A program made the position numbers and the translations under genes. DNA of 64,000 nucleotides. Source: Chloroflexota bacterium (GTDB lineage Bacteria > Chloroflexota > Chloroflexia > QHBQ01). Positions 1 through 64,000 of the stretch are shown in pieces. The notes below the pieces were generated by a model. The model did not search any database. It was not told the origin of the DNA and saw only the letters and a list, made by a program, of their open reading frames with translations. Every line of letters starts with the position of its first letter. Position 1 is the first letter of the stretch. Location of the stretch: positions 1 to 64,000 of the forward strand of contig JAYUUN010000105.1 of assembly GCA_043754535.1 (NCBI GenBank). The letters are read 5' to 3'.

Positions 1-2405
1 CCAGCCTTGAAGGTGCCGCGCAGCAGTGCCTTGCTGATTGGGGTCTCCAACTCCTTCTGCACCAGCCGCTTAAGCGGACGTGCGCCAAAGTCCTTGTCAT
101 AGCCGTTGGTAGCCAGGTACTCCTTCGCGCTGTCGCTCAGGGTGATGCTCAGGCCCATGTTGCCCGCCCGCTTCGCCAATTCCTGGGCCTGAATCTCCAC
201 GATCTGCTTGAGGTCGGCCAGGGTCAGGTTGCTGAAGACGATCACCTCGTCCACGCGGTTGAGGAACTCTGGGCGGAAGAAGCGGCGCAGGGCCTCGTCA
301 ATGTTCTTGCTAGCCTTGCGCTGGGCGGCTGCGTCGCGTTCCTCCTCGTTACTGGTGTTGCTGAAACCCGCCTTGCGGAAGCCAATTGGGTCGGCCTTTG
401 GCAGGAACTCGTTGCCAATGTTCGAGGTCATGATGATCAGGGTGTTGCGGAAGTCTACTGTGCGACCCTGCCCGTCAGTCAGGCGGCCATCGTCCAGCAC
501 CTGCAAGAGGCTGTTAAAGATTTCGGGGTGCGCCTTCTCAATCTCGTCGAAAAGGATCACCTGGTAGGGGCGACGGCGCACGGCCTCAGTTAGCTGCCCA
601 CCCTCGTCGTAGCCGACATAGCCGGGAGGCGAACCAATCAGCCGAGCGACGCTGTGCCGCTCGCCATACTCGCTCATGTCTACGCGCACCATCGCGCTCT
701 CGTCGTCGAACATGAAGGCGGCCAGTGCCTTTGCCAACTCTGTCTTGCCCACCCCAGTCGGGCCGAGGAAGATGAAGCTACCGATGGGGCGATCTGGGTC
801 CTTGAGGCCAGCGCGGGCGCGGCGGATCGCGTCGCTCACTGCTTCAACAGACTCGTGCTGCCCGATCACCCGCTGGTGCAGCGCGTCTTCCATATCGGCC
901 AGCTTTGCCATCTCGTCGGCCATCATGCGCTTGACCGGGATGCCAGTCCACTTGCCGACGATCTCGGCAATGTCCTCCTCATCCACCGTGTCATCCACAT
1001 GGTGTTCAGCGATCCACTCTCTCTTGGCCTCATCGTAGCGCAGTTGCAGCGCGTCATGCTCAGTCTTGAGCAAAGCAGCCTGCTGGTAGTCCTTCGCCTC
1101 ACCCGCCTGCTCCATCAGGGCGTTCAGTTCGCCCAGACGACCCGCCATCTCCTTTAGTTCGGGGCTGACACTAAAGAGATCGAGGCGCACCTTCGCCGAA
1201 GCCTCGTCCATCAAGTCAATCGCCTTATCAGGCAGGAAGCGGTCACTGATGTAGCGGTGGCTGAGGGTGACAGCAGCCTTGATCGCCTCATCGGTGATCG
1301 TCAGGCCGTGGTGATCCTCGTAAGCCTTACGTAGCCCCTTGAGGATTTCGATAGCATCTTCGGGGCTGGGTTCGTCCACGAAGACGGTGGCGAACCGACG
1401 CTCCAACGCAGCATCCTTCTCAATGTGCTTGCGATACTCATTGAGGGTGGTCGCGCCGATGCACTGAAGTTCGCCGCGCGCCAGGGCGGGCTTAAGCATC
1501 TGGCCTGCGTCCATCGCGCCCTCGGCAGCCCCCGCCCCAACGACAGTGTGTAGCTCGTCAATAAAGAGGATGATCTCCTTCTTGGCGCGCTTCACTTCCT
1601 CCATTACCCCCTTCAGTCGCTCCTCAAACTCGCCCCGAAACTTGCTACCTGCGATCAGAGCAGCCAGATCGAGCGAAACCACGCGCTTGCCTTGCAGTAT
1701 CTCCGGTACGTCACCGCTGGCAACCTTCTGGGCCAGCCCCTCTACGATAGCTGTCTTGCCCACGCCCGGTTCGCCGATCAGCACAGGATTGTTCTTGCTG
1801 CGGCGGGCCAGCACCTGCATCACGCGGCGAATCTCGTCGTCGCGGCCAATCACACGGTCGAGCTTGCCCCGGCGCGCGAGTTCGGTCAGGTCAACGCTGT
1901 AGCGTTCTAGCATCTGGTAGCGGCTCTCGGCCTGCGCGTCGGTTACACGCTGGTTGCCGCGCACGTCGCGTAGTGCCTTGTAAATCTTCTCCTGGTCAAT
2001 GCTGGCCTCGGCCAGGATGCGACTAGCCGCCCCCCCGCGCTCAGCAGCAATGGCGAGGAAAAGGTGTTCGGTGCTGATAAAGTCGTCACTCAGCCGCGAT
2101 GCCTCCTCTGCCGCCACTTCGAGCAACCGCTTGGCCCGCATGGTGATGTAGATTTGGGCCGCTTGCGAGGCGTAGGGTGTGGAGTAGGTGCGGGCGACCA
2201 GGTTCAGGGCTTCGTCAGCCTTGCGCTCCAAGGCCTGCGGGTCAGCATTCATTTTCTGCACCAGGCGTGGTACAACCCCCCCACGTTGGCGGAGCAAGGC
2301 GAGCAGGATGTGTTCGACATCCAACTGGCTGTGGTGCTTCTCCTGCAAGATAGCATGGGCCTGTTGCAGGGCTTCTTGAGCAAGGTCAGTGAATCGCTCA
2401 TTCAT
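1..2405 (-). CDS. clpC: ATP-dependent Clp protease ATP-binding subunit, ClpC-type; 3' end runs off the window
   Basis: Translated by hand from ATG 2405 ([17 protein letters not shown]...). Clp-N region, Walker A motifs GEPGVGKT and GPTGVGKT, and [20 protein letters not shown]. The short UVR-like middle domain ([10 protein letters not shown]) favours ClpC over ClpB. Confidence 0.88.
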
Positions 2406-2455
2406 TATAATTTGTTCCCCAATCTTTGTTCATGGATTGCTTGAAACGTGCTTAC

Positions 2456-2511
2456 CTTGATATTATAGCCCTCAAGCTGGCTGATAACTACTTGAGTAGC
2501 GTTAGACCAAA
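2456..2511. promoter_or_regulatory. Two HAIR-like (HspR operator) inverted repeats upstream of clpC, one overlapping a TATAAT -10 box
   Basis: CTTGATA-N7-CCTCAAG at 2456-2476 and the weaker CTTGAGT-N7-GACCAAA at 2491-2511, versus the HAIR consensus CTTGAGT-N7-ACTCAAG. Minus-strand TATAAT at 2467-2462. Confidence 0.7.
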
Positions 2512-2520
2512 AATCGCCTG

Positions 2521-2889
2521 TCACCGCTCGCCGCTGCTCAGCACACGGCTGATTGGCGGAGTGGGTGCGCCGATATTGCGGCGTAGCTGCTCTACTTCAG
2601 CCCGCATCTCGGCGATCTGCTCGCTCATGTTGATGATAATCTCGGCCCCTGCCAGGTTTACCCCCAGGTCGTTGATTAGCCGTTGCACGCGGCGCAGGCG
2701 GGCAATATCGAAGTCGCTGTAGAGGCGAATGTTGCTGCGTCGCTGGGGATTAACCAGGCCGACACGCTCGTACATCCGCAACGTCTGGGGGTGAACGCTG
2801 ACTAGCTGGGCAGCAATGCTAATGATGTAGCGGGGGGTACGGTCGCTCTGCTCCTCGACCTCGATGTAGCCACGTTCGCTGATCATCAT
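2521..2889 (-). CDS. hspR: MerR-family heat-shock repressor HspR
   Basis: YIISIAAQLVSVHPQTLRMYER...RLYS...DLGVNLAG signature; lies between dnaJ and clpC, with an ATGA overlap with dnaJ. Confidence 0.9.
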   Translation of the reverse strand: MMISERGYIEVEEQSDRTPRYIISIAAQLVSVHPQTLRMYERVGLVNPQRRSNIRLYSDFDIARLRRVQRLINDLGVNLAGAEIIINMSEQIAEMRAEVEQLRRNIGAPTPPISRVLSSGER

Positions 2890-3953
2890 AGCTGTACCTC
2901 CTGCTCGTCGCGGTAATCGCGTAGGGCAGCGAACTGCTCACGCTCGAACTCGCTGAGGCTGCTGGGCAACACTACATCCACCCGCGCCAGCAGGTCGCCC
3001 CGCCGTTCGCCACCGAGGGCGGGCATTCCTTGCCCACCCAGGCGCATGATCATCCCGTTCTGGGTTAGCGGCTTGATCGTCACCGCGATCTTCGACCCCT
3101 TGAGCGTGGTCAGGGTCACCTCGCCACCGAGCAGGGCGGTGTAGAGGTCCACTGGCAGGTTGAGGCGCAGATTGTCGCCCTCGCGCTCAAAGCGGCTGTG
3201 GGCCAGTACATTGACCACCAGGTAGAGGTCACCGTTGCTGCCCCCGTTGCGGCCCGCGCCACCCTGCCCCGCCAGCTTGATGCGGCTGCCACTCTGCACC
3301 CCTGCTGGTATTTTTACTTCCAGCTTCCTTACGCGCTTGACTTCGCCACTGCCGAGGCAGGTAGGGCAGCTATGCACTTCGCTGCGGCCCTTCACCACGT
3401 TGCGGACTGCGCCCTCACCACGACAGGTCTTGCATACCTCGCTGATCGCCAGTTGCATCTCGCGCTGGCCGCCGCCAAACGCCTCCTCCAGGGTGATCTC
3501 CACTGGCTGATCGAAGTCTTCTCCACGCTGCTGAAGGCTGCCGCTGCCGAAGCCTGGCCCATAACCAGCGTAGCCACCCCGTCCAGTGCTGCTGCGGCTA
3601 CCGCCTGCGGGGTTGCCATTGCGGAAGTAGTCAAACAGGCTGTCAAGCTCTGAGGGGTCAACTGTACCCCCGCCTGCCGCATGACTGCCACCCGCATAGC
3701 GGCTGTAGTCTACTGCTGGTTCACCAAAGTAGCCGCGACCGAGGGTATCGTACTTCTTGCGCTTCTCCGGGTCGGATAGCACCTCATAGGCTTCGTTGAT
3801 CTCCTTAAACTTCGCCTCTGCCGTCTTGTCTCCGGGGTTAACATCAGGATGATACTTGCGTGCCAGTTTGCGGTAGGCACTCTTGATCACCTTTTCGTCG
3901 GCGGTTTTCTCTACGCCGAGCAGCTTATAATAATCTTTGTATTCAACAGCCAT
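2886..3953 (-). CDS. dnaJ: DnaJ/CbpA-like co-chaperone
   Basis: J-domain with HPD, G/F-rich region, two CxxCxGxG motifs and a DnaJ C-terminal domain (GDLY). Confidence 0.9.
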   Translation of the reverse strand: MAVEYKDYYKLLGVEKTADEKVIKSAYRKLARKYHPDVNPGDKTAEAKFKEINEAYEVLSDPEKRKKYDTLGRGYFGEPAVDYSRYAGGSHAAGGGTVDPSELDSLFDYFRNGNPAGGSRSSTGRGGYAGYGPGFGSGSLQQRGEDFDQPVEITLEEAFGGGQREMQLAISEVCKTCRGEGAVRNVVKGRSEVHSCPTCLGSGEVKRVRKLEVKIPAGVQSGSRIKLAGQGGAGRNGGSNGDLYLVVNVLAHSRFEREGDNLRLNLPVDLYTALLGGEVTLTTLKGSKIAVTIKPLTQNGMIMRLGGQGMPALGGERRGDLLARVDVVLPSSLSEFEREQFAALRDYRDEQEVQL

Positions 3954-4005
3954 CTAAATTGCCTCTACCTTCTGCTGATCACCGCTAGCTCTTGCCTATG
4001 CAGAG

Positions 4006-4035
4006 ATCATAGCACTTGAGCGTATGGCTGTCAAG
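4006..4035 (-). promoter_or_regulatory. Sigma70-type promoter of dnaJ-hspR overlapped by a HAIR operator
   Basis: Minus strand TTGACA-17 bp-TATGAT; CTTGAGC-N7-TGTCAAG at 4015-4035 covers the -35 box. Confidence 0.8.
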
Positions 4036-4144
4036 GTCTAGGCGCATTAGAGGATGGTTTGAACCTGGCCTCAAGTAGCAACTAGCACATTGGCCTCGCA
4101 ATTGCTTGTAGTTAGCGAGCAACACGCACCAGGAGGCACTATCG

Positions 4145-4372
4145 ATGGAGAGTACCCCGAACAATCTGATCCCGCCGCTCAACCCCACCACTCAGCCCAG
4201 CAACGAGCAGGGGGAAGCTGCGCCCTTCGCTCTCGACACGATTTTCGACGAGCCGCAACCCACGCCCGACCCGACTGAAGATGCCCTGCCTCCACTCAAG
4301 CTGCCAGCCCAGGGCCAGCGACTCAGCCAGCCACAACTAGCACCCCAGCCTCCTCCAGACGAGGACTTCTAG
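4145..4372 (+). CDS. Small acidic Pro/Gln-rich hypothetical protein
   Basis: AGGAGG RBS upstream of the ATG; fills the gap between divergent dnaJ and the convergent GT2. Confidence 0.5.
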   Translation: MESTPNNLIPPLNPTTQPSNEQGEAAPFALDTIFDEPQPTPDPTEDALPPLKLPAQGQRLSQPQLAPQPPPDEDF

Positions 4373-5307
4373 CCCTTCAGGCGAAAGACCTGGCCGTACA
4401 CCCGCCAGCGTTGGCGCAGCTCCTGCTCGTCAAACTGACCGCGTATCTGCTTCTGCCAATCGGCTAGTGCGTTCCAGAGCATAGCAGTGCGGGTAAGCAG
4501 GCGGGCGGTGAGCCGGAAGGCGAGCGGCTCGTGCAGGCGATAGTAGCGCGCTCGGCTGCGGTGCAACTCTACGAACATCCGCCCTGGCTGCTGGCGGGTG
4601 CTTTGGCCCGCGAAGTGGATCAGGCGGGCAGCAGGCAGGCTGTAGACCTGCCAACCAGCGGCGCGAATACGCTGCTGCCAGTCCACCTCCTCTGCATACA
4701 TGAAGAAGCCTTCATCGAAACCGCCAGCCTGCTCAAAGGCGGCGCGGCGGATGCCCATCGCTGCGCCGAGGATGAAGTCGGGGCGGAAGGGTTGCTCGTA
4801 GCCAGCTACATCCTCGTTGTAGCGACCGTTCAGTGGGGTATTGGTCAGGCGGGGGAATAGTGGGAACAGATCGAGGGCTACCTGCACGAGGCTGGGGAAG
4901 CGGAACGCGCTGCGCTGCACACTGCCATCCGCGTTGAGCAGGCGGGGGCCAGCTATCCCCGCATCTGGCTGCGCATCCAGGAAGGCGGTAATCCCGCGCA
5001 AGGCCCCTGTTTGCACCAACGTGTCGCTGTTGAGTAGCAACAGGTGGCGACCGCCAGCGGCGCGCAGCCCAAGATTAGCGGCAGTGCCGTAGCCCCGGTT
5101 GCTGCCCGTCGTTATCACCCGCAGCGTAGGGTAGCTTTGGTGCAGAGCCGTCACGCTGTCGTCGGTCGAGTCGTTGTCTACTACGAGCAGTTCGGCAACG
5201 AGGCTGCTTTCACTCAAGTCGGCATAGATCGAGGCTACGCACTGGCGCAGCAGCAGGCTGGTGTTGTAGTTGACGATGATGATCGAGAGGTCTGCTATGC
5301 TTGTCAT
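4369..5307 (-). CDS. Glycosyltransferase family 2 (WbbL-like)
   Basis: SIIIVNYN, VVDNDSTD, LLLNSDT and GFDEGFFMYAEEVDW motifs. Confidence 0.9.
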   Translation of the reverse strand: MTSIADLSIIIVNYNTSLLLRQCVASIYADLSESSLVAELLVVDNDSTDDSVTALHQSYPTLRVITTGSNRGYGTAANLGLRAAGGRHLLLLNSDTLVQTGALRGITAFLDAQPDAGIAGPRLLNADGSVQRSAFRFPSLVQVALDLFPLFPRLTNTPLNGRYNEDVAGYEQPFRPDFILGAAMGIRRAAFEQAGGFDEGFFMYAEEVDWQQRIRAAGWQVYSLPAARLIHFAGQSTRQQPGRMFVELHRSRARYYRLHEPLAFRLTARLLTRTAMLWNALADWQKQIRGQFDEQELRQRWRVYGQVFRLKG

Positions 5308-5433
5308 TGGCCCACCATTGTGTTAGAGTATGGCTCAATCCTTGCGGCTGTCAGCCTATCTTAGCACAGCAGTTATAATCATTCAAGCCGGGATGCTGTT
5401 GGAAGTGGATCACCCGCGCAGAAGCAAGTTCTT

Positions 5434-6678
5434 ATGTACAAACAACGTAGAGTAGTGATCACTGGTCTGGGGGCGATCACCCCCCTGGGCAACTCGGTAG
5501 CGGCTTATTGGCAGGCTCTCCTGGCTGGGCGGTCAGGTATCGGTTACTATACCCGCTTCGACGCAAGCGGCTACCCAACGCGCATTGGCGGTGAGGTGCG
5601 CGACTTTGCGCCAGAGAGCTACATGACTGCGAAGGAGGTGAGCCGCAGCAGCCGCGTCACCCACTTTGCCATTGCCAGCGCGACTGATGCCTGGCGCGAT
5701 GCCTGTTTGCCAGCAGTGCTGGACGAGCCAGAGGATTACGGCGTGCTGCTGGGGGTGGGCAACGTCAGCTTCCCTGAAACGGAGGTGGCGGCCCGCACCC
5801 TGTTCGAGCGTGGCGGCCAACGCGTCTCCCCCCACTATGTTCCCGCCAGCCTGCCGAATATGCCAGGGGCGGCGGTGGCGACCCGCTTCGGCTTGCGTGG
5901 CTATCTCTCCACCGTGGCGGCGGCCTGCGCCACCGGCAACGTGGCGATTGGCGAAGCTGCCCATGTGATACGCAGGGGTGATGCCGCGGTGATGCTGACC
6001 GGCGGTTATGAGGCGGCGATCTGCTTGCTGGGCCAGGCTGCCTTCAACGCCCTCCACGCAATGAGCCAGCGCAACGACGAGCCAGAAGCCGCCAGCCGCC
6101 CCTTTGACCGCGAACGTGACGGCTTCGTAGCGGGCGAGGGTGGGGCAACCCTGGTGTTGGAGGAGATGGAACACGCAGTAGCTCGTGGTGCGCACATCTA
6201 CGCCGAGGTGCTGGGCTATGGGGCGACCGCCGACGCTTACCACCCGGTTGCACCTCGGCCCGACGGCGCGGGGGCGGCGGCGGCGATGCGGCGCGCCCTC
6301 AAGAGTGCCGGGGTTGCCCCAGAGGAAGTGGACTATATCAACGCGCATGGCACCAGCACGGTGCTAAACGATGTGAGCGAGACCAACGCGATCAAGCTCG
6401 TCTTTGGCGCACTCGCCCAGCGGATACCAATTAGCGCGACCAAATCCATGCTCGGCCACCTGCTCAGTGCGGCGGGGGCAGTGGAGGCGGTCGCCAGCGT
6501 GATGACCATCTGCGATGGCGTGATCCACCCAACGATCAACTATCACACCCCCGATCCTGCCTGCGACCTCGACTACGTGCCGAACGTGGCCCGCAGGCAG
6601 CGGGTACGTACTGTCCTCTCCAACTCGTTCGGCTTCGGCGGCCAGAACGCCTGCCTGGTGCTGCGCGCCTGGGACTGA
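5434..6678 (+). CDS. fabF: Beta-ketoacyl-ACP synthase II
   Basis: RRVVITGLG, AACATG (catalytic Cys), NAHGTST, KSMLGH, SNSFGFGG. Confidence 0.93.
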   Translation: MYKQRRVVITGLGAITPLGNSVAAYWQALLAGRSGIGYYTRFDASGYPTRIGGEVRDFAPESYMTAKEVSRSSRVTHFAIASATDAWRDACLPAVLDEPEDYGVLLGVGNVSFPETEVAARTLFERGGQRVSPHYVPASLPNMPGAAVATRFGLRGYLSTVAAACATGNVAIGEAAHVIRRGDAAVMLTGGYEAAICLLGQAAFNALHAMSQRNDEPEAASRPFDRERDGFVAGEGGATLVLEEMEHAVARGAHIYAEVLGYGATADAYHPVAPRPDGAGAAAAMRRALKSAGVAPEEVDYINAHGTSTVLNDVSETNAIKLVFGALAQRIPISATKSMLGHLLSAAGAVEAVASVMTICDGVIHPTINYHTPDPACDLDYVPNVARRQRVRTVLSNSFGFGGQNACLVLRAWD

Positions 6679-6819
6679 GCAGCGGGCTGGATTACGGTTT
6701 GCTGAGAAGTGCAGGTGGGGGTGGCTTGCCTCCCCCACATAGGTTATAATAGCCGTGTAAGGGCGCGTCTCTTTGCGCCCAGCATCCTTGTTCAAGATAA
6801 CCATGCAGAAGGCAGGCTA

Positions 6820-7950
6820 ATGCAAACTTTTGTCAATCGGGCATACATCAAGGCCAGGCTCCAGCTAGCCCGGCGGTTGCAGATCATCGGCTTCGTGATC
6901 CTTGGCGGCGCGTTCCTCCTCGCCTTCTTGCCTGGTGGTATCCTCGGCAGTGGTGCCGCAGCGACCAGCAGCGAGAGCGGCGCGGTAATCACAGGCACCC
7001 AGACGATCAGCAGCACGCTCAAGGCGGGCAGCGGTGTAGTCAGCAGCAGCCTACCCCTAACCAGCAGCGGGGTAGTCAGTGGCACAGCAGGTGGCACGGC
7101 AACTGCGCCCGCTACCTCTGGCCTCAGCCTGCTGATCTACTACATCGGGCTGATCGTTGGCTTCTTCGTAATGACCAGCGGGCAGTGGCTCAACCGCAAG
7201 TGGAAGGAGGAGCCGCACAAGAAGCTGGTAGCCGAATTGCACGACTTCAACAACCGCTATGTCTTCTACAACTACCTGCCCCTCAGCCGCGCCCTGGTGC
7301 TTGACCACATGATCGCCGGGCCAGGCGGCTTCCTGGTGATCCAGTTGCAGCAGGATTATGGCCGCATCATCTGCCGCAACAACCGTTGGCAACGGCGCGT
7401 GGGCTTTATTGACCGCATTGGCTCTATCGGCGCACCCGCCCTCGGCAACCCCACCCTTGCCCTCGACGCGCAGATCGTCAACCTGACTAACTTCCTCAAG
7501 GCCCAGGGGGTTGTCAACCCGACGGTCAAGGGGGCAATTGTCTTCAGCAACGACCGCGCGCAGATCGACATAGATGGCTGCAAGTACCCGGTCTTTGAAC
7601 ACATCTTCCTCAGCCGCTTCGTGCGCGAGAAGCTGTCGTTCAACGAAGGCGATCTCGCCCATGAGAGCGACGAGGAGCAGGTGTCTGCCCGCCCGCTTTC
7701 GATGACCGAGCGCACAAAGGTGAACAGCAGCCTGCTTGCGCTGATGGGTGAGGTGGAGGAGGTTGGCAAGCAGCAGGAGCCAGTCAAGGGGGCTGTCTCC
7801 AGCCGCACTCCCGTCCGCACTACCACCAGCCGCCCAACCGCCGTGCCACGCACAGCATCGCAGGCCCGCCAGGGGATCATGGAGACTGCTCGGCAGCGCG
7901 CCGAGGCCAATCGTGCTAAGGCTGATAAGGCCAAGAGTGGCGGCAAGTAG
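6820..7950 (+). CDS. Membrane protein with two TM segments and a NERD-like cytoplasmic domain
   Basis: Two hydrophobic helices separated by an S/T/G-rich loop; LDHMIAGPGGFLVIQ and GNP resemble NERD motifs. Start placed at ATG 6820. Confidence 0.6.
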   Translation: MQTFVNRAYIKARLQLARRLQIIGFVILGGAFLLAFLPGGILGSGAAATSSESGAVITGTQTISSTLKAGSGVVSSSLPLTSSGVVSGTAGGTATAPATSGLSLLIYYIGLIVGFFVMTSGQWLNRKWKEEPHKKLVAELHDFNNRYVFYNYLPLSRALVLDHMIAGPGGFLVIQLQQDYGRIICRNNRWQRRVGFIDRIGSIGAPALGNPTLALDAQIVNLTNFLKAQGVVNPTVKGAIVFSNDRAQIDIDGCKYPVFEHIFLSRFVREKLSFNEGDLAHESDEEQVSARPLSMTERTKVNSSLLALMGEVEEVGKQQEPVKGAVSSRTPVRTTTSRPTAVPRTASQARQGIMETARQRAEANRAKADKAKSGGK

Positions 7951-7964
7951 GTAGGAGCAGATGG

Positions 7965-9692
7965 ATGAAACGTGTACTGGCGGCCCTGGTAGTAGCCCTG
8001 GTAGCTGCGCTGCTTTTCTACGGCTATTACAGCCGCAGCGACCAGACGTGGCTACTTTGCCTGCTGGCTAGCTTCCCTGGTCTGCTCTACCTGGTCTGGC
8101 AGGGGATGCCCCGACCTAGTAGCGAGACCAATCGCACGTTGCAGCGGCTGGGCGGCACCCTGATTGCCTGCTTCATGCTGATCAGCGTCCACTTGCTCTA
8201 CCAGCAGGTAGTAGCTGCCCCCGCTATCCGCTTGAAGATCGGGAGCCAGGGGACGGATAACCCGATCAGCGACCCACGCCGGGCCGATGCCGAGTTGCGC
8301 GTGCGGCGTGGGCGCATCTTTGCTGCGGGCGGCCAGCCCATTGCGGACACCACAGTGCTGCCAGACGGCTACGTTGCCCGCAGCTACCCCAACTCGTATA
8401 CTGGCTACCTTGCTGGCTACTACAGCCCACTCCGTTTCGGCAACTTTGGTTTGGAGAACCTCTACGACGACTACCTGAGCGGGCGTAAGGGCAACAACCC
8501 CCTGCTCGAAGCAGAGAACAACCTGCTGCACCGCCCTACCTACGGCAGCGACCTTTATCTCACCCTGCAAGCGGATGTGCAGGAGGTGGCCCAGGATGCG
8601 CTGGCAGGCTGTGGCGGCCCACAAAGGGGAGTCTGTCGCGGGGCGGTTGTTGTTCTCGATGTGCAGACGGGTGCAGTACTGGCGATGGCAAGCAACCCGC
8701 GCTTTGACCCTAGCCAGATCGCCGCTGACCCAGCCAGCGACCCGAAGGCCGAGCGCGACCGCATTACTGCCTACTGGAACGGGCTGGTCAACGACCCCAG
8801 CAACCCCCTCGTCTTGCGGGCGACGGCGGGCCGTTACCCACCAGGCTCTACCTTCAAGACGGTCACGCTGGTTGCTGGCCTAGACACTGGCAAGTACACC
8901 CTCACCAGCCCCTTCACCGACCCAGGGCAGGTTAGCCTCAACAACCAAACGGTCTACGACTGCACTACCTGTCGGCCCGCTGGCACTGGCCCGCGCTACT
9001 CGCTAGTTGAGGGCTACAAGTGGTCGCTCAACGTCGTCTTCGCCACGATTGCCAATGACCTCGGCGCAGGTGAGATGGCGAAGTACATCAGCAGCTTCTA
9101 TATCAGCCGCGACTTGCGGGCCGATTTTGACCTAGCGACCAGCAGCCTGTGTAGCACCGCCGCGCCGACCGACATTCAGTGCATCCTCAGCGGCCCAGAG
9201 GCGAAGAACCTGAACGTCGCCAGCAGTTATGGGCAAGGGCAGCTGCAAGTCACTCCTCTACACATGGCCTTGATCGCGGCCACCGTTGGGCGCGGCGGCG
9301 AGTTGCCGCGCCCCTACCTGGTTGACCACATTAGCCAGCATCCCACCAGCGAGGGGCAGCCGGGTCGCGTGCTGCAAAAGACCAGCCCCCAAGTGCTGAC
9401 TCGCGTGATGACCCCGCAGACGGCATCGACAGCGCGGCAGGCGATGTACACCGGCGTGCAGAGCGGCTGGGCGAACGGCGCAGCGATCCCCGGCTGGGTA
9501 GTTGGCGGCAAGACTGGCACCGCCGAGACCGGGCGCGGCACCAACCACGCCTGGTTCATTGCGATCATGGGCAAGGACGCGGGCAGCCCCCAGTATGCGA
9601 TCTGTGCGATGATCGAGAACGGTGGCGAAGGTAGCTCCTACGCCATGCCGATTGCCAAAAGGGTGATGACTTATATCGCAGGGCGCAAGTAG
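7965..9692 (+). CDS. Class B penicillin-binding protein (PbpA-like transpeptidase)
   Basis: RRGRIF, SxxK (PGSTFK), SxN (SLN) and KTG motifs; N-terminal TM helices. Confidence 0.9.
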   Translation: MKRVLAALVVALVAALLFYGYYSRSDQTWLLCLLASFPGLLYLVWQGMPRPSSETNRTLQRLGGTLIACFMLISVHLLYQQVVAAPAIRLKIGSQGTDNPISDPRRADAELRVRRGRIFAAGGQPIADTTVLPDGYVARSYPNSYTGYLAGYYSPLRFGNFGLENLYDDYLSGRKGNNPLLEAENNLLHRPTYGSDLYLTLQADVQEVAQDALAGCGGPQRGVCRGAVVVLDVQTGAVLAMASNPRFDPSQIAADPASDPKAERDRITAYWNGLVNDPSNPLVLRATAGRYPPGSTFKTVTLVAGLDTGKYTLTSPFTDPGQVSLNNQTVYDCTTCRPAGTGPRYSLVEGYKWSLNVVFATIANDLGAGEMAKYISSFYISRDLRADFDLATSSLCSTAAPTDIQCILSGPEAKNLNVASSYGQGQLQVTPLHMALIAATVGRGGELPRPYLVDHISQHPTSEGQPGRVLQKTSPQVLTRVMTPQTASTARQAMYTGVQSGWANGAAIPGWVVGGKTGTAETGRGTNHAWFIAIMGKDAGSPQYAICAMIENGGEGSSYAMPIAKRVMTYIAGRK

Positions 9693-9745
9693 CAGCCGCC
9701 CAGTTTGGTATAATGACAGCCTATCTTAGCTTAGGAGCCAGCCCG

Positions 9746-11839
9746 ATGTACCAGAATATCAAAGCCGAGTTGATCGCCGACCTGCACCACGCCATTGCTG
9801 CTGTGGGCCTGACTCCCCCTGCCACCCTCGATCTCAAGTATCTATCGGGGGCATTGAGCGGCACCTGGGGCTATGCCAGTTCGGTCAGCTTCCAACTGGG
9901 CAAGGGGGCAAAGCTCAACCCCGTAGCGGTGGCCGAGCTTGTCGCTGCCCAACTGCCCGCCCGCGAGGGGATCGATCACGTGGAGACGGTCAAGGGCTAC
10001 ATCAACTTCTATCTGGATAGCAACTGGTTTGCCAACCAGGTGGTCAACACTGTGCTACGCGATGGGGCGAACTATGGGCAGGCTGCCCCAGTCGGGTTGC
10101 GGGTGATGATCGAGTTTTCGCAGCCCAACACCCACAAAGCCTTCCACGTCGGCCACCTGCGGAACGCCTGCCTGGGCAGCACGGTGGTCAATGTTCTGCG
10201 GAAGGCTGGCTACGAGGTGATCGGCGCGAACTACATTGGTGACAGTGGCGCGCACGTGATCAAGTGCCTCTGGTGCTACCTGCGCTTCCACAACGGTCAG
10301 GAGCCAGAGAGCGGCAAGGGTATCTGGCTTAATCGCGTCTACTCCGAAGGCAACGCCCGCCTGGAGTACCGCAATGAGGTGCTGAGTCAGGTGCGCGACT
10401 GGGTGCAGGAGGACGCGGCGGCCACTGCTACCGCCACTGCCTACCTCGGCAACAGCCCTAGCCCCGATGCAGCCTACCTGGGCGCAGCACTGCTGAGCAA
10501 GGACGGCCCCGACTACAAGGCTTTCAGCGACCATGAGCTGATCCAGGACCTGTTCGACCGCCTGAGCGCAGACCGCCCCAGCAGCTTGACCGCCAACCGC
10601 GACTGGTGGGCGCAGGTTCCTGGCTGGGTGGCAGAGCAACGCGCCCTCTGGCAGCGGTGGGAGGGGCAAGACCCAGAGTTGCTACAACTCTGGCGCGCCA
10701 CCCGTGATTGGAGTATGGAGGAGTTCTACCACATCTATGAGCAACTGAACATCAAGTTCGATGCCTGGTTCTTTGAGAGTGAGGTAGAGGAGGAGGGTAA
10801 GCTGCTGGTCGCCGAGTTGGTGCGCCGTGGCCTGGCCCACGATGAGCGGCCAGTTGGCCCTGTCTACGTCAAGCTAGACGATGCTATCCGTGCTGACCCC
10901 GAACTGAGCCAGAAGTATGCGAAGCAGCTTGCGGGCAGCAATCCCGACGGCAGTGCGAAGGAGGTGTGGCGCACCCTGGTGCTGCTCCGCAAAGACGGCA
11001 GTTCGCTGTATGGCAGCAAAGACCTCGCCCTCGCTCGCCTCAAGCTGACCGATTACCACGCCGACCGCCTGGTATACGTGGTTGACGTACGCCAGTCGCT
11101 CTATATGCAGCAAGTCTACAAGCTACTTGAACTGTTGCGCCTTGGTGATGAGGACAAGTTTCAGCATCTTAGCTACGAGATGGTCACGCTACCGGGCGGC
11201 GCAATGTCCAGCCGTAAGGGTAACGCGATTTTCTACGAGGAGCTAGCTAGTGGCGCGGTGGAGAAGGCACTGGCGGTGGTCAACGAGAAGAACCCCGACC
11301 TAAGCGATGAGTTGAAGCAGGAGATCGCCACTCAAGTTGCCTTTGGTGCAATCCGCTTCGAGATGTTGAGTAAGGACAACAACCGGGTGTTGGTCTTCGA
11401 CTGGGAGCGCGCCCTCAACTTCGAGGGCCAGTCTGCCCCATACATCCAGTACCAGCACGCCCGCGCCTGCTCTGTCCTCCGCAAGGCAGAGCGGGAGGGG
11501 TTGGCGGCCCCACAAGCAGGCGGCAGCTTCCAGTTCACCGACCTGACGAAGGAGGAGACCGCCCTGCTGGAACTGATCGCCCGCTACCCCGACGAGTTGC
11601 AGCGCGCCGCCGAGCAGTACCGCCCGATCAGCATGACCAGCTATCTGTTCGAGTTGGCCGATGCCTTCTCTACCTTCTATGACAAATGTCCAATTCTCAA
11701 GTCGGCACCGCAGCTACAGGCCGCCCGCCTCGCCCTGACCCAGGCCACCCGCCAGACCATCGCCAATGCCCTCGCCGACGTAGGTGTAGCGGCACCGAAG
11801 CAGATGTTAGCTGCCTACCGGTCAGCAAAAGGGACGTGA
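9746..11839 (+). CDS. argS: Arginine--tRNA ligase
   Basis: IEFSQPNTHKAFHVGHLRN (HIGH motif), MSSRKG, YIQYQHARACS; AGGAG RBS before ATG 9746. Confidence 0.95.
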   Translation: MYQNIKAELIADLHHAIAAVGLTPPATLDLKYLSGALSGTWGYASSVSFQLGKGAKLNPVAVAELVAAQLPAREGIDHVETVKGYINFYLDSNWFANQVVNTVLRDGANYGQAAPVGLRVMIEFSQPNTHKAFHVGHLRNACLGSTVVNVLRKAGYEVIGANYIGDSGAHVIKCLWCYLRFHNGQEPESGKGIWLNRVYSEGNARLEYRNEVLSQVRDWVQEDAAATATATAYLGNSPSPDAAYLGAALLSKDGPDYKAFSDHELIQDLFDRLSADRPSSLTANRDWWAQVPGWVAEQRALWQRWEGQDPELLQLWRATRDWSMEEFYHIYEQLNIKFDAWFFESEVEEEGKLLVAELVRRGLAHDERPVGPVYVKLDDAIRADPELSQKYAKQLAGSNPDGSAKEVWRTLVLLRKDGSSLYGSKDLALARLKLTDYHADRLVYVVDVRQSLYMQQVYKLLELLRLGDEDKFQHLSYEMVTLPGGAMSSRKGNAIFYEELASGAVEKALAVVNEKNPDLSDELKQEIATQVAFGAIRFEMLSKDNNRVLVFDWERALNFEGQSAPYIQYQHARACSVLRKAEREGLAAPQAGGSFQFTDLTKEETALLELIARYPDELQRAAEQYRPISMTSYLFELADAFSTFYDKCPILKSAPQLQAARLALTQATRQTIANALADVGVAAPKQMLAAYRSAKGT

Positions 11840-11862
11840 TCCGCAAGGGTCACGTCCCTCCT
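11827..11862. terminator. Intrinsic terminator between convergent argS and fasciclin genes
   Basis: Hairpin GGGACGTGATCC-GCAA-GGGTCACGTCCC with A4 on the left (a U-tract on the minus strand). Confidence 0.75.
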
Positions 11863-11882
11863 TATTCTGGTCGCCAAATGGG

Positions 11883-12287
11883 TTACTTAGGCAGGATTAC
11901 GCTATCGATCACGTGGATTACGCCATTGTCGCATACGATATCGGTCTGCACGACTTTGGCATTGTCTACCTTCACGCCGCCAGAACTCACATCAATGGTC
12001 ACTTCGCTGCCCTCGACCGTCTTGGCCGAGTGGAGCTTGACCACATCGGCGGCCATTACCTTGCCCGCAACGACGTGGTAGGTGAGAATCTTGGTCAACT
12101 GGGGAATGTTGCCGAGCAGGCTCTCAACCGTGCCAGCCGGGAGCTTGGCAAAAGCCTCGTCGGTCGGGGCGAAGACGGTGAAGGGGCCAGCACTCTTGAG
12201 CGTGTCGACCAGGCCAGCAGCCTGAACGGCAGCCACCAGGGTCTTGAACGAACCAGCCGCTACAGCGGTATCTACAATATTAGCCAC
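11883..12287 (-). CDS. Fasciclin (FAS1) domain protein
   Basis: [35 protein letters not shown]. Confidence 0.95.
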
Positions 12288-12487
12288 GGTCGTGATCTCC
12301 TTATATGTGAGAACTGCTTCTGTTATTCAGTGTTCGCACCCGCGAACCTGGAGCAATGATACCAACCAACCTCATGACCTGTCAATAGTATGCACATGGT
12401 TTGTCCACACTCTAACACATTGTTAACAATGTCATGTTTGCAGAGTGCGAGTTCGCAAAATCAGATGAAGATCGGCATTAAAACCCC

Positions 12488-12516
12488 TTGCGCTTTCGCA
12501 TAAACTATGCTATAAT
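12488..12516 (+). promoter_or_regulatory. Sigma70-type promoter
   Basis: TTGCGC-17 bp-TATAAT with an extended TG. Confidence 0.6.
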
Positions 12517-12522
12517 CTTGAT

Positions 12523-12678
12523 TGTACGCAAGGCACAACGAACCCGGTCTCGTACACGACGGCATTCCACCACTTCCAGGTCGGCGTGTACCTGACCACC
12601 CTGCATCATACACATCTCTCCTCTCCGCATCTCGCGTTACGATGGCCCTCGGCAGCAATGCCGGGGGTCCTCGTTTTG
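12523..12678 (+). ncRNA. Candidate small RNA or structured leader (family not recognised)
   Basis: Lies between the promoter and a GCAA-loop hairpin followed by TTTT; internal stem GGTC..GTACACG/CGTGTAC..GACC; CU-rich linker. Confidence 0.4.
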
Positions 12679-12783
12679 CATCAATCCACTGGTGCTGCCC
12701 ACCTCTCACTTCCATGTTGCGGCCAACTTAGTGTATAATGTAACAAACTATGATGGGCTATGGGCATGGATTAGGAGAAAACG

Positions 12784-15084
12784 ATGGCAGCGACGAATGG
12801 TGGCAGCAAGCAGTTGACGACCCGGCTGGCAATGTGGAGTGCGCGGCACGGTTGGCCGGTGATTGTCGTCTGGCTGGTGGTGGTCACCGCTCTAGTGGCG
12901 GGTGGTCTGCTTGGCTTGGGGACGCGTACCCGCGACCTGACCGATGCAGGTGAGGCCCGCACCGAGGCAGCACGCGGCAATGCGGCCTTGCAGGCTGGTG
13001 GCATAGTGCAGCCCGAAACGCTGCTGGTCGTCGTCAGCCACCCGACCCTTAAGGTGACAGATGCCGAGTACAAGGCGACAGTGCTGGATGTGGCCGCCCG
13101 CCTGAGCCAGACTAGCTACAGTGCAGCGGGCAGCAAGCCACAACCTGCCTTCTCTGCGGTCTACAACTACTACGCCGTGCCTAACCCCCAGTTCGTCTCC
13201 GCCGACCAGAGCAGCACCCAGGTGGTTGCCCCGCTGAGTGGCGACCAAGCGGCGGTGAAGGCGCAGGCGTTGGCGGGGCGGGCAGCAGTGGCCGCAGCCC
13301 GCCAGGCACACCCTGCCTACCAGATTTACAGCTACAGCGGGGTGTTGGCAGACGCAGAGTTCTCCGAGCTACTGAGCAGTGACCTGGAGAGTTCGCTCAA
13401 GTTCACCCTGCCGCTCACCCTGATCATCCTGCTGATCGCCTTCGGGGCGGTGGTTGCTGCCCTGGTGCCTATCGTGATGGCGATGCTGACCCTGGCGACG
13501 ACCTTCAGCGTCATGGCGATCTACAGCCACCTGGTCGCTAAGATCGACCTGACGGTGGGCCACGTGGTGGTGATGATCGGGCTGGCAGTGGGTATTGACT
13601 ATTCGCTGTTCATCATCACGCGCTACCGCAGCGAACGGCGCAGGCTGGGCGACAAGTTCGCGGCCCTCGAAGTTGCCAGCGGTACAGCAGGCCGAGCAGT
13701 GTTCTTCAGCGGCCTGACAGTGATGATCTCTCTAGCAGGGTTGCTGGCAGTGCCAAGCCCCAGCTTCAGCACAATTGCGATCGGCGCGATCACCGTCGTT
13801 GCTGTCTCGATTCTCGCCAGCCTCACCTTTCTGCCTGCGCTGCTCAGCGTGCTGGGGCGTGGCATTGATGGTGGGCGCATCCCTTACTTTGGCCGCGAAC
13901 GCGAGGAAGGCAGTGGGCTGTGGGGCCAGATCGTGCGTAGCGTGGTAGCTCGCCCTATCTTCTTCGCCGTCAGCGTGACGGTGCTGCTGCTCGCTCTCAG
14001 TACTCCTCTGCTCCACATCCGCCTAGGTTCTGCCGACCAGAACGTGGAGGCTCTGCCGCCCAGCCTCGAAGTCCGCAAGGCCGCCGACATCTTGCAGGCC
14101 AAGTGGCCGCAGGGGACGACCCTCACCCTCGACCTTATAGTGCAGGCTAATGCCCCCCAGCGGGCGGATGTGCAGGCAGCCACCCGCAAGCTGGATGACG
14201 CAGTGGGGGCATTGCTGCGCGAAAAGGGGGTAGAGACTGCTGCCCCTGACGGTAGGGTGCGCTCAGTTAGCTACACCCTGCCCGGCGACTCGAACAGCCA
14301 GAGCAACTGGAATCTGGTGCGTCAGGTGCGCCACGAGCTTGTGCCAGCCGCCTTCGCAGGCGTGCCGGGGGTGAACGTCTACGTGGCGGGCGAGGCAGCG
14401 GGGTCGCTCGACGCGACAGAGCAGTACACCAGCGTGCTGCCGCTAGTTTTCAGCTTCGTGCTAGGCCTCAGCTTCATCCTGTTGCTGGTGGCCTTCCGTT
14501 CGCTGGTGATCCCGATCAAGGCGATCCTGCTCAATCTGCTCTCCGCCGGGGCGACCTATGGGCTGATCATCCTCATCTTCCAGGACGGTTTGTTCAAGGA
14601 ACAACTGGGGGTCACATCCACCGGGGTGATCGCTGGCTGGCTACCGATCTTCCTGTTCGCTATCGTCTTCGGCCTCTCGATGGATTACCACCTCTTTGTG
14701 CTGACCCGCATCAAAGAGGAGCGGGATCGCGGCTACTCCTCTAACGAAGCGGTGGAGCGGGGCATCAGCGCGACCAGCGGTACGGTGACGAACGCGGCGG
14801 CGATCATGGTAGTTGTGTTCGCGGTGTTCGCCACCCTGCAACTGCTAGCGGTCAAGCAACTAGGCCTGGGGCTGGCAGTTGCCGTCTTCATTGACGCGAC
14901 GATCATCCGCTCTGTGCTGCTGCCTGCCACCATGCGGCTGCTGGGCGACTGGAACTGGTGGCTACCGACATGGCTGGGCTGGCTGCCGCGTATCACCATC
15001 GAAGGCGGCGAAGCCAAGCCACTGCCGCCAGTAGAGGGGCCAGCGAAAAAGTTGGTGGAGGCGGAGGCTCACTTAGTGGGCTGA
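12784..15084 (+). CDS. MMPL/RND family transporter
   Basis: Two TM clusters with GLAVGIDYSLF and FGLSMDYHLF; AGGAG RBS. Confidence 0.93.
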   Translation: MAATNGGSKQLTTRLAMWSARHGWPVIVVWLVVVTALVAGGLLGLGTRTRDLTDAGEARTEAARGNAALQAGGIVQPETLLVVVSHPTLKVTDAEYKATVLDVAARLSQTSYSAAGSKPQPAFSAVYNYYAVPNPQFVSADQSSTQVVAPLSGDQAAVKAQALAGRAAVAAARQAHPAYQIYSYSGVLADAEFSELLSSDLESSLKFTLPLTLIILLIAFGAVVAALVPIVMAMLTLATTFSVMAIYSHLVAKIDLTVGHVVVMIGLAVGIDYSLFIITRYRSERRRLGDKFAALEVASGTAGRAVFFSGLTVMISLAGLLAVPSPSFSTIAIGAITVVAVSILASLTFLPALLSVLGRGIDGGRIPYFGREREEGSGLWGQIVRSVVARPIFFAVSVTVLLLALSTPLLHIRLGSADQNVEALPPSLEVRKAADILQAKWPQGTTLTLDLIVQANAPQRADVQAATRKLDDAVGALLREKGVETAAPDGRVRSVSYTLPGDSNSQSNWNLVRQVRHELVPAAFAGVPGVNVYVAGEAAGSLDATEQYTSVLPLVFSFVLGLSFILLLVAFRSLVIPIKAILLNLLSAGATYGLIILIFQDGLFKEQLGVTSTGVIAGWLPIFLFAIVFGLSMDYHLFVLTRIKEERDRGYSSNEAVERGISATSGTVTNAAAIMVVVFAVFATLQLLAVKQLGLGLAVAVFIDATIIRSVLLPATMRLLGDWNWWLPTWLGWLPRITIEGGEAKPLPPVEGPAKKLVEAEAHLVG

Positions 15085-15584
15085 AGGTGGCGGAAGCCGA
15101 GGCTTTGCAGGTCAACCCTACCGTTGATCTGCCAATAACCCACCTCGCGGAAGCCGTAGTCCAGTAGGGCGGGCAACTGCGCGGTTTGCTGCCAGGTGAG
15201 GCGGGCAATATTCGCCTTGCGGATGCGTGGCTGGCCTATCCCACCGTTGAGTTCGGGGCGGTAGGCTGCCTCGATCTGCACCGTCAGCAGGCAATCCCGT
15301 ACTGGTAGCCAGACCCATACTCCGACAGCACGCACCAGGATGATCTGCTGGGTGTCGGGGCTGAGGTCCACCCAACGCAATAGGCGCAGGAGGTTGTGGC
15401 CCGGCACGCTTTGCTCCATGCCGTAGCGGGCCGAGTCTAGCTGCCGTCCTGCGATCAGCCAGTCCAGTCCAGGTTGCACCTGCTGCTTGAGCAGCAGGTG
15501 CGCGGCCTGCTCTGCTTCCTCATCGCCAGGCACAAGGTGGAGCCGGTTGCTGCCACCCAGTCGGTTTGCATTATGCCAATTCAT
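15069..15584 (-). CDS. Hypothetical protein
   Basis: ORF with a GAGGAG RBS before ATG 15584; no family recognised. Confidence 0.5.
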   Translation of the reverse strand: MNWHNANRLGGSNRLHLVPGDEEAEQAAHLLLKQQVQPGLDWLIAGRQLDSARYGMEQSVPGHNLLRLLRWVDLSPDTQQIILVRAVGVWVWLPVRDCLLTVQIEAAYRPELNGGIGQPRIRKANIARLTWQQTAQLPALLDYGFREVGYWQINGRVDLQSLGFRHLQPTK

Positions 15585-15689
15585 TTCCCGCTCTCCTCGC
15601 CAACAACGCGCTTTGCCGCGCCCTGTCGCTTGCTCCCCTACATGGATTATAGCAGAAAAGCACAGGCTTATGGGCAAACTGTGCCACAA

Positions 15690-16922
15690 TTAGAAAGTAG
15701 ATACCCTGTTGCAATTGCTGCAATGGCGGTCACAGAAGGTGTGGTAAGGTCTTGGTAAGGATGATTCGGACGTGTGACCTACTTTGGCTAGTAGCAGGCG
15801 GGCTGCCGCGTGGACGGCTACCGGTTCGAGCGTAGTCAGGCACTCGCGGTCGGGGCAGCCGTCGCGCAGCCCAACCACCCACTCGCGGTAGAGGCAAGGG
15901 CTGCAAGCCAGGCTCTGGCGGATCACTGCGTTGCCGCCGCTATACATAGCCCGCCAGTCGTCCGCCGTGCCAGTCAGCGCGTCGAACTGCACCGCCGTGC
16001 CGCCCGCGTACGGCCCCCAGGCCCGTTCGTTGCTCGGCCCATAGATGCCCAGCACTGCTACCCCAGCCGTCGCCGCCACGTGCAGCGGCCCACTGTCGCT
16101 GCCCACGTAGAGGTCGCAGTGGCGCAGCACCGCCGCCAACTCGCTGACGGTCGTCTGCTCTACCAGGTTGAGTAGCCGCCCCGCTCCGTTCGCAGCCAGG
16201 GCAGAGACCAACTGCCTGGCGAACTCGCGCACGTCGGCCCCACCAACGAGGATGATCGCCGCGCCCTCTGCTTGCAACCGCTGCGCCAGTTCGATGAAGG
16301 AGGCTAGCGGCCAGCGGCGAGCGGGCGCGTATGCCCCTGTGCCGAGGTGCATTGCCACACGGGGGCGGTGGTCGGCCAGGGGCGCGAGCAGCAATGCTGC
16401 CTGTGAATCGTCTGCTGCCGCAACCAACAGGCCGCTGGGGCGCGGGCGTGGGTCGGCTCCGACCAGGGCAGCCACCGCCAGCCAGTAGTCAGCTTCGTGC
16501 TGCGCCCCGTAGCCGCGATTGCGAACCCGGCGATTGAGGAACCAGCCGCGCCCGTTATCCAACCCAGCGCGCACCTTCACCCCTGCTGCGAGGGTTAGCA
16601 GGGCGAACTTGGCCGCGCCGAGCACTGTGGTCATGTGCTGCATGATCAGCACCGCATCATAGTGGTTGCGGCGGAGTTGGCGGCTAAACCCCCACTGGGC
16701 CAGCCACTTGCCCGGTTGGAGCAGGTCGCGCGGGCGGTCAAAGGCAGCAATGGCGATCACCTCGTCCACCTGGGGGATGTGGCGGGCAACCTCTACTGAG
16801 CGTGGCGGCACCAGCAAATCCAGGCGGGCAGTAGGGTGCGCCTCGTGCAAGGCGGCCAGGGCGGGGCTGACCAGCAGCAGGTCGCCCAGGTCGCCCAGCT
16901 TGACGATCAGGATGCGCTGCAA
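15690..16922 (-). CDS. Glycosyltransferase family 9 (heptosyltransferase-like)
   Basis: ILIVKLGDLGDLLL, RRWP, DSGPLHVA, GIYGPS. Confidence 0.9.
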   Translation of the reverse strand: MQRILIVKLGDLGDLLLVSPALAALHEAHPTARLDLLVPPRSVEVARHIPQVDEVIAIAAFDRPRDLLQPGKWLAQWGFSRQLRRNHYDAVLIMQHMTTVLGAAKFALLTLAAGVKVRAGLDNGRGWFLNRRVRNRGYGAQHEADYWLAVAALVGADPRPRPSGLLVAAADDSQAALLLAPLADHRPRVAMHLGTGAYAPARRWPLASFIELAQRLQAEGAAIILVGGADVREFARQLVSALAANGAGRLLNLVEQTTVSELAAVLRHCDLYVGSDSGPLHVAATAGVAVLGIYGPSNERAWGPYAGGTAVQFDALTGTADDWRAMYSGGNAVIRQSLACSPCLYREWVVGLRDGCPDRECLTTLEPVAVHAAARLLLAKVGHTSESSLPRPYHTFCDRHCSNCNRVSTF

Positions 16923-17933
16923 CTACTGCCCTCGCTTGCGCCCCAGGCCGCCGAGCAGCGATTGGCTGATCGCCCTGCCCAGCGTAATATTGCCCAGGTC
17001 GCTCTCCAATGCAGCCTGTGCGTCGCTGCGCCCGCTCTTGCGCCATTGGTCGAAGCGATCCCTCGTCTCGTTGAGGCTGGCGAGCAGTTCGCTGCTGGCC
17101 GGGTTGTTGGGCTGGTCGGGGTCAGTCTTGGCGATAATCTCGCGCAAGTCGTAGAGGTCGTTGACGGCGCGATCCAGCCAGGTGAGGATTGCCTGTCGGT
17201 TGCTCACACAGATGTCGCGGTACATGGTAGGGTCACCCCCGGCCAGGCGGCTCATGTCGCGGTAGCCACCCGCCGCCAATCGGCCCATCTCCCCCCAGCC
17301 GTCGCTGGCGGTAGTCACGCTGACCAGGCTGCTAGACATCAGGAAGGGTAGGTGGCTGACGGCGGCCACCGCTATGTCGTGTTCGGCAGGGTCAATGAAC
17401 AGCGGCTTGGCTCCCAACATCCGAGCGAGGGTGGCAACCTGCTCAATCGCCTCCTCACTGGCCGAAAGCGTGGGGCAGAGGGGATAGCTGGCCGCGTCGA
17501 ACAGGTCAGCACGGGCCGCCTCCAGGCTGCCGGTCGCCCCAGCCATCGGGTGGCCGCCGACGAAGTGGACGGTATTGGGCAACAGTTCATCGGCCCAGCG
17601 CAAGACCTGCTGCTTGGTGCTGCCCGTGTCGGTGACTACTGCGCCGCTGCCGAGGACTGGGCCGAGGGCAGCGAACACCTCGCGCATTGCCAGTACTGGG
17701 GTGGCGACGATCACCATGTCGGCGTTCCGCACCGCCGAGCCAAAGTCGCGGCTGATGCTGCCAACTGCGCCCAACTTGACTGCCAGTTGCGCCCGCTCCA
17801 GGTCAGTGTCGTAGCCGATGATCTCGAAGCTGGCCTTACTCCTACGCCCTTCCTCCGAAGCCTGCCAGCGGCGCAAACCCAGCCCTATAGAACCGCCGAT
17901 CAGCCCCAGCCCAATGATCGTAATCTTCGCCAT
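16923..17933 (-). CDS. tyrA: Prephenate/arogenate dehydrogenase
   Basis: IIGLGLIGGS, DTGSTK, FVGGHPMAG, HDIAVAAVSHLP. Confidence 0.9.
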   Translation of the reverse strand: MAKITIIGLGLIGGSIGLGLRRWQASEEGRRSKASFEIIGYDTDLERAQLAVKLGAVGSISRDFGSAVRNADMVIVATPVLAMREVFAALGPVLGSGAVVTDTGSTKQQVLRWADELLPNTVHFVGGHPMAGATGSLEAARADLFDAASYPLCPTLSASEEAIEQVATLARMLGAKPLFIDPAEHDIAVAAVSHLPFLMSSSLVSVTTASDGWGEMGRLAAGGYRDMSRLAGGDPTMYRDICVSNRQAILTWLDRAVNDLYDLREIIAKTDPDQPNNPASSELLASLNETRDRFDQWRKSGRSDAQAALESDLGNITLGRAISQSLLGGLGRKRGQ

Positions 17934-18154
17934 CTTTTACCCTCGCACTGTCGTGATAGAGATTGTAGTTCGCAGCCGCATAGTGGTTCGTACCACTGCT
18001 CTCCTATTATACCATGCCAGCCCCCCGGCAGGTTCGTAGCAGCCGTCCTTCCGCAGCGGCAAAGAAGATATGAGATTTGACGTGGCCGCTCGCTTCCTTT
18101 ATACTGAGCCTGGCTGAAGTTTGTACTGGTGTGCGGAGGGGAGCGCAGCTGGCA

Positions 18155-18805
18155 ATGCGTGGAGCGATAGTACGAGAGCAGAGGGCGAGTCTGCGGCGGG
18201 CGCAGCGTAGGCGTGGCCTGTCGTTCGTGCGCCTGCTGTTGCTGCTGCTACTGCTGGTTGCTGCGGGCTATGCGCTCATCGTCTGGCAGGTCTACCGGGT
18301 GGCCGCTGAGGAGAACGCGCAGGCGGCAGATGTGATCGTCGTTCTCGGCGCAGCCCAGTGGAACGGCCAGCCTTCACCCGTCTTGCAGGCGCGCCTCGAC
18401 CACGCTCTTGCCCTCTACAACACAGGGTTGGCCCAGGCGATTATCACCACTGGCGGGCTGGGCGATGGCGACCGCTACACCGAGGCCGATATCGCTGCTC
18501 GCTATCTGACCCACAGGGGCGTGCCGGTGGAGGAGATTGCCCGCGAGGAGGAGGGCCGCAATACGTGGCAGAGCCTCTCTGCGGTCAGCGGCATCATGCG
18601 CGAGCATGGCTGGCACAGCGCGATCCTAGTCAGTGACCCCTTCCATATGATGCGCTCGGCTAAGATGGCAGGCGACCTGGGTATTACCGCCTACACCTCA
18701 CCCACGCGCACCAGCCCGATCTCTGCCGACCAGGGCTGGGAGGCCCATTACGCTCTGCGCGAAGCTGCTTCCTACATCGCATATCTTTTCTCAATTAAGA
18801 ACTAG
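18155..18805 (+). CDS. YdcF/DUF218 family membrane protein
   Basis: DVIVVLGAA, RLDHA, TGGLG, LVSDPFHMMRS, LREA; start uncertain. Confidence 0.85.
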   Translation: MRGAIVREQRASLRRAQRRRGLSFVRLLLLLLLLVAAGYALIVWQVYRVAAEENAQAADVIVVLGAAQWNGQPSPVLQARLDHALALYNTGLAQAIITTGGLGDGDRYTEADIAARYLTHRGVPVEEIAREEEGRNTWQSLSAVSGIMREHGWHSAILVSDPFHMMRSAKMAGDLGITAYTSPTRTSPISADQGWEAHYALREAASYIAYLFSIKN

Positions 18806-18818
18806 CAGGAGTTTGCTT

Positions 18819-19346
18819 TTGAACGAGCAATCCACGGAGCAGCGCGTTCCCTTCGAGCCGGAGCGTCGCCCCCTCAGCCGCCAACGCATGATCCCCGGCC
18901 TCTCGGCGATCACCTTCATTGGCCTGGCGACCATCGCCGTCTTCTTCTTCCTGGTGACACAGGTTACGCCCCGCTGGGTAGACAACATCAGCCTGTCGAT
19001 CAGCAACTTGAGCGCAACCGCCACCGCAGTGCCAGTACCACTGCTGGCGACTGCCACGCCCCTGCCGCTAGCGACCGACACCCCCGCCCCGCCAACTGCC
19101 ACGCCAGCGGGTAGCAGCGAGTACGTCAAGGTTGCCAACACAGATGGTCAAGGGGTGCGGCTACGGGCGCGACCGCAGCAGTCGGCTCCCCGCGTTACTA
19201 GCCTGCCGGAGGGGACGATCCTCAAGGTGGTCGGCCTTGACCAAACCAACACGGACGCTACCTGGCGCAACGTGCGGACGACTGACGGCTCGAACGACGA
19301 GGGTTGGATTAACACCACCTACCTCGTGGCCTCGCCTGCACCTTGA
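18819..19346 (+). CDS. Membrane-anchored bacterial SH3-domain protein
   Basis: One TM, a P/T linker, then GVRLRARP...WRNVR...EGWINTTYL; AGGAG RBS before TTG. Confidence 0.8.
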   Translation: MNEQSTEQRVPFEPERRPLSRQRMIPGLSAITFIGLATIAVFFFLVTQVTPRWVDNISLSISNLSATATAVPVPLLATATPLPLATDTPAPPTATPAGSSEYVKVANTDGQGVRLRARPQQSAPRVTSLPEGTILKVVGLDQTNTDATWRNVRTTDGSNDEGWINTTYLVASPAP

Positions 19347-19366
19347 GCAGAGTTGGCGGCTGAGGG

Positions 19367-19406
19367 CAAAAAAGGGCGCGTCCGCAATGGACGCGCCCTT
19401 CTTCTT
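19367..19406. terminator. Bidirectional intrinsic terminator
   Basis: AAGGGCGCGTCC-GCAAT-GGACGCGCCCTT flanked by A- and T-rich runs between convergent genes. Confidence 0.85.
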
Positions 19407-19424
19407 GCTTGCGGCTTTGGTGTT

Positions 19425-20243
19425 CTAGTACCGCTTGCTCATACTATTGTTCCGTTGGGCTATGCTCTTGGCCCAAAGGCCACTGGCAATCGGAACGAGC
19501 GCAAGCACTGGTAGAGCAACGCAGGCACCGATGCCAAGGGTTAGCACAGTAAAGAGGAAGGCAGCCGAACCAATCACGAACCAGCCGAAGATCAGCATCA
19601 GGATACCGCCGACCACGTTACCAGCGTAGATATGGCCGATGCCCAGGAAGCCGAGGTAGCCAATCAGTTCGAGCAAGAAGGCGATGTTGGGGTCTTTGGC
19701 TGGTAGTGGGCCGTAAGGTTGTGGCTGGAAGGGCATCTGCTGGTACTGTGGGTCTGGTACCGGGTAGCCAACATGGCCGCCCTGCTGGTACTGCTGCATC
19801 CCCTGCTGGCTCTTGCTGAGGTCTACCAGTTGCGACTTGTTTTCCTGCCCCACATAACCCTGCGTCGGTGCATATGGCTGCTGAGGCTGCTGGTACTGAG
19901 GCTGCTGGTATTGTGGCTGAGGCTGCTGGTACTGAGGCTGCTGGTACTGAGGCTGCTGGTACTGAGGCTGCTGGTAAGGCTGGTTGTAGCTGGGGGGTGG
20001 TTGGGTGTAGCCTGCCGCTTGGTTGTAGCTGGGGGGAGTGGGAGTGAGGGGTTGCGGCGGTGGGCTGTAGGGCTGGGGTGGCGTGTAAGGCTGAGCCAGG
20101 TCTGCGAGGCTTGGTTGCGCGTGGGGCGGCATGGGGGCCTGCTCTGGCAAGGCCTGGGTGGGCGGCTCCCGTCGCTCTGGCTGATGCTGGCCTGGCGGCA
20201 AGTTGCTGCGGAACTGATCGTCACTGTTCTGGTTGTGGCTCAT
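19425..20243 (-). CDS. Pro/Gln/Tyr-rich protein with a C-terminal TM2-like membrane domain
   Basis: Start MSHNQ with an AGGAG RBS; KDPNIAFLLELIGYLGFLGIGHIYAG. The longer ORF call overlaps a tRNA. Confidence 0.75.
   Translation of the reverse strand: MSHNQNSDDQFRSNLPPGQHQPERREPPTQALPEQAPMPPHAQPSLADLAQPYTPPQPYSPPPQPLTPTPPSYNQAAGYTQPPPSYNQPYQQPQYQQPQYQQPQYQQPQPQYQQPQYQQPQQPYAPTQGYVGQENKSQLVDLSKSQQGMQQYQQGGHVGYPVPDPQYQQMPFQPQPYGPLPAKDPNIAFLLELIGYLGFLGIGHIYAGNVVGGILMLIFGWFVIGSAAFLFTVLTLGIGACVALPVLALVPIASGLWAKSIAQRNNSMSKRY
19877..19980 (-). repeat. 15-bp coding tandem repeat (PQYQQ)
   Basis: Repeated GGCTGCTGGTACTGA units. Confidence 0.85.
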
Positions 20244-20354
20244 TAGCAAACTCCTTGTCCTGATCTTCATCTGCCTATTGAACAAGCGTGGGCCAACAAA
20301 TGTTTCAACCCCGCAAAACGAAGAACCGACCACATATCGTGATCGGCTGCTGAA

Positions 20355-20429
20355 TGGTACCCCCGAGGCGACTCGAACGCCTGCTTCAGGCTTCGGAGGC
20401 CTGCGCTCTATCCACTGAGCTACGGGGGC
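20355..20429 (-). tRNA. tRNA-Arg(CCG)
   Basis: GCCCCCGTAGCTCAGTGGATAGAGC-GCAGGC CT CCG AA GCCTG-...GTTCGAGTC...GGGGGTACCA; cloverleaf with encoded CCA. Confidence 0.95.
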
Positions 20430-20444
20430 ATTGTGCTGAGTGTA

Positions 20445-20473
20445 ATTATACCCGAAAGCAGTAGTTTTAGCAA
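20445..20473 (-). promoter_or_regulatory. Promoter of tRNA-Arg
   Basis: TTGCTA-17 bp-TATAAT on the minus strand. Confidence 0.7.
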
Positions 20474-20575
20474 CACTGTCGCGGTGGCGGGCCACGGCCA
20501 GGGACAGCCATGCGTGGATGTAAGTACAGCCCCCGACCTGCTAGATCGGAGGCTGCTCTTACGGCTAGGAGCGAG

Positions 20576-21925
20576 CTATGACTTGAGGAAGGCGAGGTTT
20601 GGGTAGCCGTCGCCAACAACGAGGCTGGGGTCGGCTCCCAGCCAGTTACGTAGCACCGAGCCATAGACGGCGCGGAAGTCTATGTTGAACTTGAGGTCGC
20701 CATTGTCGAGGTCGGTTAGGCTGGGGTGATTGCCGTATACTCCACCACGAATGCCGCCGCTGATCAGGAACATAGGCAGAGCGGTGCCGTGGTCGGTACC
20801 CCCGCTACCATTCTCCTTGACCCGCCGTCCAAACTCGCTGAAGGTCATCAGCAGCACGTCATCGGTGCGCCCGGCTGCTTCGAGGTCGGTGAAGAAGGCG
20901 TTAACCGCGTCGTCGAAGTTCTTCATCAACAGGTCATGCACCGTCTTCTCGTTGGCATGGGTGTCGAAGCCGCCGCTGGTGATGTAGTAAATCTGCGTCT
21001 CCAGCCCGCTGCCGATCATCTGGGCCACCATCTTGAGGCCATCGCTGAAGGGGTTCTTGGCCGCCGCCGTACCATAATCGCCCTTGACCTGATAGTTGCT
21101 GACAATCTTCTTCAGCGTCGCGCTGCTGCCGAGGGCATCCAGGGCAGCCCGACGGATGTAGTCCTCGTACTCACCGTGTTGGCTGGCGGCATCGCAAATC
21201 TGCTCAATTACATCTAGCTGCGCGCTCTGATCCTTGGAGTAGCGGGTATCCGTCTGGAAGGCGTAGCTGTTGAGGCTGGCAATGGAGGGGACGAGCGTGG
21301 TGCTGTCCCAGAAGGTGCGTGGTAGCTGGCTGCCGATGTTGGCGGCGCGGAAGGCGGCATCACGGGCGGCCTGGTCGTCGGCGGCGGAGGCATCGAGGTA
21401 GCGACCGAGCCAGCCACTGGCGGTGCCGCCTGCCTTCTCTGGCGCAGCGGTCTGCCAGATTTCCATGCTGCGGAAGTGCGAACGGTTGGGGTTGGGGTAG
21501 CCTACCCCCTGGATTACGGCCACGTTGCCGCCCTGGTACAGCCGCTTGAGGTTACGCAAGTTGGGGCTGAGACCCACCTTGCCGTCGAGGTCGAGTACCT
21601 GCGTCTGTGGCACCGCCAGGGTTGAGCGAGCCTGGTAGAAGGCGGGGTCGCTGTAGGGGATCACGGTATTGAGGCCGTCGTTGCCGCCAGTGAACTGTAC
21701 GACAACGAGGATGCGCTTGCCAATGGCATGGTCGCTGACCGCTTGCTGGCCTGCGGCCTCGGCTGCCGCCGCGCCACTGTTGACGGCGGCGGCGGCGTGC
21801 GCGCTGCTGATGGCATCGCGCCCTTGCAAGGCAGCCGCTCCCTTGACCAGGAAGGTAGGCGCACCAATGCCGATAGCCGACATGATCGCGCCCCGCTTGA
21901 GGAAGTCACGTCTGGAGACTGTCAT
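20576..21925 (-). CDS. DUF1501 family protein with Tat signal
   Basis: SRRDFLK, GGNDGLNTVIP, PNRSHFRS, GGFDTH, SEFGRR...GTDHG. Confidence 0.9.
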   Translation of the reverse strand: MTVSRRDFLKRGAIMSAIGIGAPTFLVKGAAALQGRDAISSAHAAAAVNSGAAAAEAAGQQAVSDHAIGKRILVVVQFTGGNDGLNTVIPYSDPAFYQARSTLAVPQTQVLDLDGKVGLSPNLRNLKRLYQGGNVAVIQGVGYPNPNRSHFRSMEIWQTAAPEKAGGTASGWLGRYLDASAADDQAARDAAFRAANIGSQLPRTFWDSTTLVPSIASLNSYAFQTDTRYSKDQSAQLDVIEQICDAASQHGEYEDYIRRAALDALGSSATLKKIVSNYQVKGDYGTAAAKNPFSDGLKMVAQMIGSGLETQIYYITSGGFDTHANEKTVHDLLMKNFDDAVNAFFTDLEAAGRTDDVLLMTFSEFGRRVKENGSGGTDHGTALPMFLISGGIRGGVYGNHPSLTDLDNGDLKFNIDFRAVYGSVLRNWLGADPSLVVGDGYPNLAFLKS

Positions 21926-21969
21926 CTTCTTACCCTCTCAAGGCGCAGGGTTTGCGCCCACATACTACT

Positions 21970-23289
21970 TCAGTTCAATTGGTAGGCTGGCGAGGCAACG
22001 ACAAGGTGGGTCAGGCCGCGTGCCTTACCATCCGCATCGGCGTTGGTCTGGCTGAGGTCAACATTGCTGGCGTAGTCGCGCAACTTCTGGCGCACGCCGT
22101 CGCTAACGTTGTCGTCGGTCAGCAGACCGAGCAGGTAGTTGGTCGCATCACCGCCATTGCTGGCATTGTTGTTGTGCAGCAGGCCGAGGATATCGGTGTA
22201 GAGTGGCTTGCCCTTGTCGCGCTGGCTGAGAATGCTATTGGCGATGTTAGCGCGGGCGAAGTAGGTGTTGGTCGAAACCCAGTCCGTTCCCCAATCCCAG
22301 CCCTTCACGCTTGGTGGGTTGTAGAGATCCATGCCCATCTGGCGCATCGCAATTGCCAGCATCTTGTTCGGGTTGCTTACCCCCAGCGACTTGACCATAC
22401 CCACCAGGTAGTCGGCAGGTGACTTGACCTGCGCCCGGTAGTTGGCTTCACTTTGGAACTCGTCACTGCTGAGGATCGCCTGCACCATTGCGCGCACGCT
22501 ATACTGGCTGTCAAAATAGACCTTGCTGATGCTGCTGACGAAGCCCTCGCTGGGCTGGTCGGTGACGAAGAAGGTGATCAGCTTGTGAGCAAGGAAGCGA
22601 CCAGCAGCGGGCTGGCGTAGGGCAATGTCGATCACGTCGTCGCCATTTAGCGTCCCACTCTGGCCCAGCACCGTCTTGTTGCCACCGTCGTGTTGGGCCT
22701 TGTTGAAGTAGAAAGCACCCATGCGCTCGAACCAGCCGGTGAAGGCACGGGCCGACTCTTTAACATCTTGTTCGCTGTAGTTGCCAATGCCGAGGGTGAA
22801 CAACTCGAACAACTCCCGCGCCCAGTTCTCGTTTGGTGAACCCTTGCGATTGGTGTTGCTGTCTAGCCAGCGCAGCATGGCCGGGTCGCGGGCAACAGCC
22901 TTGACGATTACATCGAAGTTGTCTAGCGCGTGCTGGCGAAAGAGGTTGTTCTGTCGCTGCATCGCCACTGCATCCTTCACCTTGTCATAGCCAGTCGCGA
23001 AGTGATTGTGCCAAAAGAGGGTCATCTTCTCCTCTAGCGGGCGGTTGGTGTAGATCATCCGCAGCAACCAATAATACTGTACGTCCTGTATCTTAGCCGG
23101 GTCGAGAGCTGCCCCCTCGCGGGCCAGGATCGCGTCCAACGCGCTGTTGTCTGCGTCCTGGTAGTTCAGCAAGCGATCAACCGCCGTGGTGTGGTCAAAA
23201 GTGGCGAAGTCTGCAAGCTCGCCTGGGTTGCCGCCGAAGCCTACCCGCCGTAGCAGGTGTGCTGCTACCTGTTGCCTGGTCAATGCCAT
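21970..23289 (-). CDS. DUF1800 family protein
   Basis: HLLRRVGFG, EKMTLFWHNHF, PNENWARELFELFTLG, PPSVKGW; paired with DUF1501. Confidence 0.9.
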   Translation of the reverse strand: MALTRQQVAAHLLRRVGFGGNPGELADFATFDHTTAVDRLLNYQDADNSALDAILAREGAALDPAKIQDVQYYWLLRMIYTNRPLEEKMTLFWHNHFATGYDKVKDAVAMQRQNNLFRQHALDNFDVIVKAVARDPAMLRWLDSNTNRKGSPNENWARELFELFTLGIGNYSEQDVKESARAFTGWFERMGAFYFNKAQHDGGNKTVLGQSGTLNGDDVIDIALRQPAAGRFLAHKLITFFVTDQPSEGFVSSISKVYFDSQYSVRAMVQAILSSDEFQSEANYRAQVKSPADYLVGMVKSLGVSNPNKMLAIAMRQMGMDLYNPPSVKGWDWGTDWVSTNTYFARANIANSILSQRDKGKPLYTDILGLLHNNNASNGGDATNYLLGLLTDDNVSDGVRQKLRDYASNVDLSQTNADADGKARGLTHLVVASPAYQLN

Positions 23290-23525
23290 CTCAGTTCTAC
23301 CTTTCCTGCGTGTCCAGCATAACCTGCCTGGTTGCTACGTTACCCCCACATCATACTTGAGGGAGGTAAACGTGTCATTAGCGCAGCGTAAAATGCTTGT
23401 AAAACAGCAGGGTAGAGTGGAGCGGGGATAGAGAAAGGATTACTGGTTAGGGGACAGGCGGCAAAGGCGCAATGCTGCGCCCCCTTGCGGTTTTTGGCTA
23501 CCCCGCCAGTTGCCGCCCCCACTGG

Positions 23526-25005
23526 CTAGTAGGCGGCCACCAGGCTAGTGCTGGGAGGGGCAACTTCGGTGGTCAGTTCGTCCATCAAGCTGTTTAGCTG
23601 GCTAGCTGTGCCTGCCAGTTGCTCGCTGAGGATAGCGGTCTGGCTGGAGAGGTCGGATACCCTTTCCATTGCAGAGACGATCAGGCGGGTAGCCTTGCCT
23701 TGCTGCTCGGTCGAACTAACGATCAGGTAGCTCTCCCGCGTCACCTCGTCCACCTGACGAGCCAGTTCGCTAATCCTTTGCTCGGTAGTGCTGCTAGATT
23801 GCTGGCTCTGGTGTACCGAGGTGACGGCCTGGGTTGCGTCACGCAGCATAACCTGCACAGTACCTTGCATTGCGGCTACCAGCTCGCTGATCTGGGCGAC
23901 AGCCGTGTTGACCTTGCTTGCCAGCTTACCCACCTCACTTGCGACGACGGCGAAGCGTTTGCCCACCGCCCCTGCCCCCGCCGCCTCGATGGTGGCATTG
24001 AGGCTAAGGAGGTGCGTTTCGTCGGCGATCTCGGTGATCAAGGCCAGCACGTGTCTGACCTGCGCGACGCGGCTCTCAACCTGGCGGGCAGCGGACTGCA
24101 TCTGTTCACCAGCGAGAGCAGCGCGATTGAGTTGCTCACGGTCGCTAGCAAGGCTGCGGCTGGAGTCCTCGGCCTGGCGGGTGGTCTGTTCGCTACTATC
24201 GCGCACCCGCCTAGCCGAGTTGGCGATTTGCTCAGCGGTGGCAGAGAGTTCTGCCACCTGCGCTCTTACCTCTTGGAGCGAACTGGCCGCCCCTCGTGCT
24301 GCCCCCCGCTGCTGGCTGCTGCTCATCAGGCCATCGGCCATGCCGCCAGCTCGCTGCTTCGCCAGTTGCTCTCGCTCCACCCCAGCTTCGATGGTCAGCA
24401 AGGCTTGCTGGGCGCGGGCAGCATTCTGCTGGGCAGTACGCGCTGTTTGCTGCTGGGCATTAGCAAACAGGGTGAGTAGCACAGCAATGATCAAGTTGGC
24501 AGCAAGGATCGTAATCACATCACCAAGGTTCTGCCCCGCAGCAGGTCCAAAGTAGATAGCTATCAGGTAGGCTACGGCGGCGAATCCAGCTACCGGTGGG
24601 ATCGCCCGCCCCCCGATCAGCACTCCTGCCAGGGCGATGCTCAGGGTACAGCCAAAGACGCTGGTGCTGGAGGGGTATTGGGAGATCGAGATACTCGCCA
24701 TCAGGATCGGGGCAATTGCGCTAAGACACTTTGCAACTACCATCAGCCGTTGTTGCTCGCCGCTATCCGCGCAGGATCGGGGCAATTGCGCTAAGATACT
24801 TTGCAACATTAAGCTGGAAGCGGGCGGCAACGATGATCGCCAGCCCAATGCCGAGTGCCATTATCTCAGCAATGATAGAAAGCTGGCTGCCATCAGAGAA
24901 GTCTCGCCACAGGCTGTAAATGCCGACCCCAGCAGTAGCCGCGCCCATCAAATATAGTACCCAGCGAGTATTCCGTTCGCTACTGTCAACTTCTTGCATT
25001 GCCAT
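23526..25005 (-). pseudogene. Methyl-accepting chemotaxis-like protein frameshifted by a 70-bp insertion
   Basis: MCP hairpin LLSLNATIEAAGAG...FAVVASEV. The N-terminal part (start ATG 25005) and the C-terminal part share a duplicated VAK(Y/C)LSAIAPIL; removing 70 bp gives one ORF of 469 aa. Confidence 0.8.
24702..24807. repeat. 36-bp direct repeat pair flanking a 34-bp unique insert
   Basis: CAGGATCGGGGCAATTGCGCTAAGA(C/T)ACTTTGCAAC at 24702-24737 and 24772-24807, one mismatch. Confidence 0.95.
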
Positions 25006-25323
25006 AACTTCCCCTCTTGTTGCCTCGGATGCCACCGCCCGCTCTATCCGCCGGTTAGCCCTTCATGGGCAAGAGTGAGTAGGTGGCGTTGCTATCCTGG
25101 TTCTACTGCTGTCCGCGTTAATCATTATAGCACAGATGGGAGCTTCGATCAACATGAGCATAGCAGCCGCTGATGCTTGCTAACCTCACCAGAACTTTAC
25201 CAAACGCCCTACTTGCAGACTGGCAAGCAGCCCCTGCAACAACGCTGCTGGCACGCTGCGTGCTTGTTGATGCTGGCCTGCTCTGCCGTAAGAGAGTGAG
25301 CAACAAAGACAGGGGGTAGAAGA

Positions 25324-26460
25324 TTGGCTTCGGCTGAAAGATCGTCGTTCAACAGCTTCTTTATGGCTGGGTTTGAGTGTTCCACTCATGTTCTGCGCGA
25401 CGGGCGGCGGCTAGACCTCGTGGCCGCGACTGACCACCAGCGTTTCGCCGCCGCAGACTACGCGCGCATCCGCGAACGAGGGCTGCTGACCGCCCGCGAG
25501 GGCATTCGCTGGCACCTGATCGAGCTGTCGCCCTACCAGTATGATTGGAGCAGCGTGCTGCCAATCTTGCGGGCGGCCCGTGCCAATGGGGTGCAGGTAA
25601 TCTGGGACATCATCCATTTCGGCTGGCCGCCCGACCTGAACATCTTCAGCCCTGAGTTCGTGCGCCGCTACGTTGCGCTTGCCCGCGCCTTCGCCCAACT
25701 GCTGGTTGCTGAAGGGGAGATGGTGCCGTTCATCGCCCCAGTCAACGAAATCTCCTTCTCCGCTTGGGCCGGGGCGAGTGTCGCTTACATCAACCCCTTC
25801 GTTGGCGGTCGTGGCGACGAGTTGAAGGAGCAACTGGTGCGCTGCGTGATCGCGGGCATCGAGTCGATCCGCGAGGTTGCCCCCGCCGCCCGCTTCGTCC
25901 ACCCCGACCCGACAATCAATGTCGTCCCCAATCCACGCCGCAAGGGGCAGCAGGGGGCGGCACGTAGCGCAACGCAGGCGATGTTCGAGGGGTGGGACAT
26001 GATCGCAGGGCGCAAGGCTCCGCACCTGGGTGGGCGGCCCGACTACCTGGATGTCATTGGCATCAACTTCTACCCGCACAACCAGCGGCTACTTGACCCC
26101 CCGACCACGATCCGCCGCGGCCACCCGCTGTTCCGCAACTTTCGCCATATCCTGGCCGAAGTCCACAACCGCTACCACCGCCCGATCATCGTCTCCGAGA
26201 CGGGGGCCGACGGCGACGAGCGGGCGGATTGGCTGCGCTACGTAGGCCGCGAGGTGCGCTTGGCCCAGTTGGCAGGGGCAACAGTGGCAGGGGTCTGCCT
26301 CTATCCGATCCTCAACTTCCCCTGGTGGGACGACGACCAGCATCTCTACAATGCGCTGTGGGATTATGCCGATGAGCAGGGAGAGCGCGAGATTTACGCG
26401 CCGCTGGCGGCAGAGTTGGCCGAGCAGCAGAGCTTGTTTGCCCAGCCAGCGGCGGTGTAG
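25324..26460 (+). CDS. Beta-glucosidase-like glycoside hydrolase (clan A TIM barrel)
   Basis: FMAGFECS, PVNEIS (acid/base), IIVSETG (nucleophile), DVIGINFYPHNQ. Confidence 0.8.
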   Translation: MASAERSSFNSFFMAGFECSTHVLRDGRRLDLVAATDHQRFAAADYARIRERGLLTAREGIRWHLIELSPYQYDWSSVLPILRAARANGVQVIWDIIHFGWPPDLNIFSPEFVRRYVALARAFAQLLVAEGEMVPFIAPVNEISFSAWAGASVAYINPFVGGRGDELKEQLVRCVIAGIESIREVAPAARFVHPDPTINVVPNPRRKGQQGAARSATQAMFEGWDMIAGRKAPHLGGRPDYLDVIGINFYPHNQRLLDPPTTIRRGHPLFRNFRHILAEVHNRYHRPIIVSETGADGDERADWLRYVGREVRLAQLAGATVAGVCLYPILNFPWWDDDQHLYNALWDYADEQGEREIYAPLAAELAEQQSLFAQPAAV

Positions 26461-26463
26461 CCG

Positions 26464-27645
26464 ATGAATGAGCGACTGAGCCAGCTAGCAATCCTGGCGA
26501 CGCGGCCACCTCTCCCCAACCTCTGCTTGTTTACTGACAGCGAGGAGCCGAGTGGGGTGGGTGAGCATATGCTAACCCTGGCTGCCGAGTTGCGCGCGAG
26601 TTTCACGATCACCTTCGTCTGCCCCCCCAGCCCCGCAGGCCTGGTCTTCCTCAAACGCGCCGCCCGCCTGGGCTTGGCCGTACTGCCCCTGGCTGCACCC
26701 TACCACGAGCGGGCGGCGGTGGGCGAGCTGGAACGCTGGTTGGCTGCCAATCCCTGCGATATCTTCCATGTCCACGCAGGCATCGGTTGGGAGGGGTTTG
26801 GCGGGGTCGAGGCGGCGCGGGCAGCAGGTATCCGGGCGATAGTGCGGACAGAACACCTACCCTACCTGCTCACCCACCCGGCCCAGCAGCTTGACCACCG
26901 CCGCATCGTGGGCAATGTGGATCGCCTGATCTGCGTCTCCGAGGCCGCCCGCCAGAGCTTTGCCGCCAGTGGACTACCAGCCAGCCGCCTACGCGTCGTC
27001 CACAATGGCATCTCCACGCTGCCGCTTTATGGCGACCGTCGGGCGGTGCGTGCTGAGCTTGCTCTGGCAGACGATGCGCCGTTGGTGCTAACTGTCGGGC
27101 GACTGGTCGAACAAAAGGGCCACCGCTACCTGCTAGCCGCGATCCCCTCTATTCTGGCCCAGGTGCCTGCTGCCCAGTTTCTCTGGGTGGGTGAGGGTCC
27201 ACTGCGGGGGGTGTTGCAGGCAGAGTCTGCCACTCTCGGTCTCAACGTCCACCTGCTGGGCCGCCGCGACGATGTGCCACGCTTGCTGGCTGCCGCCGAC
27301 CTGTTCGTGCTACCGTCCTTGTTCGAGGGCTTGCCGCTAGTGGTACTAGAGGCGATGGCTGCTGGCCTACCTATTGTTGGTACCAACGTTTCTGGTACCA
27401 GTGAAGTCGTGCGCGATGGCGTTAGTGGGCGACTGGTGCCAGCCGCCGACGCGCCCGCTCTGGCCGCCGCGATCAGTGGCCTCCTGACCAACCCGGCCCT
27501 GGCCCGCCGGATGGGGGCCGCTGGGCGCGATTGGGGCCGCAGCCACTTTAGTGCGGCGCGCATGGCCGCAGAAACAGCCGCGATTTACCGCGAGTTGCTG
27601 ACCTACAATACACCCTACTATGTGACGAACGCAGCAGAGGTTTAA
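26464..27645 (+). CDS. Glycosyltransferase family 4
   Basis: VGRLVEQKG, PSLFEGLPLVVLEAMA (EX7E). Confidence 0.92.
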   Translation: MNERLSQLAILATRPPLPNLCLFTDSEEPSGVGEHMLTLAAELRASFTITFVCPPSPAGLVFLKRAARLGLAVLPLAAPYHERAAVGELERWLAANPCDIFHVHAGIGWEGFGGVEAARAAGIRAIVRTEHLPYLLTHPAQQLDHRRIVGNVDRLICVSEAARQSFAASGLPASRLRVVHNGISTLPLYGDRRAVRAELALADDAPLVLTVGRLVEQKGHRYLLAAIPSILAQVPAAQFLWVGEGPLRGVLQAESATLGLNVHLLGRRDDVPRLLAAADLFVLPSLFEGLPLVVLEAMAAGLPIVGTNVSGTSEVVRDGVSGRLVPAADAPALAAAISGLLTNPALARRMGAAGRDWGRSHFSAARMAAETAAIYRELLTYNTPYYVTNAAEV

Positions 27646-27672
27646 GCAAACAGAGGAGAGAAGGTAGCATAG

Positions 27673-28635
27673 ATGATAAAGACACGAATCGGTTTTATCG
27701 GCGCGGGCGGCATCGCCAGCCGCCACCTGGGTGACTTGCTTGGCTTTGAGGATGTGCAGGTGGTTGCTCTGGCTGACCCCGCCACTGAGCGGGCGCAGGA
27801 GCAGGCTGCTCGTTGCGGCGGCAAGGTCTACGCTGACTACCGCCAGATGTTGGACAACGAGCAGCTAGACGCACTCTACATCTGTGTGCCGCCCTTCGCG
27901 CACGGTGGGCCAGAGTTGGCAGCGGTCGAGCGCGGCCTACCCTTCTTTGTCGAGAAGCCGCTGGCTGTCACTGGCGAAGCTGCCCAGCAGATCGCCGACG
28001 CAGTAGCAGCAAAGGGGCTGGTGACGGCGGTCGGCTACCATTGGCGTTACCTGGATACGGTGGCCGAGGCCCAAGAGTTGCTAGCCCAGAATCCTGCGCG
28101 CTTGGCCCTCGGCTACTGGCTGGACAGCACGCCCCCGCCTGCCTGGTGGCGGCATCAGGCTGAGTCGGGCGGCCAAATGGTGGAGCAAACCACCCACATC
28201 TTTGATCTCGCCCGCCTGCTGATTGGTGATGTAGAGCAGGTCTACGCCAGCGGCGCGACCAAAAAGCGCGCCCAGTTCCCCGACCTTGACCTGTTCGATG
28301 TGACAGCGGCCACCCTCAACTTTGCGGGCGGGGCAATCGGCAGCTTGGCCTCTACCTGCTTGCTCAACTGGCCGCACCGGGTGGGGCTGCACCTGTTCAG
28401 CGAGGGCATGGCGATTGAGTTGACCGAGTTCGAGATCATGGTGGATGTGGGGCGGGGGCGACCAACCCGCCGGGCTGAGGGCGACCCCTTTGTGCGCGAA
28501 GACCGCGACTTTGTAGACGCGGTGCAGGGCAAGCCCAATCGCATCCGCTCGCCCTACAGCGAAGCCCTCAAAACGCACCTGCTGACTACCGCCGCCGAAC
28601 GCTCCGCCCGCGAGGGACAGGCGATCAAGCTCTAA
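27673..28635 (+). CDS. Gfo/Idh/MocA family oxidoreductase
   Basis: IGFIGAGGIA, VEKPLA, EQTTHIFD. Confidence 0.92.
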   Translation: MIKTRIGFIGAGGIASRHLGDLLGFEDVQVVALADPATERAQEQAARCGGKVYADYRQMLDNEQLDALYICVPPFAHGGPELAAVERGLPFFVEKPLAVTGEAAQQIADAVAAKGLVTAVGYHWRYLDTVAEAQELLAQNPARLALGYWLDSTPPPAWWRHQAESGGQMVEQTTHIFDLARLLIGDVEQVYASGATKKRAQFPDLDLFDVTAATLNFAGGAIGSLASTCLLNWPHRVGLHLFSEGMAIELTEFEIMVDVGRGRPTRRAEGDPFVREDRDFVDAVQGKPNRIRSPYSEALKTHLLTTAAERSAREGQAIKL

Positions 28636-28677
28636 GCCGCCCACCTTGCCGCTGGCAGCGGCGAAAGGAATAGCACG

Positions 28678-29607
28678 TTGACCAAACCACTGACTTTCGG
28701 CTGGATCATGCAGCCCGCCCTGTTCAACGACCCACCCGGCCTGCCCGCTAGCGACCCCAGCATCGCCCGCGCCAACATTGCGGCCAACGAGCAGCACGTG
28801 GAGATCGCCCGTGCTGCTGGAGTGGACACGATCTGGGTAGAAGACCACATGGGCTGGGGTGACAAGGCCCACCTTGAGTGCTTCACCAACATGGCCTGGC
28901 TGGCAGGACGGCATCCCGGCCTGCGCTGGGGGACGATGGTTTGCGGGCAAGCCTTCCGCAATCCTGCTTACCTGGCAAAGCTGGCCGCCAATATGCACCT
29001 GCTCACCGAGGGCCGCTTCATCCTCGGCATTGGCGCGGGCAACAACCCCGGTGAACACCACGAGTACGGCTACCAGTTCCTCCCCCCTGGCGAGCGCGTC
29101 GCCCAAACCGAGGAGGCGATCAAGGTGATCAAGGCTCTCTGGCAGGACAGCCCCGCCAGCTTCCAGGGCAAGTATTACCAGATCGACCACGCCTTCAGTT
29201 CACCGCGACCAGATGGCCCGCTCCCGCTGATGATCGGCGGCATGGGCGAGAAGAAGCTGCTGCGCCTGGTCGCTGAGCAAGGCGACTGGTGGTGCAGCGA
29301 CATCGCCCCGCTGGAGGTTTTCCGCCACAAAGTTGGCGTGCTACGTGACCACTGTGCGACGGTGGGTCGTGACCCGCAGGCGATCACCAACGCCCAGGTG
29401 ACCTGGATAAGTGTGGAGGAGGACTCGGCCCACGCCACCCGCTGGGATAACCTGCACATCGTGGCGGGCAACCCCACCGAGGTGGCGGCTGAGTTGCGTG
29501 CCTTTCACGAGGCGGGGGCCGACCACTTCCAGATGCGCTTTATGGACTACCCCAACCCGGCGGGTTTCGAGCGATTCATCAGCAAGGTGCTACCCCAACT
29601 ACGATGA
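28678..29607 (+). CDS. LLM-class flavin (possibly F420)-dependent oxidoreductase
   Basis: IWVEDH, FRNPAYLAK, GRFILGIGAG, PLMIGG. Confidence 0.88.
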   Translation: MTKPLTFGWIMQPALFNDPPGLPASDPSIARANIAANEQHVEIARAAGVDTIWVEDHMGWGDKAHLECFTNMAWLAGRHPGLRWGTMVCGQAFRNPAYLAKLAANMHLLTEGRFILGIGAGNNPGEHHEYGYQFLPPGERVAQTEEAIKVIKALWQDSPASFQGKYYQIDHAFSSPRPDGPLPLMIGGMGEKKLLRLVAEQGDWWCSDIAPLEVFRHKVGVLRDHCATVGRDPQAITNAQVTWISVEEDSAHATRWDNLHIVAGNPTEVAAELRAFHEAGADHFQMRFMDYPNPAGFERFISKVLPQLR

Positions 29608-30773
29608 ACAAAAGCCACCTACCCTTGTCCCCTCTTAACGCGGGGGGGCCAGCAGCTAGACCGCGACGGGTGCTGTTCGTCTTTGCCTGGCTGGTGGTTG
29701 GTGGCGAGGAGACGGAAGTGCGGCTGCTGGCGAAGCACCTTGACCCCGCCCGCTACCAGCTTGAGGTGGTCGCCTGCTTCCGCCAGCCGAACATGGCCGA
29801 GCAGACCCACCAGCAACTGGAGGCGATGGGCGTGCTAGTTGACCGCACACCCTACGATCTCTGCTACGAGGATACTATCACCTATCTAGCAGCCAAGTTC
29901 CCAGCCTACGACCTGATCGTGGCCTGTCAGGCGGTGCCAGATGTCTACCCCGCCCTGGAGATGTTGAGCGCGAAGCCACCGCTGATCGAGCATGGCGGGT
30001 TGGTGCTAGAGGCTCTGCGCGGGCCGAAGCACCTTACTGCCCGCTACGTCGGTGTGTGCGCGACGATCCGTGATGCGGCGGCGGGCAGAATGCCAGGCCG
30101 CGAGCAGTATGCGCTAGAAATCCCCTCAATGGTTGACCTTGACGAGTTCGACCCGGCAGCAAGGGCAGCAGTGCGGGTTGAGTGGGGAGTCGCTGCTAAC
30201 GCAGTGGTAGTCGGTTGGGTTGGGCGGCTGGATCGCAAGAAGCGGGTGGAGGACTTCATCCAGGCTGCCGCCCGCCTGCGCCGCCAACATCCCCACGCCC
30301 GCTTCGTGGTGATCGGCGGGCCGGATGCCTTCATGCCAGAGTACGAGGCCGAACTGCATGGGTTGGCCGCCCAACTGAGGTTGGGTAGGGCGATCATCTT
30401 CACTGGCGACCGCCCCGATGTGCCACGCTTGCTGGCGGGGCTGGACGTATTCTGCTGGCTGGCGCGGGGCGAGGGGATGCCGCACGTGATCGCCGAGGCC
30501 GGGGCCGCCCGCCTGCCTGTGATCTCCACCCGCGATAATGGCACCGCCGAGCAGATTGAGGATGGGGTGAGCGGCCTGTTCGTGCCGCACGAGCGGCCCG
30601 CTGCCCTGGCGGCCACCCTCAACGTGCTACTGGACGACCGGGAGGCCCGCCAACTGCTGGGCGACAACCTGAGGGCGAAGGTGGAGCAGGAGTACAGTGC
30701 GAGGGTAGTCACCCGTCAGTGGGAGCGGCTGTTCGACGAGGTGGTCGCTGAGGCTGAGGCTGGTAGGGGCTAG
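29604..30773 (+). CDS. Glycosyltransferase family 4
   Basis: VGRLDRKKRVE, EGMPHVIAEAG. Confidence 0.88.
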   Translation: MNKSHLPLSPLNAGGPAARPRRVLFVFAWLVVGGEETEVRLLAKHLDPARYQLEVVACFRQPNMAEQTHQQLEAMGVLVDRTPYDLCYEDTITYLAAKFPAYDLIVACQAVPDVYPALEMLSAKPPLIEHGGLVLEALRGPKHLTARYVGVCATIRDAAAGRMPGREQYALEIPSMVDLDEFDPAARAAVRVEWGVAANAVVVGWVGRLDRKKRVEDFIQAAARLRRQHPHARFVVIGGPDAFMPEYEAELHGLAAQLRLGRAIIFTGDRPDVPRLLAGLDVFCWLARGEGMPHVIAEAGAARLPVISTRDNGTAEQIEDGVSGLFVPHERPAALAATLNVLLDDREARQLLGDNLRAKVEQEYSARVVTRQWERLFDEVVAEAEAGRG

Positions 30774-30783
30774 CTAGCCGTCC

Positions 30784-31176
30784 TCAACCGGGCTGGCCGC
30801 CCTGCTCGCGTTCGCGGATCGACTTCATGCGGAGAGCAAGTCCGCGCCGATCAATCGGCATTGGCTCGTCGCCTGGCTCTGGCGCACCCAGGTTCTGGCG
30901 GGTCTCCGCCGTCTCGCCATACTGCTCCGCGATCTCGTAGGCCAGCAGAAAGAGGCGGTCGTATTCTTCGGGGCTGGTGTGCAGGCGGGCGATGTGCAAC
31001 TCCTTGTACGCGCCCAGGTTGCCTGGTGGTCGGCTGAAGCTGAGGCCGGTGATCTCGCTGATGTTCTGCATCATCTCCTCGGCCATGCCCTCTGCCATCG
31101 GCTCAAAGGCCACTTCCAGCGTCATCAGCCTGCCCATCTGCACCTTCGTCACTCGGATCGGCGCGTTCATCGCCAT
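30784..31176 (-). CDS. Hypothetical protein
   Basis: ORF with a GGGGAG RBS and an upstream TATAAT; no family recognised. Confidence 0.65.
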   Translation of the reverse strand: MAMNAPIRVTKVQMGRLMTLEVAFEPMAEGMAEEMMQNISEITGLSFSRPPGNLGAYKELHIARLHTSPEEYDRLFLLAYEIAEQYGETAETRQNLGAPEPGDEPMPIDRRGLALRMKSIREREQGGQPG

Positions 31177-31267
31177 CGTTCGCTCCCCCTTTTGCCCTGC
31201 GTTGGCCTATTATAACAACTTGGGGCTGCCTTCGGCAAAAAGGCCTAGGCGAAACCAGCGCAAGGGC

Positions 31268-31296
31268 TTGCAAAAGTGGGCATAATCTGTTATAAT
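31268..31296 (+). promoter_or_regulatory. Promoter of tRNA-Ala
   Basis: TTGCAA-17 bp-TATAAT with an extended TG. Confidence 0.8.
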
Positions 31297-31307
31297 GGCT
31301 CGGCAAC

Positions 31308-31383
31308 GGGGACTTAGCTCAGTTGGGAGAGCGCAACACTGGCAGTGTTGAGGTCAGGGGTTCGAGCCCCCTAGTCTCCACCA
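31308..31383 (+). tRNA. tRNA-Ala(GGC)
   Basis: 76-nt cloverleaf, anticodon arm CAACA-CT GGC AG-TGTTG, G3:U70 identity pair, encoded CCA. Confidence 0.96.
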
Positions 31384-31424
31384 TCGTTTACGCATCCGCA
31401 GGGGTGCGTTTTCTTCAATAACAA

Positions 31425-31709
31425 ACAGGCATTGAACAGGAGTAGTAGGCCGTTCCCCACCTAGAGAGTCGGCGGCTGGTGCAAGCCGACAGGGGAGCCG
31501 TGAGGTAGGCCGAACTCACCTGGGAGCCGCAGCGGTGAACTTGCAGTAGCCGCAGCCGAACTTGCGCCCGTTAACGCGCCCTCAAGCGGACCTTTCGCCG
31601 GGCAATCGACCAGGGCGGACGCGTCAACCAGGGTGGTACCGACGGAGAGCGAACAGCCCTTCGCCCCTGACTCCAGATGTGGAGTCGTGGGCGGAGGGCT
31701 GTTTATTTT
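31425..31709 (+). ncRNA. T-box riboswitch, leucine-specific, transcriptional
   Basis: Stem I with AGTA, AGAGA and GGTGCAA motifs; specifier GAA-CUC-A at 31515-31517; T-box AGGGTGGTACCG at 31630-31641; terminator 31652-31709. Confidence 0.9.
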
Positions 31710-31784
31710 GCCCAGGCACGGGTCTGCAACCAGTGATTGTCTCTTTGCGTAGATGCAGTAGACCACTTTGCAGGAGGGTTGAGC

Positions 31785-31939
31785 GTGATAAGCGACGAAG
31801 CAAAGGATGAGGCCGCCCCCATGCAGCACAAGACCCATTGCGGTGGTGAGATGGTAGATTGCAAGCTGGTGGCTACCCAGAGTTGCGGACTTTGAACCCG
31901 GAGCGGCTGTATCTCTCAAGTAGCGAGGAAGCAAGATGA
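31785..31939 (+). pseudogene. Decayed zinc-ribbon paralogue (array unit 0)
   Basis: AGGAGG RBS; GTG ATA AGC GAC... reads ISDEAKDEAAPM...HCGGEMVDCKL and stops at 31895. An out-of-frame NPERL matches the paralogue C-termini. Confidence 0.5.
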
Positions 31940-32514
31940 GCAACCCGGATGAGCAGGATGAGTATCGCCCCATCGAGGTACCGATGCCCCCACTACCGCC
32001 CGAAGGTAGCAGGAGACAGCCGACAGGCTACGCTGGCCCTCCGCTGCCCCCGCCCCGTTCTGCTCCGCCGCTGACCGAGGCAGAGATGGCGGTGGTGCGT
32101 CGCTACGAAGGGCAGGGCAAGAAGCTGCTGACGATAGAGGAACTAAGCCGCCAAGCCGCCATTGCTTCCGAGGAAGCACGACGGGAGTTGCGGGCAGCCG
32201 AGTCGTTCGTGCCGTCAGCCACGCCGCCTGCCACTGTGTCCCGCAGCCTGCCCGCCCCGCAGCCTGCACCACCCACACAGCCTGCCCGCCGCAGCCAGCG
32301 TGATTGTTCGCAGTGTGGCAGCCCTACCAACAGGGCCAACCTCAACTTTGGCAGCCGCACCAGTGGCTACGAAATAGAGTTGACCCCAGTAGACCAAACC
32401 CTATTCGACTCGCGGCTGTCGCGGGTGCAGGTTTACGTCTGCGAAGATTGCGGCTATGTTGACCTCTACGCTACCAACCCGAAGGGCCTGCGGCCCAAGC
32501 CGAGGCGGAGGTAA
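31936..32514 (+). CDS. Cys4 zinc-ribbon protein (unit 1) with Pro-rich leader and HTH-like insert
   Basis: PMPPLPP leader; CSQCG...CEDCGYVDLYATNP. Confidence 0.85.
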   Translation: MSNPDEQDEYRPIEVPMPPLPPEGSRRQPTGYAGPPLPPPRSAPPLTEAEMAVVRRYEGQGKKLLTIEELSRQAAIASEEARRELRAAESFVPSATPPATVSRSLPAPQPAPPTQPARRSQRDCSQCGSPTNRANLNFGSRTSGYEIELTPVDQTLFDSRLSRVQVYVCEDCGYVDLYATNPKGLRPKPRRR

Positions 32515-32518
32515 GGTG

Positions 32519-32827
32519 ATGAGCGACAACCCGAAAGACCCGTTTGATGCACCAATGCCACCGCTGCCACCAAAGGACGAGCCACCGCGATCAACCTCAC
32601 ATAGCGGAGAGCGGGAGTGGCAGGGGTGTTCTGATTGTGGCGGCGAAATGATCGCTAGCAGGCTGGAAGCTGGTCAGATTTATCGCTTCTTTGTAACGCC
32701 TGCTGGCACAGACTTTCTCAACCCCTCCTACCGCAGTGGCGCAGCGGCGTTTACCTGTCTTGACTGCGGCCAGATCAAAATGTACGCTACCAACCCTGAT
32801 GCTCTGCGCGCGTTCTTCAAGAACTAA
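32519..32827 (+). CDS. Cys4 zinc-ribbon protein (unit 2)
   Basis: MSDNPKDPFDAPMPPLPP; CSDCGGEM...CLDCGQIKMYATNP; GGAGG RBS. Confidence 0.85.
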   Translation: MSDNPKDPFDAPMPPLPPKDEPPRSTSHSGEREWQGCSDCGGEMIASRLEAGQIYRFFVTPAGTDFLNPSYRSGAAAFTCLDCGQIKMYATNPDALRAFFKN

Positions 32828-32842
32828 GGAGGGCAGATCAAG

Positions 32843-33175
32843 ATGAGCGACAACCCAAAGTTCGACCCTGACAACCCGCCGATGCCCGACCTGCCACCAG
32901 AGGACGGGCCGGGTCAGCAGCAGGGTGGCAACTTCTACGAGCAGATGAACCGAAGGCTGACAGAATACCGCCCCCACGCTCAACCGGGTGTGCAGCAAGG
33001 TGGCTGCTTCGAGTGCGGTGGCCGCATGGTAAAGAGCAAGATGAGCAGTTACACTACAGTGCGGGCTGATGAGGGCAGCCCGTTCTTTACTCGTAGTTCG
33101 ACGGTCAAGGCATTGGTCTGCACCCGCTGCGGCTTCATCAAGCTGTACGCAACTGATCCCAGCGTGGTAGAGTGA
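32843..33175 (+). CDS. Cys4 zinc-ribbon protein (unit 3)
   Basis: MSDNPKFDPDNPPMPDLPP; CFECGGRM...CTRCGFIKLYATDP; AGGAGG RBS. Confidence 0.88.
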   Translation: MSDNPKFDPDNPPMPDLPPEDGPGQQQGGNFYEQMNRRLTEYRPHAQPGVQQGGCFECGGRMVKSKMSSYTTVRADEGSPFFTRSSTVKALVCTRCGFIKLYATDPSVVE

Positions 33176-33197
33176 GTATCACAAGGAGGCAACCAGG

Positions 33198-33608
33198 ATG
33201 AGCAACCGCAACTTCGACCCGAATGACCCTTACGCTGCCCCCATGCCGCCGCTACCTGGTGAGGCGGGCTACAACCAGGCGGGGCCGGACTACAACAACG
33301 ACGACCTGATCCGCCAGCTAACCCGCAACAGCACTTCCCCCTATGACGTGCAGCCGGAGCAGGCGCAACCCGCCTACGCTGCGCCGCAGCCAGTCCACGA
33401 GGCAAGTAGTTGCCCAGAGTGCGGCGGCCATATGCTTGCCGCTAACATCAACAGCAACAGTCAGTATCAGTTCTACTTTACGCCACCCGACAAGGGCTTC
33501 TTCGACTCCCGCCACTCCGAGGTGCGCGTTCTGGTCTGCGAGACCTGCGGCTTCACCAAGTTCTACGCCCTCACCCCCGGCGAGTTGCGTCCAAAGGAGC
33601 AGCGTTGA
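33198..33608 (+). CDS. Cys4 zinc-ribbon protein (unit 4)
   Basis: MSNRNFDPNDPYAAPMPPLP; CPECGGHM...CETCGFTKFYA; AGGAGG RBS. Confidence 0.88.
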   Translation: MSNRNFDPNDPYAAPMPPLPGEAGYNQAGPDYNNDDLIRQLTRNSTSPYDVQPEQAQPAYAAPQPVHEASSCPECGGHMLAANINSNSQYQFYFTPPDKGFFDSRHSEVRVLVCETCGFTKFYALTPGELRPKEQR

Positions 33609-33910
33609 TGAGCGACAACCCGAAGTTCGACCCCGACGACGCGCCCATGCCGCCGCTGCCAGCGGAGCAGCCGAGCCTGCTGTCACGTTCGCGCTGCTGC
33701 CCCGACTGTAGTGGGGAGATGGTACCTACCCGGCTGGAGGCGGGAACCGAGGCTGACGGAGTTTACGTCGTTCCCAGCCTAGTGGAGCCTTACGCCAAGC
33801 TGGATCGCTACCGGAGTTCCAGCTACTCAACTACCTGCGTAAACTGCGGCTACACCAAAGTTTACGCTAGACGACCTGACCTGATCAAACAGTTCTTCGA
33901 AGAAAGGTAA
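33608..33910 (+). CDS. Cys4 zinc-ribbon protein (unit 5)
   Basis: MSDNPKFDPDDAPMPPLP; CPDCSGEM...CVNCGYTKVYA; TGATG overlap with unit 4. Confidence 0.85.
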   Translation: MSDNPKFDPDDAPMPPLPAEQPSLLSRSRCCPDCSGEMVPTRLEAGTEADGVYVVPSLVEPYAKLDRYRSSSYSTTCVNCGYTKVYARRPDLIKQFFEER

Positions 33911-33915
33911 GTGTG

Positions 33916-34143
33916 ATGAACGAGCAACTGAAGCAAGAACCGAAGGCGATGGCCTGCCCCAAGTGCGCGGGCAATATGATCGAGCGCGGCTTTATTGACG
34001 CTAACAAGGTGGTTTTCAGTCCCGCGCCCGGCAAGCTGCAATGGACACAGGCGCGCACTTCGCCCGCGAGAGCGATGGTCTGTGACCAGTGTGGCTACGC
34101 CGAAGTCTACGCCACCCAGCCGGAGAAGCTGCGCGAAAGCTGA
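33916..34143 (+). CDS. Cys4 zinc-ribbon protein (unit 6, short leader)
   Basis: MNEQLKQEPKAMACPKCAGNM...CDQCGYAEVYATQP. Confidence 0.85.
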   Translation: MNEQLKQEPKAMACPKCAGNMIERGFIDANKVVFSPAPGKLQWTQARTSPARAMVCDQCGYAEVYATQPEKLRES

Positions 34144-34188
34144 GCAGGATTGCCACCGCTAGAGCGAGTAGTAGGAAGGATCACCCCG

Positions 34189-34433
34189 ATGAATGCTGAC
34201 CAGCCGAAGCAGGAGGCAAAAGCTACCGCTTGCCCCAAGTGCGGTGGCGGTATGCTTGAGTGCGGGATCGAGACCAGCATGCAGTGCAACTGGCTGGCAG
34301 CCTGGAGGTGCCGCTGGTGCCGCTGGGCAAAGGTGTCTTCAACAGGCGGAGGTCTGGTATCCGTGCGCTGATGTGTGAGCGATGTGGCTACGTTGAGTTG
34401 TATGGCGACCCCACGCAGATCAAGTCGGGTTGA
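34189..34433 (+). pseudogene. Frameshifted zinc-ribbon paralogue (unit 7)
   Basis: One frame gives MNADQPKQEAKATACPKCGGGM; another gives LGKGVFNRRRSGIRALMCERCGYVELYGDP, ending TGA 34433. Confidence 0.75.
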
Positions 34434-34452
34434 GCAATAGTGAGGAGCAGAG

Positions 34453-36924
34453 ATGAGAGATAAGTACATACCGCAGGAGATCGAACCACAGTGGCAGGCG
34501 CGTTGGGCTGAGCAGCGTATCTACAACGTGCCACAGCCAATGGTGGGCGGGCAAGAGGAGCGGAAGTTCTATGTTGCTTCTATGTTGCCCTACCCTAGTG
34601 GCGACCTGCACATGGGCCATATGCGGAATTACACTATTGGCGATGTGGTTGTCCGCTACCACCGCATGAAGGGGGAGCGGGTGCTGTCGCCGATGGGTTG
34701 GGATGCGTTCGGGCTGCCCGCTGAGAACGCCGCGATCAAGGATGGCATTCACCCTGCCACCCGCACGCCAAACAACGTGGCCGCGATGAAGCAGCAGTTC
34801 GCCAAGATGGGCGCGATGTTCGACTGGGAGCGTGAGGTCAATACCTCTAGCCCCGAATACTACCGTTGGACGCAGTGGCTCTTTCTCAAGCTGTATGCGA
34901 TGGGGCTGGCCTATCGCGGCAAAGGGTTGGTCAATTGGTGTCCGAAAGACGCGACTGTGCTGGCAAACGAGCAGGTAGTGGAGGGCAAGTGCGAACGCTG
35001 TGGCACGGTAGTGGTGCGCCGCAACTTGGAGCAGTGGTTCTTCAAGACTAGTGCCTACGCCCAAAGGATGCTCGACGACCTTGACGGTCTAGACGGCTGG
35101 CCGGAGCGTGTCCGCACCATGCAGCGTAACTGGATTGGCCGCAGCGAGGGTGCCGAGGTAGGCTTCGCCCTCACTGCTGGTGGCGGTAAGTTGACCGTCT
35201 TCACCACCCGGCCCGACACGCTGTGGGGGGCAACCTTCATGGTGCTGGCCCCCGAACACACCCTGGTAGACACGATCACCGCCCCAGAGCAGCAGGCTGA
35301 GGTTGCCGCCTACAAGGAGCAGGCTAGCAAGCAGAGCGAGATTGAGAGACTGGCGACCGATAAGGAAAAGACGGGGGTCTTTACTGGCGCGTATGCGATC
35401 AACCCGGTCAATGGCGCACAGGTGCCAATCTGGATCGCCGACTACGTGCTGACCACCTATGGCACTGGGGCGATCATGGCTGTCCCCGCCCACGACGAGC
35501 GCGACTTTGAGTTCGCCCGCAAGTTCGGCCTGCCGATCAAGCTGGTCTACAACACCGAGCCGCCGCAGGATGCTGCTACTATGCCCTCTGCTATCTTGCA
35601 CACCGGCGTGGCCGTAGAGGCTGGCCCCTTCACTGGGCTGCCCGACGCAGCAGAGACAGTCAGCCAGGTTATCACCTGGCTGGAAGCGCAGGGGATCGGC
35701 AAGGGTAAGGTTAACTTCCGCCTGCGCGACTGGCTGATCAGCCGCCAACGTTACTGGGGTGCGCCGATCCCCATTGTCTACTGCGACCACTGCGGGATGC
35801 AGCCGGTGCCAGCCGCCCAACTGCCGGTGCTGCTGCCGCTGGACGTGGCGTTCAAGCCGGGCGGCGAGTCGCCACTCGCTCGCGTCGAGTCGTTCGTCAA
35901 CACTACCTGCCCGGCCTGCGACGGCCCCGCCCGCCGCGAAACCGACACGATGGACACCTTCGTGGATAGCTCCTGGTACTTCATGCGCTACTGCGACCCG
36001 CAGAACACTGAACTGCCCTTTGACAAGGCGATGGTAGATTACTGGATGCCGCTGGATCAATACATTGGTGGGGTCGAACACGCGATCCTGCACCTGATGT
36101 ACGCCCGCTTCTTCACCAAAGCTCTCTACGACGCAGGTATGATCAGCATCACTGAGCCGTTTGCCAAACTCTTTACCCAGGGCATGGTCTACCTCAACGG
36201 GGCGAAGATGAGCAAGAGCAAGGGTAATGTGGTGCCGGTGGATGACTTTGTGGCGCGGCTGGGGGCGGACGCAGGGCGCATCTACGTGCTGTTCATGGCC
36301 CCGCCGACCGATGATAGTGAGTGGAGCGACGCGGGCGCAATCGGGGCTTCGCGCTTCCTGGGTCGCGTCTGGCACTTGCTGGACGAGGGCATCGACCTGC
36401 ACGCTGCCCGCCCCGCTGCTGCCGACTTGAACAAGGCCGCGCGCGAGATCGTCGGCCATGCCAACCGCCTGGTAGAACGAGTGGGTAGCGACATCGAACG
36501 CTTCCATCACAATACCATCATCAGCGCGTACATGGATTTCGTCAACAAACTGAGCGACTACCGCGAGCAGCAGGGGCAGACTGCCGCCTTCAACGAAGCC
36601 GCCCGTCTGTTCCTGCTGGTTCTCGCCCCCGCAGCCCCACATATCGCTGAAGAAATCTGGCAGCGGTTGGGGGGCAAGGGCAGCATCCACGTGCAAGCCT
36701 GGCCCAGCGTCGACTCCGCCTTCCTGCAAGCCGAGGAGATGACCATCGTGGTGCAGGTCAATGGCAAGCTACGCGACCGCCTGACCCTGCCTGCGGGCAT
36801 GGACGAAGTAGCAGTGAAGGCAGCAGCCCTGGCCGCCGACAAGGTGGCCGCCACCCTCGACGGCAGGCAGCCCGTCAGCGTCCTCTATGTCCCTGGTAGG
36901 CTGGTCAATGTGGTGGTCAAGTAG
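34453..36924 (+). CDS. leuS: Leucine--tRNA ligase
   Basis: [11 protein letters not shown] (HIGH), FTTRPDT editing domain, [16 protein letters not shown]. Confidence 0.97.
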
Positions 36925-36936
36925 GAGGTAGGGAGG

Positions 36937-37731
36937 ATGGAGCTAGAGGGGCTGATCGTGCAGGTGCAGGAGAGTGGCAAGTATCGGGCGGTCAGCCCTG
37001 AGCTTGTGCGCCAGCTTGCCACGCAGGAGGCGGCAAAGGGGCGCAGCGTGAAGGAGACGGTGAAGGCGATCCGCAACCGCCTGCATCAGGTGGGCGGCGC
37101 GTACCTCGAAGCTGGTACTGACTACGACCGCTGGCTGGTGAGCTTGCAGGCGGCAGAGGGGCAGGCCAGCTTGCAGGCAGCCTGCCGGGAGGTGCTGGGC
37201 CACCACGCCTCGACCCGCGAACGCCTGACTATCCTCGACCAGTTCTACCCCACCGTGCTGGCAGGTCTGCCACCGCTGCACTCGGTGCTGGATGTGGCCT
37301 GCGGCTTCAATCCCCTGGCGATCCCCTGGTTGCCGCTGGCTGCTGACGCGCTTTACTACGCCTGCGACATCTACGCCGACATGGTGGCCTTCCTCAACGC
37401 CAGCTTCCCGCTGCTCGGCGTGCAGGGGGCCGCTAGCCAGTGCGACCTGACCCAGACGATCCCCAATACAGCAGTGGACATTGCCTTCATCCTCAAGACG
37501 ATCCCTTGCCTTGAGCAGGTGGACAAGGCGGCGGGCAGCAGGCTGCTGGACGGCCTGCACGCCCGCTGGCTACTTGTCTCCTTCCCCACCCGCAGCCTGG
37601 GGGGGAGGAGCAAGGGCATGGGCGCGACCTACGAGGCCCACTTCAACGCCCTGGTTGCGGGGCGGGGCTGGCAGATCGCCCGCTTCGAGTTCCCCGGCGA
37701 ACTCGTCTTCCTGGTGGACAAGCAGCCTTGA
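36937..37731 (+). CDS. 16S rRNA m7G1405 methyltransferase homologue (ArmA/Rmt/Sgm, FmrO family)
   Basis: HASTRERL, LDVACGFNPLA, LKTIPCLEQ, VSFPTRSLGGRSKGM; 264 aa. Confidence 0.85.
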   Translation: MELEGLIVQVQESGKYRAVSPELVRQLATQEAAKGRSVKETVKAIRNRLHQVGGAYLEAGTDYDRWLVSLQAAEGQASLQAACREVLGHHASTRERLTILDQFYPTVLAGLPPLHSVLDVACGFNPLAIPWLPLAADALYYACDIYADMVAFLNASFPLLGVQGAASQCDLTQTIPNTAVDIAFILKTIPCLEQVDKAAGSRLLDGLHARWLLVSFPTRSLGGRSKGMGATYEAHFNALVAGRGWQIARFEFPGELVFLVDKQP

Positions 37732-37732
37732 G

Positions 37733-38479
37733 CTAGCTGCCGCAAGGTCGGTGGATGGTCAGGCCAGGGTACTCCTCTAGCAGCTGCTCCTCGCTCTGGA
37801 ACCAGCGCAGGTTGTCGGCCTTGATACTGTGCCAGCCAGGGTCGTCGGCACAGTAGTAGTATTTGCGCGACTTGCTGCTAACCACGTAGCGACCGGGGGC
37901 TGGGGTCGGCACGGTAGTCTCGGTCGCCACCGGCTTGGGCGTGCGAGTGGCAGTGTCGGTGCTGGTCGGCCTGGGCGTGCGAGTGGCAGTCGTGGTACTA
38001 GTCGGCTTGGGCGTGCGAGTGGCAGTCGTGGTACTAGTCGGCTTGGGGGTGCGGGTGGCGGTCTCGGTGCTGGTCGGCTTGGGCGTGCGTGTAGGTTTGG
38101 TGGTAGCGGGTGGCTTTGGCGTAGAAGTGAGTTTGGCAGGGTGCGGCGGCCTGGGGGTGCGGGTGGCTTTGGCCTGAGCTGGCTCGTCGCGGACGGTCGG
38201 CTGCACGCTACTCTCCGTCGCTTCATTGGTGGCAGGCTGCTCTGCACTGCTAGCCTCGGTAGCGGGTACCGCTTCGTTGGCAGCGGGCGCAAGGCTTGGC
38301 GCAGTGGGGATGTCGCCTGGGGCAAGGGTGGGCAGCAGCAGAATCGGCTTGAGTTCGAGGGTGGGCGTGAGAGCAGTAGTCGCAGCGGTGGTCGCTGTCG
38401 GGCTGGTGATCACTGGCGCGGCCTGGTCGCAGGCAGTGAGCAACAAGAGGAGCATCAGGCAACCGAGGGTGCAGCGCAT
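37733..38479 (-). CDS. Lipoprotein with T/P/K-rich repeats and a small C-terminal domain
   Basis: Lipobox LLTAC; TRTPKPTSTTTA repeats; C-terminal YVVSSKSRKYYYC...W module. Confidence 0.75.
   Translation of the reverse strand: MRCTLGCLMLLLLLTACDQAAPVITSPTATTAATTALTPTLELKPILLLPTLAPGDIPTAPSLAPAANEAVPATEASSAEQPATNEATESSVQPTVRDEPAQAKATRTPRPPHPAKLTSTPKPPATTKPTRTPKPTSTETATRTPKPTSTTTATRTPKPTSTTTATRTPRPTSTDTATRTPKPVATETTVPTPAPGRYVVSSKSRKYYYCADDPGWHSIKADNLRWFQSEEQLLEEYPGLTIHRPCGS
37932..38093 (-). repeat. 36-bp coding tandem repeat (TRTPKPTSTxTA, about 4.5 copies)
   Basis: Adjacent repeated units with no spacers. Confidence 0.85.
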
Positions 38480-38712
38480 TGTAGGCTAGTGACCTCCCGT
38501 CAGGATGGCCTGATTGTACTACAAGTAGCGGCAGCGTGCAAGCGGCTGGCATAGCAGGCTCAAGGCTGCGGCTTGACGAAAGCAGCGAACGCCAGCGCGA
38601 ACGCCTGCTAGCAACCAGGGTGATGAACCATGATCACGCTAGCGCAGGGTGGGTTAGCAACCAGCCAGCACCCAATTGGATGCTGGCTGTTACTTACTGG
38701 CTATTGCTAACT

Positions 38713-41493
38713 TCAGGGTTGGCTCTCGATGCTGCGGCGCACAACCTTGCTCAGTTCACCGCGCTTGATGTTGTCGTTGGGGCGGAAGCAGAGGCCACTA
38801 GCCCCCACACAGGTTGCGCCGTTGATAATGCTGCGGTTGGCTAGCGTCTCGATGGCGGCGTAGCCGAAGCTGCTGGCTGGCACATCGCTGAAGGTGGCTA
38901 CGGTCGGGGTGAACAGGGCGTAGGCGCGCACCCGCTGGGTAATCACCGCCACCTGCGCCCGCGTCACGTTCTGGTTGGGGCGGAAGCTGCCATCGTTGAA
39001 GCCAGTGATCGCCCCCACGTGTGCTGCTGCTTCCACGTACTGGTAGAACACGCTACTGCTAGCTACATCGGTGAAGGTGGGTGTGATTGGGGTGAAGGCT
39101 GCGATCCCGAAGCCGAGCGCGACAATCTTGGCGAACTGACCGCGCGTGGTGTTGCTGCTGGGGGCAAACAGGCCGCCATTGCCGCTGACTACCCCGCGAC
39201 AGGCAAGGAACTGGATGTCGCCGTAGAAGATGCTGGTGGTCGGCACGTCGCTGAAGCTGATTGTGCAGGCAGCAGCGGTGGCGGTTGGCGTGCTAGCAGC
39301 GGCGGTGTTGGTCGCAGTGCTGACGGCTGGCGGAGTAGCAGTCGGCGTAGCGGTGCTAGCGGCTGCGGTGCTGGTTGCAGTGGCAGCAGTCGCAGTAGCG
39401 GTGCTGGTTGGGGTGGCTGGCACGCTGGTACTGGTTGAGCCGGGCATATTGGTGGCGGTTGGGCTGGGGCTGGGTAGGTTGTCGTCGTAGAAGTGCATCA
39501 AGCCAATGTCGCCTACCGCCCAACCCTCGTTGGCGTTAAGGAAGCTGAGGCTACTGAGGGTACCACCGACAAGGCCATAGGGTGTGGTTGGGGTGTATAC
39601 CACTTGCCAGCTAATGCCATCGTAGTGCGCGATTGTGGCTGGCTCAAGGCTAAAGCTACTGGTCGTTGCCCAGCCGTTGTTAGCTGAGAGCATCTTGAGG
39701 CTATCAACCGCATCGAACGGTACGCTGACACTCGTCCAGGTGCTACCATCCCAGTGTAGCATCCGCTGGTACTGTCCACCGATCCATACGTCGTTGTCGC
39801 TAGCCGCACTGATGGCAAAAGGAACAAAGCCGTTCTGGTTGAGGTTGACGCGCTGCCAGCTTGTGCCGTCGAAGTGGTAAAGCAACGGCACATTGGCTGA
39901 CGAGTTGAACAATCCCACCGCCCAGCCGTTAGTCGGGCTGGTGAAGCTGAGCGAACTCAAGCGGCCCTCCAGCCCCGGCTCTATTAGTTGCATCGTCCAG
40001 CTACCGGCCTGGTAGCGAGCGTAAATGGGCTGTGGGTGGAATACATCAGTGTAGTAGCTGCCGACCGCCCAACCACTGTCCGCCCCGGTCATCTGCATGG
40101 CTTGGAGATGGTAACTGCTGTTGAAGCCCTGGAGGGTGTCCGTCCAGGTAATACCGTCGTAGTGGCTGAAGCGGCCCACTGGCAGCCCGTAAGAGGTGTA
40201 CTTCCAGCCGTCATTGTTGGCGAGGAAGTCCAGCGTATCCGCACCTACGCCTGTGTCTAGCCAGCCAACCCCGTTGTATTGGTACATCCGTGAGTAGCTG
40301 TTGAGCCAACCGTCGTTCGGGGCTAGCATCTTGACCTCTGAGCCGCTCGCACCCCAGGCAACCAGGTTGATATTGCTGCCTGTCCAGTGGTAGAGTAGCC
40401 CATCTGCCCCATCCGCCCAGATGTCGTTGGCCGCCACCCCGGAGATGCTCTTGAGGCTGGCAACCACGTTGAAGGAGTTGTTGTTGTGGCGGAAGCCAAA
40501 GCTGGTGCCGCTAGTTGTGGCCGCGTAATAGTCGTTGCTGGCAAGGGCAAAGATGCTGGTAACATCGCTGCCACCGCTGCCTGCCACTGGCTGCCAGCTT
40601 GTGCCGTCATAGTGCAGCACACTGTCGCCGCCGCTGTTGTTAGCGAGGCCGATCCAGCCCTCGTTCGCGTTCAGCATGAAGATGCTCCGCACCTGTACGT
40701 TGCTGTTGCCAAGCCGCACTGCTGTCCAGTTGTAGTCTTGGAAGTGGAAGGCATAGGGAAAAAGACCACGGATGGTACTGGTATTGTTACTGGTATTGGT
40801 GTCGGTAAATACTTCGGCGACCACCCAGAAGTCGAGCTGGCTGGTCGCGCTCATCTGCCTGACTTCTATCTCGCCAGTCATGATAGCGGGGGTTGGCAGC
40901 ACCGCCCAGTTGGGGCCAACCTTGTTGAGGAACATGGGGCGGGCTTGGTCAAGCTCATCGATAGTACTGCCGAGTATCCAGCCCTGCCCCAGCCCGGTCA
41001 TGTCCACATCGAGCAGATCGGTGGGTTGCGGTTGAGCGGGAGCGACGACCTGCTGCCACGGGCCACCGTCAGAGTGGATGATAGTGCTTAGACCACTGTG
41101 ATCGCCGACGGCCCAAATGTCGTTGGTAGCATGGCTGTCTACTGCCCTGAGGTTGTGATTAACTGGACTGGCGACCTCCTGCCAGCCGCCGCCGTTATAG
41201 TGACGGATGATGCCCCCGTCACCGACGGCCCAGCCATCGGTTGCCGAGCGCATCTTGACTGCCGTATAGTTGGGGTAGGGCTGGTGCCAGGTAGGGCCAG
41301 TCAAGGGTTGACTGCCGCCCTTGGCAAGGGCGGCAACTGGCTGGTGGCTGGTGGTGGCGAGTGGGCTGGCAGCCTCGGCGGCGGCCAAAGTAGCACTGAG
41401 GATCAGAACGAGAGCGAGGGTAGTCGCCAACAGGCGGCGCAGGGTGGAGGGCATTGATGGCACAAGGGTACGTCCTTTCATGGTCGCGCTCAT
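38713..41493 (-). CDS. Secreted beta-propeller-like protein with C-terminal S-layer homology domains
   Basis: Signal peptide, many WAVG/HYDGTSW repeats, T/A-rich linker, three FxDV...(T)RxQ/E SLH repeats; start uncertain. Confidence 0.85.
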   Translation of the reverse strand: MSATMKGRTLVPSMPSTLRRLLATTLALVLILSATLAAAEAASPLATTSHQPVAALAKGGSQPLTGPTWHQPYPNYTAVKMRSATDGWAVGDGGIIRHYNGGGWQEVASPVNHNLRAVDSHATNDIWAVGDHSGLSTIIHSDGGPWQQVVAPAQPQPTDLLDVDMTGLGQGWILGSTIDELDQARPMFLNKVGPNWAVLPTPAIMTGEIEVRQMSATSQLDFWVVAEVFTDTNTSNNTSTIRGLFPYAFHFQDYNWTAVRLGNSNVQVRSIFMLNANEGWIGLANNSGGDSVLHYDGTSWQPVAGSGGSDVTSIFALASNDYYAATTSGTSFGFRHNNNSFNVVASLKSISGVAANDIWADGADGLLYHWTGSNINLVAWGASGSEVKMLAPNDGWLNSYSRMYQYNGVGWLDTGVGADTLDFLANNDGWKYTSYGLPVGRFSHYDGITWTDTLQGFNSSYHLQAMQMTGADSGWAVGSYYTDVFHPQPIYARYQAGSWTMQLIEPGLEGRLSSLSFTSPTNGWAVGLFNSSANVPLLYHFDGTSWQRVNLNQNGFVPFAISAASDNDVWIGGQYQRMLHWDGSTWTSVSVPFDAVDSLKMLSANNGWATTSSFSLEPATIAHYDGISWQVVYTPTTPYGLVGGTLSSLSFLNANEGWAVGDIGLMHFYDDNLPSPSPTATNMPGSTSTSVPATPTSTATATAATATSTAAASTATPTATPPAVSTATNTAAASTPTATAAACTISFSDVPTTSIFYGDIQFLACRGVVSGNGGLFAPSSNTTRGQFAKIVALGFGIAAFTPITPTFTDVASSSVFYQYVEAAAHVGAITGFNDGSFRPNQNVTRAQVAVITQRVRAYALFTPTVATFSDVPASSFGYAAIETLANRSIINGATCVGASGLCFRPNDNIKRGELSKVVRRSIESQP

Positions 41494-41787
41494 GAGTACT
41501 GGGTGGGTAGCGATCCAACCATAGTTGTGGCTACCTCCTAATCTTAGCAGCCAGGGGAGCCAATTTTTGTTGGATTTTGTTGGATTTGTGCCGCGATTAC
41601 GATCCTGGCTGGCATGATTCGTGCGGTTGTTAACCAGGTGTTAACCCCATTGCCTTCTAATCCGTCAATAGATTAGGTATAATGGGGGCAGGTCAGCGAT
41701 GGGGCTGGCTGCCACTTAGCAACTACGGCAACGCAGCTATCTACCACCACTATGCACAAGGATGTGCCACTGATTGGAGGCTTTACA

Positions 41788-42873
41788 GTGACAACATCTG
41801 GCCTGATTGAAGAACAGGTGCGGGTTGATTATGAGCGCGCCCGCCGCAAATCTTTCCTCACCGATCTCGGCAAGCTGCTGGGCAAGCAGGGTAGCGAACT
41901 ACTCTCCTTCGAGCAAGTAGTTCAGAGTCTTGGTACCACCAACCAGACCTATCGGGGCGTACAAACAGTGGATGTCGATCAGATTGTTGGCAGCGTAGAC
42001 CGCTATGCCGACTTTGACCGCCGCTTCCTGCCCAACAACGCTGCCACCCGCGACCGTTGGAAAAGCATAGACCGCGCTTACTACGAGGATGCGATCCTGC
42101 CCCCAGTGATCCTCTACAAGGTGGGCGAGGTCTACTTCGTCAAGGACGGCAACCACCGCATTTCGGTGGCGAAGGCGCGGGGCATCCAGTTTGTGGACGC
42201 GGAAGTAACCGAGGTGCGGAGCCGCATCCCCCTGACCGCCGACACCGACCCCCGCGAAATGCTCGCCCTGGCCGAGTACGGTCGCTTCTTGGAGCAGACC
42301 GACCTTGACCACCTGCGCCCAGGGCAGAACGTGCGCTTCAGCAAGCTAGGCCGCTACGACATCCTGCTCGACCACATCCGCGTCCACCGCTACTTCTACC
42401 AGATCGACACTGGTACTTCGCTGGGCTGGCCCGAAGCGGTCTCATCCTGGTACGACAACCTCTACTACCCGGTAGCCGAGGCGAGCCGCCGCGACCACAT
42501 CTTGGAGGACTTTCCTAGCGCGACCGAGGCCGACCTCTACCTTTGGGTGATGGACTACTCCTACTACCTGGCGCGGGATGAGGGTAAGAAGCTCTCGCCT
42601 GCGGAGGCTACGGCAGACTACAGCGCAGCGTTTGGCAAGCACGACGGCATCCACGCTCTACTCAACCTGCCAGCCCGGATCAGCAGGGGGGCGCAGCAGG
42701 TCTTTGCGATCACAGGGCGGCTGTTGGAGCGAGCGATCTCCTCGGCTCCCGCAACCTATGAGGAGGGCATGACCATGCAGCCGCTGCCTGTCTTCATGCC
42801 AGAGGACGAACTGGAAGCCAATGTTGAGCGCGCCCGCGAAGTTACCGAGCGACATTTGGCAGTAGAGGCTTGA
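41788..42873 (+). CDS. ParB/Srx-like plus DUF4032-like domain protein
   Basis: IVGSVDRYADFDRRFLP, YFVKDGNHRISVA, TEADLYLWV; GGAGG RBS before GTG 41788. Confidence 0.75.
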   Translation: MTTSGLIEEQVRVDYERARRKSFLTDLGKLLGKQGSELLSFEQVVQSLGTTNQTYRGVQTVDVDQIVGSVDRYADFDRRFLPNNAATRDRWKSIDRAYYEDAILPPVILYKVGEVYFVKDGNHRISVAKARGIQFVDAEVTEVRSRIPLTADTDPREMLALAEYGRFLEQTDLDHLRPGQNVRFSKLGRYDILLDHIRVHRYFYQIDTGTSLGWPEAVSSWYDNLYYPVAEASRRDHILEDFPSATEADLYLWVMDYSYYLARDEGKKLSPAEATADYSAAFGKHDGIHALLNLPARISRGAQQVFAITGRLLERAISSAPATYEEGMTMQPLPVFMPEDELEANVERAREVTERHLAVEA

Positions 42874-42950
42874 GCGCGAGCTAGCAGCCTATCTTGTACC
42901 ACAACTAGCATCCCCGCCAACTACTGGCGGGGATGCTGTATAATAGGGTC

Positions 42951-43328
42951 ATGCACGATGACCGCTCTACCAATCTCCCACCGCCGCCCGCTCGCCCGTT
43001 GTTCGCTGGGGTAGAGGAGGATGTGCCACTGCCCGCAAATGGTGAACTGCTTACCCGCTGGTCGCTGATTGGGCTGACCTGCACCCTGCTGGCTGGCCCG
43101 GCTAGCGTGCTGATGCTGCTGATCCCGCCGCTGCTTTTTGCCGCTCCGCTGATCGTCATCTGGCTGCTGGCGGGTTGCGCCATCGCGGTGATTACCCTCA
43201 ACCGCAGCAACGAAGCCAGCCGCCCGCAGCAAGTGCGTGTGGTCAGTGGGGTAGCAGCGGCGATCAGTGGCCTGATCCTGGTGCTGACACTAGGCCTACT
43301 GGTCTGGTCGCTGCTCAGTGTACAGTAG
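42951..43328 (+). CDS. Small membrane protein with a Pro-rich N-terminus
   Basis: Three hydrophobic segments; TATAAT 6 bp before the ATG suggests a leaderless transcript. Confidence 0.6.
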   Translation: MHDDRSTNLPPPPARPLFAGVEEDVPLPANGELLTRWSLIGLTCTLLAGPASVLMLLIPPLLFAAPLIVIWLLAGCAIAVITLNRSNEASRPQQVRVVSGVAAAISGLILVLTLGLLVWSLLSVQ

Positions 43329-43448
43329 AAGCAGTCTGCTAGCGGGTTAGTACAGCGGACAGTGCGCACTAGAGGACGGCCCGCTGGGTTAGCTAACCAG
43401 ACGTTGAGCAACAACTAATCCGCTGGCGATGCGACAAGGGGGAACACC

Positions 43449-43811
43449 ATGAACGATGACTGCCAGCCACCATTCGTCCTGCTGAAAGAGCAGCCGCTAG
43501 CCAGACCGCTCAAGCTGTTCATCAAGATACTTGAGCTAGCACCTCCCAAGTTTCAGCCGCATGTAAATGTTGGCATCGGGGCTGGCAAGCGCACTTTTGC
43601 TATTAAGCTACTAGATGTGCTGCTTCTGCTCCTGGTAGGAGGCTCCTTGCTGATCATGGGCATCTTGCTGTTCATCTGGTTCACCCTGTTCGGTTCGAGT
43701 ATTGATTGGCCCACTAATCTATTAGCAGAGAGGAAGGTTCTTGTCATGAACGACGGCCACCCGACCGATGCCCACCTCTCACCCCACGACGTAAAACTAG
43801 AAGAAAGCTAA
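43449..43811 (+). CDS. Small membrane protein
   Basis: AAGGGGG RBS; one long hydrophobic segment. Confidence 0.5.
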   Translation: MNDDCQPPFVLLKEQPLARPLKLFIKILELAPPKFQPHVNVGIGAGKRTFAIKLLDVLLLLLVGGSLLIMGILLFIWFTLFGSSIDWPTNLLAERKVLVMNDGHPTDAHLSPHDVKLEES

Positions 43812-43812
43812 C

Positions 43813-46254
43813 ATGAACCTCCCCCAACTTCTCGCTATGCTGCGCGAGTCGCCGCAGATGCGCCCCTACATCACCGCCTGGCACGAAGTCCCTGCCCAGC
43901 CCGCCCGCACTGCTCCCTTTCCCGCCGACCTCCACCCGCGCCTGGCCGAGGTGCTGCGGGCGAAGGGGATTGTCAACCTCTACACGCACCAGGCCCAGGC
44001 GTTGCAGGCGGCGCAGGCGGGCCAGCACCTGGCAGTCGTCACCCCCACCGCCAGCGGCAAGACGCTATGCTACAACCTGCCCGTGCTTGACCGCATCCTG
44101 CGCGACGACAGCACCCGCGCCCTCTACCTGTTCCCGACCAAGGCCCTGGCCCAGGATCAGCTAGCGGGGCTGTACGATCTGATCACTGCACTTGACCGTG
44201 ATATCAAGACCTACACCTATGATGGTGACACCCCGCCTGACGCTCGTCGCCTGATCCGCTCCGCTGGTCACATCGTGATCACCAACCCCGATATGCTGCA
44301 CACCGGCGTTCTCCCCCACCACACCAAGTGGGTGCGCCTGTTTGAGAACCTCAAATACGTGGTGGTGGACGAACTACACACCTATCGTGGCGTGTTCGGC
44401 AGCCACGTCGCCAACGTGCTGCGACGGCTAGAGCGCATCTGCGCCTTCTACGGCGCGACCCCACAGTACATCTGTTGCAGCGCGACGATAGCCAACCCCC
44501 GTCAACTGGCCGCCAATCTGATCGGCGTGCCAGAGGAGCGTATCCAACTGGTGGACGACAATGGCGCACCACGGGCGGCCAAGAGCTTCATCATGTACAA
44601 CCCGCCGCTGATCAACAAGCAACTGGGCCTGCGCCGCAGTAGCACGCTGGCCGCCAGCGAGATCGCCACCCAGTTTCTCGCCAATGATGTGCAGACGATA
44701 GTCTTCGCTCGCGCCCGAACGACGGTCGAAATCCTGCTCACCTACCTGCGCAATGCAGCCCAGGGACGGCGGCCCGCCAATGCCATTCGTGGCTATCGCG
44801 GTGGCTACCTGCCGTTGGAGCGGCGCGAGATCGAGAAGGGCTTGCGTGATGGCGAGGTGCGCCTGGTGGTCAGTACCAACGCTCTTGAGTTGGGTATAGA
44901 CATTGGCACCCTGGAAGCCTGCATTATGGCCGGCTACCCAGGCACTGTCGCCAGCACGTGGCAGCAGGCGGGCCGAGCCGGGCGGCAGGTAGGCAGCAGC
45001 GTAGCAGTGTTGGTCGCGGGTAGCAGCACGCTGGATCAGTACATCGTCAACCATCCCGCCTACTTCTTCGGCCAGACAGCAGAGAACGGGCTAGTTAATC
45101 CCGATAACCTGCTGATCCAGATGGGTCACCTCAAGTGCGCCGCCTTCGAGCTACCCTTCGCCGAGGGCGAGCAGTTCGGGCCAAGCGATGTCAGCGAACA
45201 CCTAGCCTACCTGGAGCAGGAGGGTATCCTGCACTACTCTGGGGGGACATACCACTGGATGGCCGAGAACTTCCCCGCCCAGGCAGTCAGCCTGCGGACG
45301 GCCTCCAATGACAACTTCCTGATCGTAGACGTGACCGACGCAAGCCGCCCACGCACCATTGGTGAGGTTGACCGCTTCGCCGCGCCCACCACCATCCACG
45401 AGGAGGCTATCTACCTGCACAACGCCCAGCCTTACCACGTGGATAAACTGGACTGGGACGAGCAGAAAGCCTACGTGCGGGCGGTCGAGGTAGACTACTA
45501 CACCGACGCAAACCTGGCCGTCAGCCTCAAGGTGCTGGATGTTCTCAGTGCGCCCGATCAAGTGTTGGGCCGGAAGGTCGCTGCCGCCCCTCAGTCGGTG
45601 GCCGAGGCGGGCTGGCCGCTGGTAGTAGCGCGGCAGGCTAGAGAAGGCTACCGACCAGAGTTGGGCGCACTGCAAGAGGAGACCCCTACCCTGCCTTCCT
45701 CCACCAGGGGCCTGGGGAAGGATGTTGACCCCACGTTGCACGCAGCCCGTAATCACGGGGAGGTGATGGTCACGGCAATGGCGACGATCTACAAGAAGAT
45801 AAAGCTGCTGACGCATGAGAACCTGGGCTGGGGGCGAATTACGCTGCCAGAGCAGGAGATGCACACTACCGCCTACTGGCTGACGGTGCCACCCGAAGCA
45901 GCGGCTGGGCTGGCGAAGGATGAGTTGCAGGCGGGGCTGATCGGCCTCGGCAACGTGCTGGCCGGGCTTGCGCCGCTCTACCTGATGTGCGACCCTCGCG
46001 ACATTGGCTCGACGGTGCAGGTGCGCTCCCCCTTTACCCGCCGCCCAACCATCTTCATCTATGATAGCTACCCAGGGGGGATCGGCTTCAGCCAGAAGCT
46101 CTACGACTCGCACGCCGCTTTGCTGCAAGCGGCTGGCGAACTGGTGCGGGCTTGTGGTTGCGAGAGCGGCTGCCCCAGTTGCGTCGGCCCAGCGGCGGAG
46201 ACGGGAGCGGACGCGAAGGCATCCACCCTGCGCCTGCTGGCCGCTTTGCATTAG
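43813..46254 (+). CDS. DEAH-box helicase with DUF1998 zinc domain (MrfA/YprA/Hrq1 family)
   Basis: TPTASGKT, DELH, SATIANP, TNALELGIDIG, QQAGRAGR, GGIGF...CGCESGCPSC. Confidence 0.93.
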   Translation: MNLPQLLAMLRESPQMRPYITAWHEVPAQPARTAPFPADLHPRLAEVLRAKGIVNLYTHQAQALQAAQAGQHLAVVTPTASGKTLCYNLPVLDRILRDDSTRALYLFPTKALAQDQLAGLYDLITALDRDIKTYTYDGDTPPDARRLIRSAGHIVITNPDMLHTGVLPHHTKWVRLFENLKYVVVDELHTYRGVFGSHVANVLRRLERICAFYGATPQYICCSATIANPRQLAANLIGVPEERIQLVDDNGAPRAAKSFIMYNPPLINKQLGLRRSSTLAASEIATQFLANDVQTIVFARARTTVEILLTYLRNAAQGRRPANAIRGYRGGYLPLERREIEKGLRDGEVRLVVSTNALELGIDIGTLEACIMAGYPGTVASTWQQAGRAGRQVGSSVAVLVAGSSTLDQYIVNHPAYFFGQTAENGLVNPDNLLIQMGHLKCAAFELPFAEGEQFGPSDVSEHLAYLEQEGILHYSGGTYHWMAENFPAQAVSLRTASNDNFLIVDVTDASRPRTIGEVDRFAAPTTIHEEAIYLHNAQPYHVDKLDWDEQKAYVRAVEVDYYTDANLAVSLKVLDVLSAPDQVLGRKVAAAPQSVAEAGWPLVVARQAREGYRPELGALQEETPTLPSSTRGLGKDVDPTLHAARNHGEVMVTAMATIYKKIKLLTHENLGWGRITLPEQEMHTTAYWLTVPPEAAAGLAKDELQAGLIGLGNVLAGLAPLYLMCDPRDIGSTVQVRSPFTRRPTIFIYDSYPGGIGFSQKLYDSHAALLQAAGELVRACGCESGCPSCVGPAAETGADAKASTLRLLAALH

Positions 46255-46357
46255 GCGGTTTACAAAGCGGTCAGCTTGTGCTATACTCCATTGCACACCG
46301 CTGGTAAAACGTAGTGGTAGCCCCCACCTTCTTCAAGAAAAGGTTGAGCGAAGCAGT

Positions 46358-47857
46358 ATGACAGCACTAACCCCTTCAGTTCGTCATCGTCTTTTTGCCG
46401 CCGAGCAGTACGAACCTGACCTGCTGGCCCGCCGTAAGCGATTTGGCACGGTTGTGCTGGGTTTCTCCATCATTGTCAGTCTGATCCCTGTGGTCAGCGC
46501 GCTCTTTCTGCCTAAGCCTAGTTACCCACTCGCTGGGCTGGCAGTTGTGGCCCTGCTAACTAGTAGCACTCTGTTGGTTGCGCTGGGGCTGGGCTACGTC
46601 AATGTGGTGAACTCGATCACCACCGTCTTTGGCACCCTGCTGCTGATCGCTAGCGCGCACTTTGCCGACGGTATCTACGGCTCGTCGGCCCCTCTACTGC
46701 TGGTTACACTGGCTTACACCCCCTTCCTTGTTCCCCGCCCAGTCTTTATATCCAACCTGATCTCTACCCTGGTTGGCACCACCATCGTGCTAATGTACGA
46801 GTTGAATGGCAACCCACCGCTGCTCCCGCTCCGCGGCGAGCCGCTCTCTTTCTCCTACGCTCTATCAACCGTGATACTGGCAGCGATCATGTACTACTTC
46901 AGCGAGGGCTTGAACAGCGCGGTACGACGGCTGACAGCGCAGAGTGCCGACCTGAGTCGGGCGAACCAGGAGCTAACCCACCAGCAGCAGGCTCGCCAGC
47001 TTGCCGCCGAGCAGGTCTCTACCGCTGCAAACCACATGGCTGCCTTTACTGGTGAGCAGACAGTGCGGGTGCGCGAGGCCGTTGGTACCTTCAACCAGAC
47101 GCAGGCCAGCGCAGAGGAGTTGAGCCGCATCTCCCAGCAGATCGCGGCGGTCGCCGCCGAGGTGCGTGGGGCTGCGGCTAGCACTTTGCAGCAATCGCGC
47201 AGCACCCAGGAGCAGGTAGCCGACGGCATCGGCGAGATCGCGCTGGTACTCGGCCAGGTCAACGTGATTGCCAGCACCGTCAGCACCTTGGAGGAGAGTT
47301 CGCGGGGTATTGGGCTGGTGGTCACCTCGATCCAGGAGATCGCTGACGAAGTGCGCTTGCTAGCCCTCAACGCCGCCATCGAAGCAGCGGGGGCGGGCAG
47401 CTATGGCCGCCGCTTTGGGGTAATCGCCAGTGAGGTCAGCAGCCTATCCGACTCGGCAGAGCAGCAGACCCGAATAGTTAGCCAGCAGTTGCAGCAGTTG
47501 CAAGCGGCCATCCAGGCGGTAGCTGGGGCTAGCAAGCAGGGTATTGCGCTCGCTGGGCGCAGCGAACACTACCTGCGGAGCATAGGCCAGGCTGCCACCC
47601 AGATCAACAACCTGAGCGACCAGACCGACCGCCTTGCCGACTCTATCTCGCAGACTACCAGCCAGCAACGGCTAGCCAGCCAGGAGGTGGTTGAGCAGAT
47701 GCGTACTCTCGTGCGGCTAGCCCAGTCAGAGGCAGACAGCGCGACAGTAGGCGCAGAGGCCGCCAGCAACCTGCGCCTGGTCGCTAGCGGCCTCGCAGAC
47801 AGCCGGGACTACGCGGCTCCCTCACTGGCTGGGCCAAAGGTGAGCAAGCCCTCGTAG
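46358..47857 (+). CDS. Multi-TM methyl-accepting chemotaxis-like protein
   Basis: About six TM helices, then LLALNAAIEAAGAG...FGVIASEV. The ORF-track start overlaps the helicase. Confidence 0.85.
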   Translation: MTALTPSVRHRLFAAEQYEPDLLARRKRFGTVVLGFSIIVSLIPVVSALFLPKPSYPLAGLAVVALLTSSTLLVALGLGYVNVVNSITTVFGTLLLIASAHFADGIYGSSAPLLLVTLAYTPFLVPRPVFISNLISTLVGTTIVLMYELNGNPPLLPLRGEPLSFSYALSTVILAAIMYYFSEGLNSAVRRLTAQSADLSRANQELTHQQQARQLAAEQVSTAANHMAAFTGEQTVRVREAVGTFNQTQASAEELSRISQQIAAVAAEVRGAAASTLQQSRSTQEQVADGIGEIALVLGQVNVIASTVSTLEESSRGIGLVVTSIQEIADEVRLLALNAAIEAAGAGSYGRRFGVIASEVSSLSDSAEQQTRIVSQQLQQLQAAIQAVAGASKQGIALAGRSEHYLRSIGQAATQINNLSDQTDRLADSISQTTSQQRLASQEVVEQMRTLVRLAQSEADSATVGAEAASNLRLVASGLADSRDYAAPSLAGPKVSKPS

Positions 47858-48960
47858 GGTGAAGGGTCTATCATCTTCAGCAAGAGCAGGCGCACTTCGC
47901 GGCCCTTCGCCAGCATAAAGAGGATGTTGCGCTCGTCTGCGCTCAAGCCCATAGTGTTGACCAGCCTTGCATACTGCTTCATGTACTCGTGCTGATCGCT
48001 CTCTCCCACCCCTGCGTAAGCCAGGGCAGCCAGGATCGCGGCATGGGCAGCACGTAGCTTAGCATCACCAGCGGCCACCGCCGCTTCGATAGCAGCCGCG
48101 ACTACCTCGGCCTTGAGCCGAAACTCCTCTGGCAGCTTCTTGACCATCTCCGCCAAGCTACCGTCGGTCATCGCCTCGTGGATGCGCCTGGTGGTCAGGC
48201 CGCTAACCAGGCGGTGCAGTTCGAGGTACTCGCTGGTCTTGAGCTTGACCCGCAGGCCGTCGCTATAGCGTAGCACCCACCCCTCCACCCCCCGCGAGGC
48301 GGCGGCCACTGCAACCAGCGACGGCACCGCCATGCTCTCCGCCTGCGCCACCAGCTTGAAGCCGTACTGGGCGGCGATCTGTTGCAAGCTAGCATAATTG
48401 TGGTCATAGCCGTCGGCAATCTCTATCGCGCCGATCAGATAGAGGTTCTCCTCACCCCCGTAATCTACCACGATGCTGTTTTGGGGGTAGATGATCTCGA
48501 ATAGCAAGGTGGTGTGCAGCGGGAATTGCGCGCTGGCGAAGTTGCGGCGCACGAACGCAGTTGCCCACTGGGCCTGCTCTGAGTTGAACGCACCCCGCGT
48601 GGCGATGCGATAAACCCCCGCGTACCAGAAGCCAATGCCTAGCGATCCGTCCATCTTGACAGTCACCTCTGGCGGCTCTGGCGGCAGGTTGTCCAGCGTG
48701 GTCTGCGGCATCTCGCCCAGGTTGAAGAACTTACTGAAGGGGCGAGCGGCCAGCCTCGCCGTCGGCCAGTGGAAGATCAGGCCACGGCACATCTGCTCGA
48801 TCTCCGTCCAGCCGTGATCGTAGACTGCCTGCTCGGTGTAGTTGAGGATCAGATACTCACCCTCGACCTGGGCGCGGACGTTGCCCAGGGCGCGGTAAGC
48901 CTCGCGGTTCGCTCCATGCTGGCGCACTGCTTCGGTGATCGTCTCCAATGCGTCAATCAT
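47809..48960 (-). CDS. T4 Rnl1-like RNA ligase
   Basis: CRGLI, RPFSKFFN, motif I KMDGS, FEII, EGWV, RVKLKTSEY. Confidence 0.85.
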   Translation of the reverse strand: MIDALETITEAVRQHGANREAYRALGNVRAQVEGEYLILNYTEQAVYDHGWTEIEQMCRGLIFHWPTARLAARPFSKFFNLGEMPQTTLDNLPPEPPEVTVKMDGSLGIGFWYAGVYRIATRGAFNSEQAQWATAFVRRNFASAQFPLHTTLLFEIIYPQNSIVVDYGGEENLYLIGAIEIADGYDHNYASLQQIAAQYGFKLVAQAESMAVPSLVAVAAASRGVEGWVLRYSDGLRVKLKTSEYLELHRLVSGLTTRRIHEAMTDGSLAEMVKKLPEEFRLKAEVVAAAIEAAVAAGDAKLRAAHAAILAALAYAGVGESDQHEYMKQYARLVNTMGLSADERNILFMLAKGREVRLLLLKMIDPSPYEGLLTFGPASEGAA

Positions 48961-48986
48961 CGCTGATCCTTCATGCTTGCCAGAGC

Positions 48987-50735
48987 TTAGCGGTTCTCGC
49001 GCTGCACCGCCCAGCCGAGGCGGGCCGAACGCAGGCGCAGGCCGAGGCTTGGAGCCACCCGCAACAACCCTCCCTCAATCCGGCCCAGCCGCCGCCCACC
49101 AAGCAGGCGTGCGGCCTTGCGGTAGAGGCGCAGGCTAGCGGCGGCCCTGATCGCCGCCAGGTAGTCCAGCCCCCACAGCCCCATCCGCTTTGCCCCCAGC
49201 ACCCCGAAGGCCAGCGGCAGGATGCGTGGGTAGACCCGCAGGGTATGCAGTGTCACGTGGGTATAGTCGCCCAGCGAAGTCGTGTCCTGGAAGAAGCGGC
49301 GGCTGAGGTCGGGGCCGAGGTCGGCTAGTACGCGGCAAAAGATGTTCATGATCTGGTTCACCTCGTTCTGCTTGCCCTGGGCCAGCCCCGCCTGGGTCGG
49401 CGACATGAAGCGGCTGAAGACCCACATCATGCCCAGGTTCTGCTGATGCGCCCCGATCCGCCGCAGCGAACCAGCATCTAGCAGGTTGCGGCTAAGGGCA
49501 AGATCGAGCAGGCTGACGATGCGGCCAAGATTGCGAACGTGGCTGCCGAAGCCGCAGAAGGTGAGCGGCGATTGCTGGGCTGCCGCGTCGCCAATGCTGA
49601 TGATCCGCTCTGCCGCCCCGCTACCCGCTCGCACGCGCAGGCCGTCGCGATGGCGGGCGGGGATGAAGCCGTAGACGGGCTTGCGGTGTTGGAAATCCTC
49701 ACCGATCCGCTTGTAAGTGGGTAGCAGGCGGAAGTAGTCCTCGAACAGGGCCAGCAGGTCGCACTCGCCACCCTCGTCCAGGTTGGCATAGTAGAAGACG
49801 TAGGTAGTCATCTCATCTTCGCGGCCAGGGAAGCCCTCCCAGATCAACTGCCGCCCGCCCTGCGCGTCGGCCACGCTCACCAGCACGTCACCCACTCCCG
49901 GATCAACCTCGTCTATCGCGCTGCCTTGCACGAAGCCTTGCGCCACCGTGCCGACCGTCGGGCAAACCGCACTGAAGGGCCGTCCGTTGTTGAGTGCTTG
50001 CGCCAGTGGGGAGGTGCTGCCCATGTCATCCACTAGCAGCGCAGCCTTGAAGCGGCAAACCGTCGCGCTGTCATCCTCCACTTCCACCACAATCCCGCCC
50101 AGCTTGCCGCCCGCTTGCACGTAGGCGTGGCGAAAGCCATAGCCAGAGCGGATCAGACTGCCAGTGCCAGACTGCTCGATCTTCTGCACGCAGAGGGCCA
50201 GCAGCGCACTAGCATCCAACGCGAGGTCTAGCACGCCAGTCAGCTTGAGGTCTGCCGCTGGCACATTGATCGTATTGGGGGCGAAGCGGATCACACCCGT
50301 GTGGTAGCGACGCTGGATGATCGGCTCAAGCTCGGCCCAGGTAAACAGGCCCAGGCCAACCAGCCTGCCCAATTCAGCCGCACTGATGTTCCACTCGCGG
50401 TGGGTGCTACCGATCTCCTTGCGGTCGAAGACCAGCACTTTGCGGCGGTAACGGGTCGCTAGCAATGCCGCATCTAGCAGACCCAGCCCAGCCCCAGCGT
50501 AGATCACCTCAAACTCACCGTCGCTGGCTGGTAGCACGTCCACATAGCTGATCACCGGCGCAGGGTCGTGCTGCACGAAGTAGCGTTGCCAGTCCCGATT
50601 GAGGCCGTAGGCGTGGCGCAGCGCAGCCAGGCCACCCGGCATGGCGGTGAACGCGGCTACGGTTAGGGGATAGCGGGAGCGTAGTTGCTCGGCCAGGGCT
50701 TCGGCGGTGCTGTGCAGGTTAGCGGTTGCGGTCAT
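48987..50735 (-). CDS. FAD-dependent oxidoreductase of the CruA/CruP lycopene-cyclase family
   Basis: REWNIS, VCPTVG, QLIWEGFP, GDAAAQQSPLTFCGFGSHVRNL; GAGGA RBS before ATG 50735. Confidence 0.7.
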   Translation of the reverse strand: MTATANLHSTAEALAEQLRSRYPLTVAAFTAMPGGLAALRHAYGLNRDWQRYFVQHDPAPVISYVDVLPASDGEFEVIYAGAGLGLLDAALLATRYRRKVLVFDRKEIGSTHREWNISAAELGRLVGLGLFTWAELEPIIQRRYHTGVIRFAPNTINVPAADLKLTGVLDLALDASALLALCVQKIEQSGTGSLIRSGYGFRHAYVQAGGKLGGIVVEVEDDSATVCRFKAALLVDDMGSTSPLAQALNNGRPFSAVCPTVGTVAQGFVQGSAIDEVDPGVGDVLVSVADAQGGRQLIWEGFPGREDEMTTYVFYYANLDEGGECDLLALFEDYFRLLPTYKRIGEDFQHRKPVYGFIPARHRDGLRVRAGSGAAERIISIGDAAAQQSPLTFCGFGSHVRNLGRIVSLLDLALSRNLLDAGSLRRIGAHQQNLGMMWVFSRFMSPTQAGLAQGKQNEVNQIMNIFCRVLADLGPDLSRRFFQDTTSLGDYTHVTLHTLRVYPRILPLAFGVLGAKRMGLWGLDYLAAIRAAASLRLYRKAARLLGGRRLGRIEGGLLRVAPSLGLRLRSARLGWAVQRENR

Positions 50736-50885
50736 TGGCTCGTCCTCTATGTAATGATCTATTGTAACGGATCGGCTACCTGATAACCAACCATGCCCGC
50801 TTAAACTGCTCACGGTTGCCTTGCAGGTAGCAAGCGAATAAGCGGATAAGCGACTGATAACTGGGTGCTGTTCAGCCGCGTATGG

Positions 50886-51806
50886 TTAGGCTGATCTGCT
50901 GGCAGATGCCCCTTGCAACCCTGAACAGCTAGCCATCTTTAACGCCCTGTGCAGGGTCAACACTGCGATCTCTGGGCGGGCGCGCAGGCGGTGGGGGATG
51001 CCGCTCATGCCGATGCCGCGACTGACATAGAGCGGCAAGCCGTGATGATCGCAGTAGCCACGCAGCAACTCCTCGTGCTTGTGCGGCAGGTGCGGCGCGC
51101 CGAAGAAGGGCAGGATCACCTGGCCGCCGTGCGTGTGACCGCAGAGCATCAGGTCTACTCGCTGCCCTGCGATGCGATCCACAAAGTCGGGGTTGTGGGC
51201 CAGCAGCACGCGGCACTCAGTGCCTGGCAAGCCGCGCAGGGCAGCGGGCAGGTCGTAGTTGTGCGAGCGCAAATCCTCAACCCCAGCGAAGTGTAGGTGC
51301 GCTCCCTCGCGCTCCAAGGTAGCGTGCTGATTGCGTAGCACCTGTGCGCCGCCGCTTTGCAGCCAGCCCACGTTGGCCTGCTCGTGGCCGAAGTAGTCGT
51401 GATTGCCGAGGACAGCGAAGATGCCCTCCTTTGCCACCAGCCTGGCAAGCAGGGTCGGGAAGCGGTAGCCAGCCCTGCGCGTCACGTAGTCACCGAGCAG
51501 GCAGATCACATCTGGCTGCTGGGCATTGGTTCTCTCTACCACGCGGCGCAACTGTCGTTCACCGACCCGCCAGCCGTAATGTATGTCGCTGATTACTACC
51601 AGCCGCAGACCGTCGAAGCTGGGTGGTAGGTTGGGTAGACGGACGGCAGTGTGGGTCACTTCCAGCCAGAAGGGTTCGATGAAGTAGCTATAACCCAACG
51701 TGCCGATGCCCAGCACTGCCGACCCTAGCACCTTCGCTAGCAGCCGCACCTTGCGCCGCCTGAACCGTTGCCGCCCCCAGCCCTCCCGCTCGTCCGCCAC
51801 CGTCAC
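50886..51806 (-). CDS. Metallophosphoesterase (YkuE-like)
   Basis: SDIH, GDYV, GNHD, AHNPD, GHTHGGQ; N-terminal TM after an Arg-rich segment. Confidence 0.92.
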   Translation of the reverse strand: MTVADEREGWGRQRFRRRKVRLLAKVLGSAVLGIGTLGYSYFIEPFWLEVTHTAVRLPNLPPSFDGLRLVVISDIHYGWRVGERQLRRVVERTNAQQPDVICLLGDYVTRRAGYRFPTLLARLVAKEGIFAVLGNHDYFGHEQANVGWLQSGGAQVLRNQHATLEREGAHLHFAGVEDLRSHNYDLPAALRGLPGTECRVLLAHNPDFVDRIAGQRVDLMLCGHTHGGQVILPFFGAPHLPHKHEELLRGYCDHHGLPLYVSRGIGMSGIPHRLRARPEIAVLTLHRALKMASCSGLQGASASRSA

Positions 51807-53704
51807 CGGCTGCCAACCCCCGCCGCCTTCAATGTCGCCTGCTGAATGGCGAACAACTCCGCCAACCCCTTGTCGGCGAGGTTGAGTAGCTGATCAAGGG
51901 CGGCGCGGTCGAAGGGCTTGCCCTCTGCCGTCCCCTGCACTTCGATGTACTTGCCACTGCCGGTCTGCACCACGTTGAAGTCTACCTCGGCCCGCGAGTC
52001 CTCCTCGTAGGCAAGATCGAGACGCGCTTCGCCCGCGACGATCCCGACGCTGATGGCGGCTAGTGGCTCAAGCAGGATGCGTTTGCTGCCGACGCGGTGT
52101 GCCTGTCGCAGCTTGTCTACTGCCAGGGCCAGGGCAACATAGGAGCCAGTAATCGCGGCGGTGCGGGTGCCACCATCGGCGTTGATCACGTCGCAGTCCA
52201 CTGTCAACTGGATGTCACCGAGGGCGACCAGGTCGGTAATCCCACGTAGGCTGCGCCCTATCAGCCGTTGAATCTCCTGGGTGCGCCCGCTGACCTTGCC
52301 TGTACTGGCTTCGCGGCGGTTGCGACCGGGGGTAGCCGAGGGCAACATACTGTACTCAGCCGTCACCCAGCCGCCCTTGCCGACGCGGTGCGGTGGCAGG
52401 TCGGTTTCGGCAGTGACAGCGCAGATCACCTGGGTGCGGCCAAACTCAACCAGCACCGAGGCGGTAGGGAAGACCTGATAGTTGGTGGTGATCTTGATGG
52501 CGCGCAGGTCGGTGGCAGCACGACCATCTGGGCGAGCATTGTTCGGCACGGCTAACTCCGGGGGCGACAGGATTTGCTGGAAGGCGCGGCTCACCTTTGC
52601 GGCTGCGTGCAGGGTAAGGGCTACCATGCTGCTGCTGATCGGCGGCTGATTTGGATACTCCTCTGGGTAAAAGAGGCTCTCCAACAGCGTCTCGGCCAGC
52701 ACAAAGGGCCAGGCAACGGTGAGGGCGGCGGCCAGCAGGTCGCGCTCTATTATACTCAATTTGCACTCGCTCTGATACTCGCTGAGAAAGAGGTCGAACA
52801 GCCTTGCATTGGCCTGCCGTTCGGGGCGCAACTCTGGCTGACCGCCGCCGCTGAAGATCAGCACGCTGAAGTAGAGTAGAGCCTGGGCCAGTTCGAGCAG
52901 GCGGGGAGCGTAGCGCGAGCTATCCCAGCCGCGCACGGTGGTCACTTCGCCTCGGCGGTTGAAGGTGAGATTGTAGCCGTGATAGTTGCCGTGGATGTGT
53001 AGCAGGCGCAGGTGGGGAGCGGCGGCGGCGATGCGGCGGTCGGCCAGGCTGTGGGCATCCGCGATCTGGTCGAGGGCAGCATCAGCCCGCTGGCGGTCGG
53101 CGGGGTCGCGTAGGGCAGCTACGTAGTGGCTGAGCCGATTTAGCCGCGCTCGCCCCTGCCCCAACATTGACCACTGCTCCGGCCAGTAGTTGGTCTCGCC
53201 CGCGTATTGTTCGCTGATGCGGTGTAGTTTGCCGAGGGTACGAGCGGCACTGGCTACCTGCGTCGGGCTGTCGTAGACGAAGTTTACCCCTTCCACCCAC
53301 GCTTGCAGTTCGTAGCTCTCGCCCGCTACCGCCAGGGTGGTCGCCCCGTTGGGCATGGCGATCAGGTTGGGGACGGGCAGCCCGTGGCGACAGACGTGCA
53401 GCATGATCGCTTGCTGGTGGCGGTAATCCTGGGGGCTGGCGGCTGGGTCGTGGTGGTGCAACAGGTAGGCGCGCCCCCAGGCATCGCTGAGGCGCAGGGC
53501 CAGCCGCCCACCATGCAGATTGAGGTGGCGGTCGAGGCGTAGCCCAGGGAGGCCATAGCTGGCGGCGGTTGCTGCAACCAATGGGGCAAACCGCTGGCGC
53601 ACCTCCCTGGCTTCGAGGACGTGATCACGTGGTGGCACGACGAGGGGTGGAGTAAACGAGCGGTCTGCGTCCGGCGCAGCCACCTCATGCGGTTGTGAAA
53701 GCAT
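51803..53704 (-). CDS. rph: Ribonuclease PH fused to an N-terminal APH/choline-kinase-like domain
   Basis: C-terminal part: RPDGR, GWVTAEYSMLP, EIQRLIGRSLR, DGGTRTAAITG, IEVQGTAE. N-terminal part has a kinase-like layout (GLPVP, LGKLH, IHGNYHGYN). Confidence 0.88.
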   Translation of the reverse strand: MLSQPHEVAAPDADRSFTPPLVVPPRDHVLEAREVRQRFAPLVAATAASYGLPGLRLDRHLNLHGGRLALRLSDAWGRAYLLHHHDPAASPQDYRHQQAIMLHVCRHGLPVPNLIAMPNGATTLAVAGESYELQAWVEGVNFVYDSPTQVASAARTLGKLHRISEQYAGETNYWPEQWSMLGQGRARLNRLSHYVAALRDPADRQRADAALDQIADAHSLADRRIAAAAPHLRLLHIHGNYHGYNLTFNRRGEVTTVRGWDSSRYAPRLLELAQALLYFSVLIFSGGGQPELRPERQANARLFDLFLSEYQSECKLSIIERDLLAAALTVAWPFVLAETLLESLFYPEEYPNQPPISSSMVALTLHAAAKVSRAFQQILSPPELAVPNNARPDGRAATDLRAIKITTNYQVFPTASVLVEFGRTQVICAVTAETDLPPHRVGKGGWVTAEYSMLPSATPGRNRREASTGKVSGRTQEIQRLIGRSLRGITDLVALGDIQLTVDCDVINADGGTRTAAITGSYVALALAVDKLRQAHRVGSKRILLEPLAAISVGIVAGEARLDLAYEEDSRAEVDFNVVQTGSGKYIEVQGTAEGKPFDRAALDQLLNLADKGLAELFAIQQATLKAAGVGSR

Positions 53705-53765
53705 TGCAGCGTCCTACTGCGAACCCCTGCCTGACGGCACGACCCCTCACCAGAGGGTCGGGGGT

Positions 53766-55145
53766 TCAGGATGGCGCGTCTCCGCGCTCACGCAGCTCTT
53801 CCAATCGCTGCTTTATCGCGGCTTCGCGCCCGCGATCTGTAGGGATGTAGTAGCGGCGGCCCTGCAAGGTAGCAGGCAACCCCTCTTGTTGTACGTAGCC
53901 ACCTTCATAATCATGGGCATACTTGTAGCCCGCGCCATAGCCGAGCGACTTCATCAACCCGGTGGGGGCGTTCCGCAGGTGCAGCGGCACTGGATCGGCC
54001 CTCGTGTTCCGCACGTCGTCCTTGACTGCCTTGTAACCAGCGTAGAGCGCGTTGCTCTTAGGCGCAACGCTGCAATAGACGACTGCCTGGGCCAGGGCCA
54101 ACTCCGCTTCGGGCAGGCCAATAAACTGAATCGCCTGCTGCGCCGCCATGCAAACAACCAGGGCTTGGGGGTCGGCCATGCCAACATCCTCGCTGGCAAA
54201 GCGCACAATGCGGCGGATGATATACTGCGCGTCCTCCCCCGCCTCCAGCATCCGCCCCAGCCAGTAGAGGGCAGCGTCGGGGTCGCTGCCCCGCATGGTC
54301 TTGTGCAGAGCAGAGATGATGTCATAATGCTGCTCCCCATCCTTGTCGTAGAGGAGAGCTTTGTGCTGCATTGCGTCTTCGATGTCGGTGACGGTGATCG
54401 TGCTACGGCCAGTCTCGTCTGGCGGGGCAGCCAGGGCGGCTAGTTCCAGCGCGTTGAGGGCAGTACGAGCATCACCGTTAGCCAAAGTTACTAGCAGGCT
54501 GATAGCCCCCTCCTCCAGCACCACGTTCGTGGCTCCCAGGCCCCGCTCGTTGTCACTGAGGGCGCGCTGCACCAGGGCGCGGATATAGTCGTTGTCCAGA
54601 GCCTGGAGGACGAAGACGCGGGCGCGTGAGAGCAGGGCAGAGTTGACCTCGAAGCTAGGATTCTCGGTGGTGGCTCCGATCAGGGTGATCGTGCCGTCCT
54701 CGACATAGGGTAGGATCACATCCTGTTGGGCCTTGTTGAAGCGGTGGATTTCGTCAATAAAAAGGACAGTACGCTGACCACTCTGCAAGCGGCGATCCTT
54801 CGCTTCCTGGATCAGGCGGCGCAAGTCGGCCACGCCCGCCGCCACTGCGCTGATCGGCACAAAGTGGCCGCTGACCGCCTCGGCGAGCAGGTGCGCGAGG
54901 GTAGTCTTGCCGCTGCCAGGCGGCCCCCAAAGGATCAGCGAGTTGAGGTTGCCGCTCTCCACCGCCTTCCGCAGTACCCGCCCAGGGCCAATTACCTGCT
55001 CTTGGCCCACGTACTCGTCGAGGCTACGCGGGCGCATCCGGGCGGCAAGGGGGCTGTAGCTGCCCGCTTGCTCGGCTCGCTGCCTATGCAGATCGATCAT
55101 CCCCAACTGGTGGTTGCTAGCCTGCCTGTCTTTTGCCTTCGCCAT
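53766..55145 (-). CDS. rarA: Replication-associated recombination protein A (MgsA)
   Basis: [44 protein letters not shown]. Confidence 0.95.
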
Positions 55146-55480
55146 GCTCTATTCCTATCCGCAAGTACGCACGAGATGGTAAGGCGCATTGTACACCGAA
55201 TCATGCTTTTACGCAAGCTGAGTTGGTGGTTGGCCTAAGCTGATCGCCTTACTTTACTTACCTGACAGTACAAGGGCTGCCAACAACCCAGTAGTACCAC
55301 AAAACAGAGTACGATGGTACTGCTGTCTTAATCTACGTTGCTGCGAGCCGTTTTGGATTGCGCGACGGGCAGATGATCGGCTGTCCTTGTGCATCTTCTT
55401 TGCGGCTGCTAACAGGCGTTGACTTCCTGCCTGCTTCTCCGTATAATGGGCTTGCTAAATAGCGACTGGGAGGGTGACTA

Positions 55481-57655
55481 ATGGCACGCACGTTGGCGGT
55501 TGCCTCAACTTTGCAGAACGCACGCTACACCATCGCCGAGGTACTGGGCGAGGGCGGCTTTGGTGTTACCTACAAGGGGAACGACAATCGTCTGGGCCGC
55601 ACCGTGGCGATCAAGGAGTTGTTCCCCTTTGGCAGCAACCGCGAAGACGAGGGAGCAGTGACCGCCCCACTGACCTACACCCAGGGACGGTGGGGCAAGG
55701 CGGTTGACGACTTCCTGCGCGAGGCCCGCACCATAGCTGGTCTCGACTATGCTGGCATCGTTGCCGTCTACGACTACTTTGAAGAAAACAATACTGCTTA
55801 CATGGTGATGAAGTTTATTGACGGCATCCCGCTCGACCGCTACGTATGGCAACAGGGTGGCAAGCTGGGTGACGAAGAAGCGGTGCGCTATACAGTTCAT
55901 GTTGGTAACGCCTTGAGTGTGCTGCACAGCCTCAACCTGCTGCACCGTGACGTAAAGCCAAACAATATCATGCTTACTCGTAGCGGGCCAGTGCTGATCG
56001 ACTTTGGGGCCGCCCGCGAGTTCCTGGTTGACCGCTCGGTACAGCAGACCGCCATTGGCACGCTCGGTTTCTCCGCCCCAGAGCAGTTCCACGTCTTTGG
56101 CCGCAAGGGAGCGTATACGGACGTGTACTCGCTGGCGGCCACTACTTACTATATGATCACTGGCAGTGCGCCAACCCCCCCCCTGGACGAGGCTGCCGCC
56201 GCCAGCCCACTCATGCCTGCTCTGGCCCACGCCCTGGCCTTTGAGCCGAAGGAGCGGCCTGCGACAATTGCTGCCTTCCTCGCCGAACTAACCGTCGACA
56301 TGAGCAACGCCCCGACGATCCAGCCGCAGACGGTGGGTGGTTCACAGCCCTTCAACGAGCGGCCTTCCTCCAACCCGCTCCTGCCTTCCGCTGCGCCTAG
56401 CCAGCCGCCTACACCGAGCGTGCCGTCGCTGACTTCTATAGTGCCGCCGCCACTGACCGCTATTGTGCCACCCAGCCAGCCGCCCACACCGAGCGTGCCG
56501 TCGCTGACTGCCGCTGTACCGCCGCCACTGACCGCTATCGTGCCACCCAGCCAGCCGCCTGCCCAGCCTGTCGCCCCCTTGCTAGAGGAGACCACAGCCC
56601 GGCGGAGCTTCCCCATGCTGCCGCTGGTCTCTGGTCTACTGTTGGTGGCAGTGGCGGTGATCCTGCTGCTGGTCTTCAGCAACAGGTCGTCACCATCGCT
56701 GCGAGCCGACCCTGAGAATGCGGGCAAGTCCTCCCCAGTGGTGCTGCTTGCCGATAGTACGCTCACCCCCGCCGACGTGGCTGTTCCGCTCACTGAGCCA
56801 TCATCAGTTGGTGTCAGCCTGCCCTCTACGCCAGAGGCTGACGGTACCCAGCTGCCAGAGGCTGACGGTACCCAGCCGCCAACCGACACCCCGCCTGCTA
56901 CTGATACGTCGCTGCTGCCAACCCCTACGCCCGCCCCTCCTGACACGCCATTGGTGGTTGTCCCAGCAGCCAGCAACACACCGTACATAATCACAGCTAC
57001 CCCACCACCAACCCCACCTGCCACCGCTACGCCGCCCAGCCTCACGCCGAAGTTGACACTCACGCCGAAGCCACCGACTACTACCCCCTTGCTGCCGACT
57101 GCTACGCCAGTGCCTCCCACGCAGCTTATCCCGAACCCTACCACAACTTCGGCAACCGCCCTCGGTGCAAACTGGGAGCGGCTCGGTGCTGCTGACTTCA
57201 ACGCCTACTGTGCCAACGCTTTTGGCGGCGCACAGGCTCGGCTCGACAAACTGCAAGATGCTGGTGTACTCGACTGGGCCTGCTATGGCAACCCCGTGCG
57301 TGTCAGTGGCGTGGTAATGAAGGATGCCTGTATTGAGCAGTATGGCGAGGGAACCACCGCCAACTTCACCAATGCCGATGATGCTTCTAGCTGGAACTGC
57401 TACCAGGGCTACAATCTGCTCGGTGCTGTGCCAGTCAACGAATACTGCACCCGTCGCACGGTCTACGGCGAGGGGCGGCTAGACCCCAACCTGACCCCCG
57501 ATGTGAAGCCCGCCTTCCGCTGGGCCTGCTTTGCCCCTCCCGAAGTGGGTCGGGTGGATGGGGATGTGGCCTGCACCCGGCTCTACCGTCGTTCCTTCGC
57601 CTATTGGCTGACCGCAGACGACCCCCATAGCTGGGTCTGCTACCGCCACAAGTAG
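55481..57655 (+). CDS. Transmembrane Hanks-type Ser/Thr kinase with a Cys/Trp-repeat ectodomain
   Basis: GEGGFG, VAIKE, HRDVKPNN, DFG, APE; one TM; P/T linker; C...WxC repeats. Confidence 0.92.
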   Translation: MARTLAVASTLQNARYTIAEVLGEGGFGVTYKGNDNRLGRTVAIKELFPFGSNREDEGAVTAPLTYTQGRWGKAVDDFLREARTIAGLDYAGIVAVYDYFEENNTAYMVMKFIDGIPLDRYVWQQGGKLGDEEAVRYTVHVGNALSVLHSLNLLHRDVKPNNIMLTRSGPVLIDFGAAREFLVDRSVQQTAIGTLGFSAPEQFHVFGRKGAYTDVYSLAATTYYMITGSAPTPPLDEAAAASPLMPALAHALAFEPKERPATIAAFLAELTVDMSNAPTIQPQTVGGSQPFNERPSSNPLLPSAAPSQPPTPSVPSLTSIVPPPLTAIVPPSQPPTPSVPSLTAAVPPPLTAIVPPSQPPAQPVAPLLEETTARRSFPMLPLVSGLLLVAVAVILLLVFSNRSSPSLRADPENAGKSSPVVLLADSTLTPADVAVPLTEPSSVGVSLPSTPEADGTQLPEADGTQPPTDTPPATDTSLLPTPTPAPPDTPLVVVPAASNTPYIITATPPPTPPATATPPSLTPKLTLTPKPPTTTPLLPTATPVPPTQLIPNPTTTSATALGANWERLGAADFNAYCANAFGGAQARLDKLQDAGVLDWACYGNPVRVSGVVMKDACIEQYGEGTTANFTNADDASSWNCYQGYNLLGAVPVNEYCTRRTVYGEGRLDPNLTPDVKPAFRWACFAPPEVGRVDGDVACTRLYRRSFAYWLTADDPHSWVCYRHK
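56396..56560 (+). repeat. 75-bp coding tandem duplication (PSQPPTPSVPSLT..VPPPLTAIVP)
   Basis: Units start at 56396, 56471 and 56546 (partial). Confidence 0.85.
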
Positions 57656-57665
57656 AAAGCGAGCT

Positions 57666-59861
57666 ATGCGCGACCAACCACTACCTCCTGCTACCCTGCT
57701 CCAGAATGGCAAGTACCAGATCGTGCGCGTCCTCTCACAAGGCAGCCTCAGCTTCCTCTACGAAGGAGTCAGCACCCGCATCCGGCAGAGCGTGGTGATC
57801 AAGGAGTTGTTCCCGCGCCGCAGTGAGCGGCTAGCTAGCGGTGGGGTGCAGCCAACCAGCCAGTACGAGGAGCATGAGTGGGAGCAGGCACGCCAGGCTT
57901 ACGTGGAGGAGGCTAGCCTGGTCGCGCAGTTCAGCACAGAACCGCGCATCATGAACGTCCTCGACCAGTTCGACGAGAACAATACTGCCTACATGGTGAC
58001 GCAACCCGCTGGTAGGCAGAACCTCTACGAGTATCTTGGCTCGCGGGGGGGCAAGCTGCCGGAGGTTGAGGCTAAACGGCTGACCGAGGAGATGGGCCAC
58101 GCCCTCAATGTGATGCACGCGCATGAGCCAGCCGTGTACCACCGCGACTTGCGCCCTACCAACACGGTGATCAACGACGCGGGCGGGCCAGTGCTGATCG
58201 ACTTCGGCGCAACCCGCTGGTACATGACCGAGCTGGCTGGTGGCTTGAGCATGGTGGAGTATCGGCGCGGTTTCGCCGCCCCCGAATTGCTAGACAACCC
58301 GGCCATCCCACCCATCCCCCAGCAAGATATTTACTCGCTGGGAGCAACCCTCTACGTGATGCTGATGGGCCGTGACCGCGTGCCTGTCCCCAGCGCAAAG
58401 CTGACCGCCAACTTCGGTCGTGCCGTCCGCAAGGCAGTAGACAAAGCTCTACAAGTCGACCCCGCCCGACGGCAGCGCGATGTGGGCGAGTTCATCCGCG
58501 ACCTGCGCGGCGACGAAAACTTCTTCACCAGCCTGCCTAACTGGGTCAAGGCGGTGGGCAGCCTGATCTTCAGCGGCATCGTTCTCGGCCTGCTAACTAA
58601 CTATCTCTATAGCTGGCTCAATGCCCCCATCCCCATGCCTACGCCTCCCACACCGGTCGTAGTTGTCAGTCCACAGAGCAGCACAGCCCTTGCTCCAACT
58701 GCTGTAGTTGCTGGTGTTGCGCCCGCCCGCCCTGCCAACCCTACGTCGCTGCCGTTGGCTGACCGTTGCACTGTGACTGCCCTTAATGCCAGCCCAGTGG
58801 CCGACTCCGGCGCGGTCTTCCAAGAGCAGGCAGGCGGTCGCACCTTGCTAAATGGGAGTGGGGCTACCTTCCCTGCGATCTACTACCAGCTTGTCTTTCC
58901 AGAGTTTGACACCAGCTACAACGCCAGGGCTGGGTTGTATTACCGCTGCGACGGCTCAGGGGCTGGGGTCAGTGCGATCCTCAACAACCAGGTGGATTTT
59001 GCCGCTGCTGACTACCAGGACGATAGCATCAGCAAGGCGAAGGATGCGGCTTACTTGCAAATCCCTATCGTTCTTGGCGGGGTGGCAGTGCTGACCAGGC
59101 TACCAGGCAGTAGCGCGGGCAACCATCTCTACCTTAGCCCTGCGACGATCAGCAAGATTTATCGGGGCGAGATCAGTCGTTGGAACGATCCGGCTATCGC
59201 TGCTGACAATGCCAACAACCCCACCAAACCGACGCTGCCCGACCAGCAGATCGTCCCGGTCTACCGCAAGGAGTCGAGCGGTACCAGCCGGGCCTTCGCC
59301 AGCTATCTCTATCGTGGCACTGGCGACCCAGCCTGGCAGAACAAGGATGTCTTCCCCAGTGCGGTGGGCGGTAGGGCAGTTGAGGGAAACAATGGCATGA
59401 TCGGCGAACTGACCAGTAGCGAGTACACAATTGGCTACGTGGAGATTGCCTACCTGGATGTGGCTCTGCGCGGCAGCTTCCCGCCGGGTCTATCCTACGC
59501 CTACCCACAAAATAGCAGCGGCAAGTATGTGGAGCCGACCTGGGAGAGCGTCCGCGAGGCGGCCAGTGATGCTACCCTCTCGCCCAGTCTCAACCTCGGC
59601 TTCAGCGACGCGCAGGGTGGCTACCCAATCACCACGGCTAGCTACCTGATCGTGCGCCGCGACTACCAGGATACCCCCGACGAGCGGCGGCGGGCTGTTG
59701 CCCTCAGCAATCTCCTGCGCTGGCTACTCAGCGAGGGCCAACGCTACGTCGAAAACCGCGAGGTGCGCTCCTACGCCGCCTTGCCCAATCCGGTACGCGA
59801 CGTTGCTCTGCGCCAGGTCTGCACGATCACTATTGGTGGGCTAGCCGACACCTGTAAGTGA
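57666..59861 (+). CDS. Transmembrane Ser/Thr kinase fused to a PstS-like substrate-binding domain
   Basis: VVIKE, HRDLRPTN, DFG, APE; one TM; GSGATFP, GSGAG, RKESSGTS, IGYVE, GYPI. Confidence 0.88.
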   Translation: MRDQPLPPATLLQNGKYQIVRVLSQGSLSFLYEGVSTRIRQSVVIKELFPRRSERLASGGVQPTSQYEEHEWEQARQAYVEEASLVAQFSTEPRIMNVLDQFDENNTAYMVTQPAGRQNLYEYLGSRGGKLPEVEAKRLTEEMGHALNVMHAHEPAVYHRDLRPTNTVINDAGGPVLIDFGATRWYMTELAGGLSMVEYRRGFAAPELLDNPAIPPIPQQDIYSLGATLYVMLMGRDRVPVPSAKLTANFGRAVRKAVDKALQVDPARRQRDVGEFIRDLRGDENFFTSLPNWVKAVGSLIFSGIVLGLLTNYLYSWLNAPIPMPTPPTPVVVVSPQSSTALAPTAVVAGVAPARPANPTSLPLADRCTVTALNASPVADSGAVFQEQAGGRTLLNGSGATFPAIYYQLVFPEFDTSYNARAGLYYRCDGSGAGVSAILNNQVDFAAADYQDDSISKAKDAAYLQIPIVLGGVAVLTRLPGSSAGNHLYLSPATISKIYRGEISRWNDPAIAADNANNPTKPTLPDQQIVPVYRKESSGTSRAFASYLYRGTGDPAWQNKDVFPSAVGGRAVEGNNGMIGELTSSEYTIGYVEIAYLDVALRGSFPPGLSYAYPQNSSGKYVEPTWESVREAASDATLSPSLNLGFSDAQGGYPITTASYLIVRRDYQDTPDERRRAVALSNLLRWLLSEGQRYVENREVRSYAALPNPVRDVALRQVCTITIGGLADTCK

Positions 59862-59882
59862 GCTGAGGCGATTGTGAGCGGC

Positions 59883-59914
59883 AAGAAGAAGGGGGCGCAT
59901 ACCAGTGCGCCCCC
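59883..59914 (-). terminator. Intrinsic terminator
   Basis: GGGGGCGCA-6 nt-TGCGCCCCC followed by TTCTTCTT on the minus strand. Confidence 0.7.
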
Positions 59915-59930
59915 GCTCGTCGTCCCGAAG

Positions 59931-61067
59931 CTACTTGTTGATCGCATCACGGATGAACCGCCAGGTGGCCGAGTCGACCCAGGGATTGTCGTTGACGGCG
60001 GCCATGAAGCCATAGTAGGGTTCGCCGTCTGCGTCCTTGAAGTTGGACTGAATCAGGGCTGGGCGGCCCTTGAGGTCGGGCAGGCTGTTGTCGTTGTTCG
60101 GCATATTGACCCAGTAGCCATTGTCGTCAAGTGGGTTGCCTACCTTGTTCTTGCTCGCGTCGTAGTCGTCCAACAAGCCGTAGGTATGGCCCATCTCGTG
60201 GCCCGCCACCGCGATGTAGTTAAGGATTGCGCTCGTCACCGTCCCCTTGATCGAGGTAATCTCCAGGCCAGCGGTGGTCGGCGACTTCATATGGTCGGCG
60301 AACCACTTGGGTGGCAGTACCCCGACCACTATCGTTGCGTCGGGCATCGTCTTGCCACTATGGCCCACTGTATTGCGGCCTACCACGCCGACGCTAGCGT
60401 ACATGGCGGTGATCGCCGTCCAGTTGATCTCACCGTTATCGTCGGCCACCGTACTCTCGAAGGGGCGTAGGTTGTAGGGCGCATCGGCGTAGTCGTACTC
60501 AAAGGCACTGCTGGGCAGTGGGTAAGTGGCCTTGATGAACTCGAAGTTCTCACGCGCCATCTTCGGTATCTCACGGTCGAAGTTGTAACGGCTGCGGTTG
60601 GAGTCGGTCCAGTCTACGGGCAGGAAGAAGATTTTGATCTTCGTCGCCTTCATCAGGATCGCCTTCTTCTCTGGCGTGGTTACTTGCGTATTGCTACCGG
60701 TGTTGCTGGCCCCCTGCGTCTCGATCTTGACATTGGCAGTGTAGCTAGCAGCCCGACTGGGGCCGCCGGGGACGGTCACGGCGATGTAGTTGTCGCTGCT
60801 GCTGACGTTCTTGGTCGCCTCATAGCTGCGATTCTCAAAGATAGCGGTGGCCTTGAGCGACACTGGGGCGGTATTGTTCAGGTTGAGGGTGATAATCACC
60901 ACCATGTCCTTACCGACGATCAAATCCTCGCTAGCCAACGTCTGGCTGAGGACTGCTTGCTTGATGCTGATTGCTGCCTGGGCGTGGGTTGAGGCGGTTT
61001 GGCCCAGCAGCAGCAGAGCCAGCACTAGCAGCGACCCAGCAGCCTTACTCATGGTTTGCTTCTTCAT
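59931..61067 (-). CDS. Secreted putative zinc metallopeptidase
   Basis: Signal peptide; GHEMGHTYGLLDDY (HExxHxxGxxD); GFM Met-turn-like motif; GGAGGA RBS before ATG 61067. Confidence 0.75.
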   Translation of the reverse strand: MKKQTMSKAAGSLLVLALLLLGQTASTHAQAAISIKQAVLSQTLASEDLIVGKDMVVIITLNLNNTAPVSLKATAIFENRSYEATKNVSSSDNYIAVTVPGGPSRAASYTANVKIETQGASNTGSNTQVTTPEKKAILMKATKIKIFFLPVDWTDSNRSRYNFDREIPKMARENFEFIKATYPLPSSAFEYDYADAPYNLRPFESTVADDNGEINWTAITAMYASVGVVGRNTVGHSGKTMPDATIVVGVLPPKWFADHMKSPTTAGLEITSIKGTVTSAILNYIAVAGHEMGHTYGLLDDYDASKNKVGNPLDDNGYWVNMPNNDNSLPDLKGRPALIQSNFKDADGEPYYGFMAAVNDNPWVDSATWRFIRDAINK

Positions 61068-61123
61068 GTTTGCTTGTTCCTCCATTGGCGGGGGCGTGGC
61101 TTGTTGCCTGCCCCCACTGCGCC

Positions 61124-62851
61124 TTATCTGCTGAGGTGTTCCTGATAGCTTAGCTTCACGGCCTGGCCCGCATTGCCGAGGGCAACCAGGATGTAGTTGC
61201 CGCTGGGCAGCTTGAGGCTAGCGAGTGTGCTGCTCTGGCTGCTGTAGAGTGGCTTGGTCGGGTCGTTGACCGAGTAGATACCCCAGGGGCCATCGCCAGA
61301 GAGCAGCTTGAAGTTGTCGGCGTAGCCACCGAGTGGCACCACGATGTTGTCGTCATAGACCTGGCGGCTGTTCCACTTCTCGTTGACGATGCGGCTCTCA
61401 ATCGTGCGCTGCTGGGTGAAGCCTGCACTGCTGCTGCCGCTATTGAAGTTTTTGTCTACGAAATCCTTGTCGCCACTGACCTCCTCACCTGTCTTGCCGT
61501 CGATAACGGAGAGCAGGCTGACCGCCTTCCATAGGTCGGCTTCGCTCTTTTTGCCATCCAGCCACGCTTGCCAGTCGGAGCGGCTGAGGCTGTAGACAAT
61601 CACATAGAGCTTACCCTTCTGGGGGTAGAGGAGGGCGCAGAGACCGCTCTTGAGGCTGGGGTAGGCAGTCATCAACGTACCCCAGCCGCTCAACATCTCG
61701 GCCCGCAGGTTCTGGTCGAAGCTCTTGCTCACCATGTCCATGTAGACTGCACCCTGGGCTACGTTCTCACCGTGGATGTCCTTCTGCTCGACGTAGTCCA
61801 CCTGCTGCACGTTATAGCCTTGCAGAGCGAGACCTTCGGCGATCTGCTGCTTGGTTCCTTCGATGCTGCGGGCAGGCTTGTCCACCAATACTACTACACT
61901 GGCGGGGCTGTCGATCTGCACGTCGTTGCCCGCATCGGCCTTAGCCTTAACCCTTAGCTCCTTGACCGCCTGGCCGAGCGTCAACTGACCGCGGGCTGCG
62001 CCGTCACCGCTGGTCTGCTCATCGCCGAGGGCCTGCTCGTCACTGCCCGTAGTCTGGGCGGTGAAGACAATTTTCTGCTTGGGTGCGGGCCGGTAGTCCT
62101 TGTCGCTGATGGTAGCGACGAGCGTAAGTTTGGTGGTATCGTCGGCTGACACAAAGGCAGAGGAGGATTGCAGGCGCAGGTAGCCATTGCCAGCACTGTG
62201 CTGGTCGCTCTGGGGGGGCGTGTTGTCAGTCGGCAGGGTGGGGGTAGTGCCGCCACTCTTGTCGCCAAAATCCTTACTGCCCGCACTGCTCTTGGCAAAC
62301 TCTTTCTCGCTCACCTCGGTACCACTAGTCTTGTCGAGGATAAAGAAGTTGCTGCTCACGCCCTTCCAGAGGTCGTCTCCGCTCAACTTGCCCTCAATGG
62401 CTCTCTGGAAGTCGCTGGCCTGGGCAGCGAAGACTAGCCAGTAGTTACCTATCTCTAGCGCACTGAAAAGGCTGGCAGACTTGGGGTAGTAGGTGTGCAA
62501 GGCGTAGAAGCCTTCAACCGCCTGCTGAATGTTGTTCTCGTCCTCATAGGCGTGTTGGCTGGTTGGGTCGAAGGTGGGGGAGTAGAGGCGCATGATCACG
62601 CCAACGTTGCTGCGGTCTACGTTACCCTTACTGTCGGTCACATAGCCGACATCAACTATGCTGTAGCCCTTGCTGCTCAGGTAGCTAGAGACGCTGTTCC
62701 CGGCTGCGTCGCTGCTGCTGCCTACCCCGCTGCTACTTTGGGCGCGGGCAGTCTGGGGCGTAAGCAGGCTGATCGTCAGCAGCAGCACAGCCAGCCCTGC
62801 CAGCATTGCCATCCCCTGGCGCAGCAGTTTCATAGTAACACGATTCTCCAT
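61124..62851 (-). CDS. Secreted protein with a duplicated unknown domain flanking an Ig-like module
   Basis: Signal peptide; two similar regions of about 130 aa; central ADDTTKLTLVATI...IVFT...TSGDG resembles invasin Big_1. Confidence 0.75.
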   Translation of the reverse strand: MENRVTMKLLRQGMAMLAGLAVLLLTISLLTPQTARAQSSSGVGSSSDAAGNSVSSYLSSKGYSIVDVGYVTDSKGNVDRSNVGVIMRLYSPTFDPTSQHAYEDENNIQQAVEGFYALHTYYPKSASLFSALEIGNYWLVFAAQASDFQRAIEGKLSGDDLWKGVSSNFFILDKTSGTEVSEKEFAKSSAGSKDFGDKSGGTTPTLPTDNTPPQSDQHSAGNGYLRLQSSSAFVSADDTTKLTLVATISDKDYRPAPKQKIVFTAQTTGSDEQALGDEQTSGDGAARGQLTLGQAVKELRVKAKADAGNDVQIDSPASVVVLVDKPARSIEGTKQQIAEGLALQGYNVQQVDYVEQKDIHGENVAQGAVYMDMVSKSFDQNLRAEMLSGWGTLMTAYPSLKSGLCALLYPQKGKLYVIVYSLSRSDWQAWLDGKKSEADLWKAVSLLSVIDGKTGEEVSGDKDFVDKNFNSGSSSAGFTQQRTIESRIVNEKWNSRQVYDDNIVVPLGGYADNFKLLSGDGPWGIYSVNDPTKPLYSSQSSTLASLKLPSGNYILVALGNAGQAVKLSYQEHLSR

Positions 62852-63188
62852 CTTGAACACTCCTCTGGCTGAGTAGCCGGGGCTGCGGCCCACTTGCGAG
62901 CCACGTCACAATGCGGAAGTTGCTAGCCCATTATAGCATGAAACGAGCAAACGATCATCTAACTGCGTAAAATGGACGCTGCTTTAGATTATACGCAGCC
63001 TCCACCTGTTTTGTTGCGGGCCGGGGCCAAGACTATAACATACTTCTCACCGATTGGTGTCTAGCACCCTGCCAGTGGCGGCGGCTACGCGTCCTGGCGG
63101 TGAGCAAGTGCGCTGGCTGCTATTTGCCGCTACCCGCCGCAACATGGTATAGTAGCAGCGCAGCAGCCTCCATCCTGGTGGGCTTGCT

Positions 63189-63662
63189 TTGCTCAACACC
63201 TGCGTCATCTGCCAGCAGGTATGCATGGTAGTAGCATTGGCTGACGGAGGTAATAACCTGGCCCCCAACGAGCAACAAAGCCACAACCAGCTAGCACCGA
63301 GGCCACCGCTGCCAGTCGCTAGCCTCGTCTCACAGCCGCACCCACCTGAGCCGATCAGCTTCGTCGAGCAGTTGGAGGGGCCGATTCGTTCGCTGCCCTA
63401 TGCCGCCTACGCCTGCACGCTGGCCGCCCTGCTACTGGGTCTGCTGGGTCTGAGTGGCTGGGGGTCTACGCTGGCTATCGTCAGCATCGCGGTCAGCAGC
63501 TATCTGCTACGCAAGAACTGGGAGATCAAAGACTCGCGGCTGCCCCTCTCCCTGCTGTTGGGCAACGCACTGCTTGCCTGGCTGCTGTTCATGATCGAGA
63601 TCATGCAGGTCTACCCCTGGCTGCGCGACCTACCAACTATCCTCACTGGCAAGCCAGCCTGA
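63189..63662 (+). CDS. Small membrane protein with a Pro-rich N-terminus (start uncertain)
   Basis: Three hydrophobic segments; GGAGG at about 63246. Confidence 0.55.
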   Translation: MLNTCVICQQVCMVVALADGGNNLAPNEQQSHNQLAPRPPLPVASLVSQPHPPEPISFVEQLEGPIRSLPYAAYACTLAALLLGLLGLSGWGSTLAIVSIAVSSYLLRKNWEIKDSRLPLSLLLGNALLAWLLFMIEIMQVYPWLRDLPTILTGKPA

Positions 63663-63710
63663 GGCCAGATCAGCAACCCTGGCTGCGATGAAGCGCATGA
63701 TGTGTGTTCC

Positions 63711-64000
63711 CTACTTGCCTTCGGTAGCCACTGCGCCGAGGATCAATTGGTTGACTACTTGCTCCAGTGGGGCGCGGTCGTCGGTGAAGGGGGCAGGGAA
63801 GCCGATGCGGGCGGGGGCAGTGCTGTCGGGTGGCCGGATGTTGCCCTGTTGCAGGGCGCGGGCAAACATGGTCTTGAGGTTGGGGTTGGTGCCAGCGGCG
63901 GCGGTTAGGCGGGCGGCGTTGGCCTCAAAATCGGCGGCCCTGGTCGGCTGGTTGGTGCCGATCACCATGCTGTTACCGCCGCCTGCCACGTCTATGATCC
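63711..64000 (-). CDS. C-terminal fragment, probably a spermidine-synthase-like methyltransferase (5' end outside the window)
   Basis: Open frame to the window edge; FTDDRAPLE resembles the TDDxAPVE tail of fused MFS/spermidine synthase proteins. Confidence 0.55.
   Translation of the reverse strand, partial: IIDVAGGGNSMVIGTNQPTRAADFEANAARLTAAAGTNPNLKTMFARALQQGNIRPPDSTAPARIGFPAPFTDDRAPLEQVVNQLILGAVATEGK

Follow-up and report, generated by a model that had tools for sequence, protein, structure and literature searches.

Probable off-target integration of a CRISPR spacer into a chemoreceptor gene of a Chloroflexota bacterium

Repeat and Insert Within the Chemoreceptor Gene

The analyzed stretch of DNA (the window, 64,000 nucleotides) belongs to a genome, designated here G000, that was metagenome-assembled from environmental DNA and is 89% complete. 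The minus strand of the window carries a chemoreceptor gene in which two copies of a direct repeat enclose a short insert. The following features were distinguished at the locus:

24763..25005, minus strand: chemoreceptor 5' fragment, starting with the ATG at 25005 and running for 80 aa to a stop within the insert
24771..24807, minus strand: duplication, first copy in the gene direction, 37 bp, starting with GTTGCA as does the leader-side end of the host CRISPR repeats
24738..24770, minus strand: insert (spacer), 33 nt, unique in the genome, absent from the sister species G001, matched by separate contigs in 4/4 runs
24701..24737, minus strand: duplication, second copy, in G000 with two differences from the first (24701 and 24727)
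23526..24743, minus strand: chemoreceptor 3' part with the PF00015 domain, 405 aa open from an ATG within the insert

The repeat finder, applied to positions 23500-26200, detected one long direct repeat, which in the assembly measures 36 nt (24702-24737 / 24772-24807; 97% identity, with a mismatch at 24727). The copies are 70 nt apart, the gap between them is 34 nt, and the net gain is +70 bp. An earlier first-pass annotation had described a 36-bp duplication with one mismatch around a 34-bp unique insert; this arrangement is indeed found in the G000 assembly, but its sizes had to be corrected. Position 24701 is T in the G000 assembly, whereas G001, a genome of another species of the genus, and the public sequencing runs X5, X6, and X9 have G there; because of this, the duplication is better read as 37 bp (24701-24737 / 24771-24807) and the insert as 33 nt (24738-24770), i.e., 37/33/37. 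No 28/30 matches at distances of 65–85 were obtained in three hexamer-shuffled copies of the genome, so the repeat pair is not a product of chance. The repeat finder revealed no terminal repeats at the insert within the same interval. No match to the insert was obtained elsewhere in the genome (3.87 Mb) with as many as 8 mismatches allowed; it thus has no local template, the presence of which would have counted against the first-pass reading.

Effect on the Chemoreceptor Gene

Scripted removal of the 70 bp gave an open reading frame of 469 aa on the minus strand, in agreement with the earlier claim that the insertion shifts the frame of the gene and that its deletion restores it. In the 3' part, the MCP signalling domain was recognized (PF00015; E 2.6e-25; 89.7 bits at a cut-off of 34.6). 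The native frame stops within the insert, at 24763-24765, after 80 aa, and an ATG at 24741-24743, also within the insert, lies in the downstream frame. Judging from the reading frames, the receptor is probably disabled; the best outcome would be a product that lacks the first two predicted membrane helices (helices were read by eye). Inactivation of the gene, which the first-pass annotation had stated outright, is likely rather than certain, since the in-frame ATG of the spacer could restart translation.

The pN/pS ratio of the downstream part between G000 and G001 was 0.13, similar to the values of the neighboring genes (0.06–0.24), which indicates that selection acted on the gene during most of the divergence of the two genomes. 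Within the species, all 5/5 substitutions in the downstream part change the amino acid, vs. 27/106 between the species (Fisher p = 0.0016); the numbers are small, the count stands without a matched control gene, and the change at 24727 was deduced from contig counts. This difference points to a likely relaxation of selection on the disrupted gene. MCP-like sequences are located on at least seven other contigs of G000, and these genes may buffer the loss of the receptor. A run of Gln codons in the chemoreceptor, at position 24307 of the window, is one codon shorter in G000 than in X5, X6, X9, and G001.

Occurrence of the Insertion in Public Runs and the Empty Allele

Ten public runs contain at least half of the words of the region; four of them (X1, X5, X6, and X9), originating from four studies, were compared on the basis of Logan contigs rather than raw reads. 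Run X1 may be the source sample of the assembly, while X5, X6, and X9 are independent of the window assembly and differ from it at several bases. The insertion was present in all four. In X1 and X5, a single contig spans the whole insertion; in X6 and X9, the two copies are merged in a single 37-nt node with approximately twice the depth of the flanks, accompanied by a spacer node, which means that the copies are identical in these two runs. The junctions, on whose reality the first-pass reading depended, are therefore present in assemblies from four studies, as contigs and not as raw reads. Neither the focal empty allele nor a joint skipping the insert occurred in the contigs of the four runs, and contigs drop rare variants.

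An empty allele among orthologs was found in the sister species, as the first-pass annotation had anticipated. The G001 genome, 93% identical to G000 over 1.41 Mb of aligned sequence, contains one copy of the repeated unit without the insert, and its chemoreceptor ORF is intact at 484 aa. From this sequence comparison, the insertion is the derived state, and G001 keeps the empty, intact gene.

CRISPR-Cas System of the Host

One Cas1 was found in the G000 assembly; it is encoded on contig C62 and was identified as Cas1d. The type I-D operon of this contig comprises cas6, cas5d, cas7d, cas10d, cas3', cas4, and cas1d, and is followed by a Cas2-like ORF (read by eye) and then by a CRISPR array. 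Type III-B and III-A genes are located on other contigs. Nine arrays with 77 spacers of 33–43 nt were found in G000; the repeat length is 37 nt in all of them, and the leader-side start of the repeats is GTTGCA or ATTGCA. The genome thus holds the Cas1, a Cas2 candidate, and the arrays of matching size that the first-pass annotation had proposed looking for. The sum of repeat and spacer in the arrays is 70–80 bp, a range that includes the total focal insert of 70 bp. When the array spacers were compared with G000 and with 1.96 Mb of G001, 0/77 matched, so the GTN PAM is not readable from the host's own arrays. Genome G001 has two full Cas1 genes, the second of which is different, and also a 36-nt repeat family. 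Spacers in the ATTGCATCC-family arrays of G000 (C112:8430-8781 and C27:5319-5432) are 40–43 nt long, vs. 33–40 nt in the other arrays of this genome with one detected Cas1.

Source of the Insert and Its Orientation

Separate contigs in X1, X5, X6, and X9 match positions 24738-24771 at 31–33/34 bases (1–3 differences), while the chance expectation of such matches is approximately 1e-4 per 2.4-Gb run. The matching contigs run on into unrelated DNA that is not CRISPR repeat, and the flanks on both sides are the same in X1 and X5. Contig depths of the matching element and the host in the four runs were 877 vs. 62, 5 vs. 26, 3+3 vs. 24, and 2 vs. 14–17. These depths suggest that the element is not part of the host chromosome. 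The ratio shifts approximately 100-fold between runs, depth not being copy number, and this change hints that the element is mobile.

On the minus strand, the triplet before the 33-nt match is GTC, and at the opposite end the sequence adjoins GTTGCA in the focal gene. Cas4 of type I-D systems is reported to select a GTN PAM, and in Synechocystis interference is licensed by GTC (PMC5896167). By chance, GTN would be found at about 1 flank in 17, and the PAM rests on one site; if the 36/34 cut of the G000 assembly is used, the triplet becomes AGT, not GTC. For Cas4-Cas1-Cas2, it has been described that the prespacer's non-PAM end is placed at the leader-repeat junction and its PAM end at the repeat's far end (10.1101/2022.05.30.494039). 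The focal polarity, observed at one site, fits this rule, with the non-PAM end at GTTGCA and the PAM end 37 bp away. The first-pass annotation had noted that the duplicated unit ends in TTGCAAC as many repeats do; the likeness to a repeat end persists, but it is better read on the minus strand as GTTGCA, the leader-side start, because only that orientation sets the GTN PAM beside the protospacer.

A protospacer with a PAM, which the first-pass annotation had suggested seeking in the genome and in phage and plasmid databases, was therefore represented by a match with a type I-D PAM in four runs, but by none in the genome or those databases. A search for the source element gave no match in IMG/VR (three scans) or GTDB (one scan), and the best E value of phage and plasmid BLAST with the insert was 0.3 or worse. 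Among 40 genomes of the order, including the unpublished G007 and G012, the insert was present (3 mismatches or fewer) in G000 only; a cas1 match was obtained in 10 of the 40 and none in the other 30. A scan of JGI metagenomes returned 23 loci; they are chance matches, since none has the insert between the flanks.

Resemblance of the Target to CRISPR Repeats

The duplicated unit, read on the minus strand, is identical to the I-D repeat beside cas1 at 17/37 bases, the best of 18 comparisons. In the gene direction its fold has an energy of −2.5 kcal/mol, vs. −7 to −16 for 8/9 array repeats, and it does not end in ATTGAAAC, the Cas6 3' handle of the host repeats. Leader motifs within 200 nt were found at 0/11 of the sites described in the next section, the focal one included, vs. 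5–6/9 arrays. Since the leader, hairpin, and 3' handle in the gene direction are all lacking, a working guide is unlikely, and the focal unit is probably inert, yielding no guide RNA. Hence, of the earlier term “natural neo-array,” the part concerning spacer integration can be kept, but “neo-array” overstates the case for one spacer with none of the marks of a functional array (leader motifs, or hairpin with 3' handle). The marks of off-target integration that were found are a pre-existing target, duplication of repeat length, a non-local insert of spacer length, Cas1-Cas2 genes, and a target resembling the leader-repeat junction, although at roughly half of the sites this resemblance is weak.

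Further Scars in the Genome and in the Sister Species

A scan for near-perfect repeats 40–160 bp apart yielded 385 pairs, of which 30 were left after the removal of arrays and low-complexity repeats. Twelve of these 30 isolated repeats had units of 36–41 bp and inserts of 34–41 bp, and 11, with the focal site among them, were retained as scars. The candidate C22:9461 (38/34, 3 mismatches) was dropped, as it is an in-frame repeat of a Thr/Ala-rich protein. Total inserts of the 11 scars are 70–79 bp, vs. 70–80 bp for an array repeat together with its spacer, and the inserts are mutually unrelated. Shuffled genomes contained no such scars. A Cas1-free control had 0 scars vs. 0.7 expected, but at 0.24 Mb it is too small to use.

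The likeness of the scar ends to the first 6 nt of the repeat, scored over the 11 sites, was reached in 7/5000 random draws; it is clear at only 3/11 scars, and 5/11 units score below zero. For the 3' end of the repeat, 0/5000 draws reached the score, a test that is not independent of the 5' one because the repeat ends are near-inverted. An ‘RTNG’ start motif is found at 8/11 scars; it was picked after the data had been seen and is not counted as evidence. Genome G001 has a clean empty allele at 4/11 sites, while it gave no clean test at the other 7/11: one, the fifth site, lacks the insert together with some further bases, two are too diverged, and four are without an orthologous site. Two scars of its own were found in 1.96 Mb of G001, L106:13331-13437 (36/35) and L168:1095-1207 (37/39), and both positions are empty in G000.

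A source match was obtained for only 2/11 inserts, the focal one and that of C90a (C90:1829-1948; L016:1330-1449), a scar with a 41-bp duplication that is present in X1, X5, X7, and X10. The C90a insert matches a host efflux-adaptor gene at C48:97729 (32/34) next to GTC, and the GTC is kept in the insert; C90a is possibly a mis-processed event, i.e., an integration without removal of the PAM. The neighboring scar C90b (C90:2708-2819; L016:2209-2320) is polymorphic in the species: the 73 bp are missing from contigs of X1 and X7, whereas X5 covers the insert. Both C90a and C90b are located in a multi-copy non-coding region.

With regard to gene effects, the scars of the focal chemoreceptor and of a DUF218 gene cause a frameshift (2/11), a third leaves the frame of its gene open, at two others a start codon is duplicated, and six overlap no convincing ORF; this distribution is expected if only tolerable events survive. 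The in-frame scar of 78 bp, C117:4434-4548, lies in a gluconate-2-dehydrogenase/GMC oxidoreductase fusion gene, the ORF of which stays open and gains 26 aa. At C71:24902-25010 and C57:7588-7698, the start codon and the sequence preceding it were duplicated; these genes are whole, and their upstream region is pushed back by 72–73 bp. As for location, the scar C46:3559-3671 is upstream of the type III-A cas10, and C43:1095-1201 is approximately 570 bp beyond a small array.

Mechanism and Alternative Explanations

Off-target integration of a spacer by the type I-D Cas4-Cas1-Cas2 machinery very probably gave rise to the focal unit, as far as DNA sequences allow this to be judged. Spacer integration of this kind had been proposed in the first-pass annotation, and the proposal gained support from the length of the duplication, the empty allele, the foreign match with its adjacent GTC, the type I-D genes, and the recurrence of similar scars, all of which are observations. 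In such an event, a piece of DNA from a co-occurring element would have been chosen at a GTC PAM and then trimmed. Its non-PAM end would have been joined at the GTTGCA site, mimicking the leader-repeat junction (first attack), and its PAM end 37 bp, or one repeat length, away on the other strand (second attack). Gap filling would have duplicated the target, and the insertion would later have drifted to high frequency in the species.

An explanation independent of Cas proteins is repair of a staggered break, or a template switch, in which a short piece of foreign DNA was taken up and the flank became duplicated. Capture of DNA is possible both in end-joining and in template switching; moreover, C90a has an odd 41-bp duplication with GTC shared at the junction, and a clear likeness to the repeat is missing at most scar sites. 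However, repair would not confine 11 events to 70–79 bp among 30 isolated repeats scanned over 40–160 bp, nor would it yield a GTN PAM together with a repeat-like end in the expected orientation, and the focal insert has no local template. This origin appears improbable to us. The actor could also have been another integrase, namely a casposase-like enzyme or a second Cas1, either type III-linked or RT-fused, that the assembly lacks, given that G001 possesses a second, different Cas1 and that G000 is incomplete. The type III-A and III-B genes of G000, the 36-nt repeat family of G001, and the fact that some scars measure 36 bp agree with this, whereas the finding of Cas1d as the only Cas1 of G000, the 37-nt repeats in all of its arrays, and the fit of the GTC PAM to type I-D Cas4 make a different enzyme a quite improbable candidate.

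Transposons typically insert with a duplication of the target on either side, and the unit could in principle be the footprint of an excised transposon or other mobile element, with a remnant of 33–34 bp between long target duplications. The 11 inserts are mutually unrelated, however, and the focal insert is without terminal repeats and has its match inside another contig, with unrelated DNA to either side, which makes such a footprint hardly credible. An artefact of assembly is comparably far-fetched: the genome was assembled from environmental DNA and its support comes from Logan contigs, not raw reads, but the unit was found in independent assemblies of four studies, with strain-specific substitutions inside both copies.

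Comparison With Known Systems

Off-target “neo-CRISPR” integration was described for the type I-E system of E. coli (Nivala, Shipman and Church, 2018, PMC5832444; via 10.1101/148544, PMC6607411, PMC7054753, PMC9456107). According to the citing papers, those events were obtained in a laboratory E. coli that overproduced Cas1-Cas2 and was supplied with oligonucleotides of spacer size, and they are reported to give no immunity (PMC6607411, citing Nivala et al.). A 2018 preprint mentions circumstantial evidence of off-target integration in two other species and describes the natural frequency as unclear (10.1101/148544). The focal unit resembles the E. coli events in that a spacer is found at a non-CRISPR chromosomal site with a target duplication of repeat length. 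It differs from them in the wild lineage, the Cas4-containing type I-D system, the occurrence of the event in populations of four studies, the empty allele of a sister species, and the presence, for the focal site, of a natural protospacer candidate that has a PAM.

Adaptation by the type I-D system of Synechocystis is reported to involve a GTN PAM selected by Cas4, spacers of variable length around 35 nt, and low-level integration without a leader (PMC5896167, PMC6607411). The PAM and the spacer length are shared with the focal site; unlike in those experiments, where the true repeat was the target, the focal target is coding sequence with 17/37 identity to the repeat and no leader motif. In its repeat-spacer-repeat shape, the CRISPR-like size of its parts, and the absence of nearby cas genes, the unit is also similar to orphan or mini CRISPR arrays. 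In contrast to these, its “repeat” consists of host coding sequence that is unique, occurs once in G001, and is unrelated to the host repeat families except at its start, with neither hairpin nor 3' handle. Our literature search, beyond whose reach subscription papers and supplements lay, revealed no genome-level survey of natural off-target integrations.

The focal site is very probably a natural case of the known off-target integration, and an unusually complete one, because the protospacer, PAM, polarity, and empty allele line up. We tentatively suggest that type I-D adaptation might act in this lineage as a standing, PAM-programmed mutagen, in which Cas4-Cas1-Cas2 would write trimmed, oriented spacers into ordinary genes at approximately one surviving scar per seven array spacers (11 vs. 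77), some of them fixed and some segregating. The scars might then constitute a second, genome-wide record of infection that outlasts array turnover, and a spacer could re-split a gene by means of a stop and a restart codon. The ten further scars, one of which is polymorphic, make it possible to measure, in a wild population, both the cost of CRISPR adaptation in mutations and the minimal target of a Cas4-type integrase. Such scars are prone to mis-annotation as frameshifts, pseudogenes, or orphan arrays.

A separate observation concerns contig C48, where two tandem, near-identical tRNA-like units of 69 nt are located at 87063-87259 and are conserved in G001.
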